Positions 1-64,000 of a DNA stretch of 64,000 nucleotides are shown piece by piece. Where the stretch lies: the IMG/VR virus record IMGVR_UViG_3300029489_000102, one strand, 5' to 3'. A program made the position numbers and the translations under genes. The notes beneath the pieces are model-generated. The model worked only from the letters and a program-made list of their open reading frames with translations. It ran no database searches and was not told the origin of the DNA. Positions within the stretch are counted from its first letter, which is position 1; each line of letters starts with the position of its first letter. Origin of the DNA: a virus.

Positions 1-8904: not shown

Positions 8905-9170
8905 ACCAGCAACATCGGCAACAGACCGGCAACGGAAAAACGCTGATATATCGGCGTTTTTGGACGTGTTGCTGATGTTGCGACTCAAAACCCTATTTTT
9001 TTATTATTCTTTTCTTTTATATGCGATTTACTTTTTACCAGCAACATTAGCAACAAAAGATAAAAAGAGTAGAATGAAATCCTTAAAAACATCGTAATAA
9101 CAATGCTTTTTAAGAATCTGACCCCTCATTTTGTGAGGGAAGAACCGGCAACAGACCAGCAACAGAAAAA
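8905..9170. other. candidate origin of replication: GCAACA/CGGCAACAGACC iterons flanking an AT-rich segment
   Basis: Iteron-like repeats at 8905-8935, 9038-9058 and 9145-9165, with a >100-bp AT-rich stretch (8991-9120) in an otherwise 57% GC genome. Immediately downstream of the primase-helicase gene. Confidence 0.4.
8934..8963 (+). terminator. near-perfect palindrome AAAAACGCTGATATATCGGCGTTTTT (bidirectional terminator-like)
   Basis: Stem-loop flanked by A-run and T-run, directly after the primase gene. Confidence 0.55.
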
Positions 9171-9273
9171 TGGAAGCCACACGATACTTAGCTGGCAGCT
9201 TTTGTGGGAGCCTACGTCTGTGGGCAACGGCAAAGGCGGCCTACTTTGTGATACATGAAAGCGAGGAACAGCT

Positions 9274-10341
9274 ATGAGCAAGATTATCACCTGTGAGCAG
9301 GTCAGCAATGGTCATCCGGACAAAATCTGTGATCAGATCGCAGACGCCATTGTGACCGACATCCTCCAGCACGACAAGAACGCCCGTGTGGCAATCGAGT
9401 GTCTGCTGAAACGCAGCCAGCTCTTTATTGCCGGCGAGGTCACCACCGATTACCAGCCCAACTACCAGCAGATCGTCCATGAGGTCATCACCCGCATTGG
9501 TGCTGACAAGATGGGCTTTGATTTCCGGGAGCTGCTCCGCATCGGCATCCTGGTCGATAAGCAGTCGCCGGATATTGCACTGGGCGTGGATAAGGGCGGT
9601 GCTGGTGATCAGGGCATCATGTACGGCTACGCCACCAACGAGACCGCCGAACAGATGCCAATCCCCTACATGGTCGCCACCAAGTTCCTGCAACTGCTGA
9701 AGAACCATCCGAGCAAGATGTTCCGGGCAGATGCCAAGGCGCAGGTCAGCTACGACTACGACACCGGCCGAATCACTACGTTCCTCTGCTCTGTGCAGCA
9801 CAGCCCGGACGTGGAGGTCAGCGATTTCCGCCACATCATCGAATCCATGATGGTGCTGGCTGCCTGTGAGTACGGTCTGGACGGGAACTTCCAGAAACTG
9901 GTGAACCCCACCGGCCGGTTCGTGCTGGGCGGCAGCTATGCCGACTGTGGTGTCACCGGCCGTAAGCTGGCGTGCGATACCTACGGGGGCATCGGTCGAA
10001 TGGGCGGCGGTGCCCTCAGCGGCAAAGACCCCACCAAGGTAGACCGCTCCGCTGCATACATGGCGCGGAAGATCGCCAAGGATATCGTGCAGGCCGGCTA
10101 CGCTGACAAGTGCGAAGTCCAGCTGGCGTATGCCATCGGGGTGGTACAGCCGGTGGGTGTGGCGGTGGAGTGCTTCGGCACGGAACACCAGCCGCTGGAC
10201 TTCATCCAGGCTTACGTCAAGGACAGCTACGACCTGACCCCGCAGGGTATCATCCAGCGTCTGGGTCTGCTGGACGTGGACTACAACAAGGTCAGTGCCT
10301 ACGGTCACTTCGGAAAGCCCGGCCTGCCGTGGGAGGAATGA
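9274..10341 (+). CDS. metK: S-adenosylmethionine synthetase (methionine adenosyltransferase), phage-encoded
   Basis: GHPDKICDQIADA, GGAGDQGIMYGYA, NPTGRFVLGG, DTYGG, SGKDPTKVDRSAAYMAR: a near-complete set of MetK signature motifs. 355 aa is slightly shorter than bacterial MetK. Confidence 0.9.
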   Translation: MSKIITCEQVSNGHPDKICDQIADAIVTDILQHDKNARVAIECLLKRSQLFIAGEVTTDYQPNYQQIVHEVITRIGADKMGFDFRELLRIGILVDKQSPDIALGVDKGGAGDQGIMYGYATNETAEQMPIPYMVATKFLQLLKNHPSKMFRADAKAQVSYDYDTGRITTFLCSVQHSPDVEVSDFRHIIESMMVLAACEYGLDGNFQKLVNPTGRFVLGGSYADCGVTGRKLACDTYGGIGRMGGGALSGKDPTKVDRSAAYMARKIAKDIVQAGYADKCEVQLAYAIGVVQPVGVAVECFGTEHQPLDFIQAYVKDSYDLTPQGIIQRLGLLDVDYNKVSAYGHFGKPGLPWEE

Positions 10342-10344
10342 CCC

Positions 10345-10704
10345 GTGCCCCGCAGACCCAAGGTGCCGTGCCGACACCCCGGTTGCCCGGAGCTGGTTGA
10401 GCCGGGCAGCCTTTACTGTGCAATGCACCTGCCGCTGCACCCGGAAGTCACACGCCCAGCGGGTAAGCGTGGCTATACACGGCAGTGGCAAAAAATAAGC
10501 AGGCAGTACCTCCAAGCCCATCCGCTCTGCGCCGAGTGCATGAGGCAGGGGAGATACACGAAAGCCACCGTGGTAGACCATATCACACCGCACCGTGGTG
10601 ATCCCGGACTTTTCTGGGACGAAGCCAACTGGCAGCCGATGTGTAAACAGTGCCACGACCGCAAGACTTTGACCAAAGACATCCACCCGGTGTACCGCTA
10701 CTGA
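10345..10704 (+). CDS. HNH endonuclease
   Basis: GTG start after GGGAGGAA. Motif VDHITPHRGD...NWQPMCKQCHDRKT (HNH with Zn-binding Cys pairs). Confidence 0.85.
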   Translation: MPRRPKVPCRHPGCPELVEPGSLYCAMHLPLHPEVTRPAGKRGYTRQWQKISRQYLQAHPLCAECMRQGRYTKATVVDHITPHRGDPGLFWDEANWQPMCKQCHDRKTLTKDIHPVYRY

Positions 10705-11104
10705 CCCCCACCGGGGGCCGGGGTCACTTCTCTGTGGTGAAGTCAACAGAAGACCGGTGGCCCCTTTCGTGTGAAAAAACGCAAAATTCATAGGCCGGGG
10801 GTCCCGGCAATATCGGCGCAAAATGAACAAGGTGAAGATGAGGGCATCGGGGTGAACGCTCCGGTGCCTTTTGTTTTCCCCCGAAACAAACCAAAGCGTG
10901 TGAAAACCCTTGCAACATGGGACTTTTCGCACGTTTTAGCTTGTTCCGGGACAAGGAGAAGCAAGCAGCAGCCGGACGCCGCAAAAACAAACTAACCCGG
11001 CGGGGCAGTGCCGGCTGCCGCTTCGCTTCTTTTCGTATGCTTTTTGAGATTTTCCACTGGAACTGACATAGAAACGGCGAAAAATGAGGACGGGGTGAGG
11101 ATGG

Positions 11105-11407
11105 ATGGAAGATTACACAGCCGAGATGATCAAGGACATGGCGTTTTCCTTCTGTCCGCAGTGTGGCGCAGCCATCGTTCCGAACCATCGGGGACGACCG
11201 AGAAAATTCTGTTCCCCGGAATGTCGATCCAAGTGGAACAACACCCACCCAAGACCGCAGAACTGGAAGACCGTGCGGTCAAAGGTCTGCCCGGTGTGCG
11301 GCAGGGAGTTCTCCTACCGCCACCAGTATGGACTTCCAAGAAAATATTGCAGTCGAGCCTGTGCCAATAAGGGCAGGGCGAAGGGAGAGAGCAGCATTGG
11401 AAAATAA
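11105..11407 (+). CDS. zinc-ribbon protein (two CxxC...CxxC motifs), hypothetical
   Basis: CPQCG...CSPEC and CPVCG...CSRAC motifs. Confidence 0.45.
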   Translation: MEDYTAEMIKDMAFSFCPQCGAAIVPNHRGRPRKFCSPECRSKWNNTHPRPQNWKTVRSKVCPVCGREFSYRHQYGLPRKYCSRACANKGRAKGESSIGK

Positions 11408-11630
11408 AGTGATCGGTGTATTTGCAGTCTGCAACACCGCAGGCATCTGTGTACATGAGATTGACCATGCAGAGAACAGAGTCCTTGCTTCCATGAACGG
11501 GACAGACCCGGAATGGTATCCGATTACGGAAAAACCGCAGTCGGAGATGGGCGGGGACAGCGATGAACTGGAGTCGGGCTTTAAGTTCGGCTCCTTTTTT
11601 GTACCGTTCTCTGAGGTCATGCGTGTGTGA
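11397..11630 (+). CDS. small hypothetical protein (TTG start?)
   Basis: C-terminal half of ORF 11163-11630 looks protein-like; the N-terminal half is an alternate-frame artefact. AGGGAGAG RBS before the TTG. Confidence 0.3.
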   Translation: MENKVIGVFAVCNTAGICVHEIDHAENRVLASMNGTDPEWYPITEKPQSEMGGDSDELESGFKFGSFFVPFSEVMRV

Positions 11631-11651
11631 ATCTGAACTGGGAGGAGCTAC

Positions 11652-12920
11652 ATGAAAGCAACTGCTGAACTGAAAATGCTGCCGGTGACCGTACTCAAGC
11701 CGGCTGCATACAATCCCCGAAAAAAGCTGAAGCCGGGGGACAAGGAGTACGAGAAGATTAAGAACTCCATTGAGGAGTTTGGTTTTGCCGATCCGCTGGT
11801 GGTCAATGCCGATATGACGATCATCGGCGGCCATCAACGCCTGACCGTTGCGATGGCACTGGGTTATACCGAAGTGCCTTGTGCGGTGGTGGACATCGAC
11901 AAGACCCGAGAAAAAGCTCTGAACATTGCGCTCAACAAGATCACCGGCTCGTGGGATGATTCCCTGCTGGCTGACCTGCTGAAGGATATCGAGAACTCCA
12001 ACTTCGACCTGGGCAAGACGGGCTTTGAGCCGCCTGAGATCGAGACGCTGTTCAACAAGGTCCACGACAAGGACATCAAGGAAGATGACTTCGATGTGGA
12101 ATCTGAGATGAAGCAGCCGACCTTCTCGCAGGCAGGTGACCTTTGGATGCTGGGCCGGCACCGTGTTCTGTGCGGTGATTCTACGAAGGCGGAGTGCTAC
12201 GATACCCTGATGGACGGCGTGAAGGCCAACCTTGTGCTTTCCGATCCCCCGTACAATGTAGATGTGGAAGAAACGGCCGGTAAGATCATGAACGACAACA
12301 TGGGCGACTCGGAATTCTACGAGTTCCTGCTGGCGGCGTTTAAACAGATGCACGGTCATCTGGCGGATGACGGTTCCATCTACATCTTCCACGCCGATAC
12401 GGAAGGTCTGAATTTCCGAAAGGCGTTCAAGGATGCGGGATTCTATCTGTCCGGGTGCTGTATCTGGAAAAAGAATGCTCTGGTGCTGGGTCGCAGTCCC
12501 TATCAGTGGCAGCATGAACCCTGCCTCTATGGGTGGAAACTGAAGGGCAAGCACCAGTGGTACTCCGACCGTAAGCAGACCACCATCTGGGAGTACGACC
12601 GTCCCAAAGCAAACAAAGACCACCCGACCATGAAGCCCATCGGCCTGATGAGCTATCCCATCCGCAACTCTACCATGACCAACGGCATCGTCCTGGACCC
12701 CTTCCTCGGCAGCGGCTCGACCCTGATCGCCTGTGAGGAGACTGACCGGGCGTGCCGGGGCATTGAGCTTGACCCCAAATTCGTGGATGTTATCGTCAAG
12801 CGCTATATCGAGCACAGCGAAGGTCGCTACGAGGATGTGTATGTCCTCCGTGGCGGTCAAAAGTTGAAGTTCGATGAGGTGGCATCTTTCCAGCCGGAAC
12901 AGGAGGGCGCAGATGACTGA
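11652..12920 (+). CDS. ParB-like nuclease domain fused to N6-adenine/N4-cytosine DNA methyltransferase (beta class, PF01555-like)
   Basis: N-terminal ParB/Srx motif (GGHQRL), motif IV SDPPYN, C-terminal FLGSGST AdoMet-binding motif. Confidence 0.85.
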   Translation: MKATAELKMLPVTVLKPAAYNPRKKLKPGDKEYEKIKNSIEEFGFADPLVVNADMTIIGGHQRLTVAMALGYTEVPCAVVDIDKTREKALNIALNKITGSWDDSLLADLLKDIENSNFDLGKTGFEPPEIETLFNKVHDKDIKEDDFDVESEMKQPTFSQAGDLWMLGRHRVLCGDSTKAECYDTLMDGVKANLVLSDPPYNVDVEETAGKIMNDNMGDSEFYEFLLAAFKQMHGHLADDGSIYIFHADTEGLNFRKAFKDAGFYLSGCCIWKKNALVLGRSPYQWQHEPCLYGWKLKGKHQWYSDRKQTTIWEYDRPKANKDHPTMKPIGLMSYPIRNSTMTNGIVLDPFLGSGSTLIACEETDRACRGIELDPKFVDVIVKRYIEHSEGRYEDVYVLRGGQKLKFDEVASFQPEQEGADD

Positions 12921-13683
12921 ACCCAGATGTGTCCTGTTCCATGACAACTTCCAGAACTTCAAGTCCTACAACATTCCCAAGGCACAGCTGGTGATCGCCG
13001 ACATCCCGTATAACATCGGGTCGGACTTCTACGCCAGCCGCCCGGATTGGTATGTGGACGGAGATAACCGGAACGGAGAGAGCGATAAGGCCCGGAAAGC
13101 GGCATTCAATACCGACTTCACTTTCAATATCGCAGAATACTTCCATTTCTGTAACCGGCTGCTGAAGAAAGAACCCATGAAAGGGGAAAAAGGCGCACCG
13201 TGTATGATCGTGTTCTGTGCGTTCCAGCAGATCCCCAAGGTCATCACGGAAGCTGAGAAGTACGGGTTCAAAAATTATATCCCGCTGACCTTCTGTAAGA
13301 ACTACAGCCCGCAGGTCTTGAAAGCCAACATGAAGATCGTGGGTGCAACGGAGTATGCGCTGGTCCTCTACCGGGGCAAGCTCCCGAAGTTCAACAACGT
13401 CGGTAAGGACGGCAAGTCCCACATGATCTTCAATTGGTTTGACTGGAAACGAGATGGCAAGGACTATCCAAAGATCCATCCGTCCCAGAAACCGGTGTCC
13501 GTGCTGAAACGCCTGATCGAGATCTTTACCGATCCCGGAGATGTGGTCATCGACCCTTGCGCCGGCAGCGGAGCAACGCTCCGGGCAGCCAGAGAACTGG
13601 GACGTGACAGCTACGGATTTGAAGTGTCCAGGGATTTCTACCTGAAAGCCAAAGAGCAGATGGTCGGAGAGGAGGCTGTATGA
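12913..13683 (+). CDS. DNA methyltransferase (N6A/N4C type, DIPYN motif)
   Basis: ATG overlaps the previous stop. ADIPYN motif IV and C-terminal DPCAGSGAT motif I (beta-class order). Confidence 0.85.
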   Translation: MTEPRCVLFHDNFQNFKSYNIPKAQLVIADIPYNIGSDFYASRPDWYVDGDNRNGESDKARKAAFNTDFTFNIAEYFHFCNRLLKKEPMKGEKGAPCMIVFCAFQQIPKVITEAEKYGFKNYIPLTFCKNYSPQVLKANMKIVGATEYALVLYRGKLPKFNNVGKDGKSHMIFNWFDWKRDGKDYPKIHPSQKPVSVLKRLIEIFTDPGDVVIDPCAGSGATLRAARELGRDSYGFEVSRDFYLKAKEQMVGEEAV

Positions 13684-16151
13684 GCACCGAATCGAATATC
13701 CAACTGACCCTCGGCAGCCTCTTTGATGGCTCCGGGGGTTTTCCTTTGGGCGGTTTACTGACAGGCTGCATCACGCCGCTGTGGAGCAGCGAAGTGGAGC
13801 CCTTCGCCATCCGGGTCACGACCAAGCGTCTGCCCGAGGTGAAGCACTACGGGGATGTGTCCGCCATCAACGGCGCAGACTTGCCGCCGGTGGACATCAT
13901 CACCTTTGGCAGTCCTTGCCAGGACATGTCCATTGCCGGTAAACGAGACGGTCTGGATGGTTCACGGTCCAGCCTGTTCTATGAAGCGATTCGCATCGTG
14001 AAGGAAATGAGGTGTAAGACCAATGGAGCAAAACCAAGATTTATCGTATGGGAGAATGTGCCGGGGGCCTTCTCCTCAAACAAAGGGCAGGACTTCAAAG
14101 CAGTCCTCGAAGCCGTCATCGGTGTTAAGGAACCGTCCGCCGAGGTGCCTGCGCCTGACAAAAAAGGCTGGCCCGATGCTGATTACTATCTGGGAGACGG
14201 ATGGAGCGTCGCGTATCGAGTTCTTGACGCTCAATGGTGGGGCGTACCCCAAAGGAGAAAACGCATCTACCTTGTCGCAGATTTTGCAGACCACGGTGCC
14301 CCAAAAGTATTATTTGAGTCCGAAGGCGTGTCTGGGTATTCTGCGGAGGGCTTCCGTGCGTGGCAAAGAACTGCCTCCGGTGCTGAAAGCGGCGCTGGAA
14401 CGGCAGGCTGCTGCGGAAGACTCTGCCTGAACGACCAGGGCGGGGAGAGGATGGATGTGACCGAGGAGGTGACCGGAACACTCCGGGCACAAGAGCATGG
14501 GCATCAGCCGTGCGTCCTTGAAGCGGCCGGTTTCTGCACAGAACATTCCGCCAACGCGAGGAGCATCGGATATGAGGCAGAACGTTCTCCCACCCTCCGG
14601 GCCGGAGTCGTGCCTGCTGCCATCGCTCTGGAAAATCACCCGACTGATTGCCGGGTGAAGATCGCAAAGGACGGCAAGGTACAGACGCTGACCAGTCGGT
14701 GCGGTACGGGCGGTGGCAATGTCCCGTTGGTCATGGATGGCGTGGAAAACAGCGGGGAAGAGGTGGAAAACTCACCTGCAGTCACACTGAAAATTCGTTC
14801 TGGATGCGAGGGTGGCGGCAAAGGTGCTATCTGGCAGGAAGAAAAATCTGCTACCCTCGGCTGCAACAACGACCAGACCGTGTTCATCCCTTTTATGAAA
14901 GGAACGAGACCGCACTCACAGAGTGAAGCACCGACATGGAAACAGGGTGAAGTCGCAAATACACTCAATACGTTTGATGTCGGAGAACAGCGATGCAATG
15001 AACTGGCGATTAAAGCCTACGGTATCTGCTCCAAGGCCAGCCATTCCATGATGTCGGATAACCCCCATAGCGGTTTCTATGAAGCCAGTACCTCTCGGAC
15101 GTTGGATCGCAGCGGCGGTGACCCGACCTGTAACCAGGGTGGGCTGTGTATCTGTGAACCTGTTGTCTGCGTGGATCAGGGTGGAGGCAAGTCGAACTGT
15201 ACGGTGGACGAACAGGTGGCACCGCCTCTGGCCTGCACCCATGGCGGGGCTCCGGCAGTAGCCTTTACCCAGAACCAGCGGGATGAAGTCCGGGATCTGG
15301 GCGAGACGGCGGGTTCGCTGTCTGCACAGCCGGGAATGAAACAGCAGACCTTTGTGGCGCAGCCGGATGACGTGACGGCATTCCATGTGAATCAGCGCAA
15401 TGAGCTGATCGACCTGCATGGAAAGTCCGGTGCGCTCATGGCGACCCGAAGCGACCAGATGCAGACCTTCGTGCTGCAGGGCAACATAATCGGCCGCAAA
15501 GACGAGAATGGTCCGCAAGGTGACGGCATCAACGAAGATGTCTGCTTTACGCTGGATGCCACTGACCGTCACGCAGTCTGCGCACCGGAAGATGTCTACG
15601 CCATGACCACCGGCTCCTTCATGAGGGTGGAGGAGAATGTATCTCCCACCCTTATGGCCCGGGACTTTAAAGACCCTGCCACCATTGCACCGGTGCCACA
15701 CCTGAACGATGGCGTGTCGGGAACGGTGGCGACCGGGGCGCATCCCAGCGGATTCAATGGTCAGGACGCTTTCAATGACCGACTGGTCATCGATAACCCG
15801 GAGGCACAGCCGATCCCCGTGTCCTATACGGTTCGCCGTCTGACCCCGACCGAGTGCGCTCGGCTGCAAGGCTTTCCCGATTGGTGGTGCCGTGACCTCG
15901 AAACTGAGAATCCCACGGAAGAAGAAATCTCTTTCTGGCAGGATGTGTTTGAAACGCACCGCAGACTTGTGACTCAGGCCAAGAAGCCGAAGACGGAAAA
16001 GCAGATCCGAAAATGGCTGGCAGACCCGTATTCGGATGCCGCAGAGTATAAGCTCTGGGGCAATGGTGTCGCACTGCCGTGTGTCTTTTTTGTACTGTCC
16101 GGCATCGTCTGGGTAGCCGGATCGCCTGAGAATGGGAGTGAATCGGAGTGA
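13680..16151 (+). CDS. DNA (cytosine-5)-methyltransferase, large (823 aa, extended target-recognition region; possibly multispecific)
   Basis: Motif I FDGSGG, motif IV GSPCQDMSIAG, motif VI ENVPG, C-terminal RRLTPTECARLQGFPDWW. Long variable region between motifs VIII and IX. Confidence 0.9.
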   Translation: MSTESNIQLTLGSLFDGSGGFPLGGLLTGCITPLWSSEVEPFAIRVTTKRLPEVKHYGDVSAINGADLPPVDIITFGSPCQDMSIAGKRDGLDGSRSSLFYEAIRIVKEMRCKTNGAKPRFIVWENVPGAFSSNKGQDFKAVLEAVIGVKEPSAEVPAPDKKGWPDADYYLGDGWSVAYRVLDAQWWGVPQRRKRIYLVADFADHGAPKVLFESEGVSGYSAEGFRAWQRTASGAESGAGTAGCCGRLCLNDQGGERMDVTEEVTGTLRAQEHGHQPCVLEAAGFCTEHSANARSIGYEAERSPTLRAGVVPAAIALENHPTDCRVKIAKDGKVQTLTSRCGTGGGNVPLVMDGVENSGEEVENSPAVTLKIRSGCEGGGKGAIWQEEKSATLGCNNDQTVFIPFMKGTRPHSQSEAPTWKQGEVANTLNTFDVGEQRCNELAIKAYGICSKASHSMMSDNPHSGFYEASTSRTLDRSGGDPTCNQGGLCICEPVVCVDQGGGKSNCTVDEQVAPPLACTHGGAPAVAFTQNQRDEVRDLGETAGSLSAQPGMKQQTFVAQPDDVTAFHVNQRNELIDLHGKSGALMATRSDQMQTFVLQGNIIGRKDENGPQGDGINEDVCFTLDATDRHAVCAPEDVYAMTTGSFMRVEENVSPTLMARDFKDPATIAPVPHLNDGVSGTVATGAHPSGFNGQDAFNDRLVIDNPEAQPIPVSYTVRRLTPTECARLQGFPDWWCRDLETENPTEEEISFWQDVFETHRRLVTQAKKPKTEKQIRKWLADPYSDAAEYKLWGNGVALPCVFFVLSGIVWVAGSPENGSESE

Positions 16152-16957
16152 GCATCACCCTGACTGCTTTTCTTGAGCAGCTCGAAACCATCTGTGCCAC
16201 GAAACCGGACTATCGCATCGGCGGCAGCGGTACGGATGGAACCTGTGACTGCATTGGTCTTATCATCGGCGCAGTCCGCAGGGCTGGTGGAGGCTGGAAT
16301 GGCATCCACGGCAGTAACTACGCAGCCCGGAAACAGATGACGGACTTTGCAGAGATCAAATCCGCTGATCTGTTTGTGGGTGAGATCGTCTACAAAGCCC
16401 GAAAACCGGGAGACAGCAGCTACAATCTGCCGGACCGCTACAAGGCGAATGGCGGCGATTTGCTGGACTACTATCATGTAGGCGTCGTCACCAAGGTGCG
16501 TCCGCTGGAGATCACCCACTGTTCCACTACGGTGAACGGTAACAGCATCCACCGGGATGCAACGCTCGGCAAGTGGAAATACGGTGGCCGGCTGAAGGGC
16601 ATCGACTATGGAACGACTCAGGAGGAAACAGAGATGAGCGAAGTCAAGATGCAGGAGACCCAAAACAAGGCAACCGTTACGGGCGGAAGATTGAGTCTGC
16701 GCCAAGCTCCGTCCAAGACCGCAGACCGGCTGGCATGGATTCCCAATGGTACCCGGCTGGATGTGACCGGGCAAGGAGACGGCTGGTGTGCTGTAACCTA
16801 CGACACCATTCCCGGCTACGTCATGGAACGCTACCTGATCCTTGACGGAGAAACCGAGGAAAAGCCCAAGACGGATGCCGAGAGACTCGAAGCACTGGAA
16901 AACCAGGCGGCAGAGTTTGAGCGTCGTATCGCTGTGCTGGAGGGCGGAGCTGGCTGA
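16148..16957 (+). CDS. NlpC/P60-like peptidase with C-terminal SH3b domain and coiled-coil tail
   Basis: GTG overlaps the methylase stop. Cys (DCIGLI) and His (YHVGVV, ITHCST) spacing typical of NlpC/P60. SH3b-like GGRLSLRQAPS...GWCAVTYD. Confidence 0.5.
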   Translation: MSITLTAFLEQLETICATKPDYRIGGSGTDGTCDCIGLIIGAVRRAGGGWNGIHGSNYAARKQMTDFAEIKSADLFVGEIVYKARKPGDSSYNLPDRYKANGGDLLDYYHVGVVTKVRPLEITHCSTTVNGNSIHRDATLGKWKYGGRLKGIDYGTTQEETEMSEVKMQETQNKATVTGGRLSLRQAPSKTADRLAWIPNGTRLDVTGQGDGWCAVTYDTIPGYVMERYLILDGETEEKPKTDAERLEALENQAAEFERRIAVLEGGAG

Positions 16958-17026
16958 ATCCTATAAAACAGCCCACTGTATTACGAGGTAAAGGCTACCC
17001 CGTGATATCGTGGGCGTACATATCGG

Positions 17027-17160
17027 ATGATCTTGCACAGTCGTGTTTTGCACGAATCGTGTAAAAGGTCGAATATGAAGAATGTCGAGAAATGGCCTTG
17101 CTATTTCATCGATTCAGAGCGATATATGTGCTACCGAAAACAAAGAAAGGGGCACAAAGC
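17027..17160 (+). promoter_or_regulatory. conserved promoter/leader element, copy h (degenerate; ATGATC box 17027, -35 TTGCTA 17098-17103, -10 ATATAT 17122-17127)
   Basis: Member of a 9-copy family sharing upstream box, GGCCTTGCTAT, -10 region and transcribed leader GTGCTACCGAAA. Confidence 0.5.
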
Positions 17161-17161
17161 C

Positions 17162-18313
17162 ATGAAAAAGTACGCACTGAATATTGATGACCGCAAGGTT
17201 CTGGTAAGCCGCCTGATGGAGTTGACCGGGCTTCATTCCCGGTACACTTTCATGCCGCGCTGCGCTTACATCGTCGGCAGCTTCACCGTAGAAAAGGAGG
17301 GAACGCTTGTGATCGAAGACAGCGCTGCGCCGGAGATCATCCGGACGCTGCTGGACGAGGGCATCATCCGTGAGGAAGGTGCGGAAACCCCGGGGACTCC
17401 GGAAACGGAAGCCACCTGTGGGGAGGCCACGGAATCGGAGTGTGAAGAGTCAGATGAGACTGTGGACGGCACCGAAGATACCCAGCCCACCGTGGAACCG
17501 GGCGCAACTGCCGAGGAATCCCCGGAAGCTCAGGAACCGATGGACGTAGATGAGCCGATGGACACTGTGAATGACACCGATGCGGATGAGGCACCTGCTC
17601 CGACCGAACAGCCGACCTTGCAGGATGTGGATGAGCTGACCATCAGCCTGCCGATGTCCGGGCATACCGCCCAGAGCCTGCGGAATTTCCTGAACCTCAT
17701 GTACAGCCGAGGCCCTCTGCTGAACAAAGCGATGGGTACGAACTTCACGGTGTCGCAGGGACTTCTGGACGCACTGGAACAGGCAACGCCCCATACGATG
17801 AGCGAGATGCTGGATGAGCTGGAAGAATACCGCCTGGGTGCCGGTACCACCGGCATGACCGGCATCCAGATCACGGCGGAGAAGATCAGCCTGGCTTTTG
17901 CCGGTCCGCTGACGCAGGAGAAGGTCCGTGCCTACACGGAACTCTGCGCCGCCATGAACCGGATGGCAATCGCTCAGAAGCGGATCCAGGCAAAGACCGT
18001 CAACGATGCCAATGAGAAGTACGCACTCCGCATCTGGCTGATCCGACTGGGTCTGAATGGAGATGAACACAAGACCATCCGCAAACTCCTGATGCAGAAC
18101 CTTTCCGGTCATGCGGCATTCCGCACCGAGGAAGATGCCGAAAAGTTCCGGGTCAAGGAAAAGGCAAAGCGGGATGCGCTGAAAGCCGCAAAACAGGCGG
18201 CACACGGCGGCGTTTCTGCCGCCGAGGAAACGGCCGAAGCGGCAGCGGAAGCCCCCACACAGCCCGACTGTGGGGCAGACGGCGCACCCCAGGCGCAGGA
18301 GACGGGAGCGTAA
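17162..18313 (+). CDS. hypothetical protein with long acidic low-complexity insert; C-terminal ~80 aa homologous to the C-terminus of the downstream amidoligase-like protein
   Basis: Shared motif NEKYALRIWLIRLGLNGDEHKTIRKLLMQNLSGHAAFR versus NEKYAMRCWMLRLGFIGDEFKTAREILLRNMEGNASWR. D/E/T/P-rich region about aa 95-190. Confidence 0.5.
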   Translation: MKKYALNIDDRKVLVSRLMELTGLHSRYTFMPRCAYIVGSFTVEKEGTLVIEDSAAPEIIRTLLDEGIIREEGAETPGTPETEATCGEATESECEESDETVDGTEDTQPTVEPGATAEESPEAQEPMDVDEPMDTVNDTDADEAPAPTEQPTLQDVDELTISLPMSGHTAQSLRNFLNLMYSRGPLLNKAMGTNFTVSQGLLDALEQATPHTMSEMLDELEEYRLGAGTTGMTGIQITAEKISLAFAGPLTQEKVRAYTELCAAMNRMAIAQKRIQAKTVNDANEKYALRIWLIRLGLNGDEHKTIRKLLMQNLSGHAAFRTEEDAEKFRVKEKAKRDALKAAKQAAHGGVSAAEETAEAAAEAPTQPDCGADGAPQAQETGA

Positions 18314-18437
18314 GCTCCTGACCCCTTATGTGGGCCGCCGGATAAGAGAGAGCTTCTTCCATTGTACCGATATTAACTCTGAAAATGTACAGTATCAAGT
18401 GTGTTTTTTGCCATAATGTACACGATCTTTGTCCTGA

Positions 18438-18544
18438 ATGATCGGTGATTATTTGACCCTTTATGGCCTTGCTATCCTCCCCACATGACGGTAATATGCA
18501 CATACCGCAAGGGGAACAGAACAAGACAAAAGGAGATAAACACC
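18438..18544 (+). promoter_or_regulatory. conserved promoter/leader element, copy a (ATGATCGGTGA 18438; -35 TTGCTA 18469-18474; -10 TAATAT 18492-18497)
   Basis: Same architecture as the other copies. An inverted copy of the upstream box (TGTACACGATC) lies at 18417-18427. Confidence 0.6.
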
Positions 18545-19480
18545 ATGAACGATAAGACCAGAGAGCAGATCGAAGCCATGAAGATGCAGACCATCGGGGT
18601 CGAGGTTGAGATGAACAACATCACCCGCGAGAAAGCCGCCAGAAAGGTTGCCGAGTTCTTCGGGACGACCGCATGGTACGCAGCCAGCGAGTACGGGTAC
18701 ATGAGCTGGGCTTGCAAGGACCAGCAGGGCAGGGTTTGGAAATTCCAGCGAGACATCAGCATCCACGGACCGGAAGCTGAAAAGTGCGAGATGGTGACCC
18801 CCATCCTTACCTACGAGGACATCGAGACCTTGCAGGCAATCATCCGACTGCTCCGCAAGGCTGGCGCAAAGTCCAGCCCCAGTCGGGGATGCGGCGTTCA
18901 CATCCACATCGGCAAGGGCAACCACACCCCCAAGACCCTGCGGAATCTGGTCAACATCATGGCTGCCCACGAAGAACAGATCGGCAGAGCGATTCGCATC
19001 GATGCAGGCAGAACCGGACAGTATTGCCGAGTGGTCGACCCCCGATTCCTTGACCAGCTGAACAAGAGAAAGCCGACGACCATGACTGAGCTTGCCGACA
19101 TCTGGTACGCCAGCAACCACGCAAACTACGGCAGAACGGCACATTACAATGAAAGCCGATACCATATGCTGAACCTCCACGCCACCTTCACCAAGGGCAC
19201 GATTGAATTCCGGCTTTTCCAGTTTGCCGACCCCAGCGACGGCAAGCAGAACGGACTTCACGCCGGTGAGCTGAAAGCCTACATCCAGCTTTGCCTCGCA
19301 ATGAGCCAGCTTGCCAAGATGGTGAAGACCGCAAGCCCCAAGCCCCAGCAGACCGACAACGAGAAATATGCAATGCGGTGCTGGATGCTTCGGCTGGGCT
19401 TCATCGGGGACGAGTTCAAAACAGCACGGGAGATCCTTCTGCGGAATATGGAGGGCAACGCAAGCTGGCGCAACGCATAA
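18545..19480 (+). CDS. putative amidoligase (Amidoligase_2 / GS-like carboxylate-amine ligase family)
   Basis: IGVEVEM N-terminal strand and GCGVHIHIG motif are reminiscent of the phage amidoligase family. Genomic association with GGCT-like genes. Assignment from recalled family features, not a search. Confidence 0.55.
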   Translation: MNDKTREQIEAMKMQTIGVEVEMNNITREKAARKVAEFFGTTAWYAASEYGYMSWACKDQQGRVWKFQRDISIHGPEAEKCEMVTPILTYEDIETLQAIIRLLRKAGAKSSPSRGCGVHIHIGKGNHTPKTLRNLVNIMAAHEEQIGRAIRIDAGRTGQYCRVVDPRFLDQLNKRKPTTMTELADIWYASNHANYGRTAHYNESRYHMLNLHATFTKGTIEFRLFQFADPSDGKQNGLHAGELKAYIQLCLAMSQLAKMVKTASPKPQQTDNEKYAMRCWMLRLGFIGDEFKTAREILLRNMEGNASWRNA

Positions 19481-19504
19481 GCGCCGACTTGCACGGGCAC
19501 CTAT

Positions 19505-19526
19505 CGGGCGGGCAACCGCCCTTTAG
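19505..19526 (+). terminator. hairpin GGGCGGGCAACCGCCC + TTTA
   Basis: GC stem directly after the amidoligase-like gene. Confidence 0.45.
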
Positions 19527-19550
19527 GCGGTAGAAGGAGGGCGATACGCC

Positions 19551-19781
19551 ATGAAAAATGAAACCAGAGAAACCGCACCCGGCAGAACGTTCCGGGTGGT
19601 CATCACCGAGACCCTCAAACGGGTGGTCGAGGTCAACGAATCCGAGATCAAGGAACCCACGATGGATGAGGCCGTCCAGGCGGTCAGCGACTGGTGGCAC
19701 AACGGACAGATCATTTTGGAAGCCGAGGACTTTGACGGCGTGGACTTTTCCGCAGCGGAAGGCGGTGAGGTCGGTGATTGA
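19551..19781 (+). CDS. small acidic hypothetical protein
   Basis: 76-aa ORF with GGAGG RBS. Confidence 0.4.
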   Translation: MKNETRETAPGRTFRVVITETLKRVVEVNESEIKEPTMDEAVQAVSDWWHNGQIILEAEDFDGVDFSAAEGGEVGD

Positions 19782-20310
19782 TCGCTTCCGGTTCGACAAG
19801 GGCGGGATCAGCAGAAAGCCGTCCCGGTACTATCTTGCATACGGCAGCAACCTTGACATGGAACGGATGGAACACAGATGCCCCTATGCGGTGCCGGTCG
19901 GTGTTACCGAGATCTACGGATACCGACTCCTGTTCAAGAAAAGTAAGACCGGGTGCTACGCCACCATCGAGCAGGACGCCAATGAAAGCGTTCCAGCTGT
20001 GGTCTGGTTGCTTTCCGAGTTTGATGAACTGCTGCTGGACCGGTACGAAGGCTGCCCTCGGTACTATTACAAGAAGCAGTTCCAGCTTCCCGTCTGGAAT
20101 CTGGATGGGCATCGGATGAAGAAGTTGAAAACCTGCATGGCATACATCCTGCACGAAGAACGGCAGCTCGGCTGCCCCAGCCATGAGTACTTCGACCTGC
20201 TGGCAGACGGGTATACGGGGTGGGGATTCCCGACAGATACATTGCACAGCGGGCTGTCTTCCAGCATCGGAAAGGCGGCAGCGGTGGAGTTCCTCAAAGA
20301 AATCGACTGA
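19765..20310 (+). CDS. gamma-glutamyl cyclotransferase-like (GGCT/AIG2 family) protein 1
   Basis: YYLAYGSNLDMERMEHRCP motif. GTG start overlapping the upstream small ORF; the first ~70 codons of ORF 19558 are an alternate-frame artefact. Confidence 0.65.
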   Translation: MRSVIDRFRFDKGGISRKPSRYYLAYGSNLDMERMEHRCPYAVPVGVTEIYGYRLLFKKSKTGCYATIEQDANESVPAVVWLLSEFDELLLDRYEGCPRYYYKKQFQLPVWNLDGHRMKKLKTCMAYILHEERQLGCPSHEYFDLLADGYTGWGFPTDTLHSGLSSSIGKAAAVEFLKEID

Positions 20311-20350
20311 GTACAATTTTGACGATTCTGTGAGGAAATCATTGTGCAGG

Positions 20351-20442
20351 ATATGATGCACATTGGCCTTGCTATTCGGGCAAAACAGAGGCATATATAG
20401 CATACCGCCAGACAACAGCGGAAACGAAAGGAGCAAGCAACT
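20351..20442 (+). promoter_or_regulatory. conserved promoter/leader element, copy i (degenerate; -35 TTGCTA 20369-20374; -10 ATATAT about 20393-20399)
   Basis: GGCCTTGCTATT ... GCATATATAGCATACCGCC matches the family consensus. Confidence 0.5.
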
Positions 20443-20925
20443 ATGAACGAAAAGAAGTATTACATCGCATACGGCAGCAACCTATCGGTGGAGCAGATGG
20501 CACAGCGGTGCCCGGATGCCCGCATTGTGGGTCAGGCTGTTCTGGAAGACTGGGAGCTGGCCTTCCACGGCTGTGCGACCATCCTGCCGAACAAGGGAAA
20601 GAACACGCCGGTTCTGGTGTGGGAGATCTCCGCTGGCGATGAGAAGAACCTCGACATCTACGAAGGTTATCCGAACTTCTATCGCAAGGAAAACATGACG
20701 GTCGAGGTGGTGAGCAAAGATGCAGAGCCCATGACCGTCACCGCAATGGTCTACATCATGGAAGACACCTACGGCGAGCGGATGCCGAGCCGGTACTACT
20801 ATCGGGTCCTTCACGATGGCTATAAGGCATTTCATTTCCCGATGCACATTCTGGAAGGTGCACTGAAGAAGTGTACCAGCAACAAGAAACTCGCGGAGAA
20901 TATGATCAAGGAGGTGCAGGGATGA
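20443..20925 (+). CDS. gamma-glutamyl cyclotransferase-like (GGCT/AIG2 family) protein 2
   Basis: YYIAYGSNLSVEQMAQRCP, LEDWELAF, VLVWEI, LDIYEGYP motifs. Confidence 0.75.
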   Translation: MNEKKYYIAYGSNLSVEQMAQRCPDARIVGQAVLEDWELAFHGCATILPNKGKNTPVLVWEISAGDEKNLDIYEGYPNFYRKENMTVEVVSKDAEPMTVTAMVYIMEDTYGERMPSRYYYRVLHDGYKAFHFPMHILEGALKKCTSNKKLAENMIKEVQG

Positions 20926-21380
20926 GATTTCCGGATAGAAAGACCGTGGAATACCTGCGGACACAGTTTCCGGTCGGCTGCCGTGTGGTGCTGGACCGAA
21001 TGGACGATGCTCAGGCACCGGCCTTGGGTACGCAGGGGACCTGCCGGGGCGTGGACGATGCAGGCAACGTGATGGTTTCGTGGGATACGGGCGGCAGCCT
21101 GAACGTTGCCTACGGCGCGGACAGTTGCCACCGTGTGGCGTCCGAGGTCGAGGTAAAGAAATCGCTCGACCACCTCGGTAAGACGCGACACGCGGGCCCA
21201 CGTTGCCCACGGTGCGGCGCTGAGCCGGACTGTTACGACCACCAGCAGCAAGCCCTCAGCCGCTACGCAGAGATCATGGTGTGCAACGCCTGCGGAACGA
21301 TAGAGGCGATGGAAGACTTTCTTGGGCAAGCAACACCGCTGACTGACTGGGCGATCGTGAAAGCGGGGTGGGTCGAATGA
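20922..21380 (+). CDS. DUF4314-like protein with C-terminal zinc ribbon
   Basis: ATGA overlap with the previous gene. CPRCG...CNACG motif. N-terminal domain resembles DUF4314 of Firmicutes mobile elements (from memory). Confidence 0.45.
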   Translation: MRFPDRKTVEYLRTQFPVGCRVVLDRMDDAQAPALGTQGTCRGVDDAGNVMVSWDTGGSLNVAYGADSCHRVASEVEVKKSLDHLGKTRHAGPRCPRCGAEPDCYDHQQQALSRYAEIMVCNACGTIEAMEDFLGQATPLTDWAIVKAGWVE

Positions 21381-21748
21381 AGGTGCTTTTGATCGAGCCG
21401 ATGGAACATCCGAAGGAGATCGATATCCAGCCCACGCTGGAAGAGTACTATAAGGTGCTGGACTGCGACTGCATCACGGCAACCTACCCGTGGCCGGAAC
21501 CGGTCGCTCTGGTCACGGACGACAACGGACTGTTTACGGACAAACTGTTCAGCCGGTATATCCGGGAACTGAAACAGCCGATCCGAGGCGGCTTCTTCCT
21601 CTGTGGGTTGGGCGAGGAAGACTTCACAGACTTGCCGCCGGAACTCATGGACAAGTTCAGGAAACGGTTCTGGAATCCGGAACTCTTCGTTCGCACCGCA
21701 TCGGGACTCGCGGCCATCCAAACCAGCGACGGCACACAGCCCGAATAA
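21377..21748 (+). CDS. DUF3846 domain protein
   Basis: MKVLLIEPMEHPKEIDI...LEEYYKVLDCDCITATYPWPEPVALVTDDNGLF matches the DUF3846 pattern (MKvl.iEP.k.P...I...LE.....VGG.I....P..D.vaLicNEEGKL). ATGA overlap. Confidence 0.6.
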   Translation: MKVLLIEPMEHPKEIDIQPTLEEYYKVLDCDCITATYPWPEPVALVTDDNGLFTDKLFSRYIRELKQPIRGGFFLCGLGEEDFTDLPPELMDKFRKRFWNPELFVRTASGLAAIQTSDGTQPE

Positions 21749-21756
21749 AGAAAACG

Positions 21757-21790
21757 GCCCCTTCTGCCTAGGCAGGAGGGGTTGGCTTGT
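21757..21790. terminator. 11-bp stem hairpin CCCCTTCTGCC-TA-GGCAGGAGGGG
   Basis: Strong GC hairpin after DUF3846. May terminate both convergent transcripts. Confidence 0.5.
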
Positions 21791-21945
21791 GGCTGGTGGG
21801 GGCTTCGGATCATCGAGAACCCTTTCCCAGTTTACTGTATATTAGCTCTGGTTTGCAAGAATAGCAAGCCGGGAAAGAGCAGGATCTTCCACGATCTTTA
21901 GGCGGCAGAACTGTGTATATGGTCAACGGAAAACGGGGACAACGA

Positions 21946-21974
21946 GGAACAGCCCCAGCCTTGCTGGGGGTTCC
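21946..21974 (-). terminator. hairpin GGAACAGCCCCAGC/GCTGGGGGTTCC downstream (minus strand) of the 21988-22236 gene
   Basis: Inverted repeat read in the sequence. Confidence 0.45.
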
Positions 21975-21987
21975 TTGGCGGATTCCC

Positions 21988-22236
21988 TTAAAGGAAATCC
22001 CGCATGCTCATGCCGACTTCGTAGAGTTGCTGCTCAAGGCTCATGTAATGCCATTCTTCTTCTTCGTCCTCTTCCTCCTCCAGTTCTTCGGGGAAAGGGT
22101 CGTGTTTCCAACCGCCCTTGCGGTATTCTTCTTCCCGGATGTCGTTGCGGTCGAAAATGTCCAGCTCGTATTCTTCTTCAAGCTCTGCAATGCGGTCCTC
22201 GATGATGCTTTCGATCTCGCTGATGGTCTTTTTCAT
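21988..22236 (-). CDS. small highly acidic protein (minus strand), hypothetical
   Basis: MKKTISEIESIIEDRIAELEEEYELD...EELEEEEDEEEEWHYMSLEQQLYE. The only convincing minus-strand gene inside the cassette region. RBS GGAGG. Confidence 0.45.
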   Translation of the reverse strand: MKKTISEIESIIEDRIAELEEEYELDIFDRNDIREEEYRKGGWKHDPFPEELEEEEDEEEEWHYMSLEQQLYEVGMSMRDFL

Positions 22237-22350
22237 GGTGGTTGCCTCCGTTTTCCGTGTGTGTTTTCCTTTCGGTGTCTGTATATTCGCTCTAAAATAC
22301 ATATTTATCAAGGCCATTTATCGATATAGATCCACCAAAGATATGGGCAG

Positions 22351-22442
22351 ATGATCGTCGATAATATGACGTTTTATGGCCTTGCTATTATGCCGAAACG
22401 ACGGTAATATGCACATACCGAAACGGAAAGGAAGGAAAAAAC
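22351..22442 (+). promoter_or_regulatory. conserved promoter/leader element, copy b (ATGATCGTCGA 22351; -35 TTGCTA 22383-22388; -10 TAATAT 22405-22410)
   Basis: Family consensus. Confidence 0.6.
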
Positions 22443-22649
22443 ATGGAACGCTACACCTACGAAATCACCTTCACCCGGCTGGACGGCCAGCCCGACGAGA
22501 CTCAGCAGTACACCGACGAGGGGTTTGCCAGAGAATGCTTCCGACTTTTCGATGAGCCGGACAGCGCCGAGCTGTACAGCCGCATCCGCCTGACCCGCCA
22601 CGACTGGGAGACCGGCACGGACGAGGTTCTGGAGACCTTAGAATTCTGA
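22443..22649 (+). CDS. small hypothetical protein (68 aa)
   Basis: ORF following the conserved leader and RBS. Confidence 0.45.
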   Translation: MERYTYEITFTRLDGQPDETQQYTDEGFARECFRLFDEPDSAELYSRIRLTRHDWETGTDEVLETLEF

Positions 22650-22664
22650 AAGGGGAGAACGAAC

Positions 22665-23219
22665 ATGAAAATGGAACTGGACAAGAAGCTGGACACAATC
22701 CGGCTCAATGTATTGGCCGCCAATTTTGGCGACCTTGCCACTCGCCGTCAGATGATTCAGGAGTTCGGGGATTACCCGGATGCCCTGTGGGGTGTCAATG
22801 AAAATGGGGAGAAGGTGATGCTCAGCATCCAGAAAAACGGCATCACGGAGCGTGTGTTCCAGTCGAACCGGTGGGTTCGGGTCAACGAATACGACGCCGA
22901 CGGCTGTGAGGCCGGCGAGACCTACGAAGGGCGCTGGGCAGAGTGCCCGAAACCCACGGCGACGGATACGGATGAGGAACTGGAGCTTTCGGATGCCCAG
23001 AGTGCCCGCAACGATGAAATCTACAACGCTGCGTATGAATTCTGCAAGGTCATGGCGGAGGATGACCGCCTCGAGTGGAACATGGAGATTCTCGGAGAAC
23101 TGGCAGACCTTGCCGCCGAGCTCCTGACCCGGCACGGCAGCCGTGTGCGCTACCCTGCGGTGGTCACCGAACCGGACGGAAGGCAGTATATCGAGGAATA
23201 CCACGGCGGCATAAAGTGA
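22665..23219 (+). CDS. hypothetical protein (184 aa)
   Basis: ORF with GGGGAG RBS. Confidence 0.5.
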   Translation: MKMELDKKLDTIRLNVLAANFGDLATRRQMIQEFGDYPDALWGVNENGEKVMLSIQKNGITERVFQSNRWVRVNEYDADGCEAGETYEGRWAECPKPTATDTDEELELSDAQSARNDEIYNAAYEFCKVMAEDDRLEWNMEILGELADLAAELLTRHGSRVRYPAVVTEPDGRQYIEEYHGGIK

Positions 23220-23244
23220 CACATTTTCCGGAGTGAAGAGCCAG

Positions 23245-23325
23245 ATGATCGTGTACATTAGCCGCTTGCTATCAGCCCTGAGTGACGGTAATATACAGTC
23301 ACAAAAACGAAGGGAGATAAACACC
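23245..23325 (+). promoter_or_regulatory. conserved promoter/leader element, copy c (ATGATCGTGTACA 23245; -35 TTGCTA 23266-23271; -10 TAATAT 23289-23294)
   Basis: Family consensus with leader ACAGTCACAAAAACGAAGGGAGA. Confidence 0.65.
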
Positions 23326-23586
23326 ATGACCTATACGAACATCCGACTTTTCACTGCCAACGGCATTCCGGAGGCAGTCAGCAACCTTTGGTACGGTACC
23401 GACTGCTCGGTGGTCGAGATCCAAGACGCCATTGAAGATGCCAAGAACGCAGCAGACCTTCTGCGGCGCATCCAGAAGATGAAACTTCTGAGGAAGGTAG
23501 CCCTCGACCGGGAAACCGAACAGAAGGTGCGGTTCAAGACCACCGATTGCTGGGGCAATATAAGCTACCTCGAAATCCGCAAATAA
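23326..23586 (+). CDS. small hypothetical protein (86 aa)
   Basis: ATG after GGGAGA RBS of the conserved leader. Confidence 0.5.
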   Translation: MTYTNIRLFTANGIPEAVSNLWYGTDCSVVEIQDAIEDAKNAADLLRRIQKMKLLRKVALDRETEQKVRFKTTDCWGNISYLEIRK

Positions 23587-23680
23587 ACCGGATGGATAGG
23601 GGCAAGGGGCTGGGAAACCGGCCCTTTGCTCGTGTCCATCCAATGTCATACCGCCCGAATGTACACAAATCTAGGGGCGA

Positions 23681-23790
23681 ATGATCGTGTATCATAGCCG
23701 CTTGATAGTGTGCGAAAGTGACGGTAATATGTGCATACCGAAAGGGAAAACCCCACGGAAAACACAAAAAACACGCTGGAGGATACAAAA
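23681..23790 (+). promoter_or_regulatory. conserved promoter/leader element, copy d (ATGATCGTGTA 23681; -35 TTGATA 23702-23707; -10 TAATAT 23725-23730; extended leader CCCCACGGAAAACA...GGAGGA)
   Basis: Family consensus. Shares the leader insert with copies f and g. Confidence 0.65.
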
Positions 23791-24240
23791 ATGACGAAGA
23801 ATGAAAACCGCATCAATAAGCTTTTCGAGGAACTGGTTCCCACGAGCGGCAAGGCGGATAGCCTCGCCGGAGAACTGGTCAGAGCCACCGCACGGATCGG
23901 GTACCGATTCTTCAACGACGGCGACATGGTCAACCAGGGCTACGGCAAAGAAACCTGCAACCCCGCGGCCCGGTTCCTGATCGCCAAGGGCAACGCAGAG
24001 ATCAGCAGCCTGACCGTAGCCCTTTGGGAGATCTTCAGCGAGGATGCCTACGAAAAGGTTCTGGATACCCTTGAGGGTGCGGTTGCCGACTACATCAAGA
24101 AGAACCCCGACCTTCGCAGCCAGCCCACCAAGGATATGTGGGATTACCGCGATATGGCGGAAGACTGGGACGACAGCTGCGATGAGGAAGAGGACTACGA
24201 CGACTGCGAAGATGACTACGATGAGGAAGAAGACTACTGA
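23791..24240 (+). CDS. hypothetical protein with poly-acidic C-terminal tail (DSCDEEEDYDDCEDDYDEEEDY)
   Basis: 149-aa ORF with GGAGGA RBS. Confidence 0.5.
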   Translation: MTKNENRINKLFEELVPTSGKADSLAGELVRATARIGYRFFNDGDMVNQGYGKETCNPAARFLIAKGNAEISSLTVALWEIFSEDAYEKVLDTLEGAVADYIKKNPDLRSQPTKDMWDYRDMAEDWDDSCDEEEDYDDCEDDYDEEEDY

Positions 24241-24252
24241 GCAGAAAACGGC

Positions 24253-24284
24253 GGGGGCTTGCCTGAAAGGGCAGCCCCTTTTCC
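24253..24284 (+). terminator. hairpin GGGGCTTGCC-TGAAA-GGGCAGCCCC + TTTTCC
   Basis: GC stem plus T-run after the acidic-tail gene. Confidence 0.5.
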
Positions 24285-24323
24285 TGTGCCTGGACTCTCA
24301 AATATACACCGATCCTGGCGTGA

Positions 24324-24406
24324 ATGATCGTGTAATCTGCGGCCTTGCTATCTGCGGGACGTGACGGTAATATACAGTCACAAAAACGAAAGCGAGGTAC
24401 ATAGAC
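24324..24406 (+). promoter_or_regulatory. conserved promoter/leader element, copy e (ATGATCGTGTA 24324; -35 TTGCTA 24345-24350; -10 TAATAT 24368-24373)
   Basis: Family consensus. Confidence 0.65.
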
Positions 24407-24601
24407 ATGAAAAAGCAGACCCTGACCAGGAAGCAGCAGAAAGCCCTGCTGGACATCGCAAAGCGCCTGATGGTGGAGGTGGAAAACCGAGGCGACCTTG
24501 AAGCGCGCGGCTGCGACAGCGAGGATTTCATCGAGGTTCCCGTCTGGGGCATCCAGAAAGCCATGGAGGAAGCCTACCTTCTGGGCAAGGCGGAGAAGTA
24601 A
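24407..24601 (+). CDS. small hypothetical protein (64 aa)
   Basis: ORF after the conserved leader. Confidence 0.45.
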   Translation: MKKQTLTRKQQKALLDIAKRLMVEVENRGDLEARGCDSEDFIEVPVWGIQKAMEEAYLLGKAEK

Positions 24602-24721
24602 GCCCGACACAGCCCCCACAAAGGGGGGCGCAGATGCAAGCCAACAAACTCCCCCAACCAAACCGCACAAGCCCCACACAGGGGCTGTGTGGCGAGGTGG
24701 TGGGGCAACGGAGGAATGAGT

Positions 24722-24940
24722 ATGAACGACGAAAGAGTCATGGACCTTATCGTGGACATCTACAACAATATGAATGACGAGGATAAGGCTGGCTTCACGC
24801 TGGAAGCTGCCAAGGAGATGGTCAAGGACCAGATTGAAATTGATTTTTCCCAAGGTCGTTGGCCGCTGGAATACGACCCCCAGCTCTTTTATGAAGTAAT
24901 CCGGGAATTCATTGAACAGGATGCCGAGGACGGAGAGTGA
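24722..24940 (+). CDS. small acidic hypothetical protein (~72 aa)
   Basis: ATG 7 nt after GGAGGA. Upstream part of ORF 24689 is probably not translated. Preceded by hairpin CCACACAGGGGCTGTGTGG (24674-24692). Confidence 0.4.
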   Translation: MNDERVMDLIVDIYNNMNDEDKAGFTLEAAKEMVKDQIEIDFSQGRWPLEYDPQLFYEVIREFIEQDAEDGE

Positions 24941-24968
24941 TGTACATTCTGCCCGGTATTCCGGGCGG

Positions 24969-25073
24969 ATGATCGTGCAGCATAGCCGCTTGCTATCCTC
25001 CCCACATGACGGTAATATGTGCATACCGAAAGGGGAAGACCCTACGGAATGAAAAAACACGGAGGATTTCACC
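24969..25073 (+). promoter_or_regulatory. conserved promoter/leader element, copy f (ATGATCGTG 24969; -35 TTGCTA 24990-24995; -10 TAATAT 25013-25018; extended leader)
   Basis: Family consensus. Confidence 0.65.
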
Positions 25074-25358
25074 ATGAAGAAGCATCTGAACAACTTCCCG
25101 GAACACAGCATCAGCATCGAGAGCTACTACGACCTGCTCAGTCCCTGCAACGACAGCATCCTGCAGTTTGGCGACCGGGTTCTGGTTGCCAAAACGAACT
25201 GGAAGGGCGGCGTGGAGGCTGCGGTTTACGGATTCGCCGAGGACCCCAAGGAAGGGCTTTCATCGATCGAGTGCCGACTGGAACTGCTGAAGATTTCGGA
25301 TGAGGTCTTCTCGGATGCCGGACACGCCATCGAATGGTGCATCCGGAACGCACACTGA
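25074..25358 (+). CDS. hypothetical protein (94 aa)
   Basis: ORF after the conserved leader with GGAGGA RBS. Confidence 0.5.
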   Translation: MKKHLNNFPEHSISIESYYDLLSPCNDSILQFGDRVLVAKTNWKGGVEAAVYGFAEDPKEGLSSIECRLELLKISDEVFSDAGHAIEWCIRNAH

Positions 25359-25452
25359 GATATGGGCGGGGGCTCCCTGCGGGGGGCTTTTGCTCGTTGC
25401 GGCAGATCTTCCGTGCGCAGGATATACACATATCCGACAAGACTGTGGGCGA

Positions 25453-25561
25453 ATGATCGTGTATCATAGCCGCTTGATATACTTCCCCAGTGACGGTAAT
25501 ATACAGTCACACCGAAGGGGAGAAGCCCCACGGAAAACAAAGCATACGGAGGATACAGACC
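25453..25561 (+). promoter_or_regulatory. conserved promoter/leader element, copy g (ATGATCGTGTA 25453; -35 TTGATA 25474-25479; -10 TAATAT 25497-25502; extended leader)
   Basis: Family consensus. Confidence 0.65.
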
Positions 25562-25939
25562 ATGATGAAGAAAGCCAAAACCTACCTTGCCAGCATTCAG
25601 GCGGCTGCCACCGAGCGAGAGCTGACCGGCATTGAGCTCATGTTCAAGCAGGACATGAGCATCAACTGCGATGACCTTGGCAAACTTTGCCGGGCAGCCG
25701 AGGACAAGCGGTACACCCTGCGGAACAACGCCGAAACCCTGCAGCTCAAGGACATCCTTTTCCAGCGGACGAGAGCCGAGATGGATGCCTACCACGACAT
25801 GAGCCACAAGCCGGAGAGCTGGACGGCCGAGGACATAGAACGCCAGCGCATCCGATTCTGCGCGGTCTGGCAGGTCATCGAGGAGGCAGAGCTGGTCGAT
25901 GAGTACGAGGCTTGGAAAGAAGCCAACCCCAACGCATAA
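25562..25939 (+). CDS. hypothetical protein (126 aa)
   Basis: ORF after the conserved leader with GGAGGA RBS. Confidence 0.5.
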   Translation: MMKKAKTYLASIQAAATERELTGIELMFKQDMSINCDDLGKLCRAAEDKRYTLRNNAETLQLKDILFQRTRAEMDAYHDMSHKPESWTAEDIERQRIRFCAVWQVIEEAELVDEYEAWKEANPNA

Positions 25940-26002
25940 CCAATAAAGGACACACGCCCCGCAGGGGGCTGTGTCTCGTATCCGCCGTGTTTGATATACA
26001 AA

Positions 26003-26030
26003 GGACTTCTTCGGAGGTCCTTTTTCTTTT
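26003..26030 (+). terminator. intrinsic terminator GGACTTC-TTCG-GAGGTCC + TTTTTCTTTT
   Basis: 7-bp stem (one G-U pair) plus T-run. Separates the cassette region from the packaging module. Confidence 0.6.
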
Positions 26031-26060
26031 GCCCATTTTTACAGAAGGGAGGGATAGCCA

Positions 26061-26537
26061 ATGGCTACCAGAGGCAGAAAACCGAAGCCGACCGCCATGA
26101 AGGAACTGGAAGGCAATCCGGGCAAGCATCCGCTGAATACCAGCGAACCGAAGCCCACAAAGAAAGCACCGGCGTGTCCGAAATGGCTGGAGCCGGAAGC
26201 AAAAAAAGAATGGCGGCGTCTTGCCAAGCAGATGGAAGCCATCGGCATCCTGACCGAAGTGGACATGGCTGCCTTCGCCGGCTATTGTCAGGCATACGCA
26301 CGATGGAAAGAAGCAGAAGAATTCATCACCCAGCACGGCACCATCGTCAAAACGCCCTCCGGCTATTGGCAGCAGGTGCCGCAGGTCTCCATTGCACAGA
26401 CCTATCTGAAAATCATGAACCGCTTTGCCGAGCAGTTCGGTCTGACCCCATCCTCCCGAAGTCGGATCATTGCCTCGGATTGCAGCCCTGCGGATGCTGC
26501 TGATGAGATGGAAAACCTGCTGGGAGGTGGCGGATGA
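26061..26537 (+). CDS. terS: terminase small subunit (P27 family)
   Basis: MATRGRKPKPTAMKELEGNPGKHPLN...GILTEVD...FAEQFGLTPSSRSRI: typical P27-family TerS pattern. Confidence 0.85.
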   Translation: MATRGRKPKPTAMKELEGNPGKHPLNTSEPKPTKKAPACPKWLEPEAKKEWRRLAKQMEAIGILTEVDMAAFAGYCQAYARWKEAEEFITQHGTIVKTPSGYWQQVPQVSIAQTYLKIMNRFAEQFGLTPSSRSRIIASDCSPADAADEMENLLGGGG

Positions 26538-28159
26538 TGGAGAGCAGACCGAAGAACTACCCAAAACTCAAAGACTACAAGCCCAGCCGCTTCATGCTGC
26601 CGACCTGTCACTACGATAAAGCCAAGGCCGACCGCGCCGTGCGCTTTATCGAAAACCTCCGACACACCAAAGGCAAGTGGGCGGGCAAGCGGTTCTGGCT
26701 GCTCCCTTGGCAGGAGCAGATCATCCGGGATGTTTTCGGTATTGTGGATGAGCGCGGAAACAGACAGTTCCGCACAGCTTATGTCGAAATCGGAAAGAAG
26801 AACGGCAAGTCGGAGCTGGCCGCTGCGGTGGCATTGTATCTGCTGTTTGCCGATAACGAGCCCTCCGCAGAAGTCTATGGCGCTGCCGCCGACCGGCAGC
26901 AGGCATCCATCGTCTTTGACGTTGCCAACCAGATGGTGCAGATGACGCCGGCACTCATGAAACGCTGCAAGATTATGGCGGCAACCAAACGCATTGTGAA
27001 TTACAGCAACGCCGGGTTCTATCAGGTGTTGTCAGCGGAAGTTGGCACGAAGCACGGCTTGAATGTGTCCGGTCTGGTGCTGGATGAGGTCCATGCCCAG
27101 CCCAACCGCAAGCTCTACGATGTCCTGACCAAAGGTTCCGGTGACGCCCGTGAACAGCCGCTGTTCTTCCTGATTACCACGGCCGGCACGGACAAGGAGA
27201 GTATCTGCTATGAGCTGCACATGAAAGCCCTTGACCTGCTGAACGGTCGGAAAATTGACCACACCTTTTACCCGGTGGTCTATGGTCTGACCGATGAGGA
27301 TGACTGGCACGATGAAGTCAACTGGTATAAGGCCAACCCCTCACTGGGACAGACCATCCAGATCCAGCGCGTCCGGGATGCTTACCAAGAGGCACTGGAC
27401 AACCCAGCAGAGGAGAATGTATTCAAGCAGCTCCGTCTGAATATGTGGGTGTCCTCTCTGACCCGATTTATCCCGGAACACATCTATGACCTCGGCAACC
27501 AGCCAATCGATATGGAAGCCCTCAAAGGCCGTGACTGTTACGGTGGACTGGACTTGTCCAGCACCGGTGACATCACGGCTTTTGTGCTGATGTTCCCGCC
27601 CAGAACCCCGGAGGAAAAGTACATCATGCTGCCGTTCTTCTGGATTCCGGAGGATACGATTCCCCAGCGTGTGCGCAGGGCATCTGTGCCCTATGACATT
27701 TGGTTCCAGCAGGGCTACCTGATGGCGACCGAGGGCAATGTCATCCATTACGGGTTCATAGAGAAGATCATTGAGGAACTTGGAAACACATACCACATTA
27801 GGGAAATCGCCTTCGACCGATGGGGAGCGGTGCAGATGACCCAGAACTTAGAGGGGATGGGATTCACGGTCGTGCCTTTCGGACAAGGGTTTAAGGATAT
27901 GAGCCCGCCCACCAAGGAGTTCTATAAGCTCCTGATGGAAGGACGTATCGTTCACAGCGGCAACCCCATCATGGCATGGATGGCCGGCAATGTGGTCGTG
28001 GACACTGATCCGGCCGGCAATATTAAGCCTACCAAGGCAAAGTCGCCGGAGAAAATCGACGGTATCGTCGCTGCGATCATGGCACTGGACCGCTGCATCC
28101 GAAATGAAGGACAGCAGCAGGGCAGCATCTACGATGAACGTGACATGATCGTTTTTTGA
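26534..28159 (+). CDS. terL: terminase large subunit
   Basis: Terminase_1-like ATPase (GKKNGKS Walker A, LVLDEVH) and nuclease C-domain. Overlaps terS by 4 nt. Confidence 0.9.
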   Translation: MMESRPKNYPKLKDYKPSRFMLPTCHYDKAKADRAVRFIENLRHTKGKWAGKRFWLLPWQEQIIRDVFGIVDERGNRQFRTAYVEIGKKNGKSELAAAVALYLLFADNEPSAEVYGAAADRQQASIVFDVANQMVQMTPALMKRCKIMAATKRIVNYSNAGFYQVLSAEVGTKHGLNVSGLVLDEVHAQPNRKLYDVLTKGSGDAREQPLFFLITTAGTDKESICYELHMKALDLLNGRKIDHTFYPVVYGLTDEDDWHDEVNWYKANPSLGQTIQIQRVRDAYQEALDNPAEENVFKQLRLNMWVSSLTRFIPEHIYDLGNQPIDMEALKGRDCYGGLDLSSTGDITAFVLMFPPRTPEEKYIMLPFFWIPEDTIPQRVRRASVPYDIWFQQGYLMATEGNVIHYGFIEKIIEELGNTYHIREIAFDRWGAVQMTQNLEGMGFTVVPFGQGFKDMSPPTKEFYKLLMEGRIVHSGNPIMAWMAGNVVVDTDPAGNIKPTKAKSPEKIDGIVAAIMALDRCIRNEGQQQGSIYDERDMIVF

Positions 28160-28185
28160 TACACAAAATCATGGAGGATAAGATT

Positions 28186-28401
28186 ATGAAGTATCTGATG
28201 AGTGCAGATTGGTGGCGCGCAGCAAGTATCCGCGCCGCAAAGACCATGTTCCAGACCGGTGCAGCACTGGTTGTGACCCAGATGCCCAGCGGCACGGTGG
28301 ACTGGATGGCGGTAGGCAGCGCAGCGATCGTGGCGGGCGTGGCCTCCCTCGGCACCAGTCTGGCCGGTCTGCCGGAGCTGGAGAAGGAGGATAACGCCTG
28401 A
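28186..28401 (+). CDS. phiLC3/Phage_holin_1-like small membrane protein (putative holin or holin-like)
   Basis: MKYLMSADWWRAASIRAAKTMFQTGAALVV...VDWMAVGSAAIVAGVASLGTSLAGLPE follows the phiLC3-family holin pattern. Located between terL and portal; lower GC. Confidence 0.45.
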   Translation: MKYLMSADWWRAASIRAAKTMFQTGAALVVTQMPSGTVDWMAVGSAAIVAGVASLGTSLAGLPELEKEDNA

Positions 28402-29801
28402 TGACATTCTGGGAATGGCTGGGTTTTGAAAACCCAAGAGACTCTCCCCAATCTGAAACCCCACCACCGAAAGAAGGTCTGCCCCAGGTTACGGATAATG
28501 TCCGTGATTCCGGGCAGACCTTTGTGTTTGGCAGATCCAATGCCGGGGAACAGGTGGATGAAAAGGCAGCCATGCAGATCCCGACCGTGTATGCCTGTGT
28601 CCGACTGCTGGCAGAGTCCATTGCGGCATTGCCGCTGCACTTGTACCGGGTAACGGACGAGAACGGCAACAAGGAAAAGGCAAGGGATCATCCGCTGTAC
28701 AAGATTCTGTACAGACAGCCTAACCCGGAAATGACGTCCTTTGTGTTCTGGGAGACCCTGATGACCCATCTGCTCCTGTGGGGCAATGCCTACGCACAGA
28801 TCGTCCGGGATGGCAAGAACACAGTGCTGGGTCTGTATCCGCTGCTGCCGGAAAACGTCGAAGTGGATCGCGATGAAAGCGGCGAGCTGTACTACATCTA
28901 CCACGCCTATACGGATGAAGTTCCGGGAGAGCAGAACAAGGATATCTACTTTCGCCGGGATGAGATATTCCATGTGCCGGGGTTGGGCTTCAATGGTCTG
29001 ATCGGTTTTTCACCGATCGCTATGATGAAGAACAGCCTCGGCACTTCCATTGCGGTGGACAAGTACGGCTCGGCGTTCTTCAAGAACGGCGCACAACCCA
29101 GCGGTGTGTTGGAACATCCCGGCGTCATGAAAGACCCGAACCGTGTCCGGGACAACTGGGAAGCAGCTTACGGCGGTGCGGCAAATGCGCATCGGGTGGC
29201 TGTTCTCGAAGAGGGCATGACCTACAAGCCTGTGTCGCTGCCGCCGGAGGACAGTCAGTTCCTTGAATCCAAGCAGTTCTCTGTGACGGAAATCTGCCGT
29301 ATCTTTCGTGTGCCGCCGCATCTGGTAGCGGATCTGTCCCATGCGACCTTCTCCAACATCGAATACCAGTCGCTGAACTTCGTGATGCATTCCCTGACTC
29401 CGTGGCTCGTCCGCATTGAGCAGGGCATTATCAAGGATCTGCTGCTGGAGGACGAGCAGGATACCTACTTTCCGAAGTTCAATGTGGACGGTCTGCTGCG
29501 CGGCGACTACCAGAGCCGGATGAACGGCTATGCCACCGGCATCAGCAACGGTTTTCTGTCTCCCAATGATATCCATCGTCTGGAAAACATGGATCTGATC
29601 CCGGCTGACCAGGGAGGTGACGACTACTACCTCAACGGTGGCTATGTGAAGTTGAAAGACGCAGGACTGGCGCAGCAGAACAAGGCTGCCGCTGCCCAGC
29701 AGAATCAGCCTCAGCAGACACAGCCGGAGGAAGAAAACCCTGACAGCGATAACCGGCAGAGTGAGAGTATGCCGAAGAAAAGTGAAAGGAGAAGTAGATG
29801 A
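28401..29801 (+). CDS. portal protein (HK97 family)
   Basis: Length, position and conserved HK97-portal motifs (VYACVRLLAE, LLWGNAY, SPIAMM). Confidence 0.9.
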   Translation: MTFWEWLGFENPRDSPQSETPPPKEGLPQVTDNVRDSGQTFVFGRSNAGEQVDEKAAMQIPTVYACVRLLAESIAALPLHLYRVTDENGNKEKARDHPLYKILYRQPNPEMTSFVFWETLMTHLLLWGNAYAQIVRDGKNTVLGLYPLLPENVEVDRDESGELYYIYHAYTDEVPGEQNKDIYFRRDEIFHVPGLGFNGLIGFSPIAMMKNSLGTSIAVDKYGSAFFKNGAQPSGVLEHPGVMKDPNRVRDNWEAAYGGAANAHRVAVLEEGMTYKPVSLPPEDSQFLESKQFSVTEICRIFRVPPHLVADLSHATFSNIEYQSLNFVMHSLTPWLVRIEQGIIKDLLLEDEQDTYFPKFNVDGLLRGDYQSRMNGYATGISNGFLSPNDIHRLENMDLIPADQGGDDYYLNGGYVKLKDAGLAQQNKAAAAQQNQPQQTQPEEENPDSDNRQSESMPKKSERRSR

Positions 29802-30649
29802 AAAAGTTCTGGAACTGGATCAAGGACAGTGACGAGACCAGAACTCTCCGGCTGGAAGGCCCCATCGACGAGGAATCTTTCTGGGGTGATGAAATTACAC
29901 CGCAGATGTTCCGGGATGAGCTGAATGCCGGTGAGGGTGATGTGACCGTCTGGATCAACAGCCCGGGCGGCAATGTGTTTGCTGCTGCCGAGATCTATAC
30001 CATGCTCAAGGACTACAAGGGCAGCATCACGGTCAAGATCGATGCGATTGCTGCATCTGCGGCGTCCGTTGTTGCCATGGCCGGAGATACCGTCCAGATG
30101 AGCCCGGTTGCTATGCTGATGATCCATGACCCCAGTACCGTTGCGATGGGGAACACCAAGGATATGGAGAAAGCTATCGAGGTGTTGAACGAGGTCAAGG
30201 AGAGCATCATCAACGCCTACGCATCCAAGAGTGGCCTGTCCCATGCCCGAATCGCAAACCTCATGTCCAACGAAACGTGGATGAATGCGAAGAAAGCCGT
30301 GGAATTGGGCTTTGCGGATGAAATCCTTTTCTCAAAGAAAGAGGATGAACCTGACAGTGACCCGGCGAACCCCGATAAGCCGGAGAAGACTCCCGATGAA
30401 GAACCGGGCGAGGGCGAAGAAAAGAAGCCGTTCCAACAGGATACGGCAGGGCACCTTTTCTCCAGCCGTCAGATGGATCTAATCGTCCTGAATCGTCTGG
30501 GAGTCAAGCCTGATACCCCTGCGGCTCAAACGGAGCCGCCCAGTGATCTCCCTGCGGAAGCCGGTCCTGTCCTTGACATGGACGGAAAGACGGAGGAAGG
30601 GGATTACTCCTATAACGTCCTGATGAAACAGCTGGAGTGCATGAAATGA
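29798..30649 (+). CDS. prohead maturation protease (ClpP/S14-like)
   Basis: TVWINSPGGNVFAAAEIY, AASAASVVAMAGD, MIHDPST: ClpP-like catalytic region. Confidence 0.85.
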   Translation: MKKFWNWIKDSDETRTLRLEGPIDEESFWGDEITPQMFRDELNAGEGDVTVWINSPGGNVFAAAEIYTMLKDYKGSITVKIDAIAASAASVVAMAGDTVQMSPVAMLMIHDPSTVAMGNTKDMEKAIEVLNEVKESIINAYASKSGLSHARIANLMSNETWMNAKKAVELGFADEILFSKKEDEPDSDPANPDKPEKTPDEEPGEGEEKKPFQQDTAGHLFSSRQMDLIVLNRLGVKPDTPAAQTEPPSDLPAEAGPVLDMDGKTEEGDYSYNVLMKQLECMK

Positions 30650-30703
30650 TGCGCCCCGGCTTTTTTCATGCCGAAAACACGAAATTCATGGAGGTACAAC
30701 ACT

Positions 30704-31909
30704 ATGAGTAAGATTCTGGAACTGCGCACCAAGCGCAATACCCTCTGGGAGCAGACCAAGGATTTCCTGGAAAAGAACCGCGGCGATAACGGTCTGGTCA
30801 AGGCCGAGGCTGTGGAGCAGTACAACAAGATGGCACAGGAGGTCAAGGACCTGGGTACTGAGATCGAGCGGCTGGAACAGCAGGCACAGATCGAGGCACA
30901 GCTGTCTGCGCCCACTTCCAACCCCGTCCATGCCGATCCTAAGAACGGTGCAAAGAAGGATGTAAAGCCGACTGCCACTGCCGAGTACGCCGAGAACTTC
31001 TGGAACATGATCCGCAACCGTGGTCACTACGGCGAGGTCCGCAACGCTCTGTCTGTGGGCGAGGATACCGAGGGCGGCTTTACCGTTCCCGATGAGTTCG
31101 AAAAGAAGCTGGTGGAGGCACTGGAGGAGAACAACATCTTCCGTGGCATGGCGACTGTCATCCGTACCAGCTCCGGCACCCGCAAGATTCCCATTGCAGA
31201 GGATACCGGCGAGGCAAGCTGGATCGATGAGGGCGAGGAGATCCCCGAAAGCGATGCGACCTTCGGTCAGACCATGCTGTCCGCTTACAAGCTGGGTACC
31301 ATGATCAAGATCTCCAACGAGCTGCTGAACGACTCCGCCTTTGACCTCGCCACCTATATTGCCCGCCGTTTCGGTGTGCGTATGGGCAATGCGGAGGAGC
31401 GCGCCTTCATCACCGGTGACGGTGTTGGTAAGCCTCTGGGTCTGCTGGCTGAGACCGGCGGCGCAAAGGTCGGTGTCAAGGCTGCCAAGCAGGATGCTGT
31501 CACCTTTGATGAGATCTTCAAGCTGTACTATGCGCTGAAGGCTCCTTACCGCAAGAAGGCGCAGTTCCTCTGCAATGAGGCACTGGTGCTGCAGCTGATG
31601 ACCATCAAGGACAACAACGGCAACTATATCTGGAAGCCGGGTCTGGAGATCGGCAAGCCCGATACTCTGCTGAACCGTCCTCTGAAGACCTCCGCCTTCA
31701 TGCCGGAGATCAAGGGCGGCAACAAGGTCATGGCCTTTGGTGACTACAGCTACTACTGGGTGGCTGACCGCCAGAACCGCACTTTCCGTCGCCTGAACGA
31801 GCTGTATGCCCGCACGGATCAGGTCGGCTTCCTGACCACTCAGCGTGTCGATGGCAAGCTGATCCTGCCCGAGTCCGTGCAGCTCCTCCAGATGGCTGCC
31901 GGCGGCTGA
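30704..31909 (+). CDS. major capsid protein (HK97 family)
   Basis: ATG after GGAGG. N-terminal coiled-coil delta-domain-like region followed by HK97-fold motifs (GEDTEGGFTVPDEF, ITGDGVGKPLGLL). Confidence 0.9.
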   Translation: MSKILELRTKRNTLWEQTKDFLEKNRGDNGLVKAEAVEQYNKMAQEVKDLGTEIERLEQQAQIEAQLSAPTSNPVHADPKNGAKKDVKPTATAEYAENFWNMIRNRGHYGEVRNALSVGEDTEGGFTVPDEFEKKLVEALEENNIFRGMATVIRTSSGTRKIPIAEDTGEASWIDEGEEIPESDATFGQTMLSAYKLGTMIKISNELLNDSAFDLATYIARRFGVRMGNAEERAFITGDGVGKPLGLLAETGGAKVGVKAAKQDAVTFDEIFKLYYALKAPYRKKAQFLCNEALVLQLMTIKDNNGNYIWKPGLEIGKPDTLLNRPLKTSAFMPEIKGGNKVMAFGDYSYYWVADRQNRTFRRLNELYARTDQVGFLTTQRVDGKLILPESVQLLQMAAGG

Positions 31910-31931
31910 TAAGAGAGGGGGATGACCGATC

Positions 31932-32270
31932 ATGGCACTGATCCCGCTTTTTGAAGCGAAGACCTATCTGCGCGTGGACAGCGGGGATGAAGATGCCCTG
32001 ATCGGTATCCTGCTTTCCTCGGCCGAGCAGATGTGCAAGGATGTGGGCCGGCTTTCAGATGACCAGTGGGAGGCAGTCAATGCCGCTGACCGGGATGCCG
32101 AGAACGGGGTCACACCGACGAGGGAGCAGGAAGCCCTCCGCAGCACTTGCCGTGTGGCAATTCTGTATGCACTGGGCTATTTGTACGAGCACCGGGACGA
32201 AGCGGACCATAAGCAGTTGATGCTGACGCTTCGTTCCATTCTGTTCGCTGTGAGGGAGGGGGTGTTCTGA
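31932..32270 (+). CDS. head-tail connector protein (gp6-like / DNA-packaging family)
   Basis: LFEAKTYLRVDSGDEDALIGILLSSAEQ pattern of Phage_connect_1. Confidence 0.75.
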   Translation: MALIPLFEAKTYLRVDSGDEDALIGILLSSAEQMCKDVGRLSDDQWEAVNAADRDAENGVTPTREQEALRSTCRVAILYALGYLYEHRDEADHKQLMLTLRSILFAVREGVF

Positions 32271-32602
32271 TGATCGATAAGCTGAACGAGAGGATCACGA
32301 TCCAGCAAAGTAAGCACATGACCGATAAGGTCGGAAATCATCGGAACGCATGGGTGGATTATTACACCTGCTTCGCCTACGCTTCGACCTTTGAGGCGCA
32401 GGAGGATGAAGGTGAAGTCACGGCCGAACAGAAAAGCGTTGTGTTCACAGTACGTTGGTGTAGCGAGGTCAATAAGCTGACCTCCACCGGTTTCCGGATC
32501 CTGTTCCGTGGGGAGCTTTACGACATCACGTCCGTGGACCCGATGAACTATGATAAAAAGACCATCAAGCTGCATTGTCGGCTGGAACGGAGGCAGAAAT
32601 GA
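32270..32602 (+). CDS. head closure / head-tail adaptor protein (SPP1 gp16-like)
   Basis: Size, position and pattern (ITIQ...VVFTVRW...YDITSVD). Confidence 0.7.
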   Translation: MIDKLNERITIQQSKHMTDKVGNHRNAWVDYYTCFAYASTFEAQEDEGEVTAEQKSVVFTVRWCSEVNKLTSTGFRILFRGELYDITSVDPMNYDKKTIKLHCRLERRQK

Positions 32603-32976
32603 GCAAGACCGTGAGTATCGACGGAATGGCAGAAGCCATCAACGAGGGCTTGCAGGAATATGCGAAGCTGGCATCCTCCGAGGTCAAACGAGCGGTTCGG
32701 AAATCGGCAAAGACGGTCAAGGAGGAAATCGAGGCCGGCGCGCCATCCCGGACCGGTCGGTATAAGTCGAGCTGGGTGGCGACCAAGCAGGAGGAATCCA
32801 GTCAGAGCCTTCAGATGGTCGTCCATTCCAAAGACCGATACCAGCTGACGCATCTTTTGGAAAAGGGCCACGCCAAGCGCGGCGGTGGGCGTGTGGCGGC
32901 AAGACCGCACATTGCTCCTGCCGAGCAGGAGGGGGTCGAGCTGCTCCAAAGCCTCATCGAGAAAGCACTGAAGTAG
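32599..32976 (+). CDS. HK97 gp10-family tail component
   Basis: ATGA overlap. ARPHIAPA motif and size. Ends with TAG used as a true stop. Confidence 0.65.
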   Translation: MSKTVSIDGMAEAINEGLQEYAKLASSEVKRAVRKSAKTVKEEIEAGAPSRTGRYKSSWVATKQEESSQSLQMVVHSKDRYQLTHLLEKGHAKRGGGRVAARPHIAPAEQEGVELLQSLIEKALK

Positions 32977-32985
32977 GAGGATGCC

Positions 32986-33303
32986 ATGACCCACGCAGAA
33001 GTCAAAGCGATGGTGGAAGAAATGGGGCTGCCCTATGCGTATGACCATTTTGCAGAAGGGGAAAGCCCTGATCCGCCATTCATCTGTTTTCTGTATCCGA
33101 AAGCCGCAAATTTTAGTGCGGACGGCATCGTGTACCACCACTTCAATCGGCTGGACATTGAGGTGTACACCGATTACAAAGATCCGGATACGGAGGCAGC
33201 AATCGAAGAAGTCCTGACCGCCCACGAGCTTTTCTATGAAAAGAGCGAGGCTTGGATCGAGACGGAAAAGATGTATGAAGTCCTGTATGAGTTGACCGTC
33301 TGA
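32986..33303 (+). CDS. hypothetical structural protein (tail-completion position)
   Basis: Gene-order inference only. Confidence 0.4.
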   Translation: MTHAEVKAMVEEMGLPYAYDHFAEGESPDPPFICFLYPKAANFSADGIVYHHFNRLDIEVYTDYKDPDTEAAIEEVLTAHELFYEKSEAWIETEKMYEVLYELTV

Positions 33304-33340
33304 GTCAGCCGCAGGGCTTTTTTCACGAGAGGAGAAAGCA

Positions 33341-33949
33341 ATGGGTAAGAAAAGCAACAAGGTCAAGTACGGCCTGAAAAACTGCCATTACGCCAAGGCA
33401 ACCTTTGACGAGGACGGCGGCGTTACCTACGATACCCCGGTACGCATCCCTGGTGCGGTCAGTCTGTCCCTGGATGCCAATGGTGATATTGAGCCGTTCT
33501 ATGCGGACAATATCGCCTACTATGTCGTGAATAACAACTCCGGCTATGAGGGTGATCTGGAAATCGCCCTGATTCCGGAGTCCTTCCTCACAGATATCAT
33601 GCACGAGGAACTGGATGGCAACGGCGTTCTGGCGGAAAACGCCAACGCAGAACTGGAGCATTTCGCGTTCCTGTTCGAGTTCGATGGCGACCAGCGGCAT
33701 ATCCGCCACGTTATGTACAACTGTGTGGCAAGCCGTCCGTCCATCGAAGGTGATACCAACGAGGACAGCAAGGAGGTCAAGACCGACACCCTGACCTTGC
33801 AGGCAACGCCGCTGGCAAACGGTTATGTCAAGGCCAAGACCGGCACCAACACCAGCGACGATGTCTACAACAAGTGGTACGAGAAGGTCTATGAGCCGCA
33901 GGCAGAGGCCTCCAGTGTGGTGACTGAGGAGACTGATCCTCAGGGCTGA
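33341..33949 (+). CDS. major tail protein (phi13/TP901-1-like)
   Basis: VKYGLKNCHYA...TYDTPVRIPGAVSLSL...FYADNIAYY...SGYEGDLEIALIPESF pattern. Confidence 0.8.
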   Translation: MGKKSNKVKYGLKNCHYAKATFDEDGGVTYDTPVRIPGAVSLSLDANGDIEPFYADNIAYYVVNNNSGYEGDLEIALIPESFLTDIMHEELDGNGVLAENANAELEHFAFLFEFDGDQRHIRHVMYNCVASRPSIEGDTNEDSKEVKTDTLTLQATPLANGYVKAKTGTNTSDDVYNKWYEKVYEPQAEASSVVTEETDPQG

Positions 33950-34008
33950 TAAACCGAGGCAGGGCTTCGGCTCTGCTTTCTACATTATTGTATAAGGAGA
34001 TTTTCAAT

Positions 34009-34842
34009 ATGAAAAAGCATCGTGTATTTTCCCTGTTCACTGTCATCTTCGTGGCCTTCCTGCTGTTCCAGTCGGTGACCATCGTGCCAACCGGCTACAC
34101 GGGCGTGAAGACCAGCTTCGGCCAGATTCAGGAGGCCACCATCCAGAGCGGCAAGCTCAACTTCACCATTCCGTTTGTCCAGAGCATCCATACCGTGTCC
34201 AACAAGCAGCAGGACAAGCACATCGAGGCACAGATCTGGGGCGAAGCCTCCGACAAGACTCCTGTGTATGCCGCAGATGTAATCGTGACCTATCAGGTGC
34301 TCCCGGAAAAGAGTGCATGGCTGTATGCCAATGTATCCGACACCAAGAATCTGGTCGGTGACGAGTTGGTGGCATCTGCCATCAAGTCCGCCATGGCCGA
34401 GCTTGGCCCCAATGAGGTCACCAACCGCACCAAGATCGAGCCGCTGGCACAGCAGAAGCTGGCAGAGTCCCTGAACCAGAAGTATGGCGAGGGTGCTGTG
34501 TTCATCAATAAGGTGGTCATCAACAACATGGATTTTGAAGAGGCGTATAACACTGCCATCCAGCAGAAGTCCATTGCCCAGCAAAACGCCGACAAGCAGA
34601 AGATCGAGAACGAAGCCGCCATTGCCAAGGCTGAGGCCGACAAGCAAGTGGCGATCACCAATGCCGAGGCGGAGGCACAGAAGACCTCCATTGCCGCAGA
34701 TGCTCAGGCTGAAGCCAACCGCAAGATTGCAGAAAGCCTGTCTGATACCCTGATCGAGTACCAGAAGATTCAGAAGTGGGATGGCAAGCTGCCCACCGTC
34801 AGCGGCAGCAATGCACTGGTCAGCATCGACCCGGCAGAGTAA
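34009..34842 (+). CDS. SPFH/band-7 (prohibitin/stomatin-like) membrane-anchored protein
   Basis: N-terminal TM segment (VFSLFTVIFVAFLLF), then TIVPTGYTGVKTSFGQI...LNFTIPFVQSIHTVS (SPFH core) and an Ala/Gln/Glu-rich coiled-coil C-terminus. Confidence 0.7.
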   Translation: MKKHRVFSLFTVIFVAFLLFQSVTIVPTGYTGVKTSFGQIQEATIQSGKLNFTIPFVQSIHTVSNKQQDKHIEAQIWGEASDKTPVYAADVIVTYQVLPEKSAWLYANVSDTKNLVGDELVASAIKSAMAELGPNEVTNRTKIEPLAQQKLAESLNQKYGEGAVFINKVVINNMDFEEAYNTAIQQKSIAQQNADKQKIENEAAIAKAEADKQVAITNAEAEAQKTSIAADAQAEANRKIAESLSDTLIEYQKIQKWDGKLPTVSGSNALVSIDPAE

Positions 34843-34909
34843 GCAAGTACACAAACCGAGGGCGGGGCGGAGACTCTGCCCTTTCTACATGAAATGGAGG
34901 ATAAAGACT

Positions 34910-35287
34910 ATGGCAGTTACAAAGAAAATCGAGATCGATGGTCAGATGGTGGAGTTCCGTGCCAGCGCAGCCGTGCCGAGGCTGTATCGCATTAAGTTCG
35001 GCCGGGATATCTACAAAGACCTGCGTTCTCTGGAAAAGAGCGTGGGGGATAACGATGAGGAAAGCTCCAGCCTTGACCTGTTTAGTCTGGAGATGTTCGA
35101 GAATATCGCCTATATTATGGCAAAGCACGCCCATCCTGATCAGGTGCCGGACACCCCGGATGAGTGGCTGGAAAACTTCAACACCTTCTCCATATACCAG
35201 ATTCTGCCCCAGCTCATCGAACTGTGGGGTCTGAACGTCCAGACGGAGGTGGAAGCAAGAAAAAACCTCGCAAAAGTGAGCGGGTAA
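34910..35287 (+). CDS. tail assembly chaperone (gpG-like)
   Basis: Position between major tail protein and tape-measure genes. Ends next to slippery heptamer AAAAAAC (35260-35266). Confidence 0.6.
   Translation: MAVTKKIEIDGQMVEFRASAAVPRLYRIKFGRDIYKDLRSLEKSVGDNDEESSSLDLFSLEMFENIAYIMAKHAHPDQVPDTPDEWLENFNTFSIYQILPQLIELWGLNVQTEVEARKNLAKVSG
35260..35266 (+). promoter_or_regulatory. programmed -1 ribosomal frameshift slippery heptamer A_AAA_AAC
   Basis: In zero frame AGA|AAA|AAC. A -1 shift reads KKPRKSERV... and continues into ORF 35164-35451. Confidence 0.55.
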
Positions 35288-35451
35288 TGACCACCCCACT
35301 CTTCATGCTGCGCTGTGTGCAGCTCGGTATCAGCATCGCCGACCTCGACTTGCTGACCATCGGGTTGGTCAATGACATGTTCACAGAGCGGCAGAACGAT
35401 GAGTATCCGTATCAGGAGCTGGCATCGCAGGCAGACTTTGACCGGTTCTGA
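35287..35451 (+). CDS. tail assembly chaperone -1 frame extension (gpT-like); probably expressed as a G-T fusion by -1 frameshift
   Basis: -1 frame remains open from the slippery site through 35451; ATG at 35287 overlaps the gpG stop. Confidence 0.45.
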   Translation: MTTPLFMLRCVQLGISIADLDLLTIGLVNDMFTERQNDEYPYQELASQADFDRF

Positions 35452-35505
35452 CCAAACTTTCGTGCTTATATTGATTGCAAAATAAGCACGAAAGTCTGCG
35501 AGGAT

Positions 35506-35540
35506 AAAGAAAAATCCCCCAGCCGTGCACAGCTGGGGGA
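35506..35540 (-). terminator. intrinsic terminator for the minus-strand TA operon (CCCCCAGC/GCTGGGGG stem + U-run on minus strand)
   Basis: Inverted repeat 35516-35539 followed on the minus strand by TTTTTCTTT. A second 13-bp perfect IR CTTTCGTGCTTAT/ATAAGCACGAAAG lies at 35457-35494. Confidence 0.55.
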
Positions 35541-35638
35541 GAAAGAAGGTGGCCCGGAGGTCATCTTCCCGGTCTCAGACCTCGCAAGGTTACCGAAACC
35601 TGATCACTATTGAATTATAGCTGATTGGGTGAAGATAG

Positions 35639-35974
35639 TCAACCGAGTATATCGTGTTTACGAACCCTCTTCTGGGCAAGTTCATAAACTTCTTCATCTG
35701 CACGAACTCCGATGACAATTATCATCATGGATGTTTCAGTACGACGAAGTTGGTAAACAATGCGCAGACCAGCGGAGCGAAGTTTGATTTTCATTAAACC
35801 TGCAAGACTGGTGCTGCTATGATTGCCGAGAGGTTTTCCGTAGCCATTCTCATCGACAGGAAGAGGATTCTGCTGAACTTTCTTGATTGCTTTTAGAACA
35901 AGATTGCGCTGACTTCCATCTAAACCTTTGAGGTCTTTTTCCGCTTCTGGGAGGTATTCGACTTTCCAACTCAT
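35639..35974 (-). CDS. relE: type II toxin RelE/ParE family
   Basis: MSWKVEYLPEAEKDLKGLD...IKLRSAGLRIVYQLRRTETSMMIIVIGVRADEEVY: canonical RelE/ParE pattern. 4-bp overlap with the upstream antitoxin. Confidence 0.8.
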   Translation of the reverse strand: MSWKVEYLPEAEKDLKGLDGSQRNLVLKAIKKVQQNPLPVDENGYGKPLGNHSSTSLAGLMKIKLRSAGLRIVYQLRRTETSMMIIVIGVRADEEVYELAQKRVRKHDILG

Positions 35975-36303
35975 TCGATTTCTACCTCGTCAAAACCGGA
36001 GAGGTCGTCTTCAGTGACACCGAGCCGACGGTTCATTTCCTCTTCGGAAATCAAGGTAGAAGGGTCAAAGTGCGCCATACGTTCAGAGGCGACCGCCAAA
36101 AGGCGAGCGTCATTCAGTTCGTCCATCAGGCGGACATACTCGTCAGGAGAGATAAGGACACACTCCGCAGTGTTGTTCTTCATGACAACCTTTGCACCAC
36201 ACTGCTTAACCTCATCAAAAATCTTGCCGGCAAGCCCTCGATTAAACTGGGTGATAGGAACGGTATTGGTGATTGCACTCATAACAGATGCCATAATTGT
36301 CAA
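35971..36303 (-). CDS. phd: type II antitoxin Phd/YefM family
   Basis: Upstream partner of relE. NNTAECVLISPDEYVRLMDELNDARL matches the Phd/YefM core. Confidence 0.7.
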   Translation of the reverse strand: MTIMASVMSAITNTVPITQFNRGLAGKIFDEVKQCGAKVVMKNNTAECVLISPDEYVRLMDELNDARLLAVASERMAHFDPSTLISEEEMNRRLGVTEDDLSGFDEVEIE

Positions 36304-36487
36304 CTCCTTTCTTCACTTGCATTATAGCATGGGTTTGCGAAAACGTCAACAAGAACATCGACTTATTTGTTTACAAATATATTATATGCAAGTCGGTCGG
36401 ATTTGATACTGACTATAATATTTCTTTGGCCTATTCGCCTTGTGCGGATGGGCCTTTACTTATGCCCCGAAGGAGGTGGTTATCCGC

Positions 36488-39400
36488 ATGGCATCCAGAA
36501 TCGCAGGCATTACCGTTGAGATCGGCGGCGATACTACAAAACTTTCCAAGGCACTGGAAAGCGTCAACAAAACCATCAAAACAACGCAGTCTGAGCTGAA
36601 GGATGTCAACAAGCTCCTGAAACTGGACCCCTCCAACACCGAGGCTGTCACCCAGAAGCAGAGGATGCTGAAGGAGGCTATCGAAGCCACCAAGGAGAAG
36701 CTCACCACCTTAAAGACGGCGGCAGAGCAGGCCAACCAGCAGCTTGCAGATGGCAAGATCACGCAGGACCAGTACGATGCACTCCAGCGTGAGATCGTGG
36801 AGACGGAGCAGAACCTCAAATCCCTGCAGGAACAGGCGGCGGTAACCAATACGACCCTTGCCAAGATCGATGCGGTGGGGGAAAAGCTCCAGACGGTCGG
36901 CTCTCAGGTCGAGGGTGTGGGTAAGAAGTTCCTGCCGGTCACAGCGGCGGTTACTGGCTTAGGCACAGCGGCGGTGAAGACCGCAGCAGACTTCGACCAG
37001 GAGATGAGTAAGGTCGCCGCCATTTCCGGCGCGACTGGCTCTGACTTTGATTCCCTGCGTGAAAAAGCCCGTGAGATGGGTGCCAAGACTAAGTTTTCAG
37101 CCTCCGAAGCAGCCTCCGCTATGGAATACATGGCGATGGCCGGCTGGAAGACCGGGGATATGCTGGATGGTATCGAGGGCATCATGAACCTTGCTGCTGC
37201 ATCCGGTGAGGACTTGGCGACCACCTCGGATATTGTCACGGATGCCTTGACCGCCTTTGGTCTGTCGGCTGCGGATTCCGGTCACTTTGCGGACATCCTT
37301 GCGGCGGCATCGTCCAATGCAAACACCAACGTCAGCATGATGGGCGAGACCTTCAAGTACTGTGCGCCTATCGCCGGTGCGCTGGGTTTCAGCGCAGAGG
37401 ACACCGCAGAAGCCATCGGCCTCATGGCAAACAGCGGTATCAAGGCATCACAGGCAGGTACTTCGCTGCGATCCATCATGAACAACCTTGCTGGCGAAGT
37501 GACATTTGCAGGCAAGAACATCGGCGAGGTCACTATCGCCACCAGCAATGCGGACGGCAGCATGAGAAGCCTGAACGATATCCTTGCGGACTGCCGTGTG
37601 GCGTTCTCCGGTCTGACCGAATCCGAAAAGGCAGCCAATGCCGAATCGCTGGTCGGCAAGAACGCCATGTCCGGTTTCCTTGCCCTGATGAATGCCGGCG
37701 AAGGTGACATCGACAAGCTCCGTGGTGCCATCGAGAACTGTGACGGTTCTGCGGAGAGCATGGCAGAAACCATGCAGGACAACTTAAATGGTCAGCTCAC
37801 CATTCTGAAATCTCAGTTGGAAGAGCTGGCTATTTCTTTTGGCGACCTCCTGATGCCCACCATCCGCAAGATCGTGTCGGCGGTGCAGGCATTCGTGGAC
37901 AAGCTCAACAGCATGGATGACAGCACCAGAGAAACCATCCTCAAGGTGGCGGCTCTGGCTGCGGCCATCGGTCCGCTGCTCATTGTACTGGGAAAGACCA
38001 TATCGACAGTTGGTACGGCTCTGCGAGGATTCAGTTCGCTGGCAAAGGGCATCCGACTGCTCTCCACCCGGGTGGGCGGTGCAACCGGACTGTTCGGTAA
38101 GCTGGGCGCAGCACTCGGTGGGGTCTCGGCGCCGGTTATGGCGGTCGTAGCCGTCATCGGTACGCTGGTCGCTGCCTTCATGCACCTCTGGAACACCAAT
38201 GAGGAGTTCCGCACCGCCATCACCAACATCTGGAACGGAATCGTCGAAAAGGTGCGCGGCTTCTGCGACCAACTGACCCAGCGGCTCAATGCCCTCGGCT
38301 TTGACTTCAAGGATATCGTCGAGGTGCTGAAAGCAGTCTGGGATGGATTCTGTCAGGTGTTGGCTCCTGTGTTCGAGGGTGCCTTTCAGGTCGTGTCCAC
38401 TGTACTGGGAACGGTCCTCGATACCCTTATTGGTCTGTTCGATGTTTTCTCCAATCTGTTCCAGGGCAACTGGAGCGGCGCATGGGAGGCAGTCAAGGGC
38501 ATTTTCTCCGGCATCTGGAACGGCATCAAGTCTATCTTCTCTACGGTGCTGAACACCTTGAAGGGTGTAGCAGATGTGTTCCTCGGCTGGTTCGGTACGG
38601 ACTGGAACACCGTTTGGGAAAGCGTCAAGGGCTTCTTTGAGGGGATCTGGACAGGAATCAGCGATTTCTTCTCCGGCATCCTGACGGGCATCCAGACCAC
38701 AGCATCTACCGTCTGGAATGGAATCTCGGCATTTTTCACGGGCGTTTGGACGGGGATCAAGGATTTCTTCGAGGGTATCTGGAACGGCATCGTCTCGTTC
38801 TTCACGGGTAAAACCGGTGAGATGGACGAGAACGCACAGTCGACATTCACCGGAATCTCGGATTTCCTTGGCGGTATCCTGACCGGCTTGCAGACGGTAT
38901 TCTCTACGGTCTGGGAGGCAATCTCCGGCGTGGTCAGCGGGGTTATGGATGCAATCTCGGCCGTCATCTCGACGGTCATGAGCGTGATCTCCGGCGACTG
39001 GTCTACAGCCTGGGAGAACATCAAGTCGGCGGCATCGACTGTGTGGGAGGGCATTTCGGGTGTCATTTCCGGCGCGTGGGAGGGAATCTCCTCCTTTGTG
39101 TCCAGCGCGGTTGAGACGCTCGGCTCTGGGCTTTCGACTGCATGGACGGGCATCCAGACAACTGCCTCATCTGCGTGGGATGGCATCAAGGGTGCGATCT
39201 CTACAGTTTGGGACGGTATCCAGTCCGGCGTGACCTCGGCGGTAGAAACGGTGGCCACCGGGCTGTCTGGGGCATGGGAAGGCATCCAGTCTACGGCAAG
39301 CACTGCGTGGGAGGGTATCAAGTCCGGCATCTCTAGCGCATGGGAAGGAATCTCCGGATTCTTTGGTGGTATCTGGGATGCCATCACCGGCAAGACCAGT

Positions 39401-42313
39401 GACTCTACCACCCAGATGAAAACGGATACCTCTAACGCATGGTCCGGTGTGGAGGCGGAAGCCCAGACCGCATGGTCGGGTGTGTCTACCTCCGTATCGA
39501 CTGCCTGTACTGGCATGGCACAGTCTGTGACGACCCAGATCGACAGCATCAAGGCATCCATGTCGGCAGCGTGGTCCGGCATCGCTTCGGATACCACTAC
39601 GGCATGGAATGCGGTCAAGACCAACCTCACTACGGCATGGACCGGAATTACGACTTTCGTGACAACCAGCCTGAACAGTGTGAAGACCGCAGTGACGAAC
39701 GGCTGGACACAGCTTCGTTCCCTGACGGTATCCAGCTGGTCCAGCATCCAGTCGAGCCTGACGGCAAGCTGGAATTCCATTAAAACGGCAAGCACCACAG
39801 CCGTGAACGCAGTGAAGACTTCCGTTACCAATGGATGGACAAACCTGCGCACGTTGACAACATCCAGTTGGAGTTCCATCCAAACGGCACTGAACACGAG
39901 CTGGAACAGCATCAAGAGTGCGACAACAGCATCGGTCAACGCAGTGAAAACTTCCGTCACGACCGGGTGGACGAATCTGCGAAGTTTGACAACGTCCAGT
40001 TGGAATTCCATCCAGACCGTGCTGATTACGAGCTGGAACAGCATCAAGAGTGCAACCACCAGCTCAGTCAATGCGGTCAAGAGTTCCGTCACGGCGGGAT
40101 GGAACAACCTCCGCAGCCTGACCAGCAGCAGTTGGTCGAGCATCCAGTCGGTACTCAGTTCCAGCTGGAACACCATCCGCAGCACGGCATCTTCGGCTGT
40201 GAACGCAGTGAAGTCTACGGTTTCTTCGGGCTGGAACGGCGTGAAGTCCACGACTAGCTCTACCTTCTCCGGCGTGCAGTCGGTGGTGTCCGGTGCCATG
40301 TCCAATCTGCGCTCCACGGTCTCTTCCGGTGTGTCCAGCATCAAGAGCAACTTCAACTCTCTCAGCTCCATTGCTTCTTCGGCATACAGCTGGGGCAGTG
40401 ACATCTGCTCCCAGATGGCGGCCGGTGTTCGTGCGGCGGCAGGCTCGGTCGTCCGGGCCGCAGAGAACGTGGCAAGCAAAGTCAGAAGTCTGCTGCACTT
40501 CTCTGTGCCTGACACTGGCCCTCTGTCTGATGCGGACGAGTATATGCCTGACTTCATGAAGCTGCTGGCAAGCGGCATCAAGAAGAATCAAGACAAGGTC
40601 GTCAAGGCCGTCAAGACATTGTCTGGCTCCATGAAGACCAACCTGAACACGCCCGTGGGAGACATGGGCGACAAGGTGAAGTCGGTGGTGAGTGGCTTTG
40701 CCTCTACGATCAGCGGCAGCACAAGTAGAGTTCGGTCGGCTGCAAGCGGGCTGGCATCCGGCATCCGAACTGGGCTTATGAATGGTCTGGACGGCATGAC
40801 CAGCGAGTTTAGGTCTGTCTGGAGTGACCTTGAAAAGATCACCAAAACATCGGTTAGCAGCATGAGCGATGAAGTGAAGCAGGGATTCTCCGACATGAAG
40901 ACCTCTATCGGAGACTTGAGCGACCAGACCAGTTCTCTGGGCAACGCGATCCGCAGCCTCGGTGACACCTTCAACTCGGATTTCCTGAAAGGTCTGGGTG
41001 AGGGTATCAGTAAGGTGGGCGATACGGTCAGTACTGTCACCGGAATCGTGGACAAGCTCGGCTCCATGAAGAGTACCTTCGGCAGCTTGGGCGAGACGCT
41101 CACGAACCTCGGCAATGCACTGGGAACGGATGGCGGCGGTGGTCTGCTGTCGAAGATGGGGAGTTTCCTGTCGAAAATCGGCAACGCCGATGGCGGACAG
41201 ATCGTCTCGAACTTCGGCAATCTGATCTCCGGGCTGACCTCCAAGATGGGTGGTCTGGGACAAGGTGTCACCGGTGTCATCTCGAAGCTGGGCAGCCTTG
41301 GCAGCAGCGGAACCGGCATCTTGTCGAACCTCGGCAGCGTTGCGACTGGTGTTCTCTCCAAGCTCGGCGGTGTTGGCAGCAGCCTGTCCGGGCTGCTCTC
41401 CGGTGTAGGCTCCACGCTGGGCGGCATCGCTGGCTCAGCTGGTTCTGCGATTGCGGGGCTGTTCGGTTCTGTTGGAACAACGGTGTCTGGTCTTGCAGCC
41501 GGTGCAGGCAGTGCATTGGCTGGTATCGCTTCTTCGGCTGGCGGTGTGCTTGCCTCGGCAGGTACAGCACTGGCTGGTCTTGCTGGCCCTGCTGGTATTG
41601 CGGTGGCCGCAGTCGGCGGTGTCGGCCTTGGGCTGACCGCTCTCTGGAAGAACTGCGATGGTTTCCGTGAGGGCGTGACCAACATCTGGAATAAAGTCAC
41701 TTCTGTGTTCTCCAATGGTGTGACTGCCATTAAGAATGGCATCTCCAATGCGGCGTCTGCCATCGGCAATGTGGCATCCTCCATCTGGAGCGGCGTCAAG
41801 AACGTGGCTTCCTCGGCGGTGAACTGGGGCAAGGATGTGGTCAGCGGTATCGCTGGAGGCATCAAGAAAGGCGTGTCGTGGGTCGGCAATGCCGCCAAGA
41901 GCGTTGCAAACGGCATCCGCAGTTTCCTGCACTTCTCGGTGCCGGACGAAGGACCGCTGGCCGATGCCGACACCTATATGCCTGACTTCATGAAGCTGCT
42001 GACTGGAGGCATCAGGGACAGCGAGGGTGGTCTGCTGAAGCAGATCCGGTCTATGGCCTCTAAGGTTCAGCAGGGGATGGCGGGAATCTGCTCCTTCAGC
42101 CTGCCGGAGATCAATATGCCCCGGCTGAACACAAGCGGTTGGAATCTTCCGCAGGCTGCTCTGGCCGGCGGCGGAACAACAAAGAACACGAATCTGGGTG
42201 GCGTTCACATCACAGTGAACGGCTACAACGCCCGGAACGATAACGAACTGGCACAGATCGTGGCTGACAAGATCAATGAGATGATCGACCAGGACGATTC
42301 GGTCTATAAGTAA
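36488..42313 (+). CDS. tail tape measure protein (1,942 aa)
   Basis: ATG after GAAGGAGGTG. N-terminal coiled-coil, internal TM/Gly-rich segments, long tandem repeats, duplicated RSLLHFSVPDxGPL(S/A)DADxYMPDFMKLL motif. Confidence 0.9.
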   Translation: MASRIAGITVEIGGDTTKLSKALESVNKTIKTTQSELKDVNKLLKLDPSNTEAVTQKQRMLKEAIEATKEKLTTLKTAAEQANQQLADGKITQDQYDALQREIVETEQNLKSLQEQAAVTNTTLAKIDAVGEKLQTVGSQVEGVGKKFLPVTAAVTGLGTAAVKTAADFDQEMSKVAAISGATGSDFDSLREKAREMGAKTKFSASEAASAMEYMAMAGWKTGDMLDGIEGIMNLAAASGEDLATTSDIVTDALTAFGLSAADSGHFADILAAASSNANTNVSMMGETFKYCAPIAGALGFSAEDTAEAIGLMANSGIKASQAGTSLRSIMNNLAGEVTFAGKNIGEVTIATSNADGSMRSLNDILADCRVAFSGLTESEKAANAESLVGKNAMSGFLALMNAGEGDIDKLRGAIENCDGSAESMAETMQDNLNGQLTILKSQLEELAISFGDLLMPTIRKIVSAVQAFVDKLNSMDDSTRETILKVAALAAAIGPLLIVLGKTISTVGTALRGFSSLAKGIRLLSTRVGGATGLFGKLGAALGGVSAPVMAVVAVIGTLVAAFMHLWNTNEEFRTAITNIWNGIVEKVRGFCDQLTQRLNALGFDFKDIVEVLKAVWDGFCQVLAPVFEGAFQVVSTVLGTVLDTLIGLFDVFSNLFQGNWSGAWEAVKGIFSGIWNGIKSIFSTVLNTLKGVADVFLGWFGTDWNTVWESVKGFFEGIWTGISDFFSGILTGIQTTASTVWNGISAFFTGVWTGIKDFFEGIWNGIVSFFTGKTGEMDENAQSTFTGISDFLGGILTGLQTVFSTVWEAISGVVSGVMDAISAVISTVMSVISGDWSTAWENIKSAASTVWEGISGVISGAWEGISSFVSSAVETLGSGLSTAWTGIQTTASSAWDGIKGAISTVWDGIQSGVTSAVETVATGLSGAWEGIQSTASTAWEGIKSGISSAWEGISGFFGGIWDAITGKTSDSTTQMKTDTSNAWSGVEAEAQTAWSGVSTSVSTACTGMAQSVTTQIDSIKASMSAAWSGIASDTTTAWNAVKTNLTTAWTGITTFVTTSLNSVKTAVTNGWTQLRSLTVSSWSSIQSSLTASWNSIKTASTTAVNAVKTSVTNGWTNLRTLTTSSWSSIQTALNTSWNSIKSATTASVNAVKTSVTTGWTNLRSLTTSSWNSIQTVLITSWNSIKSATTSSVNAVKSSVTAGWNNLRSLTSSSWSSIQSVLSSSWNTIRSTASSAVNAVKSTVSSGWNGVKSTTSSTFSGVQSVVSGAMSNLRSTVSSGVSSIKSNFNSLSSIASSAYSWGSDICSQMAAGVRAAAGSVVRAAENVASKVRSLLHFSVPDTGPLSDADEYMPDFMKLLASGIKKNQDKVVKAVKTLSGSMKTNLNTPVGDMGDKVKSVVSGFASTISGSTSRVRSAASGLASGIRTGLMNGLDGMTSEFRSVWSDLEKITKTSVSSMSDEVKQGFSDMKTSIGDLSDQTSSLGNAIRSLGDTFNSDFLKGLGEGISKVGDTVSTVTGIVDKLGSMKSTFGSLGETLTNLGNALGTDGGGGLLSKMGSFLSKIGNADGGQIVSNFGNLISGLTSKMGGLGQGVTGVISKLGSLGSSGTGILSNLGSVATGVLSKLGGVGSSLSGLLSGVGSTLGGIAGSAGSAIAGLFGSVGTTVSGLAAGAGSALAGIASSAGGVLASAGTALAGLAGPAGIAVAAVGGVGLGLTALWKNCDGFREGVTNIWNKVTSVFSNGVTAIKNGISNAASAIGNVASSIWSGVKNVASSAVNWGKDVVSGIAGGIKKGVSWVGNAAKSVANGIRSFLHFSVPDEGPLADADTYMPDFMKLLTGGIRDSEGGLLKQIRSMASKVQQGMAGICSFSLPEINMPRLNTSGWNLPQAALAGGGTTKNTNLGGVHITVNGYNARNDNELAQIVADKINEMIDQDDSVYK
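39611..40290 (+). repeat. tandem 132-bp (44-aa) repeats inside the tape-measure gene (~5 copies; unit AVNAVKTSVTNGWTNLRTLTTSSWSSIQTALNTSWNSIKSATT)
   Basis: Read directly from the translation. Preceded by shorter 11-aa WxGI-type repeats (~38600-39400). Confidence 0.8.
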
Positions 42314-42317
42314 GAAG

Positions 42318-43103
42318 GTGATGCGTATGGGCTATTTGCCTGAGAAAAAGACAGTATCCCAGTTTGATTTGAAGGGCAGGTTTGCACGGCAGTATCTGTC
42401 CTTTGCCGGGAAGTCCAGCAAGGACTTCCTTTTATATTTGTCTGGACCCAGTGTGTACGATTCTCCGGCAGCGGATGTAGAAAGCACATCGGTCCCCGGC
42501 AGAAACGGAGACATCATCAGCGAGAATGCAAGGGCAGGTCGGCGGCGGTATCAGAATGTGGATATCAAGTATGAAGCGTTCTTCTTTAACGGTCTGCCCG
42601 CTAAGACCGCAACGGTCAAGTCGTGGCTGCTGTCTCCGGTCGGCTACCAGAAATTGCAGGATACCTATGACCCAGATTTCTTCCGGATGGCAGTTTGCAC
42701 CGAAGCGATGGAGTTCGATGTAACGGCGCAGAAAGCCGCAAAGATGGATCTGGTGTTCAATTGCAAGCCTCAGCGGTGGAGTGTGGAAGGACAGAGGACG
42801 GTACGGCTGGAAAGCCGGAGCAACCTCATGAACCCCTTCGCATTCCCGGCACAGCCCGTCTTCAAGGTCTACGGAGATTCGGGCGGTGTGCTGTATGTGG
42901 GCGATGAATCAATTACCATCCACAGCATTAAGGATTATGTCCTGCTGAACTGTGAGACGCACAATGCCTACAATGCGGGCGGCTTCTGCAATGAGACCAT
43001 CCTCTCGGATGATTTCCCGGAACTGCCGGCCGGAAAGACACAGATCGCATGGACGGGCGGTATCACAGCGGTGGAGGTGACTCCGCGCTGGTGGACGCTG
43101 TGA
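42318..43103 (+). CDS. distal tail protein (Dit)
   Basis: Position right after the tape-measure gene and size typical for siphovirus Dit. Confidence 0.65.
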   Translation: MMRMGYLPEKKTVSQFDLKGRFARQYLSFAGKSSKDFLLYLSGPSVYDSPAADVESTSVPGRNGDIISENARAGRRRYQNVDIKYEAFFFNGLPAKTATVKSWLLSPVGYQKLQDTYDPDFFRMAVCTEAMEFDVTAQKAAKMDLVFNCKPQRWSVEGQRTVRLESRSNLMNPFAFPAQPVFKVYGDSGGVLYVGDESITIHSIKDYVLLNCETHNAYNAGGFCNETILSDDFPELPAGKTQIAWTGGITAVEVTPRWWTL

Positions 43104-43121
43104 GGAAGGAGGTGGAGCGGG

Positions 43122-45062
43122 ATGATCCCTTGTCTGTATGCATCCATGGAGTCTAAGTTTGACAACAATGGCATCGGCAAGATGGCAGATGCACAGTCCT
43201 GCATCGTGACGGAAAAACGAAACGGCAGCTTTGAGCTGGAGATGGTCTACCCAGCAGATGGTATCCATGCGGATCAGCTGGAAGAAGGGAGCATCATCCT
43301 TGCAAAGCCATCCGACACAGGCAGATCGCAGCCGTTCCGTATCTACAAAATCGCAACGCCGATTGATGGCAAGCTGACTGTCAAGGCAAGGCACATCTCG
43401 TATCAGCTAAACTTTATTACGGTTTCTCCTTTTGCCACGACCGGCTGCACCGGTGCGCTGGCGGGGCTGGGAAACCACGCGGCATCCGAGTGCCCCTTTG
43501 AGGTCTGGACGGATATCTCCTCCAGCGCCTCTTTTCGGCTCTCGGTGCCGTCCTCTTTTCGGAACTGCCTCGGCGGTATCGACGGCTCGGTGCTGGACAC
43601 CTTTGGCGGAGAGTACGAGTGGGACCGATACACGGTCAAGCTCCATCATCACCGGGGCTCAGACCACGGCGTGCATATCGTTTACGGCAAAAACCTCATC
43701 GACTTCAAGATGGAGAAGAACATTGAGAGCGTCATCACGGGTGTACATCCGTACTGGCAGAATTCCGAGACCGGCGAGGTGACGGAGTTGCCGGAGAAGG
43801 TGGTGCTGGTGGAGCAGCGGTCAGTTCCGTACCAGAAGATCACGGTACTAGATTGCACTAGTGGATTTCAGGATAAGCCCACGGATGAGATGATGCGCTC
43901 TTTTGCACAGGATTATCTGAAGAACACCAGCCTGACCGAGCCGCAGGTGGATATCGACATCGACTTTATCCAGCTCTGGAATACCCCGGACTATGAGGAT
44001 GTGGTGGAAGCGGAGCAGGTGAGTCTGTGCGATACCGTCCATGTGTTTATTTCCAAGCTCGGCATCGAGGTCAGCTCCAAGGTGACCGAAACACAATACG
44101 ACTGTCTGCTGGAACGGTACGATGGCATTACGCTGTCGAACTCTACGGTCAGCAGCCGGAACTCGTCTTTGACTACAGCACTGAGCAACATCCGAAACAC
44201 AGCCAATGAAGCCTACAACACCGCGCTCCGTGTGGAAACCAGCATGGGTGAGCAGATCGGCGGCATTTCCGTGTCGATGGTCTATGACGGCACCCTGCTG
44301 GCCGGCCTGTTCGGTCTGCACTACCAGAACGTGACCGAGGTGAACGGCGAAACCGTGCGGTATGCCTTCAATGCCGGGTCACTGGCAAAGTCTACCTTTG
44401 CGTGGAAAAACAGCCCAGCGGGATTTTTCATTTCCACGGACGGCGGAAAAACATGGGGCTATGGCTGGGAAAAAGACGATTCCCCGGTCAAGACGGCGTT
44501 GCTGCTGGAGAACACTCTGCAGGAGCTGGATGAACGCTATAAGAAAGCCGGAGAACTGACTGAAGAACTGCTCGACCAGTTGGATGAGCGGTATAAGACG
44601 GCATCCGCCTTGTCGGAAGAACTCATCAAAAGCCTGGACGCACGCTACGGTACGGCAGATAAGCTGTCCGAGGTGCTGCTTGCACAGTTGGATGAACGAT
44701 ATAAAACCGCGTCTGCCTTGTCAGAAGAGCTGATTAAAAAGCTGGACGAGCGGTACGGAACAGCGGATAAGCTGTCCGAAACGTTGCTTGCGAAACTGGA
44801 TGAGCGGTATGCTCCGCCCATCTGTGCGCAGGAGGCAGCACCAAAGAATCCGAAAACGAATGCACTCTGGATCGATACAACCGCCCTGCGGCTGAAGCTG
44901 TGGGACGGAGAAATTTGGCAGACGGTAGGCTATGAGCCGACAACGCCTGAGCCCGATCCGGATACCCCGACAGAGGGAGGAGGCGAAGAAGATGGCAAAC
45001 AGGAAGGCGAAAGCAGTGGTACAGACAGCGGAGGAACCGGCGCAGGAGGCACTGGTGACTAA
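43122..45062 (+). CDS. tail-associated lysin / tail tip protein (Tal, prophage-tail endopeptidase family) with C-terminal heptad/20-aa repeats
   Basis: N-terminal gp27-like region conserved in Tal proteins. C-terminal LDERYKTASALSEELIKxLDxRYGTADKLSE repeats (44524-44815). Confidence 0.7.
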   Translation: MIPCLYASMESKFDNNGIGKMADAQSCIVTEKRNGSFELEMVYPADGIHADQLEEGSIILAKPSDTGRSQPFRIYKIATPIDGKLTVKARHISYQLNFITVSPFATTGCTGALAGLGNHAASECPFEVWTDISSSASFRLSVPSSFRNCLGGIDGSVLDTFGGEYEWDRYTVKLHHHRGSDHGVHIVYGKNLIDFKMEKNIESVITGVHPYWQNSETGEVTELPEKVVLVEQRSVPYQKITVLDCTSGFQDKPTDEMMRSFAQDYLKNTSLTEPQVDIDIDFIQLWNTPDYEDVVEAEQVSLCDTVHVFISKLGIEVSSKVTETQYDCLLERYDGITLSNSTVSSRNSSLTTALSNIRNTANEAYNTALRVETSMGEQIGGISVSMVYDGTLLAGLFGLHYQNVTEVNGETVRYAFNAGSLAKSTFAWKNSPAGFFISTDGGKTWGYGWEKDDSPVKTALLLENTLQELDERYKKAGELTEELLDQLDERYKTASALSEELIKSLDARYGTADKLSEVLLAQLDERYKTASALSEELIKKLDERYGTADKLSETLLAKLDERYAPPICAQEAAPKNPKTNALWIDTTALRLKLWDGEIWQTVGYEPTTPEPDPDTPTEGGGEEDGKQEGESSGTDSGGTGAGGTGD

Positions 45063-45741
45063 GTCGTTCACGGTGTTTCAGGACGTGGAACTGTCATTCA
45101 CAGAGAATCTGATCCCGACCCACATCCCGGTCAAGCAGTACGACAACCAAGCCCGAAAAGTGCGGTGTCGGCTGTATCAGAACTCGCTGGAGTATAAGGT
45201 CAGTAAGGACACCATCGTCAGCTACTCGGCTACTCGGCCGGACGGTGCAGTGTTTCAGTATTCCAGTGAGACCCGCCCGGACCTTGTGTTCGTAGATGAC
45301 GGTGCGGTCATCCTGACGGTCACATCCTTTATGACCGAAGTATACGGCAGGTTCCCGATTGACATCTACCTTCTGTCCGATGAGGGAGATGTGATCGGTT
45401 CGTTCAGTCTGGTGCTGAATGTGGCTCGTGCAGCGGTCAAGAACGGCAAGATCGCCACGCTGACCTATAAGCAGGCGTTGGATGCTGCCGCCAAGGGCAT
45501 CCTGGAATTCCTCATCACCGATGACGGATACCTCGTGATGCGCTCGGACGATAAGCTTGGACTGGCGCAGGGGTCTGTGTCCAGCACCATTGATAAAGTG
45601 GCGAAGGATATCGCGGAAGGCATGGTCACCTCGTCCATCAATATGGATGGACATTTGGTGTTCCAGAGCTGGGATGCGCTGGGTCTGATTTTTGAGATGG
45701 ACGATGAGGGACACCTCATCGTGAGATACAACGAGGCGTAA
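44992..45741 (+). CDS. hypothetical tail/baseplate protein
   Basis: ORF overlapping the Tal 3' end in another frame. Beta-rich composition. Confidence 0.45.
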   Translation: MANRKAKAVVQTAEEPAQEALVTKSFTVFQDVELSFTENLIPTHIPVKQYDNQARKVRCRLYQNSLEYKVSKDTIVSYSATRPDGAVFQYSSETRPDLVFVDDGAVILTVTSFMTEVYGRFPIDIYLLSDEGDVIGSFSLVLNVARAAVKNGKIATLTYKQALDAAAKGILEFLITDDGYLVMRSDDKLGLAQGSVSSTIDKVAKDIAEGMVTSSINMDGHLVFQSWDALGLIFEMDDEGHLIVRYNEA

Positions 45742-45758
45742 GCCGGAAAGGAACTAGA

Positions 45759-48700
45759 ATGGGAGAGTTTGTTGGCAAGCGAGTGGTACCGGACCATGTG
45801 GGTGTCTGGGACCAGAAGAAGACCTATGAACCCTTGATGATCATGCTGGACGGCGAGACCGGTGACAGCTATATCAGCCGTAAGGCTGTGCCTATCGGTA
45901 TTTCTCTGTCGGATGAGAGCTACTGGTCGCTGTGTGCTCATTATTCCGCACAGATGCGGAAGCTGGAACAGGATGTAGATGTGGATGTCCAGCAGATGCA
46001 CAGTGATGTTACGGCTGTCAAAAATGCCATGAGTCAGGAGTTCCAGGAGACCCATACGGCAATCAGCAAGGAACTGGATGATACGCACAAGGCAATCAGT
46101 CAGGAGCTGTCGGAAACGGAACAGCGTGTCAATGAGAATCTGGAGCAGACCAGTTCGGAGTTGACTGGCAAGGTCGAACAAGCCAAGTCCGACCTGAACA
46201 CCGGCCGGCAGGAACTGAAGGATGCCAAGGATACGCTGAACAAACGGATGGACAGCATTGCCGGGGGAAAGACCTCGGATGCGGAGATTCTGGATGCTCG
46301 CGTGGATGCGGACGGCAACACGCATGAGAATCTGGGTGCGCATATCCGCAGCGGTTTCGAGAGCGCACGGACAGACCAGGAAGAGGCTGTGAACCACATT
46401 GGGCGGATGGCTGCTGTCAGTGATGCCATGCGCACTGCGAATATGGTACACACGGTGGACTTCAGTGCCAGCAATACCTCTGGAGATGTCAAGGCAACAG
46501 CAGTTTCGCTGGGACATGGCGACCGGGCTGGTGTCATCATCAACGGTGCCTTGAAGGAAGGTGAGAATGATGTAAGTGTCCTGCGCTTTACGGAGCCCAT
46601 GGCATTCAAAGCGGGCACGCCATACACCGTTTTCATTGATGAGACTACCCCCAAGGTGGGGTATGGCATCTACTTCTATGAGGTGGGCACGGGAAACTGT
46701 CTGCAGGTTGGCGGTATCAACCGCGGCTTTACGCCGGCAAACACGAAGATTGCAACGGCTGTGTTCGACAACGGCGGTATGTTCCGTGCAGGCATCTATT
46801 CGACCAACTGTGAATTCGAGAATCATGAACTTCACCTGTACGTTGTGGAGGGCGAGTATACTCAGAGAGATTTCTTTGGGCTTTCTACAGTTGCTGATGT
46901 GTCGGGAAATGTAGCAGAAATCGCCTCTGTTCGAGATGAAGTGAGAAAAAACAATCTCATTGTCATGAAACAGGTGATTCTGAAAAATGAAGAAAATGAA
47001 CCCCTTTGGACATCGACTCCAGTTGGTGCGTTGAACCTCGGTGCAACCGTGCTGAACGGACAACTGGGACCGACTGCTGGAACCTATGCAGTCCAGATTT
47101 CCAGCCCGTTTATGCTGGATAAAGAGAAGGACTATACGCTCTTCCTGTTGGATGAGCGTAAGGATCTGGAATACTCCGTCTATCTGTTGGATGAGACCAC
47201 ATGGAAAGATGTCATGGAAAACGGCGCGACCCGTGCATTCAATGTCATTCACAGCCCGTGTGGTTTGATTCCGGCGCATCAGACCGGTAAGCATCAGCTG
47301 CGGATCTGGGTGCAGCAGGATACGGTGTTTGACAATCGTGCGATTCAGGTCTATCTGGTGGAAGGACGTTATTCGGAGAGCGAACTCCGCACCTATCTTC
47401 CGGCAAAAGAGGCATCCGCGGCCACGAAAGGCTTGATTGGTAATCTGAACGCACTCAACCGTATCAGTGATCCGCTGCGCCGGAACAACATGATCCGCAC
47501 CATCGATTTTCAGGCAAGCGCCTCTGACGGACAGGTTTGTGCAACGGCTGTGAGTTCGGGGGTTGCCTCCGGTACGGTCATCAATGGAAGCCTTGGTCCC
47601 AAGCAGGGAAGAAATACCCTGTATTTCGGAGAGTCCATCTGGCTCGACAGAACAAAAAAGTATACGCTGTACGTCCGGAGCGATGAAAGTATGCCATCTT
47701 GTGAGGTTTATCTCTATGGCAATAGCAAGAGTGGCTGTATGCAGGTGGATGGCCTCAATAAGGGCTTTAGTGTTCACGGAATTATCCCGGTGACGTTTAC
47801 TCCGGATGAAAGCGGTTACTATCGTCCGGGTATCTATACCAGCCAGGATTTGAATTTTCCAAATTGCGAGATGCACCTGTTTGTTCTGGAAGGAGTCTAC
47901 GCCTACGACACAGTTCGTGGCCTTGTGGAGTTCAACGACCTCAACGGGAGCTTTACGAGTCTGGCCGCTGTGCATGACAATGTCCGGAGCAAGAATCTGT
48001 TCCGAACGATCAACTATGGAGACTCGAATCCGCAGACAAATGCTAAGATTCAGATGATTGCGGACAGCGATATCGATCAGGCATCCGTGAAGATCGTGGG
48101 CAATATGGGTGGTACTCTGGCTCTGAACAGCATTCGCTGCACAACCCTTGTGCCGCTGACTTCCGGAAAAACCTATACGTTGCTTGTGCGTGAGGATGAA
48201 GATTGTCCCGCCCTTACGGTATTCCTCGGTGATGAAGTGACCTACGGCTCCATTCAGATCAATGGTGCAACAGTGTCCGTGAATACGAAGAACCGCCATG
48301 TGTACACCTTTACTGCTGATAAGGACTACTCCTGCCGTGCGCGTGTCGTATGCGATACGGCTACGACTTTTGACGGGCAGCATATCCGTGTATATTTGGT
48401 GGAGGGGGCCTATACCGAGCAGCAGATGCGCTCGTGGGCAGAGTATTCTGAACTCCTGCAGGTCAAGGTGGATGCAGACCAGAGGGTCCAGGTATTGTCT
48501 GACCGCGAGGATGCTCGATGGATTTCCACGCACAATGGCTTGGAAAATATCTTGACGGTGTCTGATCGAGCACGGATGAACAATATGGTGAAGACCATTG
48601 ATTCGGTGGTTCGCAGCAATGCCGGCGATGTGTCGGCAACGGCAACTGCCCTCGGCGTTTTGGATGGAGCGGGTATCATTGTCAATGGCCTGATGTCCAG

Positions 48701-50723
48701 TGAGTTGAATGCGACCATCCTTCGCATCTCCGAGCCGATGCATCTGGAAAAGGGAAAGGCCTACACAGTGCATATCGTGGACGATGACCCACCCGCGCCT
48801 TATTCCATGTTCTTCTATAGAACCACTTCCAGTGCCTGTTTGCAGCAGGGTGGTACGAACCGTGGTGTCTCTGCAATCGGCGGACGCTTTGAACAGGTTA
48901 TCCCGGATACGACAGGCGACTACCAAATGGGCATCTATGCTACCGGCGCTGTGTTCAGCAACCACCTGATCCATGCCTATATGTACGAGGGTCAGGATTG
49001 GAGTGCAGATGACTTCTACGCCTATCCCAAGAGCGATACGCTTGCAGCGGTCATTTCCGAGATGGCAGCTGTCAAGGATGATGTCCGCAAGAAGAATCTT
49101 GTGCGGATGCTCGGCAATAAGGGATTCTTGGATGGTACGGGAGTTTACCGCTTGAATTCGATTGGTATGCCGGACCCGGCGGGCATCATGTTGAACGGTA
49201 CCTTTGGTACGGCAAGCACCACGACCTATACCAACATCAGCGAGGTTTTCCATCTGGAGGCAGGGCAGTCCTACACCATTCTTGTCCGGGATACCGATAA
49301 GACGGTGGACTACAACATGACGCTGGTGGACAAGACCACCGGCGCGGCCGTCAAGCAGAATGGTATGGGCCTTGCTTTCAATGTGCAGAAGTCTCCGTTT
49401 GGGACCTTTGCGCCGGATGCCTCGATGGATGTCCGGCTGCGTATCAACTACCGCAAGGAAATGACGCTGGAGGATCATATCCTGCACGTCTATGTGGTCG
49501 AGGGCAAGCTCAGTCAGACAGATATGCTGGCCTTTGCACAGGAGAAAGAGGAAGAACCGGAGGAGGACATCGGGTTTCCGTATGAAAGCTACAACCTGCC
49601 TCTCCTGAAACTGACCGGCTCCATGAAGGGAATCAGCAAGGAGAACAAGGTCAAGCTGACCTACACCTATGGTGAACTCACTGGCAACTGTACGCTGAAA
49701 TGGCAAGGCGCTTCCAGCCTCGCATACGATAAGAAGAACTTCACGATCACCTTCGATGAAAAGCGAACGATCGTTGAGAAGTGGGGTGCTCAGAAGAAGT
49801 ACTGCCTGAAAGCCAATTATATCGATTTCAGCCATTGCCGAAACATCGTTGCGGCCAAACTGTGGGGTCAGGCGGTGCGTACTCGCCCGAAACGCAACGA
49901 AAAGCTGTACGATCTGCCCAACGGCGGCGCCATTGACGGGTTCCCTATCATGGTGGCGATCAATGAGGAGTATCAGGGCATCTACACGCTGAACATTCCG
50001 AAGGATAAGTGGATGTTCGGCATGACCGATGGAGCCAAGGAGTGTATCCTGACGGCCGAAACGCACGCCAAGGGAACGCAGTTTGCTGAGGAAGCTAAGG
50101 TGGATAAGACCGACTTCGAGATGGAGTATGTGCCGGACGAATCCAATACCCAGTGGGTCAAGGACAGCGTGAATACCCTGATTCGTGCTGTTATGAACTT
50201 CAGCGGCACTACCGCAGCAGATGTGGAGTCGGCACTCAGTCCGTATCTGGATCTTGACAGCGCCGTGGACTACTTTATAATCACATCCATGTTCGCACTG
50301 ACTGATAACCTAGACAAGAACTATATCCTGATGACCTTTGATGGCGTGAAGTGGGCGTTCTCCGAGTACGATCTTGACACCGCATTCGGCAACTGCTGGA
50401 ACGGTAAGGTCTACTATAACCCGGATACCGTCACGACGCTCAAAGGGTTTGCCGGCAGCCACAAATTGATGGGAATCCTGTACAACTGCTACAGAGCTAA
50501 GATCAAGTCCCGGTATGCCTCACTCCGAAAGAACGTTCTGAGCGAGGGTAATGTTCAGACGGTGGTTTCCAACTTTCTTGTGGACATCCCGAAGGGGCTG
50601 CTGGATCATGAAGTGGTGTTGTGGCCGAAGATTCCCGGAACGAACACTAATAATATGAGCCAGATTATCAACTGGTATCGTCTGAAGTGTATCGCTATGG
50701 ACGCAGAGGTAAATGCCCTCTGA
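45759..50723 (+). CDS. tail fiber / receptor-binding protein 1 (1,654 aa): conserved N-terminal anchor, ~7 repeated beta-sandwich modules, C-terminal CotH-like domain
   Basis: N-terminal 190 aa about 65% identical to the next fiber. Repeating ~200-aa units (...ATAVS.G...INGxLG...YTL.VR.D...YxYxYE...CLQxGGxNRGF...GIYxT...HLYVVEGxY). C-terminus KKNFTITFDEKRTIVEKWGAQKKYCLKANYIDFSHCRN...INEEYQGIYTL resembles CotH. Confidence 0.7.
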   Translation: MGEFVGKRVVPDHVGVWDQKKTYEPLMIMLDGETGDSYISRKAVPIGISLSDESYWSLCAHYSAQMRKLEQDVDVDVQQMHSDVTAVKNAMSQEFQETHTAISKELDDTHKAISQELSETEQRVNENLEQTSSELTGKVEQAKSDLNTGRQELKDAKDTLNKRMDSIAGGKTSDAEILDARVDADGNTHENLGAHIRSGFESARTDQEEAVNHIGRMAAVSDAMRTANMVHTVDFSASNTSGDVKATAVSLGHGDRAGVIINGALKEGENDVSVLRFTEPMAFKAGTPYTVFIDETTPKVGYGIYFYEVGTGNCLQVGGINRGFTPANTKIATAVFDNGGMFRAGIYSTNCEFENHELHLYVVEGEYTQRDFFGLSTVADVSGNVAEIASVRDEVRKNNLIVMKQVILKNEENEPLWTSTPVGALNLGATVLNGQLGPTAGTYAVQISSPFMLDKEKDYTLFLLDERKDLEYSVYLLDETTWKDVMENGATRAFNVIHSPCGLIPAHQTGKHQLRIWVQQDTVFDNRAIQVYLVEGRYSESELRTYLPAKEASAATKGLIGNLNALNRISDPLRRNNMIRTIDFQASASDGQVCATAVSSGVASGTVINGSLGPKQGRNTLYFGESIWLDRTKKYTLYVRSDESMPSCEVYLYGNSKSGCMQVDGLNKGFSVHGIIPVTFTPDESGYYRPGIYTSQDLNFPNCEMHLFVLEGVYAYDTVRGLVEFNDLNGSFTSLAAVHDNVRSKNLFRTINYGDSNPQTNAKIQMIADSDIDQASVKIVGNMGGTLALNSIRCTTLVPLTSGKTYTLLVREDEDCPALTVFLGDEVTYGSIQINGATVSVNTKNRHVYTFTADKDYSCRARVVCDTATTFDGQHIRVYLVEGAYTEQQMRSWAEYSELLQVKVDADQRVQVLSDREDARWISTHNGLENILTVSDRARMNNMVKTIDSVVRSNAGDVSATATALGVLDGAGIIVNGLMSSELNATILRISEPMHLEKGKAYTVHIVDDDPPAPYSMFFYRTTSSACLQQGGTNRGVSAIGGRFEQVIPDTTGDYQMGIYATGAVFSNHLIHAYMYEGQDWSADDFYAYPKSDTLAAVISEMAAVKDDVRKKNLVRMLGNKGFLDGTGVYRLNSIGMPDPAGIMLNGTFGTASTTTYTNISEVFHLEAGQSYTILVRDTDKTVDYNMTLVDKTTGAAVKQNGMGLAFNVQKSPFGTFAPDASMDVRLRINYRKEMTLEDHILHVYVVEGKLSQTDMLAFAQEKEEEPEEDIGFPYESYNLPLLKLTGSMKGISKENKVKLTYTYGELTGNCTLKWQGASSLAYDKKNFTITFDEKRTIVEKWGAQKKYCLKANYIDFSHCRNIVAAKLWGQAVRTRPKRNEKLYDLPNGGAIDGFPIMVAINEEYQGIYTLNIPKDKWMFGMTDGAKECILTAETHAKGTQFAEEAKVDKTDFEMEYVPDESNTQWVKDSVNTLIRAVMNFSGTTAADVESALSPYLDLDSAVDYFIITSMFALTDNLDKNYILMTFDGVKWAFSEYDLDTAFGNCWNGKVYYNPDTVTTLKGFAGSHKLMGILYNCYRAKIKSRYASLRKNVLSEGNVQTVVSNFLVDIPKGLLDHEVVLWPKIPGTNTNNMSQIINWYRLKCIAMDAEVNAL

Positions 50724-50735
50724 GAAAGGAGAATT

Positions 50736-50795
50736 ATGAATAAAAACGATAATATGAAAGAAATTTTCGGGGGGGGGGGTACTCCTGAAAGCTGA
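50736..50795 (+). other. mini-ORF (19 codons, MNKNDNMKEFSGGGGTPES) with GAAAGGAG RBS containing a G12 homopolymer
   Basis: Located in the AT-rich spacer between the two fiber genes. Confidence 0.3.
50768..50779 (+). repeat. homopolymeric G tract (12 G)
   Basis: cggggggggggggt read directly from the sequence. Potential slipped-strand length variation or a sequencing hotspot. Confidence 0.8.
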
Positions 50796-50866
50796 TTTTC
50801 ATCCTCCCCCTGCTTGCAAAAAGGACGTTGGTAAGCCTTTGAGTAAGCAGAAGGGAGAATGAAGTC

Positions 50867-53485
50867 ATGGGTGAATTCGTAGGTGGACGCATTGTGCCAA
50901 AGCATTGCGGCGCATGGAATAAGAACAGCAAGTATGAGATGCTCAGTATCGTGTATCAGCCGGAGACGGGCGACAGCTATATCAGCCGCAAGTCCGTCCC
51001 GGCGGGTACTGCTTTGAACAGCGAGGAATACTGGGCAATCTGCTCGGAGTATTCCGCACAGGTCCGTAAGCTGGAACAGGATGTTGATGCTGATGTCGAG
51101 CAGATGCACACTGATCTTGCACAGACTAAGGCAGACATGAGCAAGGAGTTTTCCGAAACTCATGTAGCCATGAGCAAAGAACTGACGGATACGCATACGG
51201 CTATCAGTCAGGAGCTCACAGAAACGGAAAGCCGTATGCAGGAGAGCCTGCAGCAGACTACAGAAACTCTTTCCGGCAAGGTCGAACAGGCCCAAACTGA
51301 TTTGAATACCGGCCGTAAGGAACTGAACGATGCTAAGACCACGCTGAATAAGCGGATGGACAGTATCGCCGGAGGCATGACCGCTGACAGTGAGATTCTG
51401 GATGCCCGCGTGGACAACCAGGGTACGACCCATGCCTCACTAGGCGAAGCAATGCGCTCGGCGGAAAAGACACGCGGTCTGTGGGATGATTGGCTTACTA
51501 CAATCGTGTCCCAGCTTCTGGATGAGGCGACTGGTCGTGAGACAAAGGAATTGACCTTTGATTTCACGATTCGGACCTTCATCAATCTGAACGGCACGGT
51601 GGGTACGCTGGCGAATGAAAGCGACAGTCACTGGCACACCTCGGAGATGATCCCTGTTGTGGCAGGCCATGTGTATATTATCACTGCATCTAGTGGCTGG
51701 AAAAAATACTACTATGCTTTCTATGACAGCGACGAGAATGTTCTTGCTGGTGAGATCGCGCCGGATAACAAGTCCGGTAAAATCGAGAATCGAATCGTAA
51801 TCGCGCCGGTTGGGGCGGTCAGTATGCGTATCACCTGGATTCAGGTTTCGAATTTTATGGGTAAGGTGGAGGAAGTGACTCGATTCCTTTTCCCGACAAA
51901 TGAGCTGAACGAGAAACCTGAATCCCGGATGGTTGCGGTGGAGACTGGTCTGGAAAAGGCGAAGGCCGATCTGATTGCAGCGGCAACCGGGGAGCAGAAT
52001 ACGCTTCTGAGTGCTGCGGTCGTGGAAGGGGAAGCAGTTGAGTTCACCTATACTGCCAACCGGTGCATCAATGAAAAAGCAGGAGAGGTTGTGCCACTGT
52101 CGAGTGAGAACACGGCATTCCGTGTATCCGAGCCGATTCCGGTCAGCCCTGGTGAATTGTATGCATTTACGGTATCCGGCGGCTGGAGTAAGTACCTGTA
52201 TGCCTTTTATGATGAGAATGATAAGGTGGTAGGAGGGTTCCAGCAGAAGACCGATATGATTCGAACCTACTACGACCGCATTTCTCCTGTTCCGGCAACT
52301 GCTGCAACGGTACGTATCGCATGGGTGGAGAACAACCATTTCACGGGTGTAATCAAAAAGGTTACACGAATCAGCTATCCTTCGGCAGAGTTGGTCGGCA
52401 CAGCAGCAGAACAGGCGGCAGAACGCGATAGCAGAATCTCCGGCTTGGAAAACTATCTGGCAAGCAAGATCGTGGACGAGAACTACGAATATGCTATTGG
52501 AGAAGCTGTCAAAGTTACCGAAAACAACGGAATGCTCCTGAATCCGACAACAGGTGCCATAGTGAAAGAGCCGACTGGTAACACGAATTACCGGTTGTCC
52601 GAGCCTATCACTGTGGAACCGTATACCCCGTACTGCATCAGCGCAGCCGGAAAAGCCGGGTACGGCCTCTATGCATTTTACGATGTGAACGGAAATCGGG
52701 TCGGCGGCGAAAACAACACAGGCAATACTGATCGCAAGATTGAGAATAAGGTTGTGACTTCTCCGGCACGAGCAGTTTCTATTCGGGTTGCATGCATCAA
52801 CGGTATGCAGAGTTGCGGCATCCAGCCTATGACTCGTGGCTATTTTATCGGCATGAAACCTAAGTGGTATGGCCGCACATGGGTGTGCCTTGGTGACAGC
52901 TTGACGGAAAGCAATAGCCGTACTACGAAGCACTACTTCGACTATATCGCCGAAAAGACAGGCATTAAGACCGTGAACCTCGGTGTCAGTGGAACTGGTT
53001 ATATGCGGCGGAAGGATATCAACCGAGCATTTTACCAGCGCGTCAGTGATATCCAGGAGGATGCCGATGTGATCACCATCTTCGGCAGCGGCAACGATCT
53101 CTCGTCTGACCAGACGCTGGGAACTGTCACGGATACGGGTACCGATACAATCTGTGGCTGCATCAACGCAACTATTGACGCCATCTACGAACGCATCCCT
53201 CTGGCTCGGCTGGGTATCGTGACCCCGACTCCGTGGGTCGGCAGTATGCCTTCTAAGACAACCTGCGGTATGGCGAAGTACTCGGAGGCAATCGTTGAGA
53301 TCTGCAAGCGGCGCAGCATCCCGTGCCTGGATCTGTACCACGAATCCAACCTGCGACCTGATGATGAGAATTTCCGCAAGCTCGCATTCTCTAAGGACGG
53401 CGGCAATGGCGTGCATCCCGATGAAAAGGGGCATGAGATCATCGCTGCGTCCTTCCAGAGCTTGCTGGAACGGCTCATCCTTTAA
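50867..53485 (+). CDS. tail fiber / receptor-binding protein 2 (872 aa) with C-terminal SGNH/GDSL hydrolase (esterase) domain
   Basis: Shared N-terminal anchor with fiber 1. C-terminal blocks VCLGDSLTE (block I), FGSGNDL (block III), DGGNGVHPDEKGH (block V). Confidence 0.75.
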   Translation: MGEFVGGRIVPKHCGAWNKNSKYEMLSIVYQPETGDSYISRKSVPAGTALNSEEYWAICSEYSAQVRKLEQDVDADVEQMHTDLAQTKADMSKEFSETHVAMSKELTDTHTAISQELTETESRMQESLQQTTETLSGKVEQAQTDLNTGRKELNDAKTTLNKRMDSIAGGMTADSEILDARVDNQGTTHASLGEAMRSAEKTRGLWDDWLTTIVSQLLDEATGRETKELTFDFTIRTFINLNGTVGTLANESDSHWHTSEMIPVVAGHVYIITASSGWKKYYYAFYDSDENVLAGEIAPDNKSGKIENRIVIAPVGAVSMRITWIQVSNFMGKVEEVTRFLFPTNELNEKPESRMVAVETGLEKAKADLIAAATGEQNTLLSAAVVEGEAVEFTYTANRCINEKAGEVVPLSSENTAFRVSEPIPVSPGELYAFTVSGGWSKYLYAFYDENDKVVGGFQQKTDMIRTYYDRISPVPATAATVRIAWVENNHFTGVIKKVTRISYPSAELVGTAAEQAAERDSRISGLENYLASKIVDENYEYAIGEAVKVTENNGMLLNPTTGAIVKEPTGNTNYRLSEPITVEPYTPYCISAAGKAGYGLYAFYDVNGNRVGGENNTGNTDRKIENKVVTSPARAVSIRVACINGMQSCGIQPMTRGYFIGMKPKWYGRTWVCLGDSLTESNSRTTKHYFDYIAEKTGIKTVNLGVSGTGYMRRKDINRAFYQRVSDIQEDADVITIFGSGNDLSSDQTLGTVTDTGTDTICGCINATIDAIYERIPLARLGIVTPTPWVGSMPSKTTCGMAKYSEAIVEICKRRSIPCLDLYHESNLRPDDENFRKLAFSKDGGNGVHPDEKGHEIIAASFQSLLERLIL

Positions 53486-53489
53486 TACC

Positions 53490-53516
53490 CCACAGCCACA
53501 CGGCTGTGTTTATATA
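53490..53516 (+). terminator. hairpin CACAGCC-ACAC-GGCTGTG + TTTATAT
   Basis: After fiber 2. Confidence 0.5.
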
Positions 53517-53532
53517 GAACACCATTACACAA

Positions 53533-53557
53533 GGACGGAGCACCGTCCTATTTTTTA
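53533..53557 (+). terminator. intrinsic terminator GGACGG-AGCA-CCGTCC + TATTTTTTA
   Basis: 6-bp GC stem plus T-run. Confidence 0.65.
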
Positions 53558-53592
53558 TGCCCTGCAAAGGGCAGGAAAGGCAAGGTACAAGT

Positions 53593-54024
53593 ATGCAGAA
53601 TGTAATCGACAAACTCCAGTTTGCTTTTGCGGCACTGGGCGGTTTTCTCGGCTGGTTCTTCGGAGGCTTTGATGGCTTCCTCTACGCACTCATCATCTTT
53701 GTGGTGACCGACTACTTCACCGGTATCCTTGCGGCGGGCATCCGCAAGGAGCTGTCCAGCGAGGTGGGCTTTAAGGGCATTGCCAAGAAGGTGTGCATCT
53801 TCCTGTTGGTGGGCGTGGCGAATGTTATCGATACGCAGGTGCTTCAGAACGGCGCAGCGATTCGCACCGCTGTGATTTTCTTCTACCTGTCCAATGAAGG
53901 CCTGTCCATCCTGGAGAACTCTGCCGTAATCGGCATTCCCATCCCGGAGAAGCTGAAGGATATGCTGATCCAGCTGACCAACGAGAAGCATATCCCGGAG
54001 AAAGATGACGAAAAAGAAGGGTAA
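53593..54024 (+). CDS. holin (Phage_holin_4_1 / TcdE-like family)
   Basis: MQNVIDKL...LYALIIFVVTDYFTGILAAGIRKELSSEVGFKGIAKKVCIFLLVGVANVID: typical family pattern with two TM helices. Directly upstream of the lysin genes. Confidence 0.75.
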   Translation: MQNVIDKLQFAFAALGGFLGWFFGGFDGFLYALIIFVVTDYFTGILAAGIRKELSSEVGFKGIAKKVCIFLLVGVANVIDTQVLQNGAAIRTAVIFFYLSNEGLSILENSAVIGIPIPEKLKDMLIQLTNEKHIPEKDDEKEG

Positions 54025-54223
54025 CTATACAACTTTTCGCCATTTTCATTGTGTTTTATGAGAGGGAAATTTGGAGAACTGGGTACCAAATGCTGAATTT
54101 CAGTAAGCATAATAAGAGAAGTTTTCTGAAAAGTACCTCCCCAAAGCCAAAAAATCGTGCGCTTTATGAAGGAGTCTATTGGGAGAGGGCGACCTCTCCC
54201 TAATTTTAGATGGAGGAACGACT

Positions 54224-54883
54224 ATGAATGAATATCCTGCAAAGCTGAACACCGGCTATTATCGTGTTCGGACCGATTGGAACGATGACGCATCCCAGCT
54301 CGGTGCATATAAGCTGCTGGCAAATGCCAAGGCGAAGTGTGACGAGAACCCCGGCAGCCATGTTTTTGCCGAGGACGGCACGGTCATCTATCCGGCGGAT
54401 GAGCCCACGACCCGGGAAGAAACCGCTGAGGAGAAGCCTGTAATGGATCTCCCGGAAGAGGACAAGCCCAGCGATGATGCACCCGGCGATGGCGAAGAGG
54501 ACTTCCCGTCCGCAGAGCCACAGCCGGATGCCGTTGCTTTCGGTAAGCTGAAGACCCTGATGAACATCCGCAAGGAACCCAGTCTCGAAGCAGAGGTCGT
54601 GACTGTGTACCCGATGAACACCATCGTGGAGGTGCTGGAGGTCTGCGACAACTGGCTGAAGATCAAGTGCCCGGAGGCGGAGGACGGCATTGCCTATGTG
54701 CTGAACGAGGATGATGCCTATGTCTTTGTCGGCAGAGATGTGTACGAAGTCGTAGCAGGGGACAACCTGTGGCGCATCGCAGAGCGTAAGCTCGGCAGCG
54801 GTACCCACTACACGGACATCCGTGAGCTGAACGGCCTGACTTCCAATGCCATCCGAATCGGCATGAAGCTGCTTCTGCCCTGA
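54224..54883 (+). CDS. LysM-domain protein with N-terminal cell-wall-binding repeat shared with the endolysin
   Basis: C-terminal LysM (YEVVAGDNLWRIAERKLG...LNGLTSNAIRIGMKLLLP). N-terminal YYRVRTDWNDDASQLGAYKLLANAKAKCDENPGSHVF repeat also present twice in the 55750 ORF. Confidence 0.6.
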   Translation: MNEYPAKLNTGYYRVRTDWNDDASQLGAYKLLANAKAKCDENPGSHVFAEDGTVIYPADEPTTREETAEEKPVMDLPEEDKPSDDAPGDGEEDFPSAEPQPDAVAFGKLKTLMNIRKEPSLEAEVVTVYPMNTIVEVLEVCDNWLKIKCPEAEDGIAYVLNEDDAYVFVGRDVYEVVAGDNLWRIAERKLGSGTHYTDIRELNGLTSNAIRIGMKLLLP

Positions 54884-54908
54884 CCAAAAACCAAATCAAC
54901 ACAGTCTG

Positions 54909-54934
54909 GCCCGGAGCAATCCGGGCTTTTTTCT
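54909..54934 (+). terminator. intrinsic terminator GCCCGG-AGCAAT-CCGGGC + TTTTTTCT
   Basis: Read directly from the sequence. Confidence 0.7.
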
Positions 54935-54951
54935 ATTGGGAGGAATCTTCT

Positions 54952-55737
54952 ATGGCATACACTAACAGTCCCTTAGTGGTTTATACGAACCTCAGCCCGA
55001 ACCATTCTGGGCAGCGGACACACAGCATCGACCGCATCACCCCGCACTGTGTGGTGGGGCAGTTGTCTGCGGAAAGTATCTGTGGCTGCTTCATCAGCCC
55101 GAGTCGTCAGGCAAGTTGTAACTACGGCATCGGCAAGGACGGCCGTGTGTCGCTCTGTGTCGAAGAAAAGAACCGGAGCTGGTGCTCTTCCAGTGCAGCA
55201 AACGATCAGCGGGCTATCACTATCGAGTGCGCCAGTGACCTGACCCACCCATACGCCATGAACAGTGCCGTCTACACTTCGCTTATCAAGCTCTGTACCG
55301 ACATCTGCAAGCGGAACGGTAAGACCAAGCTGCTCTGGCTGGGGGACAAGAACAAGACGCTGAACTATGCGCCGGCATCGGATGAGATGGTTCTGACCGT
55401 CCACCGCTGGTATGCGAACAAAGCCTGCCCCGGCGACTGGCTGTACAGCCGCCTCAGTGATCTGGCGGCCAAGGTAACGGCGGCACTGGGCACTCCTGTT
55501 GAATCCACTGGCTTACAGGCAGCTTCTTTGAAGGATATGGAGTCCGCAGAGGTTGTGACAAAGGTGGCCACGCTGTTTACCGCAAACCAGAAGCAGTCCG
55601 GCATCCTTGCCAGCGTGTCCATGGCGCAGTTCATTCTGGAATCCGGCTACGGCAAGTCCGAGCTGGCACAGAATGCCAATAACTGCTTTGGCATGAAGGC
55701 ATCACTTTCCGGGAACACCTGGTCGGGTTTTGCCTAG
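54952..55737 (+). CDS. endolysin part 1: N-acetylmuramoyl-L-alanine amidase (Amidase_2/PGRP) plus start of glucosaminidase domain, ending at in-frame TAG
   Basis: Amidase_2 motifs (ITPHCVV, AITIECA, HRWYANKACPGDW). Glucosaminidase start SMAQFILESGYGKSELAQNANNCFGMKA. Stop TAG 55735-55737. Confidence 0.8.
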   Translation: MAYTNSPLVVYTNLSPNHSGQRTHSIDRITPHCVVGQLSAESICGCFISPSRQASCNYGIGKDGRVSLCVEEKNRSWCSSSAANDQRAITIECASDLTHPYAMNSAVYTSLIKLCTDICKRNGKTKLLWLGDKNKTLNYAPASDEMVLTVHRWYANKACPGDWLYSRLSDLAAKVTAALGTPVESTGLQAASLKDMESAEVVTKVATLFTANQKQSGILASVSMAQFILESGYGKSELAQNANNCFGMKASLSGNTWSGFA

Positions 55738-55749
55738 GATGGGCATTCC

Positions 55750-56424
55750 GTGTATTCGATGAAAACCGGGGAGCAGAACACGGACGGCAGCTATGTAAGC
55801 ATTACGGCAGACTTCCGAAAGTACAGTTCCATTGAGGACTCTATCAACGACCATTCCGCTTACCTGCTGGGAGCTATGAACGGCAGCCAAAAGCGGTACG
55901 AAGGACTGGCAGGCTGCACTGACTACAAGAAAGCCGTGCAGATCATCAAGGACGGCGGTTACGCGACGAGCCTTGACTATGTACAGAACCTTTGCCGGAT
56001 CATTGAGCAGTGGAACCTGACCCAGTACGATGCGGCGGTAGCCACTACGCCCACTACGGCCTTGTACCGTGTGCGCAAGAATTGGCCGGATGCCGCATCC
56101 CAGAAGGGTGCGTTCCGTGACCTCGGTAACGCAAAAGCGTGTGCGGACAAGAACCCTGGCTATTCTGTGTTCGATGAGAACGGCAAGGTCGTCTATCCCA
56201 CCAGCACGGTGTTTCAGCCCTACACGGTCCGGGTGTCCATCTCTGACCTGCACATCCGCAAGGGCCCCGGCACGAACTACGGTTCCCGTGGTTTTACTGG
56301 CAAGGGTGTGTTCACCATTGTTTCGGAGGCAACAGGCAAGGGCGCATCCAAGTGGGGCTTGCTGAAATCCTATGCCAGCAAGCGTAACGGCTGGATCAGC
56401 CTCGATTACGTCAAGAAGGTCTAA
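55750..56424 (+). CDS. endolysin part 2: remainder of glucosaminidase domain + two cell-wall-binding repeats + SH3b-like domain (same frame as part 1)
   Basis: DGHSVYSMKTGEQNTDGSYVSITADFRKYSSIEDSINDHSAYLL continues the glucosaminidase fold. 55750 and 54952 share the reading frame; only the TAG separates them. Confidence 0.7.
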   Translation: MYSMKTGEQNTDGSYVSITADFRKYSSIEDSINDHSAYLLGAMNGSQKRYEGLAGCTDYKKAVQIIKDGGYATSLDYVQNLCRIIEQWNLTQYDAAVATTPTTALYRVRKNWPDAASQKGAFRDLGNAKACADKNPGYSVFDENGKVVYPTSTVFQPYTVRVSISDLHIRKGPGTNYGSRGFTGKGVFTIVSEATGKGASKWGLLKSYASKRNGWISLDYVKKV

Positions 56425-56495
56425 TATCACCTCGTTGCGATGACACAAAAGCACTCTCTGGCACATAGACCGGGCTGATTCAAACGTCGCACTCT

Positions 56496-56530
56496 GGGCT
56501 TCCCAATTTGACCGGGAAGCCCTTTACATT
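56496..56530 (+). terminator. hairpin GGGCTTCCC-AATTTGACC-GGGAAGCCC + TTTACATTT
   Basis: 9-bp stem after the endolysin. Confidence 0.55.
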
Positions 56531-56665
56531 TGTCATATATGCTGCAATTCAGGCGTTCTGTCAGGCAGATAGTTTGTCGGTAATATGCCGATTTATCTGG
56601 GCGACAGAACTTGCTATTCAGCCATACATGCGGCATTATACGACTACCCCAAGGAGGATGACGCA

Positions 56666-57607
56666 ATGGAAATTGTAGTGAAACAGAAAAGGGCGGCGGC
56701 CTATTGCAGAGTCAGCACCGGCATGGAGTGTCAGGAAGGTTCCTATGAGATTCAGAAAAGCTACTTCACAGAGCTGCTCTCCAATAACCCCGATGAGGAA
56801 CTCGTAAAGGTCTATGCGGATGAAGGCAGCGGACGCAGTACGCAGGGTCGGCCGGAATTCCGACAGATGATTCAAGATTGCATGGATGGCAAAATCGACA
56901 TCATCTATACCAAGTCCATCTCCCGTTTCTCCCGAAATATGCTTGACTGTGTGACCGTGGTGCGTCAGCTGAAAGAGCTGGGCATCCCGGTCATTTTTGA
57001 AAAAGAGGGCATTAACACGATGGATGGCCAGAGCGAGCTGTTCTTCCACATCCTTGCCATCATTGCCGAGGAGGAGTCCAAGAGCATCGGTGAGAATGTT
57101 CGAGCAGGCATCGCCTATCTCCATGACCAGGGCATTCCGACCGGCCGTGTGACCTACGGCTTTCGCAGGGTCAACAAGCAGGGTGAATGGAGAATTGAAG
57201 AATCCGATGCCCGCCGTGTCCGCTATGCCTTTGACCAAGCGGCAAAAGGAGTCTGCTACGCAGATATCCGAGCTTGCTTGGATAAGATGGAGGATGAGGA
57301 AAATACCGGTGTGTCATGGTCTCAGAATCGAAATCGGCTACCCAATATGCTGAAAAATGTCGCATACATGGGGGATTACTGGACGGATTGCTACTACACG
57401 GCCTACGGCAAGAACGGCCACCGATACAGCAAGCGGAACAGGGGAGAACGCGCCCAAGTTCATCTGGAGGACCATCATGAAGGCATTGTCAGCAGAGAGC
57501 AGTTCGAGCGTGTGCAGACCATGATTCAGATGGGCTTGCTCCACTCCGGACGAAAAAAATACAATGATGAACAGCAGAAGGTCCTGAACGACCCCAAATG
57601 GCAATAA
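56666..57607 (+). CDS. serine recombinase (short, 313 aa; resolvase catalytic domain + recombinase domain, lacks long C-terminal zinc-ribbon/coiled-coil)
   Basis: AAYCRVSTGMECQEGSYEIQ (catalytic Ser), SISRFSRN, recombinase-domain motifs. ATG after AAGGAGGA. Confidence 0.8.
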   Translation: MEIVVKQKRAAAYCRVSTGMECQEGSYEIQKSYFTELLSNNPDEELVKVYADEGSGRSTQGRPEFRQMIQDCMDGKIDIIYTKSISRFSRNMLDCVTVVRQLKELGIPVIFEKEGINTMDGQSELFFHILAIIAEEESKSIGENVRAGIAYLHDQGIPTGRVTYGFRRVNKQGEWRIEESDARRVRYAFDQAAKGVCYADIRACLDKMEDEENTGVSWSQNRNRLPNMLKNVAYMGDYWTDCYYTAYGKNGHRYSKRNRGERAQVHLEDHHEGIVSREQFERVQTMIQMGLLHSGRKKYNDEQQKVLNDPKWQ

Positions 57608-57619
57608 GGAGAAAAGTAC

Positions 57620-59131
57620 ATGGAAATTACAGTAGAAAAGGTAGACACTGGGGTACAGAAGCTCGGCTTTCAGGCACTTAGCACCTTGAAAACAGTCCGC
57701 GTTGCAGTCTATGCCCGTGTCAGCACGGACCAGGAGATTCAGCTCCACAGCTTGGAGGAGCAGATGAAAGCCTTCCGCGCTAAGATTGCCCAGCACCCTG
57801 GCTGGATGTTGGTGGATGTCTACGCCGATGAGGGCATCAGCGGAACCAGCGTGAAAAAGCGTAAAGAGTTCTTGCGGATGATGGAGGATTGCGAGGCAGG
57901 CAAGGTCGATTATATCATGGCAAAAAGTATCTCTCGATTTGCCCGCAACACGGTCGAATGTCTGTCCTATGTGCGCCATCTTCAGAGCATCGGTGTCCAG
58001 CTTTACTTTGAAAAGGAAGGACTGGATACGGCAACGTCGGTGTCCGAACTGATTCTGACGGTCATGGCGGCTTTTGCACAGGAGGAAAGCCGTTCCATCT
58101 CCGAAAACCTGAAATGGGGCATTCGCAAGCGGTTTGAAAGTGGTGAGTCGCGCTGGACCAAGACCTATGGCTATCGGAAGACCAAGGACGGTGAAATTGT
58201 CATTGAACCGGACGAAGCTGCCATTGTGCGGATGATTTTCAAAATGTACCAGTACGGCATCCCCATGACGGACATTCTGGATGAGCTGACCTTTATACAG
58301 GCTCCTTCCGCAAGGGGCAAGCAGACGTGGAACAAGACCGCCCTTAAGTATCTCCTTGAGAACGAGAAGTACATTGGTGATATGCGGCTTCAGAAATGGG
58401 TCAGTGTTGACCATATTTCCCATAGGAGTGTCCGGAACGACTCGACTGTGATTCCGGTCTACAACGTCAGGAACCACCATGTTCCTATTATCGACCGCCA
58501 TACCTACCAGCAGGTACAGCGCATTATGGAACTGAAATCTCCGCATGGGGAGTACAGCCGGTATCCCTACTTCGATACAAACATTGTCTGCCCGCTGTGT
58601 GGGAAGAAGATGATTCCGAGGGTCATGAAAGTGAACAGCCACAAGCGCATCCTTGGCTGCTTTGATGTGGACGGCTGCCGTGGGTATGCGGTCAAAGGGT
58701 ATCTTGTGGATGCTGCCCTGCTGGAAGCCTACAACACCCTTGAAATCAAGGAAAAGAAGCGGACGGTAGCTATGCAGAGGATGCTGGAAATCAAGGCAGA
58801 GAGCCCGAAACTGGACACCGTCCAGTATTACTGGCTGGATGACTTGGTGGGGCACATTGAATTTAAACAGGACACCATGCGGGTGTTCTGGAAATGTGGT
58901 CTGGAGAGCGAGGTTGCTTTGAATGCATCCAAGGTTGAGGAACCGACCCATGTGGCGGAGCTTTATCGGAACTCGCTGGACCGTGCGCAGCGGAGCGAGA
59001 ACAAGCCGGTGAGCGTGGTGCGGGCTGATAAGAAGTCAGTGAATACGCGGGAGGCACAGCGTAATGCTGCCATGCAGACGGCAAAGAACCTCCGTGCCAA
59101 GGAGAATGGAGTAGCAGCAAATGATTATTAA
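57620..59131 (+). CDS. large serine recombinase (integrase-type, 503 aa)
   Basis: VAVYARVSTDQE (catalytic Ser), SISRFARN, recombinase domain, Zn-ribbon CPLCGKK...C, C-terminal coiled-coil. Confidence 0.9.
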   Translation: MEITVEKVDTGVQKLGFQALSTLKTVRVAVYARVSTDQEIQLHSLEEQMKAFRAKIAQHPGWMLVDVYADEGISGTSVKKRKEFLRMMEDCEAGKVDYIMAKSISRFARNTVECLSYVRHLQSIGVQLYFEKEGLDTATSVSELILTVMAAFAQEESRSISENLKWGIRKRFESGESRWTKTYGYRKTKDGEIVIEPDEAAIVRMIFKMYQYGIPMTDILDELTFIQAPSARGKQTWNKTALKYLLENEKYIGDMRLQKWVSVDHISHRSVRNDSTVIPVYNVRNHHVPIIDRHTYQQVQRIMELKSPHGEYSRYPYFDTNIVCPLCGKKMIPRVMKVNSHKRILGCFDVDGCRGYAVKGYLVDAALLEAYNTLEIKEKKRTVAMQRMLEIKAESPKLDTVQYYWLDDLVGHIEFKQDTMRVFWKCGLESEVALNASKVEEPTHVAELYRNSLDRAQRSENKPVSVVRADKKSVNTREAQRNAAMQTAKNLRAKENGVAANDY

Positions 59132-60335
59132 AAAGGTAATGCCAAAAATCCCAGTGGCAAAGAAACGTGTGGCCGCGTATTGCCGTGTCAGCACTTTTCG
59201 CAACGAGCAGGATGAAAGCTTTGAAACTCAGCAGAAGTATTACGAGGAGCTGATCCAAAGTCATCCCGACTGGGAACTGGTTAAGGTATATGCTGACCGG
59301 CATTCTGCTACACGAGTGAAAAATCGACCGGGCTTTCAGGAAATGGCGGCGGCCGCCGAAGCCAAGAAGCTGGATATTATCATTTGCAAGAGTATTTCCC
59401 GGTTTTCTCGGAACATGGTGGATTGCCAGCAGTATGCCAAATGGTTTAGAACGCTGGGGGTTACAATCATTTTTGAGGAACAAAATATCCGCACAGATGA
59501 TCCAACCTGTGATTTCGTCCTATCCATCTTGGCAGCAGTGGCACAGGATGAAAGTCATTCTATCAGTGAAAATGAAAAGGCTGCTTATGCAAGCCGATTT
59601 GCACGAGGTGAGTACAATCTCGGCAATAATCGTATTCTCGGCTACGACTGTGTGGATGGCGAGCTGGTTCCCAACAAGGACGCTTGGATTGTAAAGGAAG
59701 TATTCCGCAGATTCATCGAAGGCGAGAGCTATAGGCAAATCGCTAAAGGTTTGGAAGAGCTGGGGGCTCAATCGTTGCACAGTAAAAAGGGGTTTGGAGT
59801 AGAAACTCTCCGGTACATGGTTTCAAATGAAACCTATGTGGGTGACAAGCGGTTGCAGAAGAAAGCTCCGTTGGACTACCTGACCAAGAAGCCCAATCCG
59901 AATCAGAAGGTGGAATCCAATTATCTGTGGGATGACCATGAAGCAATCATAGATCGGGAGACATGGGATAAGGCACAGGAAATTCTGGAAAAACGAAAAG
60001 AACTGGCAAAGGTCGGTATTCATAAAACGAACAGGGAGCATCACTTCCTCTACGGCAAAGTATTCTGTGGAGAATGTGGTGCTCCCTTTTTGCGCCGGAC
60101 TTTGAAAGCTGCTGGCGGTTTCAAGACGCAAAGCACCTATAAAGCGTGGAACTGCCGAAACCGGCAAAAAGGAAAAGGCAATGAGCGATGCGGCAACCGC
60201 TTTATTAAGGAAGAAGAACTTATCGATGCAATCCTGCGAGAACTTGAGTGGCTGAACATGGATCAGGAACGGTTTGAAAAGGAAGTATCGAAGGTACTGG
60301 TATATCCAGACCATATTGAAGTTGAGAAAAACTGA
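59121..60335 (+). CDS. large serine recombinase (404 aa)
   Basis: VAAYCRVSTFRNEQ, SISRFSRN, recombinase domain, CGECG...C Zn ribbon. Confidence 0.9.
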   Translation: MIIKKVMPKIPVAKKRVAAYCRVSTFRNEQDESFETQQKYYEELIQSHPDWELVKVYADRHSATRVKNRPGFQEMAAAAEAKKLDIIICKSISRFSRNMVDCQQYAKWFRTLGVTIIFEEQNIRTDDPTCDFVLSILAAVAQDESHSISENEKAAYASRFARGEYNLGNNRILGYDCVDGELVPNKDAWIVKEVFRRFIEGESYRQIAKGLEELGAQSLHSKKGFGVETLRYMVSNETYVGDKRLQKKAPLDYLTKKPNPNQKVESNYLWDDHEAIIDRETWDKAQEILEKRKELAKVGIHKTNREHHFLYGKVFCGECGAPFLRRTLKAAGGFKTQSTYKAWNCRNRQKGKGNERCGNRFIKEEELIDAILRELEWLNMDQERFEKEVSKVLVYPDHIEVEKN

Positions 60336-60340
60336 TACAG

Positions 60341-60398
60341 CCCACCGGGTCACTTTCTGGCTTTGCGAATAAGCAAAAGAAGATGGTGACCCGGTGGG
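60341..60398. repeat. perfect 13-bp inverted repeat CCCACCGGGTCAC / GTGACCCGGTGGG with 32-bp spacer containing nested CTTTGC/GCAAAG repeat, followed by T-run
   Basis: Read directly from the sequence, 6 bp after the last recombinase stop. Terminator or recombination-site candidate. Confidence 0.5.
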
Positions 60399-60481
60399 CC
60401 TTTTTGTTTTGGATGGGATTGCTATGTATAGAGTTTTTCTTTTTGCTGGGTGCCAGAGACACACGATTGGGAGGAACTTGT

Positions 60482-60850
60482 ATGAAGCATGAACTTGAAC
60501 AGGTACATATTGAATCCTATGGATTGACTGGGCCAGAAGTGGTAGTTGCCGCAGCAATCAAAGTTTACTTGATGAATTTGCCATGGTCCGACGCGAAAAA
60601 GAAAATGGATGCAGTGATAAGCTTGGAGAGAGGGGCAGTGACGGTCGATGGGAGAACCCTGTCTGGTTTGGTGAACGATTCGGTAGAATACGCTCTGGGA
60701 GCAGTAGGCCAGAAAACTGAGCTTGCGCCAGAATTATGGCAGACAATGGAGGCCCAGCTTAAGTCGGTGAACGGATCGGTTACAGTTCAAACAGTAGCCA
60801 CAGGGCTGTTAGATTTCCTGTACGATTGCTGGACTTCAACTAAAAGGTAG
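60482..60850 (+). CDS. hypothetical protein
   Basis: ATG after GGGAGG. Upstream part of ORF 60383 looks non-coding. GC drops here. Confidence 0.4.
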   Translation: MKHELEQVHIESYGLTGPEVVVAAAIKVYLMNLPWSDAKKKMDAVISLERGAVTVDGRTLSGLVNDSVEYALGAVGQKTELAPELWQTMEAQLKSVNGSVTVQTVATGLLDFLYDCWTSTKR

Positions 60851-60936
60851 ACCTTGGTTACATACAGCCTGCATAGACCACAGAAGCACCCTCTGGAAAA
60901 GAAGGTGCAGCGGTGGCTTATGCGGGCAATTTTTGT

Positions 60937-61278
60937 TTATACGCCGAGGCTGTAAAGGATGGCGCGTAATTCTTTCAAGGTACGAGTGAGAATTTCAGCT
61001 TCGAGTTCGTTGCAGTCAATCAGAAGCCGATGAACTTCGGTGTCTGCTGTGGAAACGGAGTGGGTCAGACTATCGACAAGCAAGTCATCTGTAGAAACGC
61101 CGAGAGTGTTTGCAATCTCTACGATTGTTTCAAGACTTGGTCGGCAGGCAGCGGTTTCGAGCTGACTGATGTATTGACGGGAAAGATGAACCTCGTATGC
61201 AAAGTCTTCTTGCGTGAGGTGAGACTGGTTCCGAAAAAACGCTATACGTTTTCCGAGCGCAGGGTAGTCTATAGGCAT
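60937..61278 (-). CDS. XRE-family helix-turn-helix transcriptional regulator (repressor-like)
   Basis: IAFFRNQSHLTQEDFAYEVHLSRQYISQLETAACRPSLETIVEIANTLGVS: canonical Cro/C1-type HTH. Confidence 0.75.
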   Translation of the reverse strand: MPIDYPALGKRIAFFRNQSHLTQEDFAYEVHLSRQYISQLETAACRPSLETIVEIANTLGVSTDDLLVDSLTHSVSTADTEVHRLLIDCNELEAEILTRTLKELRAILYSLGV

Positions 61279-61357
61279 GGCTTTACCTCCAAACTGGCCC
61301 GCATAAGAACAAGACAATTATTGCGCCGAACAAAACACATAGCAAATTAATGCGGTA

Positions 61358-61396
61358 AGGATGCAACCTTCCTCCCCTTACGGTGTTGCATCCTTA
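61358..61396. repeat. 11-bp perfect inverted repeat AAGGATGCAAC/GTTGCATCCTT with 17-bp spacer
   Basis: Read directly from the sequence, in the XRE upstream region. Confidence 0.5.
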
Positions 61397-61410
61397 GAGA
61401 ATATTTTCTA

Positions 61411-61495
61411 TCAAATGTCAAGCAGTAGTTGACATTTAGAAAAAAGTGTCGTCTACTGCTTGACAGTCAACTCGCCAGTGCAGATGTATAATAAA
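61411..61495. promoter_or_regulatory. divergent promoter/operator region: inverted repeat TCAAGCAGTA...TACTGCTTGA overlapping two TTGACA hexamers and a TGTATAAT extended -10 (61485-61492)
   Basis: Operator-like dyad between the divergent XRE regulator (-) and AAA ATPase (+) genes. Confidence 0.45.
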
Positions 61496-61536
61496 ACTGA
61501 AGAACTCTAAGGGTTATACAATGCGGGAACGGGGGA

Positions 61537-62085
61537 TTGGGACGAGTGCAAGAAGGACTTTTGACGCTGTATAGTGAGGTCGAATCATCGCCAGTCCGCT
61601 GGCTCTGGTATCCATATATTGCAATTGGAAAAATAACCTTGCTACAGGGAGACCCCGGTGATGGCAAGTCTACAATGATGATGAATCTGATTGCTGAAAT
61701 AACCACAGGAGGTGCCTTTCCTGACGGAAAACCATTGGAGCAACCACAGAGGGTTATCTACCAATGCTCAGAAGACGGGGTTGCGGATACGATAAAACCC
61801 CGTCTGGAAGAACAGGGCGCAGACTGCAGCAAAGTGGCATTTATCAATGAAGAAGTCAACAGTGGGCTGACACTCGATGATGAACGCATTAGGGATGCAA
61901 TCGTTGCGTTTCGACCGAGGCTTGTTGTGATTGACCCAATTCAAGCATACCTCTCCAGTGACTCCGATTTGCAGATTGCTGGAAAAGCAAGGCGGCTGAT
62001 GCAGCACCTTGGAATGTGGGCGGCTACCTATGATTGCGCCATTGTGCTGATAGGGCACTTGAACAAAAAGGAAGGCATATATCTT
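61537..62085 (+). CDS. AAA_25/RecA-like ATPase (RepA/primase-associated type), apparently 3'-truncated at ~62085
   Basis: WLWYPYIAIGKITLLQGDPGDGKST Walker A, LVVIDPIQ Walker B, GHLNKK. Past ~62085 the frame is antisense to the convergent paralogue. TTG/GTG start. Confidence 0.55.
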
Positions 62086-62744
62086 GCCGCCGGTGCTTCT
62101 TTGTTCGGTGTGCGTGTGATTGCAAGAATACTTCTTGCAGCACCCGCAATATCAATAGAACCGTTGGTACGATAAAGAGGGTTGGTATCTCTCATCTTGT
62201 TCATATGAGCGATAATCACGATGGCACAGCCTGTATTTTTTGCAACTGCAATCAAGTGATTAAACTCTGCCCTTGTTTCGTTGGCATTGTTCATTGAACA
62301 GTTCTCTCCGATATAGAAACTCATCGGGTCAAGAATTAAAAGTTTTGCGTGATACCTTTCGATTGCTTCAGCAATACGGTTATCTCCAAAGGATAAAGAT
62401 TTTTCATCTTCTTTGATGAAGATAAGATTTTCTCCGTTCCCACCGGCAGAGTTAAAACGGGGGACTACCGTATCGTCTGCATCATCTTCCGTTGTCTGAT
62501 AGATGACTGTCATAGGCTCTGTTTCTTCTTCGGTAAAGGGGAGAGGTTCTCCCTTTGAGAGCAGGGCGGCTATGGAAAGCATTAACTTGCTTTTCCCATC
62601 GCCAGGATCGCCCTGCAAGAGCGTAACCTTGCCGAACGGAATATACGGATACCACAGCCATTTCACTTCTTTCGGTTCAATCTCACTTGCCTTGATAACT
62701 TCAAGAGGTACATTTACATTCATTTCATTTTCCATCTGCTTCAT
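62028..62744 (-). CDS. AAA_25/RecA-like ATPase paralogue (minus strand)
   Basis: KWLWYPYIPFGKVTLLQGDPGDGKSK, LLILDPMS, AHMNKMRDTNPLYRTNGSIDIAGAARS. About 40% GC. Confidence 0.65.
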   Translation of the reverse strand: MKQMENEMNVNVPLEVIKASEIEPKEVKWLWYPYIPFGKVTLLQGDPGDGKSKLMLSIAALLSKGEPLPFTEEETEPMTVIYQTTEDDADDTVVPRFNSAGGNGENLIFIKEDEKSLSFGDNRIAEAIERYHAKLLILDPMSFYIGENCSMNNANETRAEFNHLIAVAKNTGCAIVIIAHMNKMRDTNPLYRTNGSIDIAGAARSILAITRTPNKEAPAARYMPSFLFKCPISTMAQS

Positions 62745-62916
62745 CTTTCTTCGTTCTCCTTTTCGATAAATACTTAGGGCAAAGCACCACAATACAGCGG
62801 AAACTCTGCTTACAATCATTACTACATTTTCTGCAAGGTTCGTTGTAGGTAATGCGATTTCTTTCATTCAGAAACAATGCCCACTCTTGTTTCCGCTTCT
62901 TGCTCATTCTCGGCAT
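62725..62916 (-). CDS. small zinc-finger protein (CxxC...C...C), hypothetical
   Basis: MPRMSKKRKQEWALFLNERNRITYNEPCRKCSNDCKQSFRC. The ORF's upstream extension is probably not coding. Confidence 0.35.
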   Translation of the reverse strand: MPRMSKKRKQEWALFLNERNRITYNEPCRKCSNDCKQSFRCIVVLCPKYLSKRRTKKDEADGK

Positions 62917-63170
62917 ATCAATCCACCTTTCCGTCTGAAAATAAAAAAACACAGGAAAGATACTTGCTGCCCTGTTCCTGTCATTTTTCGGGGCGAAAAT
63001 CGGGCAAAATTGCCTTTCTAAGCCTTTCAAAAAATCACACAAGGTATTTGTACTAACCTGTGGTTATGTATGAAATTGTAGGGTTTAGGGTAACAAAAAA
63101 CACCGTATTTCTACGAGGTTTTCTGCGTTCAATTATTTGTTTTATGAATAACGACAAACGAATTGGAATT

Positions 63171-63731
63171 TTATTGATAGCCAATTTCCTCAATAATATC
63201 TTTAACTAATTTGTTTGAGTCAGCATCGGCTTCTGCATATATTACAGTATTTCCTACCCTCGTGCATACTGTATAATAATTATCGTGCTTTACCCAATAA
63301 ACAGTATAATTCGAGGCAGAGGAAGAATATTCTTGGTTTGTTGTTCTGCTCCCAAATCGGTCGCTATCGTATCTTACATAATGATAATAAGAAACTCGTG
63401 CAGCGTGTGCAGATTTATCATCATCAAAAATGAAGAAATTAAAATTAATACCACTATCTGGATTTATGAAAGTTAATGCTTTTTGGAGATGTTCACCCTT
63501 GCTATCGTTATTCTCTTTCAGTTTTTCCTTAAACATTTCGGTTGTATCGGTGGGAACAATTCCTTGATTTTCAACCGCTGCCCAAACTTGCTCATAAGTC
63601 GCAACGATTTTTGGCTGCCCATTTATAGCAAAATAAATCAAAATAGCACCTAAAAGCAAAACCACTACTACTGGAATTAAAATCAATTTCAGATTTGTTT
63701 TAATCAACTCAAAATTTATCTTCTTTCCCAT
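63171..63731 (-). CDS. membrane-anchored hypothetical protein (N-terminal TM helix)
   Basis: LILIPVVVVLLLGAILIYFAI TM segment. AT-rich codon usage consistent with the low-GC neighbourhood. Confidence 0.5.
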   Translation of the reverse strand: MGKKINFELIKTNLKLILIPVVVVLLLGAILIYFAINGQPKIVATYEQVWAAVENQGIVPTDTTEMFKEKLKENNDSKGEHLQKALTFINPDSGINFNFFIFDDDKSAHAARVSYYHYVRYDSDRFGSRTTNQEYSSSASNYTVYWVKHDNYYTVCTRVGNTVIYAEADADSNKLVKDIIEEIGYQ

Positions 63732-64000
63732 TAGATAATTACCTCTCCAAATTCAAATTTTCGCTCACTTTTATTATACTGCATTTTTGTGAACTTTTCA
63801 ACATAGCCACTTCCACTATGCTCACAACTTAATGACTTCTTGAATACTTCCCGAAAAAGAAAACTGCCATCAGTAAAGACAGCAGTTCCTTTTCGGTTGG
63901 TATGCTATTAGGAATACACAATATCGTTCAATACAATCTCATCTGCACAGGCTCGGATATTATTCATCAATCCGACCCATCTCATCATATCCTCCGCTTT

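Follow-up and report, generated by a model that had tools for sequence, protein, structure and literature searches.

A stretch of viral DNA of 64,000 nt, hereafter the window, carries three consecutive serine recombinase genes followed by an inverted repeat, and the locus raises the question of whether the three proteins act together, on which site they act, and whether they mark the end of the prophage that carries them. Multi-subunit serine integrases are poorly understood, no biochemical dissection of any such triplet was found in the literature searched, and the prophage of this triplet abounds in human gut metagenomes. It is siphovirus-like, about 75 kb or more in length, and its hosts are probably Gemmiger or Faecalibacterium (Oscillospiraceae); more than 5,000 indexed blocks of the assembly collection contain the exact Rec3 protein, and identical proteins bear both of these genus names.

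The recombinase triplet and its conservation

Rec1 (56666-57607, 313 aa), Rec2 (57620-59131, 503 aa) and Rec3 (59121-60335, 404 aa), all on the + strand, each contain a Resolvase domain (PF00239, E 1e-32 to 1e-36) and a Recombinase domain (PF07508, E 5e-12 to 2e-21), and Rec3 is the only one of the three to match Zn_ribbon_recom (PF13408, E 5e-12). Open reading frames, Pfam matches and motif positions bear out a preliminary description of the locus as three consecutive serine recombinases of these lengths with catalytic motifs: RVST lies at aa 15, 33 and 22, and SISRF(S/A)RN at aa 84, 103 and 91, of Rec1, Rec2 and Rec3, respectively. On over 20 further contigs, gene callers place the starts of the three genes at the same codons. 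Rec2, for which the closest solved catalytic domain is 3G13, has a Cys4 cluster (C324, C327, C347, C353) that gives no zinc-ribbon match in Pfam, and its C-terminus is extended by about 150 aa. Rec1 was correctly described as lacking the zinc-ribbon region, and is probably without the coiled-coil as well. It has no Cys after aa 250, compared to four each in Rec2 and Rec3, and homologues as distant as 45% identity still measure about 308-327 aa; R15, S17 and S84-R87-R90 are invariant in 16 Rec1 homologues. Partial overlap, which had been attributed to all three genes, holds for Rec2 and Rec3 (11 nt), but Rec1 and Rec2 are separated by a 12-nt gap containing a ribosome binding site. The triplet is one operon of three paralogous large serine recombinases, predicted to be co-transcribed. 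Upstream of Rec1 lies a 56-bp imperfect palindrome, GTTCTGTCAGGCAGATA ... TATCTGGGCGACAGAAC (56555-56610, not assigned to a strand), which is kept in L069, a lineage at 75% identity, and may serve the operon as an operator or as part of its promoter region.

The gene order of the triplet recurs in L047, L069, L092, L095, L096 and L172-L177. In an identity matrix of five triplets (window, L047, L045, L172 and L175), proteins at the same position shared 45-60% (Rec1), 42-58% (Rec2) and 43-56% (Rec3) identity, compared to 31-41% between positions. Order, lengths and position-specific orthology are kept over a range of 39% to 100% identity, all three genes are under purifying selection (pN/pS 0.2-0.4), and intact triplets also stand alone between host genes, without cargo. 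Positional orthology, intact motifs and purifying selection indicate, as far as sequence can, that the triplet is a real functional unit, and the earlier idea of a multi-recombinase module is upheld on the same grounds. The accompanying statement that such systems are uncommon in phages was too strong, given phi1207.3 (PMC4260502) and the 148 phage records, with 327 matching places, found by tblastn of Rec1. A scan of genome contigs with the Rec1 alignment likewise showed tandem recombinase genes to be common and yielded L092, L095 and L096, although it gave only relatives at 45% identity or less because the alignment had been reduced to generic catalytic motifs.

The hairpin, the right arm and the prophage boundary

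The TGA stop codon of Rec3 (60333-60335) is followed 5-6 nt later by the left arm of a hairpin, H1 (60340-60410, + strand). The reported 13-bp perfect inverted repeat, with its 32-nt spacing and nested inner repeat, is present, with the arm CCCACCGGGTCAC at 60341-60353 and its complement at 60386-60398; the arms in fact extend to 14 bp (60340-60399), and a T-run, CTTTTTGTTTT, lies directly 3' of the right arm. The RNA fold, which includes the nested inner stem, has a free energy of -44.8 kcal/mol, compared to -21.0 +/- 2.9 kcal/mol for shuffled sequences (z = -8.2; none of the 200 shuffles folded as stably). The arm pair CCCACCGGG/CCCGGTGGG of the window is replaced by CCCACTGGG/CCCAGTGGG in L069/L070, a compensatory C-G to T-A change. 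Such a change is equally expected for a symmetric protein-binding site. H1 has the layout of a terminator, a GC-rich stem-loop and then a U-run, 3' of a stop codon, and it was missed by a simple terminator scan because the loop limit of that scan was 3-8 nt. The preliminary description had left two roles for the repeat, part of an att site or simply a terminator; from its fold, U-run and compensatory change, the better reading of H1 is as the predicted intrinsic (Rho-independent) terminator of the triplet operon.

Sequence continuity across H1 is unbroken in more than 30 related contigs. Twenty loci from two exact-protein look-ups, together with IMG/VR contigs, are collinear with the window through H1 up to 62079, as are L001-L010, and the relatives then run on to about 5.6 kb past H1, with conservation reaching to about 16870 in locus coordinates. 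Their right arm contains, in order, ORF122 (60482-60850 in the window, + strand), a small protein without a family match that is conserved 3' of the triplet in close relatives; HTH113 (60937-61278, - strand), a Cro/C1-type HTH regulator according to Pfam and PHROGs and the first gene of an HTH/AAA_25/LSR653/p220/p144 module; AAA_25, an ATPase gene; LSR653, a fourth recombinase of 653 aa; p220, which is paralogous to residues 370-541 of LSR653; p144; another H1-like hairpin (H2), paralogous to H1 and with its own T-run, 3' of p144; and direct repeats. The module thus has H1-like hairpins on both sides, and two copies of a 19-nt motif of the host half-site lie inside its right end. Six genes, or 5.6 kb, separate Rec3 from the point at which the right arm adjoins, in all relatives, the last 24 codons of a host Bac_transf (sugar phosphotransferase) gene. 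An intact copy of this gene occurs at L051, a locus free of the phage, and at 120 loci from metagenomes, and 26 distinct junctions were collected. In two relatives, L045 and L174, LSR653 is missing and the triplet immediately adjoins the same junction, which in such triplet-only relatives lies 10-35 nt past the Rec3 terminator; canonical terminators follow the Rec3 counterpart in both, and that of L174 is H1-like. Both are also without a phage body, and their junction could have been inherited as part of a deletion remnant.

Alignment of the relatives shows that the inferred prophage end is the 3' end of Bac_transf, 5.6 kb past H1, and not H1 itself, and the earlier proposal that the triplet ends the prophage fails with this collinearity. 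The preliminary description had itself named the mapping of att elsewhere as grounds for abandoning an att site at the repeat, and in the relatives the candidate att does map elsewhere, at the Bac_transf junction. Apparent covariation past the right arm, considered as a structured RNA, had no match in Rfam and proved to be synonymous/allelic variation in the last 24 Bac_transf codons. Six or seven of the junctions fall together at a GA dinucleotide that lies 38 bp into the Bac_transf fragment (+58/59); a crossover at this point predicts an attL that keeps ILFMPESTEG, and was not adopted because none was seen among the 120 loci. These clustered junctions may stem from another element or from a further event at the Bac_transf gene. 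The left arm was traced past cI, M78, a UmuC-like polymerase, YolD and other genes, and ran into a number of distinct flanks. In viral contigs, DNA patterns for the left attB half recovered only intact target genes, and no attL was found among 120 metagenome loci carrying that half-site (0/120), so that a simple conservative insertion at Bac_transf is only presumptive. The truncated target of L195, an attL candidate, proved to be a point nonsense mutation instead.

The copy in the window has lost its right end. Its phage AAA_25 gene is truncated (61546-62079, + strand, aa 1-178 of 320) at a breakpoint with a 4-bp overlap, CATA (62076-62079, not assigned to a strand), where 62079 is the last base common to all phage relatives and 62076 the first common to Tn4451-like relatives. 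Converging on this AAA_25 fragment is the inverted and likewise truncated 5' part of a Tn4451-like AAA_25 gene (62080-62744, - strand, aa 1-223 of 339), and beyond that lies a 186-aa gene (63171-63731, - strand) that stands between TnpV and AAA_25 in relatives. In L011-L018, a TnpX-like recombinase with DUF4368, TnpV and a Mob_Pre relaxase surround these two genes; assignment to the Tn4451/Tn4453 type comes from this Pfam content in the relatives alone, as the window has a truncated, inverted part only (62080-64000), in which no resistance gene was seen. Because the right arm was cut inside AAA_25 and fused to the Tn4451-like element, LSR653 and the Bac_transf junction are absent from the window. 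The simplest event would be a deletion that extended into a neighboring inverted Tn4451-like element at 4 bp of microhomology. No other record was found of the hybrid 238-aa open reading frame that spans 62079/62080, and the join may be an assembly artefact rather than a real rearrangement, although a 4-bp overlap is not typical of repeat-induced misassembly. If the lost right end is needed for excision, this prophage copy is probably fixed in place. A position near 62085 had been mentioned as a possible att site; there is a real discontinuity at 62079/62080, but it falls inside a gene and is not the element's normal end. The drop in GC content reported beyond the repeat also sets in later than described, as GC is already about 0.48 across Rec3, stays at 0.47 as far as 62 kb, and falls to 0.43 and then 0.35 only past 62 kb.

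Candidate recombinases for the Bac_transf site

The explanation that we favor as a whole, if tentatively and at somewhat less than even confidence, is that the triplet is an operon closed by a terminator, encoding a heteromeric recombinase that acts on the Bac_transf site. Its parts differ in strength. That the three recombinases work as one machine is rather probable, and that the triplet rather than LSR653 made the Bac_transf junction falls a little below an even prospect. Rec1, Rec2 and Rec3 would assemble into a heteromeric enzyme for site-specific recombination, comparable to CcrA/CcrB and to the triplets of streptococcal integrative and conjugative elements (ICEs). In this enzyme, Rec2 and Rec3, with their predicted zinc ribbons, would supply att half-site recognition and the short Rec1, consisting of the catalytic and recombinase domains only, would complete the synaptic tetramer. 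The most plausible substrate would be the 3'-end site of Bac_transf.

A close rival, only a little less probable in our view, is that LSR653 is the Bac_transf integrase, with p220, p144 and the 19-nt motifs in accessory or directionality roles, and that the triplet is a separate, self-contained passenger or an alternative integration cassette in a variable slot that has the lysis genes on one side and the LSR653 module on the other. LSR653 adjoins the junction, with only p220, p144, a hairpin and repeats between, and its module occurs in every related lineage at 58-100% identity, whereas the recombinases upstream vary or are absent. L078 has a defence-like cassette in the triplet slot and, over the 16 kb of locus examined, no further recombinase; relative to it, L077/L079 carry a 5,041-bp two-recombinase cassette as a clean insertion in that slot, with a shared AG core, and recombinases there can therefore be passengers. 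The cargo-free triplets under purifying selection between host genes, the paralogy of p220 with LSR653, the host half-site motifs in the right end of the module and the H1-like hairpins on both of its sides are in keeping with this division of roles. Against it, the same Bac_transf junction is found right beside the triplet in the triplet-only L045 and L174, triplet and LSR653 module co-occur over long divergence (L047, L095), an empty site for the triplet cassette was not found, and ICEs are taken to be integrated by triplets alone (PMC4701971).

Less likely still, the triplet could be an autonomous recombinase-only unit, the right arm could be a nest of two serine-recombinase systems, or both. 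A three-subunit serine recombinase that may maintain or move itself would explain why selected, intact triplets occur alone between housekeeping genes and in phages. In a nested arrangement, the LSR653 module may be bounded by the paralogous hairpins H1 and H2, and p220, as a free-standing copy of the integrase C-terminal domain, may bind the 19-nt mimics of the host site as a directionality or accessory factor.

We consider it improbable that a single recombinase does the work and the other two are surplus copies or take part in unrelated recombination, a situation comparable to that of girC and girA/girB. In the element gin, one of three serine recombinases suffices together with a small directionality factor (PMC5595907), and the catalytic motifs are intact in Rec1, Rec2 and Rec3, so each could in principle act alone. 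However, order, lengths and positional orthology are conserved from 39% to 100% identity, operon coupling is tight, all three genes are under purifying selection, and the gin genes are not a conserved contiguous triplet; Rec1, moreover, lacks the zinc-ribbon domain and is thus unlikely to recognize att sites alone. That the triplet marks the prophage end and the repeat belongs to attL or attR is scarcely credible, for although a 60-bp imperfect palindrome beside an integrase gene resembles a serine-integrase att site, and the real junction lies just past the equivalent hairpin in triplet-only relatives, all relatives are collinear across 60340-60399 with no element/host break inside, collinearity continues for 1.7 kb more in the window and 5.6 kb in relatives, and both H1 and its paralogue 3' of p144 carry a T-run.

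With the prophage boundary corrected, a candidate target is defined at the 3' end of a sugar transferase gene that initiates capsule/EPS, and natural triplet-only and LSR653-only variants, with the 26 junctions, are available for comparison. If three subunits do divide att recognition in the heteromeric recombinase that we favor, this would be useful for engineering integrase specificity.

Relation to known multi-recombinase systems

CcrA and CcrB of SCCmec are paired, adjacent, paralogous large serine recombinases that jointly excise and integrate a staphylococcal cassette at orfX. They serve as a functional model for heteromeric action, although they are a pair and not a triplet. The gin element of Bacillus cereus resembles this locus in having three serine recombinase genes in one element, but without the contiguity of a conserved triplet: girC lies far from girAB, and only GirC and the 42-aa GirX are required (PMC5595907).

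The prophage phi1207.3 has two overlapping tandem serine recombinase genes after the lysis (holin/endolysin) cassette at its right end (PMC4260502). As in phi1207.3/phi10394.4 and Javan-type streptococcal prophages, tandem overlapping recombinases here directly follow the lysis cassette, and the best tblastn identity of streptococcal phage recombinases to Rec1 is about 40%. Unlike the phi1207.3 type, which has two genes, lacks the AAA_25/LSR653 module and targets comEC, this prophage has three.

Triplets of serine integrases, described as site-specific integrases, are found in Streptococcus ICEs (Ambroset et al. 2016, PMC4701971), where members cluster by position, implying an ancestral triplet, and lie at the extremity of the element next to the disrupted target, with short 2-8 bp direct repeats at both junctions (PMC4701971). 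The likeness to these triplets (E/M/I groups) is one of arrangement: three adjacent same-strand large serine recombinase genes cluster by position, some members are without a zinc-ribbon Pfam domain, and a specific gene is disrupted or abutted, from which other coding sequences can separate the triplet. Here, in contrast, the carrier is a prophage and not an ICE, the target is the 3' end of Bac_transf, and a fourth recombinase module lies between triplet and junction; placement beside the target at the extremity is seen only in the triplet-only L045 and L174, and not in the phage relatives. The three-recombinase arrangement is already known from streptococcal mobile elements, and the prophage triplet described here is another such case.

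The recombinase triplet and its conservation

The three plus-strand serine recombinase genes of the window, Rec1 (313 aa, 56666-57607), Rec2 (503 aa, 57620-59131) and Rec3 (404 aa, 59121-60335), jointly the triplet, were reported in the preliminary description as consecutive and partially overlapping. The ORFs, Pfam domains and motifs upheld the first statement, with Resolvase and Recombinase domains and intact RVST and SISRF(S/A)RN motifs in all three products. The second holds for Rec2 and Rec3, which overlap by 11 nt, but not for Rec1 and Rec2, which lie 12 nt apart. Within the triplet, the Pfam recombinase zinc-ribbon model matched Rec3 only, and there is a Cys4 cluster in Rec2 and in Rec3 and no cysteine in Rec1 after residue 250, in agreement with the earlier statement that Rec1 lacks the zinc-ribbon region.

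Homologues of Rec1 make up a large family in which length stays constant (about 308–327 aa) at identities down to 45%. The diverged phage L047 (50–55% identity) and the L069 lineage have the same order of short, long and zinc-ribbon-bearing members, as do MAG contigs, one of them (L095) from a Christensenella MAG, and other contigs. Members occupying the same position in different triplets are 42–60% identical, compared to 31–41% for neighbors, and pairwise pN/pS is 0.2–0.4. On these comparisons, the triplet is a real conserved unit; the original observation of multiple recombinases was correct, and the architecture around them is more elaborate than first described.

Some triplets stand alone between host genes: between RodA and yacL-like and radA genes (L172 10001-13607, also L173, with the same RodA context upstream in L049), between UDP-glucose dehydrogenase and LysR genes (L175 10001-13606, also L176 and L177), and beside MatE (L045 8001-11150; L174 10001-13166). 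No phage or ICE cargo was found beside them within the retrieved flanks of up to 10 kb per side. These triplets are intact, their pN/pS values of 0.2–0.4 indicate purifying selection, and at the RodA locus the triplet and its flanks have diverged about equally (91% versus 93%). Stand-alone triplets could represent remnants or domesticated genes, or else a selfish unit made up of recombinases only.

Other features of the phage deserve mention. A 56-bp imperfect palindrome (56555-56610), kept in the L069 lineage, lies about 55 nt 5' of the Rec1 start and may serve as an operator or a site of recombination. Two ORFs, of 261 aa (54952-55737) and 224 aa (55750-56424), make up the endolysin; L002, L035 (the contig of L002) and L044 share this split, and most relatives have a single gene of 490–493 aa (Amidase_2 plus Glucosaminidase); the split may be a further sign of a defective prophage lineage. 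Regions 5689-6399 and 9274-16151 encode a PemK/MazF-like toxin domain protein, a SAM synthetase, a ParB-N6 methylase fusion, a second N4/N6 methylase and an 823-aa C5 cytosine methylase; as a group, these genes resemble an extensive anti-restriction or epigenetic repertoire. Identical proteins carry the names Gemmiger formicilis and Faecalibacterium prausnitzii.

Continuation of the prophage and truncation of the window's copy

The preliminary description had the triplet ending the prophage, with the inverted repeat just 3' of Rec3 (H1) as a possible part of attL or attR. Both the boundary and the attachment-site interpretation are wrong. Look-ups of exact matches to Rec3 and to the HTH protein encoded downstream yielded 20 loci, and addition of IMG/VR contigs brought the total to more than 30 contigs, in all of which the same phage and triplet run unbroken through H1. 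Beyond it, the relatives carry a small gene (ORF122), an opposite-strand HTH gene, an AAA_25 ATPase gene (289–320 aa), a fourth recombinase of 653 aa (LSR653), p220 and p144, and their mutual conservation extends about 5.6 kb past the Rec3 stop, with flanks diverging only after that. The left edge of the window is already phage-internal, as relatives have DNA polymerase, repressor and M78 peptidase genes further left.

H1 itself was described correctly. It reads GCCCACCGGGTCAC-N32-GTGACCCGGTGGGC (60340-60399), begins 5–6 nt past the Rec3 stop, is followed by CTTTTTGTTTT, and has a nested inner stem and a strong predicted fold (-44.8 kcal/mol, z = -8.2 versus shuffles). Because H1 directly follows the last operon gene and has a U-run after it, because relatives continue collinearly through it, because both arms are changed in a matched manner (CCCACTGGG/CCCAGTGGG) that keeps the pairing in the L069-type lineage (71–77% identity), and because triplet-only relatives have canonical short-loop terminators after Rec3', one with H1-like arms (GCCCACCCGGTATC/GATACCGGGTGGG), H1 is most probably a terminator, the alternative that the preliminary description had also named. 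A second hairpin after p144 in relatives (H2, L002 16538-16600) has outer arms and a T-run nearly like those of H1, and paralogous hairpins therefore flank the module from ORF122 to p144. In the L077-L079 lineage the same arms also follow p144, and it is the opposite strand that carries the T-run.

Collinearity of the window with its relatives stops exactly at 62079. At 62079/62080 the phage AAA_25 gene is broken after residue 178, and it meets another AAA_25 gene tail to tail, an opposite-strand gene of which the first 223 residues are present. The latter gene is part of a Tn4451-like element, inverted relative to the phage gene, whose relatives (L011-L018) contain a TnpX-like recombinase with DUF4368, TnpV, a 186-aa gene, AAA_25 and Mob_Pre. 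The fall in GC content (to 0.43, then 0.35) that had been placed beyond the inverted repeat belongs to this foreign element, past 62079/62080. LSR653, p220, p144 and the fragment of the host sugar-transferase gene (Bac_transf) that adjoins the right arm in relatives were found nowhere within the window; the break removes the fourth recombinase and the right end of the prophage from this copy. The two breakpoints of this junction (62076-62080) are at non-homologous positions that have only the 4 bp CATA in common, and they are most simply explained by a deletion between two elements in convergent orientation. Since no other record contains the hybrid ORF across the junction, the join may instead have arisen by inversion or through misassembly.

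The right end in relatives and the candidate recombinases

In relatives, the right arm ends in ...GCGACCAGCGTTGAAT, the junction reads ...GCGTTGA|ATCCTGTTTATGCC, and the candidate attB in Bac_transf reads GTGAAGATCCTGTTTATGCCTGAAAGYACCGAGGG.... OX636702.1, for example, comes from a strain whose right arm is intact. The DNA past the junction reads ILFMPESTEG...stop in translation, corresponding to the final 24 codons (aa 430–453) of Bac_transf, a gene that is intact in the phage-free locus L051; in L001, L008 and L040 the fragment leads into the intergenic region and glycosyltransferase genes of L051. We collected 26 distinct right junctions, most with complete natural C-terminal tails and representing many alleles, and 120 intact Bac_transf copies from gut metagenomes show the same allelic diversity. 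Seven of the 26 diverge just past ...C(C/T)GA, 38 bp into the fragment. Six or seven independent right flanks part from one another within a few nt of this GA dinucleotide (L002 16874-16875, with equivalents in L007, L010, L059, L069 and L081), which suggests that the end of Bac_transf has a second hot spot for recombination. The left junction was not found: none of the 120 metagenome loci carrying the left half of the target is an attL, and the left arm opens into several different flanks; the right junction is therefore well defined, and the exact crossover and left end are not.

Between H2 and the right junction there is a promoter-like TTGACA...TAAATA. A 19-nt motif, TGTTTATGCCTGANNGCAC, occurs three times after H2 (L002 16620-16875), along with two 57-nt direct repeats; its third copy lies within the Bac_transf fragment, such that the phage end has two mimics of the host half-site. 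In L047 (about 7900-7960), a short ORF end just 5' of Rec1, KFLPESTSEAKKTARGT-stop, resembles the Bac_transf C-terminus (ILFMPESTEG).

The triplet may make the Bac_transf junction, an assignment that we hold tentatively, at a little under an even chance: L045 and L174 have the triplet, without the LSR653 module, and show the same junction 10–35 nt past the Rec3' terminator. LSR653 is also a possible agent, if a somewhat more doubtful one. Its gene set adjoins the junction, and it is present in all related lineages, while the content of the slot between endolysin and HTH varies, holding the triplet, other recombinases, or a defense-like ATPase pair without a recombinase (L078). In L077 and L079, compared to L078, the same slot has received a clean 5,041-bp insertion (L077 1081-6121 versus L078 6122) with two recombinases (796 and 462 aa) and a 341-aa ORF, lying between endolysin and the gene that follows; without the insertion, the site reads TGACTGCCCAAA-AG-CATTGAAAAAG, with AG common to both junctions. 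Furthermore, p220 (L002 15313-15975), immediately 3' of LSR653 (L002 13398-15359) and overlapping its 3' end, is a free-standing paralog of the C-terminal region of LSR653, residues 370–541 (30% identity over 192 aa, E 4e-24), and could bind the repeated 19-nt motifs. Some relatives have extra recombinase genes or whole HTH/AAA_25/recombinase modules between or beside AAA_25 and LSR653 (L005/L006 13396-14148; L073, L075, L089), and this stretch looks like a nest of serine-recombinase elements.

Relation to known serine-recombinase arrangements

The triplet is a newly added case of an already known kind of serine-recombinase arrangement. Streptococcal ICEs carry serine-integrase triplets, presumed to integrate into mutT, traG or hsdM, whose external, middle and internal members cluster by position, as do the members of the triplet described here (PMC4701971). 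Phage phi1207.3 has recombinase genes in tandem after its lysis cassette (PMC4260502), the same placement that we observed in this phage.
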